DNA of 32,000 bases from Amoeboradix gromovi X-113 (Eukaryota; Fungi; Sanchytriomycota). Of the stretch, positions 1 to 32,000 are shown in pieces (the first letter of the stretch is position 1; every line of letters begins with the position of its first letter). Location: contig JADGIF010000005.1 of the NCBI GenBank assembly GCA_018985225.1, forward strand, positions 1 through 32,000, written 5' to 3'. The notes beneath the pieces were generated by a model. The model was not told the origin of the DNA, searched no databases, and saw nothing but the letters and a program-made list of their open reading frames with translations. The translations under genes and the position numbers were made by a program.

Positions 1-1130
1 CTCTATTTTATCTCTTGTACATGTCTTATTTACACAGTGGTCTCATCTTTTTCTTCATCGTAGACTTCTTTTTGGTACGTATATTTTGGTTGTTCTGTTG
101 TATACTTTTTAATAAATTGAAGTGAGTAGCCATCTGTTCTAATATTAGTAATATCCACTTCAATTTTACCGTTGGTATAACTACAGGCTTGTTTAAACAC
201 TTCTGAAAAAGAACAATTCATCATTTTTACAAAAGATTTCAAATCCATGGCAATTATATTGTCTTTAAAAGCACCCAATGGATAGAAGTAACCCACTCGT
301 ACTAGAAATCCTTGTTCTAGTGCATTTAACCATATCATCTCTTTCTAGGCATTGAAAGACATCTAATCGTTCCATTTTTCGACCAATTTCTGAGTGTTGA
401 TGAATGTATACTGTAACTGCTAGTTATTTCTTTAGAATTGATCCACCATTTGTGAAAAGGAAGAATATCGAGTATTTAAGCTGTTGCGAAAATCTGGAAT
501 AATGATGAAATTATATAAAAATGCATAAAAATTCGCGATAAATGATTTATTCAAGAAAACAATCGAGCTGATTTAATATCATTTTGGGTGACTGCCCCCA
601 GCTTGAAGAAATCAAGTCAAATGTTTCGACTTTTTATTGCAGTCTTTTATAGATTTCTTGGTTATATTTATCCTCCACATCATCGTTATTATCTGATTCT
701 GATAAATTATCTTCACCTTCAAGTTCTTCATACTGAGAAAATATCCATCTACATACATCAATATAGGATCCAGCGGTTATTCTTGCATTATTAAGTTCTC
801 TAAAACTATGCTGATCTTGTTCTGCACGAGATTGACTCAGTTCAACAAATCTAGCAGGTTACTACACTCTCGTCTATAAAATGAGTAAAGGAAAACTATA
901 GAATCTACGTATTCTTTTTTCATTTCTGAACACAAAACTTTTTTCGTTAGATCTAGAAAAAGTTCTCTTTCAAATAATTCAAATTTAGTTCTTTCTGTTA
1001 GCCAGTACATGTATAGATCTCCAAATCGGCTTCCCAAGGGTTCTGCACCTTTTATTGATAGCTAGCAAATACTTTATTTCATTCCGCCAATCTTTCCTGC
1101 CGTTTGTTCAAGATGAAAAAAGAATATAGA
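1..1130 (-). pseudogene. Decayed minus-strand ORF, possibly Fanzor1-like, interrupted by the IS607-like left-end fragment at 335-567 and running off the window edge
   Basis: Co-oriented frame fragments broken by stops and frameshifts: LAINKRCRTL/GSRFGDLYMYWL... (about 1065-837), ARFVELSQ...YKRLQ*KVETF...MILNQ (about 857-568) and ORF 30-338. The last contains NIRTDGYSLQF, similar to the TDG(V/Y)S motif that precedes RuvC-I in Fanzor1 proteins, followed by a charged linker. Identity is inferred from motif memory only. Confidence 0.3.
335..567 (-). mobile_element. IS607-like/Fanzor2 element, left-end fragment with TnpA N-terminal HTH remnant (copy 0)
   Basis: About 165 bp are highly similar to 14279-14441 and 31458-31620 and end sharply at the same base (+ strand ...TTCAAGAAAACAATCGAG). 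Minus-strand frame 451-335 reads KWWINSKEITSSYSIHSSTLRNWSKNGTIRCLSMPRKR*, matching the MerR-type winged-HTH pattern (TLRxW...G.I....P..KR) at the N-terminus of IS607 serine recombinases. Confidence 0.8.
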
Positions 1131-1257
1131 GTTATGATGCATTAAGAAAATTATAGTGAAGGCTATATATCCGGGTTATAGAATTCGTATACTCAAGATA
1201 AATATTTTATTAAGTTGAAATTGATGGGTGTATAACATTTACTTCGGTTCTCAAATT

Positions 1258-3153
1258 CTATCCCCAAACATCCATTCTTATCTTTTTGTTTTTGACCATG
1301 GTCTGTACTATCTTTTCGGAACTAGCTAGTGAAATATTGTTTTCTTCGCTAATAATAAGCTTGATTGTTTCCATAAACATTTTTACCATGTGTGAAGCGT
1401 CTCCACATAGGTAGAACACAGCGTCATCATCAAACAGCTGCAAAATCTCGGTCCTAAAGGTTGCCAGCACATCCCAACAATAGGCTCCAATTTTTTCATA
1501 CCCTAATTTTTCACCAACTCTGACGATTTCTTTGGAACTGTAAATTCTGTTTGCATGAACTGCTCGAATGCTACAGCTAGATGATCTTGAATAGGCAACA
1601 TAATACGGTATTTTCTTCATAGCAGTGATGCTTTCCAGTTCCTGTTGTAAAATCCATTCTTCTGATCCCCTACATCCTTGTATCAACAAGGCCTTCTGAC
1701 CTGGTTTTAAATCCATCATGAACTGTAAATATGGCGCAACCCCAGTACCGGGTCCGATGAACACTAATGGAAATGAAGGATCGGCGGTAAACGTTGTAGC
1801 CGGCCAGGGGAATGCCAAAATCGGCTTATTTGTTATTGAGAGTTTGTTTCGCACTCTAGGATGAGCACATAAGCTATCAATATAGCCAGTAGCTAGCCCA
1901 ACTCTATCTATATCTCCTGATTTAAAAGTTTCCAGATTAAACAAAAAGTCTACGCTATCATTGGCCTGATCAAACTTAACAACACTGTAATACCTTGGCT
2001 TGAGCACACCTAATAAAGAAAGTGAGTAAATAGGTGGATTACAGGAAGGTAATCCATTTAGGAAGTCTAGTAGATTTAAATTTAGACCTCTAATTCTTGC
2101 GAACTCTGAAGAGCCTTCTTTTGAAGTCAGATAAAGCAAAGCATTTTTTTCTTCCTCCTCCTTGCAGTATTCAGCGATAAGTCTTATGTAGCGCTTGGAC
2201 GGAAATCTTAGATCTAATTTGTATCGCAAGAGATCATAAAGTGAAATCTCACCGTGTTCTGTATGCTGTATCACAGGATTAGAATCAAGACTATGTCCTA
2301 AGATTTTCAACAAATCTTTAGTTAAAAGTTCATCATTCGGAACAAAGATGCCAATAGAATCTCCAGCTTTATACTGATATCCATTGGATTTGATAGCAAC
2401 TAAAATAGTTGTTTTAACTGAGTTATTCATTGTCAAGCATTTTCCACTAATAAGAAGATGGGTGGTTGCTTTTTTTAAGATATCATCAGTTGATTTTATC
2501 GAACTTTGGAAAGCCAATAGGCTAGTACAAGGAGATGCGTGATCTTTCACATTCCATTTAACATGCGCAGGTAGTCTAGAGGGTTTAAAGTCAGTTGAAT
2601 CAATCTTGATTTGGAACAAAGCTGAACGGGTGCCCAAGTTAAAATCTCGAAGCTCTTCAAAAACAGGAGTAATTGCATCAACCGATGATGCCAACCTATA
2701 TCTCTTAGATACATATTGTAAGAGTTCGTCTATCCAAGGGTCAACAAAACTTTCTAAACCAGTCGCATCATCTGCTAAAACGTTTCTAAAAACTGGAACG
2801 AGGTTCAAATCTTTAAAAAATTTGAGAGTTCTTTTCGCATTCCCATTAAAGTTAGTGTAATTAGTATCTCCAAGACCTAATAAGCAATACTCCAGTCCAG
2901 ATAGCTTTTGTTCTTCTTGTTTCTTCAATTTTCTTAACCACTTGTAGAAGGGCAAGGAATGCTCCGGAGCATCACCATCTCCTGTTGAGCTAACAACGAA
3001 CACATGGAACCCAACAAACTCTACACCCTCATACTTATCCAATGGATACACAACTGCATCAATATTCATAGCTTCCATCTCTTGGCAAATGTGTTTGGAA
3101 ATATGCTCTGCAGTTCCTGTTTGGGATGCATAACCAATTGTTACTTGCGGCAT
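1258..3153 (-). CDS. MTRR: Methionine synthase reductase-like diflavin (FMN/FAD/NADPH) oxidoreductase
   Basis: 631-aa ORF with flavodoxin motifs YASQTGTAE, SSTGDGDAP, LGLGDTNY and LADDATGLE, FAD motif PRYYSV, NADPH motifs GPGTGVAPY and YLCGDA, and C-terminal DVWG. No N-terminal membrane anchor, unlike P450 reductase. Confidence 0.75.
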   Translation of the reverse strand: MPQVTIGYASQTGTAEHISKHICQEMEAMNIDAVVYPLDKYEGVEFVGFHVFVVSSTGDGDAPEHSLPFYKWLRKLKKQEEQKLSGLEYCLLGLGDTNYTNFNGNAKRTLKFFKDLNLVPVFRNVLADDATGLESFVDPWIDELLQYVSKRYRLASSVDAITPVFEELRDFNLGTRSALFQIKIDSTDFKPSRLPAHVKWNVKDHASPCTSLLAFQSSIKSTDDILKKATTHLLISGKCLTMNNSVKTTILVAIKSNGYQYKAGDSIGIFVPNDELLTKDLLKILGHSLDSNPVIQHTEHGEISLYDLLRYKLDLRFPSKRYIRLIAEYCKEEEEKNALLYLTSKEGSSEFARIRGLNLNLLDFLNGLPSCNPPIYSLSLLGVLKPRYYSVVKFDQANDSVDFLFNLETFKSGDIDRVGLATGYIDSLCAHPRVRNKLSITNKPILAFPWPATTFTADPSFPLVFIGPGTGVAPYLQFMMDLKPGQKALLIQGCRGSEEWILQQELESITAMKKIPYYVAYSRSSSCSIRAVHANRIYSSKEIVRVGEKLGYEKIGAYCWDVLATFRTEILQLFDDDAVFYLCGDASHMVKMFMETIKLIISEENNISLASSEKIVQTMVKNKKIRMDVWG

Positions 3154-3217
3154 CTTAATTTTAACGTTTTACAAGGATGACTATAAAATTTCAAATAAAC
3201 CCCGTTTAAAACTCGAG

Positions 3218-3391
3218 ATGCAAGCATTCAGATCTGCTAACTGGACATATTTGAAATATCTATCAACAGCATCTGAAGCATTAAGATCTGCATTAAAAGA
3301 AGAAGTAAAATCAAAAATAAGACATGAAAATGTGTTGAAAGTAGCAAAATGGGAAGGCGGGAAACAGGGTGTAAGTAAGTTAGCAAAATAA
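3218..3391 (+). CDS. ATP15: Mitochondrial F1 ATP synthase epsilon subunit (absent from the supplied ORF track)
   Basis: ATG at 3218 gives MQAFRSANWTYLKYLSTASEALRSALKEEVKSKIRHENVLKVAKWEGGKQGVSKLAK* (57 aa), fitting the epsilon pattern (W/F)R.A...Y..Y....A...R..LK...KW..G. A GTAAGT at 3371 leaves the extreme C-terminus slightly uncertain. Confidence 0.85.
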   Translation: MQAFRSANWTYLKYLSTASEALRSALKEEVKSKIRHENVLKVAKWEGGKQGVSKLAK

Positions 3392-3791
3392 ATGTATGGT
3401 TTACATCTTGTGCTTTTTATTTTGAATGTTTTTGTTCTTCAGCAGGGTGCAATTACGAGTTCAATGCCGAATATTTATGACATGTTTTGTAACTAGCGAA
3501 CTGAGCTTAATTCGATGGCAATCTTAATGAAGCCTGAAATTATACAAATTAGCCATTGTGTTGCACCAGTCGATTAATATGGAAATGCGTGTTAAACAAC
3601 ATCAATGGATAAAAGATTTTGAGAAATAACGGAGACTAGAATGACAAAAGGAGTAAACCTTAACCGTTAATTGTGACCGTGACCATAAACTATAGAACAA
3701 CCTTTCTTGCTAATCGATTAGGTCTAACCTTTTGAGACACTTGTTTTAAAAAGTTTGCCTTGTTTTTTAATCTCCCAAACACGGATTACAT

Positions 3792-6700
3792 ATGCAGGAT
3801 GACAATGTCAATTCTGGTAAAGCGAGGTCGATCGTAGGTAAAATTAACATGACTGAAATGGGTTCTCGTGCCCAAGTCTTAACATCTCATCCAAAGTCTC
3901 AGTCGGTACGATTGCCACAACCTACAGGAAATATCCTCGACAATTGCATTCTTCAGTACAATCCAAAAACAGATATCCAACATCAATACTACTCACATTT
4001 ACTCCAATATCTTTTGCAAAAGCTTGGAGATCTGCCTAGCAATGATCTTCATGAGTTGGCATATAACTTTATCAATTCCTTTGATACAACATATAAAGAA
4101 ATATTTAATGATGATCTAAAGCATTATGAATCCATAAAGCAAATTATTCATTACTTACACGATGCTCCGGTAGACGTGCCTGAAGAAATGAATGTGGATG
4201 TCCTTCTTGATAATGAAAATGACAATAATCAAATTATAGCGGAACCTGTGAGTGATGAGGAAGATCATTCTGATATAGATATACAAGATTATGTAGATCA
4301 CCTGAATTCCTTGCTATCTAATTTCAGTAGAGAAGTCCAGGAATCTACTTTTGAATTAATAAACAGATGCAGTGACAATCCAATGATGTTAGAAAAAGAG
4401 TTAATGCAGTTGTTTGAATTTGAACACACTGATATTGTCATGTTTATTCTAGAAAACCAGCTAATGTTACTAAGACAATTAAATTCAAACAAAAATGAGA
4501 CCGACGACAAGTTGGAACCCACGCAAATTATAGCTTTTGATGACTACAAATTCAAAGATAGAGGGCATTTCCAAGCGAATAAGAATTGCAAGCTACCTCA
4601 AGGTAGCTTTAAAAGGCAGAGGCAGGGGTACGAAGAGATACATATTCCATTGTTTTCTAATGACAAGAAGAACGAACCGCTAATGCCTATCTCAGATTTA
4701 CCCGAATGGTGTCAAATTTGCTTTAAAGGCGTTCAGCACTTGAATTTAATACAGTCACTGACTTTTAAGTCTTCCTTTAATTCAAATGACAACATGCTTG
4801 TTAGTGCACCAACGGGTGCTGGTAAAACCAACATTAGTTTGTTAGCAATGCTAAGACTGATAGGAAGCTTTAGGTCTAACAATAACATATCTAAAGAGGA
4901 CTTTAAAATTATTTATGTTGCGCCTCTGAAAGCGTTGGTTCAAGAACTGGTGTTCAATTTTACCCAGAAATTAGCACCTCTAGGATTAGTAGTAAGTGAG
5001 TTAACTGGTGACGTTAATATGACAAGACAAGAAATGATGAATTCGAATTTGATTATTACTACTCCAGAGAAATGGGACGTAATTACTCGTAAAGGGATGG
5101 ATGCAAGTACCATAAACACTGTTAAGCTGCTTATCGTTGACGAAATACATTTGCTGCATGATTCCAGAGGTCCTGTGTTAGAATCAATAATAGTACGATC
5201 ATTTAATCATCCAATTAGAATTATAGGTCTAAGCGCTACATTGCCTAACTATAAGGACGTGGGTGCATTTCTGAAATGTCCCAGTAGCAACGTATACTAT
5301 TTTGATCATTCTTATCGGCCTTGCCCCCTAAGTCAGGAGTTTATCGGAATAACTGAGCGCAGGTTTAAGAGACTAGAGCTGATAAATAACATATTGTATG
5401 AAAAGGTAATGGAAGACGCTGGAAAATATCAAGTTATTATATTCGTACATAGTCGTAAAGATACTCTGAAAACAGCTCAATTACTGCTGGAAATGTTTAT
5501 TTCAAACAACACATTGGGCAAACTATTTAGTAACATCCAGGGCAGTATAAATGTACTCCAATCTATTTCCGATCAGTGCGAGAACAAGAAGTTGAAATCT
5601 ATAATTCCCCATGGGTTCGGTATCCATCATGCTGGTTTAAGCAGGAATGATCGTACTTTAATTGAAGACCTGTTCGCCGATGGCCATTTGCAAGTCTTAG
5701 TCGCCACTTCTACCCTTGCTGTTGGCATTAACCTCCCTAGCCATACTTGCATTATCAAAGGCACCAAAGTTTATAATCCCTCTTTGGGTGAATATGAGGA
5801 AATCGGATTGTCTAGTGTTATTCAGATGATAGGAAGGGCTGGTAGACCTGGTTATGACGTATTTGGCAGGGGTGTCATTATTACTGAGTATCATGAATTG
5901 CCTTATTATCTCAGTATTCTGAATAGCCAGTTCCCTATTGAATCCCAGCTGTTTTTGCAAATTGAAAATGTCTTGAATGCTGAGATAGTGCTTGGTAACA
6001 TTATGAATATCAATGATGCGTGTGAATATATTAAACAAACATATCTCTACACCAGAATGACAACTGATCCAGCTACTTACAAGCAATCTAAGAACATCGA
6101 CGACATATTGTTATTTATCATCAACGTTGCTCATTCTGCTTTCAAACTACTGCATGATAATAAAATGATTATTTATTCATATCCCAATTGCTACTCCACT
6201 GAACTAGGCTTAATTGCTTCATATTACTATATCAGCATGTCCAACATGTCTGTCTATTATAATCAAATCAAGTCTCATTTTAACATTCCTCAGCTACTAC
6301 AGGTATTTGCAAATAGTGGCGAGTTCAAGTATATTCCTGTCCGAAAAGAGGAAGAACTAGAATTAAAAAGGTTATCAGGTATTGTTCCTATCCCAGTTCC
6401 TACAGATAGCAATTCGTCAAACTCAAATAAAATCATCATACTTTTGCAATGTTACATTTCCAACCACTCGCTATCTGGATTTGCTATTCAATCTGATTTA
6501 ACGTTTATCGCGCAATCCGCCACTAGATTATTCAAGTGCATGTCTGAAATCTGTTTGTATTTCAAATGGTACAGCCCATTTGTCAGCGCAATGAATTTGT
6601 ATAAAATGACTTTGAATCATTCGTGGGATTTATTTCCATTAAACCAGATTCACTATTTACCCAATGCAGCAGTTAATAAACTAAATAATACCAGCATCAA

Positions 6701-8987
6701 CAGACTGTTACGATTGAATGTTGCTCAACTGAAAGAGCTTACAAACGATGCAAATATCGTTTATTCTGCATTGCAGTCCTTGCCCAAATATATCGTTGAA
6801 ACTAAGCTGTTGCCTCTAACTACTAACTGGTATAAACTATTCTTGACCATTCAAAATGATTTCAAGCACGACCCATCTATCCATCTGCCCATTGAGTATA
6901 TTAACCTGATAGTAACTGATTCGTTGGGTACTAAAATCATTACAAGCTCTGAAATCTCAATCAAATCCAATGATACCGATTCTCTGATTACTAGCATGGT
7001 ATTTCAGTTAGACTACACGCCTTCAATCCTTTTGCTGCATTGCATTTCTAACAGGTGGTTTAATATTCAGTCACCGAGTATTGTGCAATACAACATTAGA
7101 CCCAGTTTATCACTTGATCCTATGGCTACAGTTAATGACAGTGAGATGCAGAAGCTGCTGTCTTTCCATGTAGCTCAGCCATTTAGCAAGATATTGGCCG
7201 TTCCATTGATTTACCATTATTCAATCATAGATATGCTAAGTGAATTGTACAGTGACTTAATTATAGTAATGCCTGTAGAGATGATCGGATTAGTAGATAG
7301 ATACAAGAATAGTGCAGCTGTAAAAGTATACACTGTGCAGGAGTATTTGCAAGGTATAAACACCAGCTGTACCGACACTAAGCACCTTGTAGCAATGCAT
7401 GTACAGAACCTGTCTGCCGATTATGAAGTACTGCTGATGCATGCGTCTACTTTAAGCAGCGTTACACTGCTAAGCACTCCAAATCCTAATTACAGAGACT
7501 ATTGTAGTTTGTTAAAAAGCGATCCTAAATATTCATTAAACTCGTGTAACTCAACAGCAATTAATCATTTAAAACGTATTAAAAACTACACTCATGGATT
7601 AATAGTGCATGAACATCCTTTGGAACTTGCAAAGCTGTTGATCGGAAGTAATGTTCATACAGATGCTGACTTTGATTCATCCATAAATCTTTGCAGCTCT
7701 AGTATAATTAACAAGTGCATAAACCACAATACACTAGTAATGGACCCATTAATGATTAGATCAGACTTGTTGATAATTTACAACCTTATTATCACCACTA
7801 ATACTGATGACATATATGTTGTAGTGCATCCTCACTTTACTTATGCGCTGTTTGTATCGTTCGATCATGTCGTGGTTGATTTGCCGGTCTTTGATGCAAT
7901 GCTTGTCAACAGAATGCAGCATTACAGCAGCAATATGACTGTAATTGGTAATAAACAGCATGTGGACAAAGCATTGCTAGGCTATCCAGTAGAGAGTAGA
8001 TTGCATCTAAATGCTGCGAGCTTACTGCGAACAGTAAATGCGAATGATGAGATATCAGTCGATTTGCTGGTTCAAACATTGAAGGGATCTTTCCTAGCGG
8101 CTAGACTACATAGGAACATGTACTATTACTGCGAAAATGTTAACGTATTTATTAGTGACCTAATTGATGATTTAATAAGAGACATGACGGAACTAGAGCT
8201 AATTAAAGACAACAAGTTAACAGCGTTAGGAATGATAATGAATAGCTACTCTTTATCATTTAATGACATGGACATACTAGTCATGAATGTAAATAATGGG
8301 ATAAACAGGTCTGACATGCTAGATATAATATGCAATATGGATTACAGTGATGTCGATTATAGCAGTAGCAAAGTAAAAGGACTCTTGAATAAGCATATGA
8401 ATAACATCCCATGTACTGCTGACACGTTGATGATATTGTACCACATAGAAAACAAGATACATGGACTGATAAGCGTGGCGAATTTCAAAGGCTTGTTAAG
8501 CGTTATGATTAGTGCCATAGAATTAATGCAAATGATTACGCAACAAGTAAACAATAGCAGTGCTGCTATTCAGCAACTGCCGTACTATGAGAAAATGAGA
8601 CTAGATGGCATAAGCAGTGTCTACGATCTAATGGAGCTAGAAGACGACTCAAGAGACTTGGTACTCGAGGAGCTCAGCGATTTAGAAAAGAGCAGTGTTG
8701 CCTATTTTGTGAACCACTATCCCAACATTGAAGTTTATATTACAAAAAAAGCCGCTGACATTGAAGTGAGTCTGGAAAGCGATGATTCTACCAAAATCAA
8801 TCTAAGCGAGTACTTTGAAAAGTACAATAGGTGGTGGATAATAGTGGGAAATGGAAATGAGATAATGCACGTGGAATTGGTTAAAATCCTTGATAACAAC
8901 ACCTTGGTGAAAATACCAATAATGAGTGGTAAATTGTACCTCATGTGCGACGGCTACATAGGATGCGATCAGGTGTACGATGTTTAA
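3792..8987 (+). CDS. BRR2: U5 snRNP 200-kDa Ski2-like RNA helicase Brr2 (shortened)
   Basis: 1731 aa with Brr2-typical N-terminal CKLPQGSFKRQRQGYEEIHIP, APTGAGKT, PLKALVQE, TPEKWD, DEIH, GLSATLPNY, QMIGRAGRP, a Sec63 unit and C-terminal LYLMCDGYIGCDQ. Confidence 0.93.
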   Translation: MQDDNVNSGKARSIVGKINMTEMGSRAQVLTSHPKSQSVRLPQPTGNILDNCILQYNPKTDIQHQYYSHLLQYLLQKLGDLPSNDLHELAYNFINSFDTTYKEIFNDDLKHYESIKQIIHYLHDAPVDVPEEMNVDVLLDNENDNNQIIAEPVSDEEDHSDIDIQDYVDHLNSLLSNFSREVQESTFELINRCSDNPMMLEKELMQLFEFEHTDIVMFILENQLMLLRQLNSNKNETDDKLEPTQIIAFDDYKFKDRGHFQANKNCKLPQGSFKRQRQGYEEIHIPLFSNDKKNEPLMPISDLPEWCQICFKGVQHLNLIQSLTFKSSFNSNDNMLVSAPTGAGKTNISLLAMLRLIGSFRSNNNISKEDFKIIYVAPLKALVQELVFNFTQKLAPLGLVVSELTGDVNMTRQEMMNSNLIITTPEKWDVITRKGMDASTINTVKLLIVDEIHLLHDSRGPVLESIIVRSFNHPIRIIGLSATLPNYKDVGAFLKCPSSNVYYFDHSYRPCPLSQEFIGITERRFKRLELINNILYEKVMEDAGKYQVIIFVHSRKDTLKTAQLLLEMFISNNTLGKLFSNIQGSINVLQSISDQCENKKLKSIIPHGFGIHHAGLSRNDRTLIEDLFADGHLQVLVATSTLAVGINLPSHTCIIKGTKVYNPSLGEYEEIGLSSVIQMIGRAGRPGYDVFGRGVIITEYHELPYYLSILNSQFPIESQLFLQIENVLNAEIVLGNIMNINDACEYIKQTYLYTRMTTDPATYKQSKNIDDILLFIINVAHSAFKLLHDNKMIIYSYPNCYSTELGLIASYYYISMSNMSVYYNQIKSHFNIPQLLQVFANSGEFKYIPVRKEEELELKRLSGIVPIPVPTDSNSSNSNKIIILLQCYISNHSLSGFAIQSDLTFIAQSATRLFKCMSEICLYFKWYSPFVSAMNLYKMTLNHSWDLFPLNQIHYLPNAAVNKLNNTSINRLLRLNVAQLKELTNDANIVYSALQSLPKYIVETKLLPLTTNWYKLFLTIQNDFKHDPSIHLPIEYINLIVTDSLGTKIITSSEISIKSNDTDSLITSMVFQLDYTPSILLLHCISNRWFNIQSPSIVQYNIRPSLSLDPMATVNDSEMQKLLSFHVAQPFSKILAVPLIYHYSIIDMLSELYSDLIIVMPVEMIGLVDRYKNSAAVKVYTVQEYLQGINTSCTDTKHLVAMHVQNLSADYEVLLMHASTLSSVTLLSTPNPNYRDYCSLLKSDPKYSLNSCNSTAINHLKRIKNYTHGLIVHEHPLELAKLLIGSNVHTDADFDSSINLCSSSIINKCINHNTLVMDPLMIRSDLLIIYNLIITTNTDDIYVVVHPHFTYALFVSFDHVVVDLPVFDAMLVNRMQHYSSNMTVIGNKQHVDKALLGYPVESRLHLNAASLLRTVNANDEISVDLLVQTLKGSFLAARLHRNMYYYCENVNVFISDLIDDLIRDMTELELIKDNKLTALGMIMNSYSLSFNDMDILVMNVNNGINRSDMLDIICNMDYSDVDYSSSKVKGLLNKHMNNIPCTADTLMILYHIENKIHGLISVANFKGLLSVMISAIELMQMITQQVNNSSAAIQQLPYYEKMRLDGISSVYDLMELEDDSRDLVLEELSDLEKSSVAYFVNHYPNIEVYITKKAADIEVSLESDDSTKINLSEYFEKYNRWWIIVGNGNEIMHVELVKILDNNTLVKIPIMSGKLYLMCDGYIGCDQVYDV

Positions 8988-9046
8988 TTAATAAATAGAT
9001 TTCAATTAACAAAACGTGAGGTATTAGGCTAAATATATTTATTCAT

Positions 9047-9589
9047 TTAATCGGATTTGAGGCGACTACCAGATGCCATATAATATGTGTTGGGGGCCGC
9101 TGAGGACAGCAGCTGAATCCCAATAATAAAAGCCACGATGAGACCAATTAATGTGAAAATAAAGAATGAAAAAGAAGAAGAAACGTCAATAAAATCATCA
9201 TTTGCAGATTTGGAATCATCGCTGTCACGCTTTACAAGAGATATAGAGGGACGCAACAATATATTGTTGCGCGAGTCAAAAGAAGAATCAGAATCAATAT
9301 TGACAATTACAACCTTTTTTCCAAGACCAAATTGTTTGGGACTAACTTTAGGAGAATGGTCTTGATGTAGTATTGGAATGTTGTACTTGTCGGCTAGATT
9401 AATAGTAACCTCCAAGAAATCATCTACTGCAAACGGAGCTTGAATACCTTTTGATGTTGGCTTTTCGGAATAGTATATTACCAAAACGCTAGAATCAGGA
9501 CCCTTGCAATTGTTATTTTGGAAGAAGGCGCCATAGTAGCAAAGCACTTGTTTCCATGAAATATTGGAATTGGGGATAACAAACTGCAT
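9047..9589 (-). CDS. Membrane protein with a single C-terminal TM helix, possibly a V-ATPase accessory Voa1/Ac45 (BIG1-like) protein
   Basis: 180-aa ORF. KR-D then ...FSFFIFTLIGLIVAFIIGIQLLSS... resembles the Ac45/Voa1 C-terminal TM region. The start is uncertain because CTAAC..ATGCAG around the ATG could be an intron 3' end. Confidence 0.4.
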   Translation of the reverse strand: MQFVIPNSNISWKQVLCYYGAFFQNNNCKGPDSSVLVIYYSEKPTSKGIQAPFAVDDFLEVTINLADKYNIPILHQDHSPKVSPKQFGLGKKVVIVNIDSDSSFDSRNNILLRPSISLVKRDSDDSKSANDDFIDVSSSFSFFIFTLIGLIVAFIIGIQLLSSAAPNTYYMASGSRLKSD

Positions 9590-10467
9590 AGGTTAGAAAA
9601 ATTTATTTTATTTGAATTGCACTCATTAAGTTCTTTCTTCTTTCCAACTGGCGCAGATTCTTTCGGCCTTCTAAATATTCCTTGTAAGATATTATACTGC
9701 CCCAAGCTAATCCATTTAAAAATGGGGATCCTATTATATTAAACAACTCGGACATGTTCTGAAAAGCAAACTAGGAGAAATTGCGGGATGGAGAGTTCTA
9801 CCTATTTGAGATATTTTTATAAATTTTATTTAGTTTTTGTAAAATACCCACTTCAGGGTCGTTTCTCGCCATCGATTGGGCCAGGTGGCTGTTGTCGCTG
9901 CTACCAAAATAAACTATGACCTCCTTAACGATTGTCCTAGTCTCCCAGAAAGTCAAGAGTTACCACTGAGAAACTGATTAAGACTTTGAGGTCCATGATA
10001 AGAAAGTGTGTCAAGCGTAGACAACTATAAAACTATAGAAAGATGATCAGTTGAGAAGTGAAGTTCGTGAAATCACTATAGATGGTTTATTGAAACAGCA
10101 TAACCTGCTTTAGCATCAACAATACGAAATAGGTTTGTTCTTTGTAACCTAAAATAACTAGTGATTGCAAACGCATCATATTTTTCCGTTGTTGAAGTAT
10201 TTATTAGGTGTTTCTTTAGAAGTGGAGCCATTCGACCGATGAAAAAAAATAAGATAGAGTTTTATGCAGATGAAAGTGTCTGCAAAAAGAAGCATAGGCA
10301 CAATATAGCCATGTAATCGTGATAAATGGTTAATTCAGTTGAAGTCGATAGCCGGTTAACAGTGTACTCATCGATTAGTTAGTGTATAATCTCACAGTAT
10401 GGCATTGTGAGTCCTAAACATCTAAGGGCATTAAATATACTTACTAAGACACTTTTATGAAATTAAT

Positions 10468-11700
10468 TTATTTTGTTCCTTTTATGGTAGCCGATATCGT
10501 CTTTTTATTCAGCTCAAGTGATGGCAGTATACTTCCAGACACAGCTAATATACACGCTAATAATATGATAACAATATAGAACTCTAAAAGGAAACTAAAA
10601 GCCCATGGCAGCTCCAGGAATACGTTGCTTTGTAAACAAAAAAACACTCCTGTTAGACTTCCAATCAGCGTTCCAAGTGCTGCACTACTTAATACGATAC
10701 TCATTGATTCATAGACATACACTCTCACAAGTATTGCCTTTGTAAAGCCTAATGATCTAAGCACCCCATACTCCCAGCTGTTATCCTTGACATTTGATTC
10801 AAAAGAGATGATTAACACAAAAAAACAAAGTATTATTGCTCCTATGCTGACACTATTCAGAGTGAAATTGCCTTTAGTTTTCGTATCCTGTGTGTTCTTT
10901 ATCGCAGCCCTAGCATCATTTATTATAATATCTTGATTTAGTATAGTGTTCAACTCGTTCATAAATGATTCTATTTGCAAATTACTTGCATCTTGGCTTA
11001 ACTTAATAAAGCAGTCCTTTAATGGCAAATCTGTTTTTGACAAAACTGTTACGTTTGTGTTTGCTACAGTATCAACTGTTGAAAGCAGTGATTTAAAATC
11101 ATCCATTTTCACTAGCATAGTTGCAGATTTGGTGAATGATGATATGTCTGGAAAGCCGCTCATTTTAGAGACAGTAGCCACAGGCTTTACAATAAATCGA
11201 GAAGTCACTGTGTTTATATCACTAACAGGTAATATACACTTAAATTCTTAATCACAATATCAGTAATTACTCTATCGATACTAACGTTGGTCAACGCTAA
11301 ACTACCTGAAGAAATGGTGTTCTTTACAACATAATAGAAAGCGCTTTTATCTAGCAGCACAACATTGCCAAGAGCATTAGCATACTTTCCATTAGTATTA
11401 GATATTGCATCTATTATTTGGAAAGAAACGTTTGTTTGATCGAAGTTGTTCAAAAAAGTATTTGGAAGGATCAAATTAGTTTTTCCATTATCATTTGAAA
11501 GGGCAAAGCCTACATTGAGAGAATTGACCACGAAAATAGTGCTCTCGGGAAGCGGATTACCGTTGAGAGGTTTCTTAATTGTGCTTCGAGTCTGGTTCGG
11601 TGATTGGAAAGACGTCAGGTTGAGAATTATATCTTTCTACAGAGTGTGTCCCCCCATCTCGACGTATTTAACTCAACATTTCAAATTTTTCATAACCACT
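10468..11700 (-). pseudogene. FtsX/MacB-like (DUF214-type) permease, frameshifted and internally deleted
   Basis: The C-terminal frame has the FtsX permease signature ...SWEYGVLRSLGFTKAILVRVYVYESMSIVLSSAALGTLIG plus TM helices. The upstream frame (...GKYANALGNVVLLD...) is out of register at about 11250, and further upstream frames contain stops. Confidence 0.65.
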
Positions 11701-11844
11701 CTTGAATCAGTTAATCACTTTGTTTTGTAATTACCGTGAGGAAACAGTGACTGAGAAATAATTTCTTGGGATCAAATGAAAAATCGTTACCTTATATCAA
11801 GGAATAAAAACGCAATACCTGTTTATACTATTTTACTGAAATAT

Positions 11845-12714
11845 TCATCTGCAGTTGTGAATATCAAATATTAAAATATCTGATGCACCAACATCTAATA
11901 ATTTGTCCATAATATCACCTTGTTTTTCTTGATCTATCATAACGCTAACAGACACCCATTCTTCATTTTCCAAAGGACTTACCGTAGGTGCTTTTCTTCC
12001 AGGAGTAATCAATTTGGCATCCCTTAGACTACTTCTAGGTACATTATAAGTGCAGTAAACATGTTTTTTAGCGTCAATAACACCCTGAATTCTACCAGTT
12101 ATTGTTTTAAACAGATCTTTAAAAGGGTTATTAGGGTTTGCAATCAAAACACATTCTGACGAATGAATCGTATGCAGCTCTTTTAAACCGGCTGCCTTCA
12201 TTGTATCACCACTCTCTACCAAATCGCAAACCGCGTCGGCTAGACCTAACTGACAAGCTATTTCAACAGACCCACTAACGTAAGAACAATTGATTTCAAG
12301 CCTTAGTTTATTTTTAAAATAATCCTTCACTGTATTGGGAAAAGACGAAACAATTTTTTTTTCATTTAAGTCTTCTATCTTCATTTTAGATCCTTCAGGA
12401 ACTTGGACTACTAATCTACATTTGCCAAACCCTAGTCTTAGTTCTTCGGTCACTTTATTTCTAACCTGGCTTTCTAGTACCATATCTGACCCAGTTATTC
12501 CAGCGTGAATGCTTCCATCGGCAACATATATAGGAATGTCTTTGGCAGGCAAAAATATCAATGCAATTGGTAAGTTAGTACAATACGCAATATCTAATCG
12601 GTTCTTCTTCGAAAATTTAATATCAGCACCTTTCAGCATATCCATACAAGTATCATATAATCTTCCTTTCTTTGGTATAGCAATCTTCAACTTGTCGTCA
12701 AAATTGAAAGTCAT
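11845..12714 (-). CDS. HIS1: ATP phosphoribosyltransferase (long form)
   Basis: 289 aa with IAIPKKGRL, FLPAKDIP, GITGSD, LGFGKCRL, SGSVEIACQLGLADAVCDLVESGDTM, ITPGRKAPTVSPL and a fungal-type NCR C-terminus. Confidence 0.97.
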   Translation of the reverse strand: MTFNFDDKLKIAIPKKGRLYDTCMDMLKGADIKFSKKNRLDIAYCTNLPIALIFLPAKDIPIYVADGSIHAGITGSDMVLESQVRNKVTEELRLGFGKCRLVVQVPEGSKMKIEDLNEKKIVSSFPNTVKDYFKNKLRLEINCSYVSGSVEIACQLGLADAVCDLVESGDTMKAAGLKELHTIHSSECVLIANPNNPFKDLFKTITGRIQGVIDAKKHVYCTYNVPRSSLRDAKLITPGRKAPTVSPLENEEWVSVSVMIDQEKQGDIMDKLLDVGASDILIFDIHNCR

Positions 12715-13320
12715 GAGGGGAGAAGTAGCAATCAGAAACTCTGAAAAATGGATGCAATTATAAGTCGGGGATACTCCCTTCGAGACCGTGTTGTATACGG
12801 TGCTCGTTCAAGCACCCTACCAAACGAGGTTTTTACCTACAGTGAATAAATATGCAAGACAATATTCATGTTGGGGCAGCAATTATATGTCTACTAAAAC
12901 CTGTCTAGTTGTTACTTCTTCCGACATCGTTTTCTCTGACACTGCTAGATGTTTAAAAACATGATTCTTCGAGCCATGTTTCCAAATAAACTGATTTCTC
13001 TTTTATTTCTTTCGCTTATTACTATTGGAGCCTAATTTATAACTCGTGTCTTGCCTGATCGTGATTCATTCCTGGTTATCATATATTTTGCCGTATTCAA
13101 AGTAAAATTACGGCTTTGTAAATATGACAGTTATACTACTTTTAACATCGCATTATTGTAAATTTTATAGACGGGTCTCAGTTAGCTATGTAAAACACTC
13201 GCAGATCGTGTTCCCAGTCATAAATTTCAGCCATACTCGTAAATTCTGCAATAATATAAAGGCTTAATGACATTAAATCAAAATTTGCAGGCTTTAAAGC
13301 CGAGTTCATATCTAACAGTA

Positions 13321-13837
13321 GAGACATCAAATATAAAAACTGGACTAACTTTCTATAACAACTTGGAACATTATTTCAGCTTTATTAGTTTTATGGATTT
13401 AAGAGGCGAGTGGACATTCAGCTAGTTGACGAGTATAAAAGGAAAATAAACAACTTTTTGTATCGAAATTTCAAAAATAAATATTCTGTACAGCTATTCT
13501 CTTACTCTTTCATCCAATCTTTATTTCAAATAAACCTCTGATTCATAATAGGGTATATTTTCATTTAATCTTGCCCGTAAATAGAGACCCTTCCTAATAA
13601 AGTTATGGCCAAGAGAATGCAAAAGCTTTCATACACCAGCAAATCAAAGAAATGTAGTGTCTGTGAGAATGAAATAGACAAGAGTAATGATGTTAGTATA
13701 ACATTACAAAATGACTCTAGAAAAGAATGCCGTCTCGGAAAATTGGTATAATAGAAGATCTTTTATTAATGAGAGCATTTCCTCCGTATGGTGCACCTTT
13801 AAAAACGACTTAGTCTAGTTTTTATATTTGGTGTCCC
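13321..13837. mobile_element. Non-autonomous TIR element (MITE), copy A
   Basis: About 30-bp terminal inverted repeats GAGACATCAAATATAAAAACTGGACTAAC / GGGACACCAAATATAAAAACTAGACTAAG. Both arms match 23756-24162 in reverse orientation. No clean TSD is visible. Confidence 0.85.
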
Positions 13838-14278
13838 AAGCGATCCAAAATCCGAACTCTCTCGTTAAAAGTCCAGATTTCCGAGAAAATCGAGAATTTC
13901 CACAGAGAAACTAATGCTAGATCTCCGTTAGAGTGATCGCCCACGCTTTCACTACCCTGAGGCGGGATTGAATAAGGATGCAGACACTTGATGTATATAT
14001 TCCTTGCTGCCATATGGTCTCTATCTCCTAATGACACTTTGTACAAGTGTAGGTGTCTCAATTGGTTTTCTTTAGAGTACCACGCCTTGTACATGTCTGA
14101 CTAGTAAATGATTCATTGCATTCGACCATCGTCTTTCCTCTTTGCTTACACTTGAATTTTAAGCGTTGCTTGAATGCGTAATGGGACATCGTAGCCATGT
14201 TTCTTCCGAATTGCTCAACAATCTACTTATCATTTGACTAGTATTGAACGATGATGAGAATATAAGATCATATGTCTT
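13822..14278 (-). pseudogene. Fanzor2/TnpB C-terminal fragment (RuvC-II region, Zn finger, RuvC-III)
   Basis: Manual translation across two frameshifts: KTYDLIFSSSFNTSQMISRLL / GRNMATMSHYAFKQRLKFKCKQRGKTMVECNESFTSQTCTRRGTLKKTN*DTYTCTKCH* / DRDHMAARNIYIK. SHY.FKQRL, NE.FTS.TC and DRD..AARNI are hallmark Fanzor2/IS607-TnpB motifs. Confidence 0.9.
13841..13982 (-). ncRNA. Predicted Fanzor omegaRNA: scaffold 13982-13861 plus candidate guide AGAGTTCGGATTTTGGATCG
   Basis: Conserved in three copies, with several predicted stems. Conservation stops exactly after CGAG. The 5' boundary is approximate and expression is not shown. Confidence 0.7.
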
Positions 14279-14441
14279 TGTATGCTGTACCTGCTAGTTA
14301 TTTCTTTACAATTGATTTACCGTTTGTGAAAATGAAGAATGTCGAGTATTTGAGCTATTAGAAAAATCTGGAAAAGTCTTGAAATTATACAAAAATACAT
14401 ACAAATTCGCGATAAATGATTTATTCAAGAAAACAATCGAG
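13861..14441 (-). mobile_element. IS607-like/Fanzor2 non-autonomous element, both ends present (copy 1, 581 bp)
   Basis: Left end CTCGATTGTTTTC (14441 downward) and right end GACTTTTAACGAG (ending 13861) are defined by homology break points with the other copies. An internal deletion joins the tnpA start to the Fanzor 3' part at about 14279. Confidence 0.9.
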
Positions 14442-14502
14442 CTAGCCACTTTGATTTACCACTTTTATTTCTAGAATTCGCGAACACTATTTCGTGTAAG
14501 AG

Positions 14503-16317
14503 TCACTCGTAAGATACATCATGCTTTCTCTCTTCTTTCAGTGTCCTTTTTAATGGTATTACTTGCTCTATAACTGACTTCTTTTTCTTCCATATAAAAT
14601 GGTCAAAAGGTATAATTTTCCTTAGTTTTTGCACCGTCATTAACCATTTTGGATCTATAAATTCTTCTATTTTGTACGCTTGACCAAGCTTTTCTAATTG
14701 CTCTAATACTACATAATCTGCATCTTTTATACTTGTTAAACTAGCTCCTAGTCCTAAGGCAATCTCTTTGTATCGCTCATCAGGTACGTGTAGCTTCATT
14801 GATTGTAATATATTATTGTTTTCTTGCTCTGCAGTAATATTCTCTAACTTTTCATTTTTAACCAAAAATGGCACAATATCGACAAATTTTCCCATACTCA
14901 CACAGCGAAGTAGCCATTCTTTTGTTGCTATAGGTATGTTGTACTTAGTACATGCTTTAATCTTCTCATTGTTGCCATCATAAGGTCTCGGGGCTATTAG
15001 GTAATTGACATTATTTGTAAATGTATCATCAAAACGACCGCCTAATATCCTTATTACCTGTTTAATAGTTAGCCTGTATCTTATGTCATAGCCAGTTACA
15101 GTAAAAACTTTATTATCAAATTCCACTAGTGGCAATACGTGTTTAAACGGTTTATACTGAATATCGTCGTATTTTCCCAACTCAAATTGCGCATCTGCCC
15201 TATAATCCGAATATGCATCGGTAAACCAAGTCTCATTAACTACGTGAACAAGATTATCATCCCCTGATTTCAATAAGAACTTCTTTGATGATAATAAATA
15301 GGGCAATTTCGAGGACCAAATAATAATCCAGTTGAACTTAAGCTCTTTGAGAAACTTCAGTAAAACTCTCATGTTATACTCTTGATTCTCTTTGATATTC
15401 GACCATGGCCTAGGTAGTTCTTGCAGAGCAAAACAATGCCCACCCATTTTTAAAATGTTAGATCTATATTTGCGACGAGTATCTACTTCAAAACCACAAA
15501 GCACGAATGCCAATGTGTCAAATATACCTGGTGACTTTGGAGTCATTAGTGTGTTCTGAATCGGAGTCACCGAGAGACAGGAGTCTTCATCCATAAATGC
15601 GGATATTCGGTTCTCGGAATGTTGCTCAAGAGATCGAGAAGCAAGAAGATCGATAGCATGGTCCATATCTCTGCCTTTGTGCTCATTGTTTAAATTATAA
15701 GCAGTTATAGAAACATCTGTCGAAGAAGATTTCTTAGTTGCAGACTCTGTGTGTGGAATAACAATTTCACCATCATCTACACAGTATTCTGTGCCAGGCA
15801 AATCCAAAATACAGTTGTATATTATGCACAACTTAACCCATTTCTCGTTGTACATTGAAATTTCAGGGTGATCACTAATATGAAAAGTGGACGCTGAAGA
15901 ACTTACTATGCTTCCCTGCGCGTACAATATAAGCTCTTCAAGAGTTGCATTGGGCTCCTCTAAAGAGAATGATTTGTCTTTAAATAAAAAAATTGAATAG
16001 AAATCTTGATCGTACATTTTGGAATTAACAGGCTGCAATCGCTTTTGAGATAAGCAATCAACAAGCCATCTGGTTCCGCATACATTAACCTTGTATTTCT
16101 TACCAATAAGCTTCTTTTTTGAGGGTCGTAGATCCAGCATGACAATATGGCTATTGTAAAATGATAAAGATTCTGTAATCTTAGCACCTAAACAATAAGC
16201 AAGTAACATCCATTCGGATCTACCTGCACCGCATGGCGTGAGAGTGCACCTTGCTAGCGGCAAATCACTGGAAAATATTGACATTTTAGTATCAAAAAAT
16301 AATTTTAGCTTCAACAT
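14503..16317 (-). CDS. Multi-BRCT scaffold protein, TopBP1/Rad4(Cut5)/Dpb11-like
   Basis: 604 aa with about five BRCT-like units carrying (L/M)GG/GA turns and W..C helices (RWLVDC, KWVKLC, TWFTDA, EWLLRC, KWLMTV). Rtt107/Brc1 cannot be excluded. Confidence 0.7.
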   Translation of the reverse strand: MLKLKLFFDTKMSIFSSDLPLARCTLTPCGAGRSEWMLLAYCLGAKITESLSFYNSHIVMLDLRPSKKKLIGKKYKVNVCGTRWLVDCLSQKRLQPVNSKMYDQDFYSIFLFKDKSFSLEEPNATLEELILYAQGSIVSSSASTFHISDHPEISMYNEKWVKLCIIYNCILDLPGTEYCVDDGEIVIPHTESATKKSSSTDVSITAYNLNNEHKGRDMDHAIDLLASRSLEQHSENRISAFMDEDSCLSVTPIQNTLMTPKSPGIFDTLAFVLCGFEVDTRRKYRSNILKMGGHCFALQELPRPWSNIKENQEYNMRVLLKFLKELKFNWIIIWSSKLPYLLSSKKFLLKSGDDNLVHVVNETWFTDAYSDYRADAQFELGKYDDIQYKPFKHVLPLVEFDNKVFTVTGYDIRYRLTIKQVIRILGGRFDDTFTNNVNYLIAPRPYDGNNEKIKACTKYNIPIATKEWLLRCVSMGKFVDIVPFLVKNEKLENITAEQENNNILQSMKLHVPDERYKEIALGLGASLTSIKDADYVVLEQLEKLGQAYKIEEFIDPKWLMTVQKLRKIIPFDHFIWKKKKSVIEQVIPLKRTLKEERKHDVSYE

Positions 16318-16428
16318 TAATTGGAGCCAAAATTTTGTACCTTACTGTCCAGAATCTGTCGAGTGTTATTACGAGGTTAAATTCCAATGAAAATAATTTT
16401 TTAAACATTTTTGAAAATTACTTAATTG

Positions 16429-17157
16429 ATGCTTGAAGATTTAATAGAAGCAAGTTTTGAAGAAAAGGAAATTAAAATCGAAAGAAGGCTACATATACCA
16501 GTGACAGATTACCAAGAATTTGCAGCAGGTGGTAAATATATTAGTCTGGATAAATTATTAAACTTGCATAGAATTCCTGCTGTAAATTGGTACACCGTTG
16601 GAGTAGTCCAGATAATTGAAAAATCTTCTTTTGAGCTTTCAGATATGAAAGGCCTAAGTATCAAATGCATCAACCATATTGAGCCAGTTAACGAGGGTGA
16701 TGTTGTTGCCGTGTCTAATCCAATCTGGAGACAAAATCTCATGATTCAAGAAAAAGGAAATATACACTATATCGGTAAGACTGGAGCCATACGCTGCAGG
16801 CAATGTAAAAGACTAACTATAGATGTGCTTTGTTCTGTGCATTTGCGAGAATCCATCCAGGATCGCAAAAATGAACGGCAGAATGTTAAAACTTCAAGCT
16901 CAGTATTCCAATTTGAAAAAAAAGAGTTTAAAAAGCCAGAAATTCTTGATAAGTCAACCGAAGATTTCTTTGATTACATTTCCAAGAAGAATGACAGAGT
17001 TTCAAATCTACTAAAAAGACAAACGAGAGTTCAATCTCCAAAGAATTATTCTAATCCCATGTTGAAGCAAACTGCTTTTTACAAGATTCAGGAGAAAAAG
17101 AACTCTGCTAAAGCTGTTGATTTAAGTTCTGAGCTTTTGATTGATTTCGACGAATAA
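16429..17157 (+). CDS. MCM10: Mcm10-like replication factor (OB fold plus CCCH-type Zn finger), reduced
   Basis: NWYTVGVV...ELSDMK...EGDVVAVSNP...IHYIGK followed by C-x2-C...C-x2-H (CRQC...CSVH) matches the Mcm10 internal domain. ATG at 16429. Confidence 0.6.
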   Translation: MLEDLIEASFEEKEIKIERRLHIPVTDYQEFAAGGKYISLDKLLNLHRIPAVNWYTVGVVQIIEKSSFELSDMKGLSIKCINHIEPVNEGDVVAVSNPIWRQNLMIQEKGNIHYIGKTGAIRCRQCKRLTIDVLCSVHLRESIQDRKNERQNVKTSSSVFQFEKKEFKKPEILDKSTEDFFDYISKKNDRVSNLLKRQTRVQSPKNYSNPMLKQTAFYKIQEKKNSAKAVDLSSELLIDFDE

Positions 17158-17369
17158 AAGAATACGGTTACACCAATTTAATTTTTTCATTCATAAATAT
17201 ATTCTTCTACATCATCAGACCAACTAGGTAAAAAATACACAAAAGGCAAATTATATTCCGGTGACTTGGCAATAATTTGTTAACAATTTCTCTTCTTTAT
17301 TTGCCTCTCTATGAGTTTAGGACTGTTTTAGCCGGAAAATATATATCAATCCGAGACTGCACTATAGCA

Positions 17370-18100
17370 GGCTTGTTATCTTCAACGAGTGGCTCATTTC
17401 CAACCTTCAAAACTTAAACCGGTTTAAACACCTAATGAAAGAGCAAGTCGAGGAGCATCCCATCCTGAAGGACCGTAATTGCATGGATACCACATCCTTG
17501 GAGCATTTGCAAGAGCAATTAAAGGAGTTCTTCAAGCTCACAAGATAAATTACTATGTGAGTCAAAGCAATGATTTCAGTTGCCTGTCGTTTTGTACATT
17601 ATGGCAGAATACTCCGCAGAAAGCAACATATGCTGGAAACTTATCTGAAGATATGATCCAAAGTGATAAAAGCATTGCGCTAAATGTGAACACCTGCCGG
17701 AGAAGGAATAGATCATAGATCAATCGATGCTCCAAACTGCTAGCCTCTCAAGAATCTTCAAGGATGACCCGTCTCTGTAGTACAAGTCAAGAAGCCAAGA
17801 ACCTCAAGTAAGCCATACATAGAAGTAGGCTCAAGGTACTTTATGAGTATTTAAGCGGTAAATCACAAGAAAATGGCGCAATGGACACAATAAATTTGAT
17901 ATGTGGATTCTTTTCTGTTGATACCAATCGCAGCCATAACACACCATTCTCCGTTAGACGTTGAAAACAGATCGTTAACTAAGACATGCTAGACTTCTGA
18001 ACTTGATTGAATTAGGTATATGCAGCTGAATATGGCTCTAGATCAGGTCTTGCTCATCTTCTTGGATATTAGTAAGCGCACATGATTGCTTCCTAAGCCG
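17370..18100 (+). pseudogene. Decayed hAT-like transposase fragment
   Basis: With one frameshift it reads ...ST(R)WLISNLQNLNRF...LEHLQEQLKEFFKLTR*IT..KAMIS..., and later DMLDF(W>*)...MALD...CSSS. This follows the order of hAT TRW.S, L..F...T and dimerisation-domain motifs. Many stops are present. Confidence 0.4.
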
Positions 18101-18333
18101 AGAGTTATCAGTGACTTATTCAAGTATACTATGATTTATGCCACTATACAGTTTCTGTATTGTTCATCACCAATTTTTTCAGTATGAATAATGCATTCTC
18201 GCTGAGATAAGATCAAAGATCTGAACTCGTAAATAAAATAAAGCGTACTGCCTGGATTCTTTACACAAGCACCTACTAAGAAAAACAGTTTATACAATAA
18301 AAGATTTGCTCAAAGTGATTTACTGTTTCTTAT

Positions 18334-20454
18334 TTAAAATGTAGAGTATATCGCATTAGAGGCTTTGCTGCTATCAGTGCCCTTGCCCAATTTTGATAAA
18401 AGCGTTCTTCGGAATGGCGCAAAGTGCAAGACTGTAAATAATAATAAAGTGCTTGCAAAGAATCTCACAATCACAGAAAAGGTGATATCCCAGAGCTTGG
18501 GAGTATAATATTTTGCAACTTTGTCTACCGATTGAACTGTAAAAACACTAGTTGCTTTCGTATGCTCATATGACAATATTGTTGAGTTGATAGTAGCCGA
18601 CCTTCTTCTCAAACTTTTCTTTGACTCCAACAAAACCTCTAAAGTACTGTCATAAAGAGTAGTGTCAAGTTCAAGGCTTTTTCCAATGTTTGTCACATCT
18701 TCAGTAGCTTCACTTTGGGGGACTGAATTGGCGTACGTTTTAGATAATGATTTCTTAATCTCTGCTAAAGTAGAGCTGGTCGCATTCTCAGCAGAAGCAA
18801 TATAAAAATCGAGAGTAGTGACAAACACTACAGTAGATTCAGTGGATTCCGTAGATTCCGTAGATTCCGTTGATTCAGTAGATTCCGTAGATTCCGTAGA
18901 TTCAGTAGAAACGATAGAAGAAATATAAGCAACAGTACTGGTAGAAACTGGCGCACTAAAGAGATTATCTTTGACACACTTTGCAAAATCATTGCTGTTC
19001 GTAGACTTCAAAAGTGGATTTTCTGAGATGTTGCAAGCTACTAAATTACTGGTGCTGTTGAAAAAGATGTCGGTGATAGAGTTGTTCTGAACATACAAAT
19101 ACTCAGGATTCAACAACCATAGCGTGCCGCTAAAGTTGTTATCATATAGAATCAACGACTTAATGGCAGAAGGAATGCTTGGAAGGTCTCCAGTGAAAGT
19201 ATTGACAGATAAATCCAAGTAAGTCATGTTGACAGGTATTGCGAAGAGTAGACCAGAGAGCTGATTGTATCCGACATCAAAAGTTTCCATAGAGATAGGC
19301 AAAGTCGATGGGAGAGTGCCTGTCAAGGAATTATGACTGATGTTGAGAAAAGATAAGCCTGTTGGCAGAGTGGCTGGAAAATAACCAGTGATGCCGTTCA
19401 TTTCCAACTTCAATGTCGTGAGTAAGTCAGGTATACTGGCACTCTGTATTACACCATTTAAACCATAGCCTTTCCAGTTGATCTGCACTACACGACCTGA
19501 AGAGCCCTGGTCACATGTGACTCCGGAAGCAACACAGCAGTTGCCATAAATCACCCCCATGTTGCTAGGATTCACCTCTTGCATCCGCAATGCTCTGGCT
19601 AGGTCTATCACTTTTGGACAATCGGTGGAGATAGAGTAAGCACCATTCTTATTACATTTTGCAAGGGTTGGTGAGCTTATCTGTGCTAGTATAGGGTTGC
19701 TGGACAAATCACAGTCAAACCAAGGGTTGGTGTCGGTACCAATGACAACGCTGGTTACGTAGGTACCTGGCATATGTATTAGCTTTGGTGCAGCCAAATA
19801 TAATGTGCCATTGAACCTGTTGGTTGGATAAGCATAGTTCAAATAAACTTCTGAAATGCCGCTCGGAAAAGCTGGCAATGGTCCCGTCAAGTAGTTTCTA
19901 TGCACTTCAAAGAACTGTAATCCAGCTGGAAGGGTTTTTGGCAACCAGCCAGTTAAAAGGTTATTCCTTATATAGTACGCGTAGATATTAGGAGGTAGAG
20001 TCTGGTGCATCTGACCAGTCAATGAATTTATGATGCAGCTGAATGTAACAGTGCTGGTAGGAAGAGTAGGGTACATATTACCACTTAAAGAGTTAAAACT
20101 GAGGTTTATAGTTTGCAGCGAGTCAGGCAACATCGGGATTCCCCCAGTTATTGAGTTTGAGGACAAATCTAACACTGTTAGCGCGTTTGGGACTGCTGTC
20201 CCCAAGATAGTTCCATCTAATCCCCAACCTGACCAGGTTATCTGAGCTACGCGCCCACTTACACATGTCACACCGTTTGCAGTGCAGCAATCAGAGTTTA
20301 TGAGTGCCATGACAGCAGGCTGCTTTGTATTTACGTGCAGTCCCGTGGCAAGGTTGATGACATTTGGACAGTCAACCGATACGGCGAAGGTTGTTTTTAC
20401 GAACCAAATCATCAATAACATCCAAAGAGAAGTCATCGCGCTCGTGTTTGACAT
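18334..20454 (-). CDS. Cell-surface receptor-like LRR protein (signal peptide, two Cys-capped LRR modules, S/T stalk, C-terminal TM)
   Basis: 706 aa with a hydrophobic N-terminus. Module caps are DCPNVINLA...DCCTANGVTC and DCPKVIDLA...NCCVASGVTC, followed by plant-type LxxLxLxxNxLxGxxP repeats, STE repeats and a TM near the C-terminus. Confidence 0.85.
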   Translation of the reverse strand: MSNTSAMTSLWMLLMIWFVKTTFAVSVDCPNVINLATGLHVNTKQPAVMALINSDCCTANGVTCVSGRVAQITWSGWGLDGTILGTAVPNALTVLDLSSNSITGGIPMLPDSLQTINLSFNSLSGNMYPTLPTSTVTFSCIINSLTGQMHQTLPPNIYAYYIRNNLLTGWLPKTLPAGLQFFEVHRNYLTGPLPAFPSGISEVYLNYAYPTNRFNGTLYLAAPKLIHMPGTYVTSVVIGTDTNPWFDCDLSSNPILAQISSPTLAKCNKNGAYSISTDCPKVIDLARALRMQEVNPSNMGVIYGNCCVASGVTCDQGSSGRVVQINWKGYGLNGVIQSASIPDLLTTLKLEMNGITGYFPATLPTGLSFLNISHNSLTGTLPSTLPISMETFDVGYNQLSGLLFAIPVNMTYLDLSVNTFTGDLPSIPSAIKSLILYDNNFSGTLWLLNPEYLYVQNNSITDIFFNSTSNLVACNISENPLLKSTNSNDFAKCVKDNLFSAPVSTSTVAYISSIVSTESTESTESTESTESTESTESTESTVVFVTTLDFYIASAENATSSTLAEIKKSLSKTYANSVPQSEATEDVTNIGKSLELDTTLYDSTLEVLLESKKSLRRRSATINSTILSYEHTKATSVFTVQSVDKVAKYYTPKLWDITFSVIVRFFASTLLLFTVLHFAPFRRTLLSKLGKGTDSSKASNAIYSTF
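18832..18909 (-). repeat. 9-bp coding tandem repeat (about 8.7 units) encoding (STE)n
   Basis: + strand unit GTAGATTC(C/A) repeated with synonymous variants. Confidence 0.95.
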
Positions 20455-20806
20455 TCTTTGTTTTATATTTAGGCCGTTGGCAGATTCGAATTATGTTCTG
20501 ACACTAAAAAGAACCGCTGCCCAAATAATTGGAAATGGAAGATAGAGGAGCACGATTGCATCATGAAATCGCAATATCATTTTTTCGTTCATGCTCTTCC
20601 TACGGTTGATGCTGTAATAGCAATCTTGTGACACAAATATACTGAGATCCAGGAACGAGCTTGAAGCATAAATATGAGCCTAATATTAAAACCTGCTATT
20701 AAGCTTTGAATTCAATATATTTAACATTTGTATGGATTCACGCTCGTTGGAAATTTACCATAAGATTTACTTAATTTGAGTTTCATTCCTCATGGATCTA
20801 GCACGC

Positions 20807-20900
20807 CTCGTGAAAAGTCCTGATGAGCTGTAGATGCACATATCTCTAGTAAAATAGCTAGGAACCTGCTGTACTAATGTCAAGTAAATTTATTGTACAG
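20807..20900 (-). mobile_element. Diverged right end/omegaRNA of the IS607-like Fanzor family (copy 4, right end)
   Basis: Minus strand ATCAGGACTTTTCACGAG (20824-20807) matches the family terminus ATCAGGACTTTTAACGAG at 17/18 positions. Similarity to the scaffold further upstream is weak. Confidence 0.6.
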
Positions 20901-21453
20901 TCCAATAGAATTCTGTTGCTGAAACTTCCATTCAGTTAATGTCCAGATTAGACTTCATAGAGCTCTTGCTTGATATTGTGATCTTAAAAGTCGGTATAGG
21001 AAATAGCTCCGTCAGTTAAAAGACCTGGGTTAGCTATTCATTCTTCACCTAATGTTGACTTCCACGGTGAAATGAATAGACAATCTTAGGTCTTGGCGTA
21101 CTGCAAAAAGGATGCGAAATGTCATAAATATGTCAATGAACTAAGCTTTTATCAAAAAATTTGATTTTAGGTCAAGACGAGGAAATTTATTCTAATTCTC
21201 CTTCAAATGCCATTAGTTGAACAAAAACATAAACGGCGTAAAATTCACTTCCCGTGGTTTAATTTGATCAGCGCGATGATAGGCACCACATCTGTTAATT
21301 ATATGCTGGTGTTTGTGTACAAATTACACTGGATGGTTGATAATGTGCATTAATGCAGTGGTTAGAAAGACTACTCAATTCTTAGCATGGCTTCTCTAGA
21401 TTTCTTTCCATGCCCTCCAGGTATTCATTGCATAATAGATGGTGTAGCGGGTT

Positions 21454-21543
21454 TCATATTGTGCATGTGTATGTCTCCAAATTGGTTTTATTAGTAAACC
21501 GTTCATAGTATTCTAGAAATGTCTTTCCTCTTTATTAGCACTC
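21454..21543 (-). pseudogene. Fanzor2 fragment (copy 4 coding remnant)
   Basis: EC**RGKTFLEYYERFTNKTNLETYTCTI* aligns to KCKQRGKTMVECNESFTSQT[CTRCATLKKT]NLETYTCTKC from copies 1 and 2 with a 10-codon deletion. Same strand as the right end at 20807. Confidence 0.75.
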
Positions 21544-21679
21544 CATATATTTGTGCACCATCTGAATATCTTGTTTTATGAAGTTTGAAACGTTTAGAAT
21601 GCGATTATTGGAGCGATGTATCTCGTTTAATCACGAATGCGTCATGCGATCCAAAACACAATAAAAATAATTAGCAAGT

Positions 21680-23474
21680 TTATTTTAACCCTAAATCTTG
21701 TGCTACCAGCTTTGAGCAAATTGAATGATACCTGTTTCTAGCCAGCTCAAATGTCGCCTTAGCTTCGGACGGGTAATTCTTGTTATATACGCGATACAAC
21801 GGCCTTACGTACTTCATTCTTCCTTGATTTAACAAGAATGAATTCGCTAATGGTAACACTTGATCATATTTATGCTTCAAACACAATTTAATAAATCTGT
21901 ACTGCAGTTCCAAATTAGCTGGTGGTTTCTCTACATAATTGAATTGAGCGCTAAACAATTTCACAAATTCTATATTCAATGGCCTGTCAATCAACACATC
22001 CATCAAATAGATTTGTTGATCTATAGACAATCCTTCAAATCCTTCCAATGTTGATGGCAATTGAACCCACTTGTTAACTAGCTCTGTGACCTGGTTAAAC
22101 AATGTTAATCCAAATGAAGCTTTTACTGGCGGTAAGCCTTGATCATTAAACCAACTGTTGAAATCCACGGCATTTATCAACTCTAATTTGTGGCTTGCCT
22201 TTTCGCTAGTCCAAATGATCAAAAAATCCTTCCAGTCCTGTGCGCTTAACGATTTATATTTGAAATTGTTGATATATTCCTTGGAGTACTTCTCGAATAG
22301 GTCGTATCCTAATATGGTTTCAATGTGGTACAACAATTGAAAACCTTTTTCATATGGAACTGAGCTAAATGCGTCATCGGGATCAATTCCACTTAATTTG
22401 GGACAAAGTTTTGTATATTCAAGCTCATTTGATTCAGTGTATCGGTTAATACTCTCTTTCATATCATGGTCACCCTGCAATGCCGCAAATTGACGCACAT
22501 CCTCACCATGAAGTTTTCGAAGAATCGCCCGCTCGAGCCACACTGTCCATCCTTCATTTAGAAAGAAAGATTCCCAAGAATGATTTGTAACTAGGTTTCC
22601 AGTCCAACTATGCGCAATTTCATGAGCAACAACATCAGTGAGAGATCTATCACCTGCAATTAGTGAAGGAGTAACAAATGTAAGATTAGGATTTTCCATA
22701 CCTAAATTAGAAATCAATACCTCCGAACGGGAATGAAAACGGTAAAACCAAGATATCGTACAAACCCCAGGCGTATGGAGTCAATATATCCTCTGCGGCT
22801 TTAATGAACTTTTCAGTTTCTGCAAATTCATATGCACATTTATCGATAAGTTCCGGTTCAGAATAAACATTACTGCGGGGACCAATTGGTCTAGAAACTA
22901 AGTTTCCAACTGCCAAGGCTAATAAGTAACTGGGAATTGGAATAGATTGCTCAAAACTTGTAATTTGTTTGTCTTCCAGCTTTTCAGTTCGAATCTTTAA
23001 GGCTGACATTAAAGGAACAAGGAATTCATTACTGCAGTTCTTTTCAGTTACTTCAACTGTGGCGTAGTATTTGAATTTCAACTTTGGGGCATCAAAGCAA
23101 GGCAGTAGGGATCTAGCATGAATTGCTTGGCATTGTGTAAACAAATATTTTGTTTTAGACAATGTTTGATTCTTTGACAAAAACTTGGCAGCAGTACATT
23201 TGTCTGTCGTAGAATAAGTTATTTCGACTTTGTCTGTAGGTTCCTCAAAGTCAATCTGAAGTGGGGTGCCTAGAGCATGATGAGTTTCTAGCATACTGAA
23301 TTTGCCGTTAGTGCTTTCAATCTTCAGAAAACTGGTATCGAGCGTAACACTCTTGGTAGGTTCGGATAGCAACCATGTACATTTTCCATGAATAGTGTTA
23401 GTTTCAAAATCAACCTTGATTGCCCATGTTAAATGAGATGGAATCGCATTAGAAAAAGAGCAAGGATCTACCAT
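21680..23474 (-). CDS. LTA4H: Leukotriene A4 hydrolase / M1 leucine aminopeptidase; exons 23474-22721 and 22701-21680 (591 aa)
   Basis: DPCSFSN, FTQCQAIHARS, PIPSYL, HEIAH-x18-E, PDDAFSSVPYEKG and QGRMKYVRP are present. Removing the intron at 22720-22702 restores the GGMEN motif in frame. Confidence 0.95.
22702..22720 (-). other. 19-nt spliceosomal intron GTATTGATTTCTAATTTAG
   Basis: GT...AG ends, internal CTAAT branch-like motif, phase 1. Its removal gives TTC GGA G|GT ATG GAA AAT CCT (FGGMENP). Confidence 0.85.
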
Positions 23475-23755
23475 GTGGGAAAAACTCTTCAAACTTTTAA
23501 AACAAATGTCTCAAAATGCTAAAGTAATTGCTTTGGTACTCATTATTTGAGTTAAAAATTCTTGATATTCTTCTTGTTTGCCAGTCAGAACTTTTGTCAT
23601 TGCTCAGTAGATTTTTTACGACTTTGAGATTGTTAAAACAAGATTCACACCTCGATCGACGAGAACATCATAGTGCAGATCTTAGAACCTTAAGAGATCG
23701 CCGAATGCTATTGTGCTTGCCACCATTATCATTTCAACTTTAGCATTATTGAAAT

Positions 23756-24162
23756 GGGACACCAAATTTAAAAACTAGACTAACTCGTTTTTAAAGAAGG
23801 TGCACCATCGGAGGAAATGCTATCATTAATAAAAGATCTTCTATTATACCAGTTTTCTTTCATTGATTGTATTCCCTCTTCAAAATAATACTAGATATGA
23901 GGTCTTTGAGCATCTAAGCAAAAGGTGCATTTTCTTACTCTTATATATTTCTTTGAAGTGTAATAGTGATGTTTTATTTGAAATAAAGATTGGATGAAAG
24001 AGTAAGAGAACAGCTGTACAGAATATTTATTTTCCTTTTATACTCGTCAACTCCGCAACTAGCTGAATGTCCACTCGCCTCTTGAATCCATAAAATAATA
24101 AAGCTGAAATAATGATTCAAACTTTATCAGAAAGTTAGTCCAGTTTTTATATTTGATGTCCC
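23756..24162. mobile_element. Non-autonomous TIR element (MITE), copy B, with apparent AAAT target-site duplication
   Basis: AAAT|GGGACACCAAATTTAAAAACTAGACTAAC ... GTTAGTCCAGTTTTTATATTTGATGTCCC|AAAT. Homologous to 13321-13837. Confidence 0.88.
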
Positions 24163-24564
24163 AAATGTTCTTTAAGCAGGGTGTACAACTGATTCTGTAT
24201 TTAGAGCACACTTAAGGAAACTGCAAGGCCTACGTTGAATGCAAATGTCTGAAATAAATCAGGTTTCACGTTTCTGGAGTGTAGATAACCTGTGTAGATG
24301 ACACTTAAGCATAGTTGCATTCTCATATTTCATATTTGTCGTCACTATCTTCACATAACAACTTCCCTGCGCATCATATTAGTTTTTCTTGCATTCGCAA
24401 GTGTTTCCTATGATGTTGTTTGACGTAGCACTCTGGTGATAATTGTTAGATATGGCCTTGAGTAATTTTTCTGTGTTTTGCCGCCTCTAGTTAATTCATA
24501 GAGGATGTAGATAGTATCGGAAAAGAAAACTCACTTTAATGGGAGGATTGACTAGAAATAGTAT

Positions 24565-25251
24565 TTATTCGCAAAACTTGGGTGGTGGTGCATTTAATGG
24601 TATATTTCCGATTTCAAAATCGGAATTTTCAAATTGTAAGATCTCTTCGCGAGTTAAATTCACTTCACATTCAACTTCTTCGACTTCTACACTGGGCGCA
24701 TTAATAGCAAAAGTACCGCGCTGGAAAACACTTTGAATTTTTGGTGGGTTAATGAAACTAAAATTTTGAACGGATGTAGAACGTGGAGTTGAAGTCTGTA
24801 AAAACGGTTTGGCTTGATTAGTAAAACTAAAAGGTATTTCTCGTTCATGCCTGTAGTCATTGGGCATATAATTATAAAGATCGTCACGTGGGTGATTGTC
24901 ATTTCTGTATGTGCTTCTATTTGTGTTTTGACTAGCATTATTGCTAGAATTGTACCTATTTCCGTCCCTTGTTTGGCTTCGATTAGTATTTTGGGTTGGG
25001 TTTACATCATGTGAAAATCTACAATTGTCACCAAATCTGCATTGTCCCGTCTCGGAAAAGTTACGACAAACCAATCGAGTATCGTCACCTTGATTTCTTC
25101 TACTTGCTCGATGGTCTGGTTCTTTGGTAGCATATGCATAATTCTCTACTTCAACATCGTGGGAGTACCTGCAGTTTTCGCCAAATCGACAGGTGCCTGT
25201 CTCCGCAAAAAAGCGACAAACTCTCGACATGTTTCCGTTGTTTTGGGACAT
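24565..25251 (-). CDS. NUP42: Nucleoporin Nup42/NUPL2(CG1)/Amo1-like protein with two CCCH zinc fingers
   Basis: Two C-x7-C-x5-C-x3-H fingers. C-terminal LTREEILQFENSDFEIGNIPLNAPPPKF matches the Gle1-binding C-terminal motif of Nup42/NUPL2. Confidence 0.8.
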   Translation of the reverse strand: MSQNNGNMSRVCRFFAETGTCRFGENCRYSHDVEVENYAYATKEPDHRASRRNQGDDTRLVCRNFSETGQCRFGDNCRFSHDVNPTQNTNRSQTRDGNRYNSSNNASQNTNRSTYRNDNHPRDDLYNYMPNDYRHEREIPFSFTNQAKPFLQTSTPRSTSVQNFSFINPPKIQSVFQRGTFAINAPSVEVEEVECEVNLTREEILQFENSDFEIGNIPLNAPPPKFCE

Positions 25252-25390
25252 GCAATCTGAGACTCAGATCACCACGTTGAATCAGTACTTTTTATGGATG
25301 CGCATTGCGGACTTCTCAAACGTTTTGTTCTTTAATATCCTTTTTGCGTACTATACTTCTTGTAGGCTTTAACAACTTCATCCGTTTTTA

Positions 25391-25536
25391 TGCATCCTTG
25401 TTCAATCCCGCCTCGGGGTAGTGAAAGCATGAGCAATCACTATAACAGATTAACTAGCACAGCTAGTTTCTCTGTGGAAATTCTCCATTTCCTCGGAAAT
25501 CAGGACTTTTAACGAGGTTACAACAAGTGTTATTGA
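25391..25536 (+). ncRNA. Stand-alone Fanzor omegaRNA copy (copy 3): scaffold 25391-25516 plus candidate guide GTTACAACAAGTGTTATTGA
   Basis: Clear homologue of 13982-13861 and 31187-31066 ending CAGGACTTTTAACGAG at 25516. No Fanzor Zn-finger/RuvC coding sequence lies upstream. Confidence 0.75.
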
Positions 25537-25843
25537 ATAAACAAATTTATCGAGAACACGTGTCTTTTTTATATGTATACTCTTCTTTTCTAGATACTCC
25601 AATGGTATAAAAAGAGGATCCTCGCTGTTCATCAATGGCAAGTAGCTCTAAACCTCGCAATCCTGAATACGTCAGATCTGAAGAAAAAACTAATAGATAT
25701 AGTAAACACTCATCGATATTGAGAAATTGGTGTGGGTAGAGATCATGAGCCACAGCGGTTTATCAGAAATCAGCGATTTCTATGGTGGGCATCTAAACTT
25801 TTGCACGTCGAATCAATTCTTAACTTTCTTAGATTGTTATTTA

Positions 25844-26032
25844 TTAGGTCGTATGACTGGGTTCTAAAGAAGATGAGGATAGTTTGTCGTTGCGTGTCAC
25901 ATTTGTTGACATTCTCTCTCTTTCTTCGTTCTGCTGACGATGGACCAGATAAACAGACGCACCTGCAAATAACACAGAAATGGCTAGCACTACTTGTGAT
26001 TGTCTATTACTATTTGTCATCTCCTTTGACAC
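25844..26032 (-). CDS. PET117: PET117-like cytochrome c oxidase assembly factor
   Basis: SQVVLAISVLFAGASVYLVHRQQNEERERM fits the Pet117 pattern S..(T/V)L.......V..VH..Q..ER..M. The C-terminus is short. Confidence 0.55.
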   Translation of the reverse strand: MSKEMTNSNRQSQVVLAISVLFAGASVYLVHRQQNEERERMSTNVTRNDKLSSSSLEPSHTT

Positions 26033-26855
26033 ATTAAACGAACTTTGAGAAATGGCAGATTCACTTCAAAGTGACCAAAGATAGGCTAGTGTAAGACTGC
26101 GAAAACTTAAACAAGCAATTTCAATGTAATTCGAAAGGCCTAACCTTAAGCAACTCTCCTTTTTTACACCGTTTTCTGCCACGTGAGTGTAGAAGATTTG
26201 TTTTTTATTGCTTGGTGATTTAGTATAATTAGCATATTGTGGTATGGAGAATTTCGAATCACCTGTCATGAATGCGAAGAGCCAAACATCATGTTTTTAC
26301 TTGATTAGAAATTTACAATGTGAAAGAACTATTGGAACGATAAAAGCTATGTAATAGCAATAAATGGTTTATTCAATTAGAATCAATGACTGTTCGTCAA
26401 GTTTGCTATCAAATGCTGTACAACAGTTGATATATCAAGACTGTCTCTTTGCATCATGCGGCAATTACGTTGACAACTGTAAATGCTTAGACTCTTGATG
26501 CATATTTACTTTTTGTGTCTTTACGATAATTGAACAAAACGTTGCTTAACGAATAGTAAGATGAGACTTATATCCGCATCAGACTCGGAGATCCATAACA
26601 ATGTGATACAATAGAAAAGAGTCCACCTCTTTGGATTGGTGTCAATCGATGCATGTTATGTGTCTCTAAAGGCCACTGTTTTAATCGCAATTTTCTTTTT
26701 AGGACCTTCCATAGGCACTGGAACAACTGTTTGAAGTTGCTCTATTTCATAAACACATCAATATTGATACCCAACTAGCAATTCTGATTTATTGAAAATA
26801 GAACAACGTTCAGGAGACACAAGGCCAGCATGTCATTCTCTATCTCGAATGCTGC

Positions 26856-29800
26856 TCAATCCAAAAGTAAATCCTGAAATACGCCCTCGACTGTTTGATT
26901 TGGTTGAAAGTAAGCATTTTTTAACAAATCTATGCATTCTGGGTATCTTTGCATAATACACAAAAGCCTCTGTGGCTCTAGATTACAAAAACCTTGTTTA
27001 GCTAATCCATAGGTATTTAATCCATCCCGTTCATACTTTGCTACACAGCGCACGATCCACTCAAATGGCTTCTCATGGTAAAGCAGCAAATCTATCAATT
27101 CACTTCTCTTCAAAAGTTTTACAAATCCAAGCATAAGCTTCACTGGAATATCTCTTTGTAAAATATTACTGCATTGTACCTGCAAATCAGTATCTTTATT
27201 CATCAACACACTTATGTATTCACCATTTAAGTTTGTAACATTGCAGGTCTTGAAAAAAGGCTCCAATCCATACAGATCTATATCTAGCAGCCTATCAATA
27301 TCGCAGCAACTTAACTTATCAAAGAGGTACTGTCCAATGTATTTAAGAGTCTCACTGTTTAAGAACTTTAAGTGATTTTTAGCTGTCAATGCAAACTTAA
27401 TCCAGTCTATTTTTGTTGAACGAGTATCCAATGCATATATGTCTAATCCGTTCAGAGGTTTAAACAGTATTTTCTTACCGCGCCGAGTCATTTTAGAATA
27501 AAACTCATAATCCATCAATCCAAACAAATTCAACAACAAGTCGTAATCCAAATACTCGGTAAAATGGTTTAAATACAAGCTGCTCAGTTCCTGGTTAAAT
27601 GGTGCCTGATTTCGTAGAAACTCTAAATTCACGTTTCTTGTTATCTTCATATTCGGTATTGTTAAAGACGTAGTAAGCGCCGGAATCAATTGATGCTGAA
27701 CCACAAATGACAACAAACTACCTGGAAGTGGTTCGTAGTATTCATCGGTCTTGTACAAATCCAAAGGTTCATCAAGTAAGACAATGTACTTCACGACTGT
27801 CTTTAATACCGCCAGCGAGGATGCATTGCATGTATCCAACATCTCAACATTACGCCTTTCAATACCGATACTCCACAACAGTTGACGTTGATCTGTCACA
27901 GATGGTGCAGTATTTTCCATGTTTTTGGTGTTTATTTCCATATCATTTGGGAAGTCTACCAGCAATTGCAACACCTGACTAGCTAAATGCATAATCAGTG
28001 GAGTGTTTTTTATTCCTGCATAAAATATCTTGTAGTATGTTAAACCTGGTAATACAGGAAGCTTTGGTATAATATCAATTAAAGTATTTAAAAAATCATA
28101 ATTTAACAGTATATTAAGATAGGGGTTATGGGTAATGCCTTCTAGTACACCTAAAATGGCTACCCCACAACTGGTTTTGGTATTCAGCGATGTAATATTA
28201 TCACAACATTGTTTTAATAAAATTAAGATAGTTTCAACTTGATCAGGGGTAGTAGAGCGACAATAATAGCCAAATGATATCAATTCTAAGCTCCATTTTA
28301 CTATATCAGAGACACTGAACCTGTAGAACTTGCTAAACTGACTAGTGGTGCATGGATATTGAGATAGTAAAATGAATGATTGTAAATAACCATCCCAATG
28401 AATTTCCAATGGCAGAGGCTTTATCGCTTGGATTTCATATCTAGTTTGATGCTGTTGGTAGTCCTTTCGAGGGAGTTCTTGTATTTCTAATTCTACAAAG
28501 AATCCCAAAAAATGAAGTAAATCGTCATGGTTTAAATCTGACGAATTTTTTAAAGTAAAACAAGTCAATTGAGGCTCGATGGATGTCATATATGATATCA
28601 CTAGATCAGAATCTTTTCTAATATATTCTAGCACCATCTTAGATGGTAGTTTGCTGACACACTTCAGCGCTTTTAACCCCACTGATTTATCATAATAATG
28701 GTTAGCAATTTCCAGTTCAGTATTACTCACTATTCTTTTTAGCTTCCCAAGTGGTGGTATTAACGAAAATGCAATTTGGCGGATCAATTCATGAAATGAC
28801 TCAATTTCGGTCATTCTAGCAGTTACTTCTAAGCAGTTCGTAGTTACAAATGGCGCGTTATATGACTTGTATAATAGTGGAAGGATAAACTGCGTAAAAA
28901 TGTCGCGTTGAATAGCTACTGTGAGTGTGTACCAAAGGTCGTAAATCATTGAAAATATAGTATCACAGCACTCAGCCGATATAGAAGGCCATTCTAAAAC
29001 TGGCAGCAATAATGAGCAACACTCTAATGGCTTACGATTCATTAAGATCGGTAGTAATTTGTAATTCACTTTTAAATCAATATGGCGCAACAAATGTGAT
29101 TCCAAGAGGGTAATATATGATATGCGTTTGATTTTGCTGTTGTAATCGTTTAACAAGTATTGATAGGCTATTATCAGTTCGTCATAGTTGTACAAACGTA
29201 AAAGTTGCTGCATTATGTGCTCATCCTCATCATCTCTCTCGCCATCAAAGTACCCACGAGATAAGCAGTGGATTCTATTGTTGAATGGATCAGATTCCAA
29301 AATGCCAAAGATGTGGCGGCGGCAATCTAAATTTAAATACAACTTATTATTCAGCAGCAGCTGGTATTGCTTGTTATTGTTGAACATGTTTGTAAAATGC
29401 CATGTAAATACATAGGATTGCAGCTCAACAGGTAAATCGTAAATGTATGAAATATCATACTCTGACTGAAGTAATTTAGACACTGCATTTAGACAATGGA
29501 ACTCATTTGCATCCAGTGGTATATCAAATGGAGATAGCGTGAGCTTCTTATTTAATACCGACAATAATTTAGAGTCACTTAACTGAGCATAGAACAGTAA
29601 AATATGACTGGCAACTGAGTTACTGTATAGTCTTACACAACTTAATATATGACAACATGGCAATTCTTTAGCAATGCTTCTTAGCATAACTTCCTGCTGT
29701 ATATTACTTGACATTAGTTCTATCAACTGCCATGGGTAGTATCCATCATTATTATCTACAAAATTTGAGCTAAATAGCATCAAGAATTCCGTACATGGAT

Positions 29801-29942
29801 GATTGTTTAATATCCTATAATCTGTTTTTTGACACTGCTTTACGGTGTATTCAATGTCTATATCAACCAAGGCGTATCTAATATCGCTAGGTATCTCATC
29901 AATGTCGAGCATGGTTTCGATGGGATAAAAAATGAAAAACAA
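26856..29942 (-). CDS. Large hypothetical, leucine-rich helical (possibly ARM/HEAT-like) protein
   Basis: Uninterrupted 1028-aa ORF with no recognisable catalytic motif. The start may be the second Met (MLDIDE). Confidence 0.6.
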   Translation of the reverse strand: MFFIFYPIETMLDIDEIPSDIRYALVDIDIEYTVKQCQKTDYRILNNHPCTEFLMLFSSNFVDNNDGYYPWQLIELMSSNIQQEVMLRSIAKELPCCHILSCVRLYSNSVASHILLFYAQLSDSKLLSVLNKKLTLSPFDIPLDANEFHCLNAVSKLLQSEYDISYIYDLPVELQSYVFTWHFTNMFNNNKQYQLLLNNKLYLNLDCRRHIFGILESDPFNNRIHCLSRGYFDGERDDEDEHIMQQLLRLYNYDELIIAYQYLLNDYNSKIKRISYITLLESHLLRHIDLKVNYKLLPILMNRKPLECCSLLLPVLEWPSISAECCDTIFSMIYDLWYTLTVAIQRDIFTQFILPLLYKSYNAPFVTTNCLEVTARMTEIESFHELIRQIAFSLIPPLGKLKRIVSNTELEIANHYYDKSVGLKALKCVSKLPSKMVLEYIRKDSDLVISYMTSIEPQLTCFTLKNSSDLNHDDLLHFLGFFVELEIQELPRKDYQQHQTRYEIQAIKPLPLEIHWDGYLQSFILLSQYPCTTSQFSKFYRFSVSDIVKWSLELISFGYYCRSTTPDQVETILILLKQCCDNITSLNTKTSCGVAILGVLEGITHNPYLNILLNYDFLNTLIDIIPKLPVLPGLTYYKIFYAGIKNTPLIMHLASQVLQLLVDFPNDMEINTKNMENTAPSVTDQRQLLWSIGIERRNVEMLDTCNASSLAVLKTVVKYIVLLDEPLDLYKTDEYYEPLPGSLLSFVVQHQLIPALTTSLTIPNMKITRNVNLEFLRNQAPFNQELSSLYLNHFTEYLDYDLLLNLFGLMDYEFYSKMTRRGKKILFKPLNGLDIYALDTRSTKIDWIKFALTAKNHLKFLNSETLKYIGQYLFDKLSCCDIDRLLDIDLYGLEPFFKTCNVTNLNGEYISVLMNKDTDLQVQCSNILQRDIPVKLMLGFVKLLKRSELIDLLLYHEKPFEWIVRCVAKYERDGLNTYGLAKQGFCNLEPQRLLCIMQRYPECIDLLKNAYFQPNQTVEGVFQDLLLD

Positions 29943-29965
29943 AACATAAAAAATAAAATTTTGAT

Positions 29966-30850
29966 TTACTCTTCGATATTAGAGGAAGCGATATTACTGT
30001 AATACAATGATTTAGTTACATCGTCATTTGAAAATAAACTGCTCTCAACACTATCATCCAATTCCACATTACCTTTTCTGATATTTACAAAAGATTTAGA
30101 CTCCAACACATTTAGCAAGTCGATAAACTCACTGTAACTAGCCAAAGGCACTGAGTGCTTGTTTTTATAAAGGGGTTTACATTTTTGGTAGAGCTGCTGG
30201 AAAGAAACTTTTTTGATCCTTTTTTGTTTATTGATATCAAAAACAAAAGTTAGATAAAGCAAACACAGTAGATGTTTAGCATGAATTGGCATTGCATGGA
30301 ACCTAGTTATTTGCGAACTTTTAGTTACTTCAATCACATCTTTTATGGTTGGATTTTCTGGCAAACATTTTATCCACGATTGAAGACGCCTTACATCTCC
30401 ATCTATATTTGAACACTTTCTGCCTAGAAAATCCAAAATTTTAGAATCGGCTTGAATATCCATGTTACTAACTATGTTTCCTGCTATTTCGGTTAACTCG
30501 CTTGCATTATATGGTGGAAATGAGACAAGTTGTAAATCATTTATGAGTTCGTCTGGAATAAACCCAATATCCAGTGTGTTTGCGATTCCTATCACTTTAA
30601 ATCCATTTTTAACGTGATCAAATACTAATTCCCAATTCTGCTTGCTCATATTATCAATTTCATCCAAAACATTAATTTTTTCGTTCAGTACAATATTATC
30701 ACACATACAATTTATATAATTTAAATTCTTCAGTCTTTTTACAGTAAAAGTCTTACCGCATCCTGGTATTCCAGATATATACATAAATTTTGATTCACTT
30801 CTTACGAAATCAAGTATTTCTTGGTATTCAAGATCCCTAATTTGGGACAT
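29966..30850 (-). CDS. CDC6: Cdc6/Cdc18 (Orc1/Cdc6 family) AAA+ ATPase, minimal
   Basis: MYISGIPGCGKT, YINCM, VLDEID, IGIANTLD, FPPYN and GDVRR are present, with a winged-helix C-terminus (SEFIDLLNVLESKSFV). First ATG at 30850. Confidence 0.8.
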   Translation of the reverse strand: MSQIRDLEYQEILDFVRSESKFMYISGIPGCGKTFTVKRLKNLNYINCMCDNIVLNEKINVLDEIDNMSKQNWELVFDHVKNGFKVIGIANTLDIGFIPDELINDLQLVSFPPYNASELTEIAGNIVSNMDIQADSKILDFLGRKCSNIDGDVRRLQSWIKCLPENPTIKDVIEVTKSSQITRFHAMPIHAKHLLCLLYLTFVFDINKQKRIKKVSFQQLYQKCKPLYKNKHSVPLASYSEFIDLLNVLESKSFVNIRKGNVELDDSVESSLFSNDDVTKSLYYSNIASSNIEE

Positions 30851-31045
30851 GCTCTTCAATAATCAATAAACTTTCCAAAACAGAAGTTTCAAAAATTATG
30901 GCAGCACTCGATTTCAATTGCACAAACCAACTATAGTGATTAAACGAGGCATGCCTATTCAATATGCTCTTTATAAACTTAACTAGCTTTATGAAACAAT
31001 ATACTAGAAACCGGTCTAAAAATGAACTGGAAGTGCAAATAACAG

Positions 31046-31187
31046 GGAAAGACATTGGTAGCCTACTCGTTAAAAGTCCTGATTTCCGAGAAAATCGAGA
31101 ATTTCCACAGAGCAGCTAATGGTAGATCTCCGTTACAGTGACTGCTCACGCTTTCACTACCCTGAGGCGGGATTGAATAAGGATACA
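31046..31187 (-). ncRNA. Predicted Fanzor omegaRNA: scaffold 31187-31066 plus candidate guide TAGGCTACCAATGTCTTTCC
   Basis: Near-identical to the copy 1 scaffold, with conservation ending at CGAG. Confidence 0.7.
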
Positions 31188-31416
31188 TATACTTGATGTA
31201 TATGTTCCTTGCTGCCATATGATCTCTGTCTATCTTCAAATGACACTTTGTACAAGTGTAGGTTTCTAAATTAGTTTTCTTTAGAGTAGCACACCTCGTA
31301 CATGCCATTGAATTTGTTCCTTGGTGCCATGTGGTCCATTTCGACTTCCAAATGACACTATATACATGAATAGCTCTCCAAATTGGTTTTCTTAAGGGTG
31401 CCACATATTGTACATG
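31063..31416 (-). pseudogene. Fanzor2 Zn finger/RuvC-III fragments in tandem
   Basis: 31416-31316: CTICGTLKKTNLESYSCI*CHLEVEMDHMAPRN. 31304-31204: CTRCATLKKTNLETYTCTKCHLKIDRDHMAARN, continuing in frame to the element end. Confidence 0.88.
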
Positions 31417-31620
31417 GTATCGAATTTCCATGCTTGGACCAGCTTATCAGTCTGAGACGAATGTATGCTGTACCTGCTAGTTATTTCTTTAGAATCGATT
31501 TACCATTTGCGAAAAGAATATCGAGTGTTTAGGCTATTAGAAAAATCTGGAAAAGTCTTGAAATTATACAAAAATGCATACAGATTCGCGATAAATGATA
31601 TATTCAAGAAAACAATCGAG
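31066..31620 (-). mobile_element. IS607-like/Fanzor2 non-autonomous element, both ends present (copy 2, 555 bp)
   Basis: Same left and right termini as copy 1. It carries the tnpA HTH remnant (...SKEITSRYSIHSS/LISWSKHG), two tandem Zn-finger/RuvC-III segments and the omegaRNA. Confidence 0.9.
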
Positions 31621-32000
31621 GTCTTTACACCAAATTGTGTCCTCAACTAGCCCTTGTAAGTGCAATAAATTCGTAAAATTTATAACGACTACTTTCTAGT
31701 GAATTTTTAGATGTTTGATAAACCAAAGTCTCTTTAACTACCCACAAAGCGCATCGAATATGTGTATTAAAAGAAATCTGTTAATTAGAAATTTGTGTTC
31801 CTAAAGTAGCAGCGTTATTAACGCTTAGCTAAACTCGATTAACTTCAAAATGTGCAAGATGACTAGTGCTAAATTCTGATCATAAATTTATTGTCTTCGT
31901 AAAATTTCATCATAAATTGAGCAGTACACCCTTTTGTTATGTTTGTATAAATAAAATAGCTTTTTACACACATTTTGCAAATCAACGTCGACCGACTGCA

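Follow-up and report, generated by a model that had tools for sequence, protein, structure and literature searches.

Dispersed repeats lie between the genes of a 32,000-nucleotide stretch of fungal DNA (the window, meaning the whole stretch that was analysed), and they raise the question of whether an IS607 element carrying the RNA-guided nuclease Fanzor2 has multiplied inside a eukaryotic nucleus. The 2013 survey of such sequences (PMC3673617) did not settle whether IS607 transposition takes place in eukaryotic nuclei. The window is gene-dense, has about 36% GC, and carries fungal genes for HisG, a Brr2-like helicase, a BRCT protein, LTA4H and a Cdc6-like protein. Its HisG is present in EukProt, the nearest named relative being that of Sanchytrium tribonematis (79%), and the host is almost certainly Amoeboradix gromovi, a sanchytrid parasite of algae. 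The assembly of this species measures 48.7 Mb raw and 10.5 Mb clean, with 36.3% GC; its DNA was obtained by whole-genome amplification, and heavy decontamination was required (PMC8371127). Transposons are not mentioned in the sanchytrid genome paper (PMC8371127), and our literature search found no paper that links Fanzor with sanchytrids.

We favour, with a probability of roughly 0.85, a reading in which the copies are non-autonomous deletion derivatives of a eukaryotic IS607 element (IS607EU, encoding the serine recombinase TnpA and Fanzor2) which a giant virus probably brought into the A. gromovi lineage, where it rose to about 1,000 copies.

Repeat copies in the window and the anatomy of copy B

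The original prediction described at least five remnants that share both ends and the coding pieces between them. The dispersed repeats themselves are real: self-comparison of the window gave blastn pairs 82-91% identical (E down to 1e-87), and a left-end 21-mer and a right-end 19-mer each occur three times at up to three mismatches, against no occurrence in 100 shuffles. Not every copy carries every part, however. Clean left ends are confined to copies A (567), B (14441) and E (31620), and right ends to B, D and E; copy C keeps a degenerate right-end remnant of 18 nt (20807). At least seven remnants (A-G) can be recognized, together about 2.95 kb or about 9% of the window; all are intergenic, with none of the seven overlapping a host gene, and they are 65-92% alike overall with the GC content of the host.

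Copy B (13858-14443, minus strand) consists of a left end, the start of tnpA, a broken 3′ quarter of Fanzor2 and a right end with a predicted omegaRNA, and it was confirmed as an internally deleted, non-autonomous eukaryotic IS607 element. Its left junction carries AG, the presumed target-derived crossover dinucleotide (14442-14443, minus strand; predicted family target 5′-CAG), followed by the left end proper (14320-14441, minus strand), which is 88-91% identical to those of copies A and E. Two sets of candidate TnpA sites, both AT-rich, lie in this left end: three imperfect direct repeats of 8 nt at a spacing of 10 bp, and a stretch of 11 nt that recurs inverted in the right end. The tnpA 5′ remnant, the start of a MerR-type helix-turn-helix (HTH; 14279-14319, minus strand), is in register with positions 445-338 of copy A and spans about 13 codons, compared with 36 codons in copy A. 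An internal deletion near 14281 joins the start of tnpA to the broken 3′ portion of Fanzor2 (13951-14281, minus strand), which corresponds to about residues 440-551 of the intact 583-aa protein of the relative L006 (tblastn E 4e-17, 58% identity; E 6e-20 against P0136). Both peptide motifs SHYAFKQRL and NESFTSQTC were located in copy B, the RuvC-II Glu codon is at 14114-14112 and the RuvC-III DRD at 14025-14017. The frame is damaged by the loss of one Cys from the Zn finger (the first pair reads CTRR), by two stops and by a frameshift near 14022, ahead of DRDHMAARNI. The right end with its predicted omegaRNA scaffold (13858-13966, minus strand) terminates in AG, where 67 contigs diverge, and has a one-base indel at its very end.

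The other copies preserve different parts. Copy A (296-569, minus strand) has AG, a left end and the longest tnpA HTH remnant (445-338), without recognizable Fanzor sequence; a possible right-end stub at about 315-296 was spotted by eye only. Past copy A, a 102-aa ORF (30-338, minus strand) looked Fanzor1-like by eye (an IxTDG motif) and was rejected, as it found no Pfam, BLAST or atlas support. Copy C (20804-21555, minus strand) is putatively a single copy composed of a highly degenerate Fanzor2 fragment (21555-21459) and a right-end remnant (20822-20804). Copy F (9916-10352, minus strand) is an old, diverged copy with both ends, the right one terminating in GGAG; its left and right ends scored 13.0 and 17.7 bits in nhmmer, against at most 5.0 bits in shuffles. 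Copy D (25389-25519, plus strand) is a right end only, with the best-folding predicted omegaRNA, and is directly followed by copy G (25520-25733, plus strand), a diverged left end with a tnpA HTH remnant that stands above the shuffled background (nhmmer E 5e-5; TnpA tblastn E 0.004). The right end of D thus abuts the older left end of G in the same orientation, as either a nested insertion or a head-to-tail junction.

Copy E (31063-31622, minus strand) has both ends, a short tnpA start, two Zn-finger/RuvC-III segments and a predicted omegaRNA (31171-31063). Its CxxC..CxxC and DRD are intact and its RuvC-II Glu is absent. The two segments lie in tandem (31427-31309 and 31315-31197) and are 74% alike, which suggests template switching between copies. 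At 30936-31065 (plus strand), the flank of copy E looks like a Fanzor2 segment in advanced decay, 68% alike with 21507-21634 (E 0.002), and copy E may have inserted into an older family copy. This flank, together with 26376-26255 and 1164-1006, was a weak candidate and was left uncounted.

None of the window copies encodes anything functional, and they have the look of fossils that differ in age; a spread of identities between about 90% and about 65% means that the family was active over a long period or more than once. In a syntenic contig from a related sanchytrid (L001), in which no family copies were found, 58 bp separate the BRCT gene from hisG, versus 1,788 bp in the window, where the gap holds copy B and an element with terminal inverted repeats (TIRs). 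A 706-aa secreted LRR protein of the window (18334-20454, minus strand), with a 9-bp tandem repeat tract, has no counterpart at the syntenic position of that contig.

The nuclease, the recombinase and their intact relatives

The assignment to Fanzor2 and IS607 was upheld by three matches: the ORF at 31063-31431 (copy E) hits Pfam PF07282 above the cut-off, among PDB structures a family member matches the mimivirus Fanzor2 9b0l best, and the left part of copy A matches the IS607 TnpA of the relative L002 (E 8e-10). The RuvC-II Glu, said at the outset to have moved to just before the Zn finger as the E of NESFTS, does lie six residues ahead of the C4 finger, which is followed by the RuvC-III RD; NESFTSQTC and DRD occur in copy B and in the EukProt copies, and E, C and D are invariant in the protein alignment. 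The tnpA HTH remnants of copies A, B, E and G match the TnpA of L002 and L006, and the catalytic domain of TnpA is deleted from all window copies. The element order of left end, tnpA, Fanzor2 and right end is seen in B, E and P0125.

Two further expectations of the original prediction fared less well. RuvC-I (DPG) is absent throughout the window, being deleted from every copy; it is present in the relatives L006 (residue 361), L002 and L003. An intact master copy in the genome has so far not been retrieved, as three protein searches gave no intact A. gromovi tnpA or Fanzor2; the two of them aimed at full-length proteins were restricted by word and length and covered the best 120 matches.

The closest intact relative is L006, a JGI metagenome contig with a complete 1.9-kb element (102-1988) in which tnpA (229-873) and Fanzor2 (233-1984) occupy overlapping frames. 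Its TnpA comprises HTH and Resolvase domains and its 583-aa Fanzor2 has DPG, E and D; copy E and L006 share 72% DNA identity over 130 bp. The same overlap of tnpA (HTH plus Resolvase) and Fanzor2 is found in L002, while L003 represents a version without tnpA. L006 is a natural element with readable ends and a compact predicted RNA of about 117 nt. In agreement with the Fanzor2 assignment, a quick tree (112 columns, without Fanzor1 rows and with copy B read through with X at its breaks) placed the A. gromovi copies as sister to L006, inside metagenomic and viral Fanzor2 and away from bacterial rows. Supports were 88-98, with 93 for the clade of L006 and A. gromovi, which includes one long-branch row.

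Relatives in GTDB are distant (about 29% identity). The neighbours of the L002 element include a PCNA gene, whose look-alikes are largely from Nucleocytoviricota, and S74 and ricin-lectin genes, and the related L004 adjoins an NCLDV capsid gene. From gene content we infer that L002, L003 and L006 are probably viral, giant-virus-like contigs, and a giant virus is the likely vector. Scans of viral contigs with the family peptide, the L006 protein and the TIR pattern returned nothing close, only distant giant-virus Fanzor2s. A metagenome scan with the right-end pattern gave a single match (L005), which lies in a phage gene and was set aside as chance.

Junctions, target site and right-end RNA

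Junctions were read from contigs of the genome's own sequencing run aligned to copy B, and at both ends they run into unrelated sequence, as had been claimed for the right one. At the left junction contigs align through AG (14443-14442), after which 56 contigs continue into unrelated flanks; the base after AG is by consensus C on the element strand, in a read consensus of low agreement. At the right junction 67 contigs leave copy B at 13861, and their consensus goes on with GAG on the element strand. Four of the five EukProt copies that read through the right end continue F-N-E-E (chance about 5e-6), and GGAG is the right terminus of copy F, L002, L003, L006 and L009. On these three lines of evidence the family right end is ..AACGAGGAG (ending ..GAGGAG), so that the right end as first given was 3 nt short; a boundary misplaced in this way also misplaces the start of the guide by 3 nt.

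AG is thus found at both junctions, with no longer target duplication, and one shared 2-bp core is the IS607 junction pattern (PMC6188088). The core differs from the typical GG, which according to a review is the core dinucleotide in most IS607 elements (PMC13565253). A central GC crossover within the junction palindrome was ruled out, since right flanks lack an initial C. The readable junctions in the window are TCAG (copy A), CTAG and AGAC, and L006 and L007, the same element (99.9% identical) in different flanks, both show flanks ending in CAG. From these few readable junctions and the low-agreement read consensus, and by analogy with ISXfa1, the target and target-adjacent motif (TAM) is predicted to be 5′-CAG, with the filled right end reading GAG. 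Terminal complementarity extends over only 3-4 bp, and window comparisons revealed no end-to-end inverted repeat.

In the model of the right-end RNA, the loop of a 3-bp hairpin forms a pseudoknot by pairing with the five bases that precede the terminal AG, and three further hairpins lie internally. The last 100-117 nt fold well in copy D, L002, L003 and L006 (z -2.2 to -4.8), whereas in copies B and E the pseudoknot pairs are broken and the fold is no better than shuffles (z -0.5 and -0.25). Three of the eight pseudoknot pairs have double changes, across four independent sequence types; the paired fraction and covariation score were reached by none of 500 shuffles, and no slid register matches them. 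The alignment comprises six related rows, and the structure was derived from these same rows, so support for the pseudoknot is moderate, as the rows are few and related. With that moderate confidence, the modelled fold would be the pseudoknot described for TnpB and Fanzor2 RNAs, and it would link the right end to the intact relatives. A search of Rfam with the right-end RNA matched no family.

These features both resemble and depart from known systems. With IS607EU and viral Fanzor2 (ISvMimi/ApmFz2, PDB 9b0l; PMC3627910; PMC10530073) the family shares, in its relatives, a tnpA that overlaps a DPG-bearing Fanzor2, as well as a Glu placed six residues ahead of the Zn finger and the lack of TIRs; a right-end pseudoknot beside the guide is likewise known from viral Fanzor2 RNA (PMC11832414). 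In contrast, the viral systems have GG/GGG where we find an AG core and a predicted CAG TAM, the ApmFz2 scaffold measures about 205 nt against about 100-117 nt here, and viral IS607 is present in few viral copies, against about 1,000 nuclear deletion derivatives. The predicted CAG TAM is not among the published Fanzor2 TAMs (GGG, CCG, TAG/TTTA, TA). A precedent for an AG-ending target in an IS607 context, with self-protection by a right end unlike the TAM, comes from ISXfa1 and from bacterial IS607 TnpB with an AGGAG TAM (ISFba1, RAGATH-18; PMC11061315), although the ISFba1/RAGATH-18 TnpB belongs to another nuclease clade, with another RNA family and a 5-nt TAM. Fanzor ghost loci (PMC10432273) are similarly nuclease-less copies that keep their ends and omegaRNA region, but the A. 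gromovi copies differ in keeping broken tnpA and Fanzor2 pieces and IS607-type ends. IS607-borne Fanzor2, fungal Fanzor2 and ghost omegaRNA loci are therefore known already; the novelty lies in the extent of nuclear amplification, in an AG core with a predicted CAG target, and in the intact relative.

Amplification, rival explanations and the neighbouring TIR family

The claim of a high-copy family is supported genome-wide. Fourteen close protein matches, all of them A. gromovi pseudo-ORFs in EukProt, lie on 14 contigs, and the flanks and depth of the read contigs concur. The 32 kb contain three clean ends of each kind, left and right, a density that would amount to about 1,000 over 10.5 Mb. 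When the depth of the contigs is summed, which does not measure copy number, both ends reach about 150,000-200,000 and the unique flank 19; the middle of the element, at about 3,000, lies about 50-fold below the ends, in agreement with many copies from which this part is mostly gone. The 2,768 contigs of the read-contig comparison include the neighbouring TIR family. Together these figures suggest family copies on the order of 1,000 in the genome.

Published Fanzor copies number up to 122, and eukaryotic genomes hold 1-22 IS607-like sequences each, with transposition unproven (PMC3673617). The sequences in that survey are alike in their fragmentary tnpA/orfB pieces in fungal and protist nuclei, in the Zn-ribbon end being the part most often kept, and in a patchy distribution with a virus as the likely vector. 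Many of them were segmental duplications, and transposition was not concluded; in the A. gromovi family, by contrast, the ends are sharp, the flanks unrelated and the target motif constant, which speaks for genuine transposition at a much greater scale. That a reduced fungal genome of 10.5 Mb holds some 1,000 copies sharing one target motif is strong circumstantial evidence that IS607 elements transpose in eukaryotic nuclei, and the family is a large natural sample of junctions.

The most likely mechanism can be drawn from bacterial IS607 work (summarized in PMC13565253). TnpA supplied in trans would bind the subterminal repeats, as in IS607 biology, and excise a circle by a 2-bp crossover at AG; the circle would then insert at 5′-CAG with no duplication beyond the AG core. 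Fanzor2, loaded with the right-end RNA and guided by the flank that follows ..GGAG, would cut the emptied donor site (TAM CAG) and spare the filled right end (GAG). Repair from the sister copy would restore the element and give a net gain, and where repair is interrupted, a wide variety of internal deletions could result, each with both ends preserved.

The TIR element beside copy B (13321-13838) and a second copy (23755-24164) belong to a separate, non-autonomous family with TIRs of about 30 bp (GGGACAC..), a 4-bp AAAT duplication at the second copy and, in the first, a decayed Zn-finger-like frame (13581-13748). This family, presumably Sola-like by its ends and target-site duplication, is about as abundant in reads as the IS607 family.

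Its abundance bears on one of the rival explanations, in which a eukaryotic cut-and-paste element of the Fanzor2* type captured Fanzor2, and a DDE transposase, such as the one belonging to the TIR family, left AG behind as a 2-bp target duplication. Formally, an AG core presents the same picture as a 2-bp target duplication, AG stands on both sides, and Fanzor2* elements with TIRs and target-site duplications exist (10.1101/2023.08.09.552727). We nevertheless regard such a capture as very unlikely: Fanzor2* has TIRs, a 4-5 bp duplication and no tnpA, whereas the A. gromovi copies have a tnpA HTH inside the left end and TIR-like complementarity of 3-4 bp at most, a serine recombinase is encoded by intact relatives that share their ends, and the TIR family has other ends and a 4-bp duplication. 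Least credible of all is that the copies arose from segmental duplication, contamination or amplification chimeras in a single-cell assembly. The whole-genome amplification and heavy decontamination of this genome (PMC8371127) lend it some plausibility, as do the many earlier eukaryotic IS607 copies explained by duplication (PMC3673617), but it is already largely refuted by sharp boundaries with unrelated flanks, by copies 65-92% alike that are flanked by fungal genes in synteny with a sanchytrid contig of independent origin, and by a GC content like that of the host, with no close bacterial relative in GTDB (about 29% identity).

The abundance of right ends invites another thought, that the mini-elements are ghost omegaRNA loci maintained and expressed as a guide RNA library for an intact host or viral Fanzor2. 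Right ends are the most abundant part of the element, copy D folds strongly (z -4.8), and ghost omegaRNAs of Fanzor1 are functional (PMC10432273). Against this, the pseudoknot pairs of B and E are broken and their folds stay at shuffle level (z -0.5 and -0.25), left ends come close to right ends in abundance, which is what transposition substrates should show, and no guide taken from a flank matches a second place in the window (best 12/15), which leaves a maintained library improbable. Hardly less doubtful is a version in which the family is still live, an intact tnpA and Fanzor2 helper, located where the genome is unassembled or carried by a giant virus that infects sanchytrids, mobilizing the mini-elements in trans while the roughly 1,000 right ends serve as an expressed guide RNA library for a CAG-TAM nuclease.

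The TIR family, too, is shared with virus-like DNA. The 30-bp TIR recurs at 85-97% identity in L002 (13034-13327), L003 (339-436 and 8742-8771) and L009 (35-67), and in L003 it closes a Fanzor1-like C-terminal frame (8760-9104, minus strand); a tblastn comparison of the TIR-element peptide with this Fanzor1-like tail gave no match. As the TIR and the Fanzor2 family both occur in the L002, L003 and L009 contigs, two Fanzor-type families are common to the fungus and to virus-like contigs. This hints at an unknown virus of sanchytrids, and suggests that the contigs represent either an unknown giant virus of these fungi or endogenous viral regions of a related fungus.

Two protein entries deserve a brief mention. 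P0129, an A. gromovi predicted ORF in EukProt, runs from an element right end in frame into an RRM/RG-rich host protein, and many A. gromovi EukProt entries may be element-derived mis-annotations. P0253, an IS607 TnpA homologue (38% to the L002 TnpA), comes from the EukProt entry for Heterococcus DN1, a xanthophyte like the parasitized alga.
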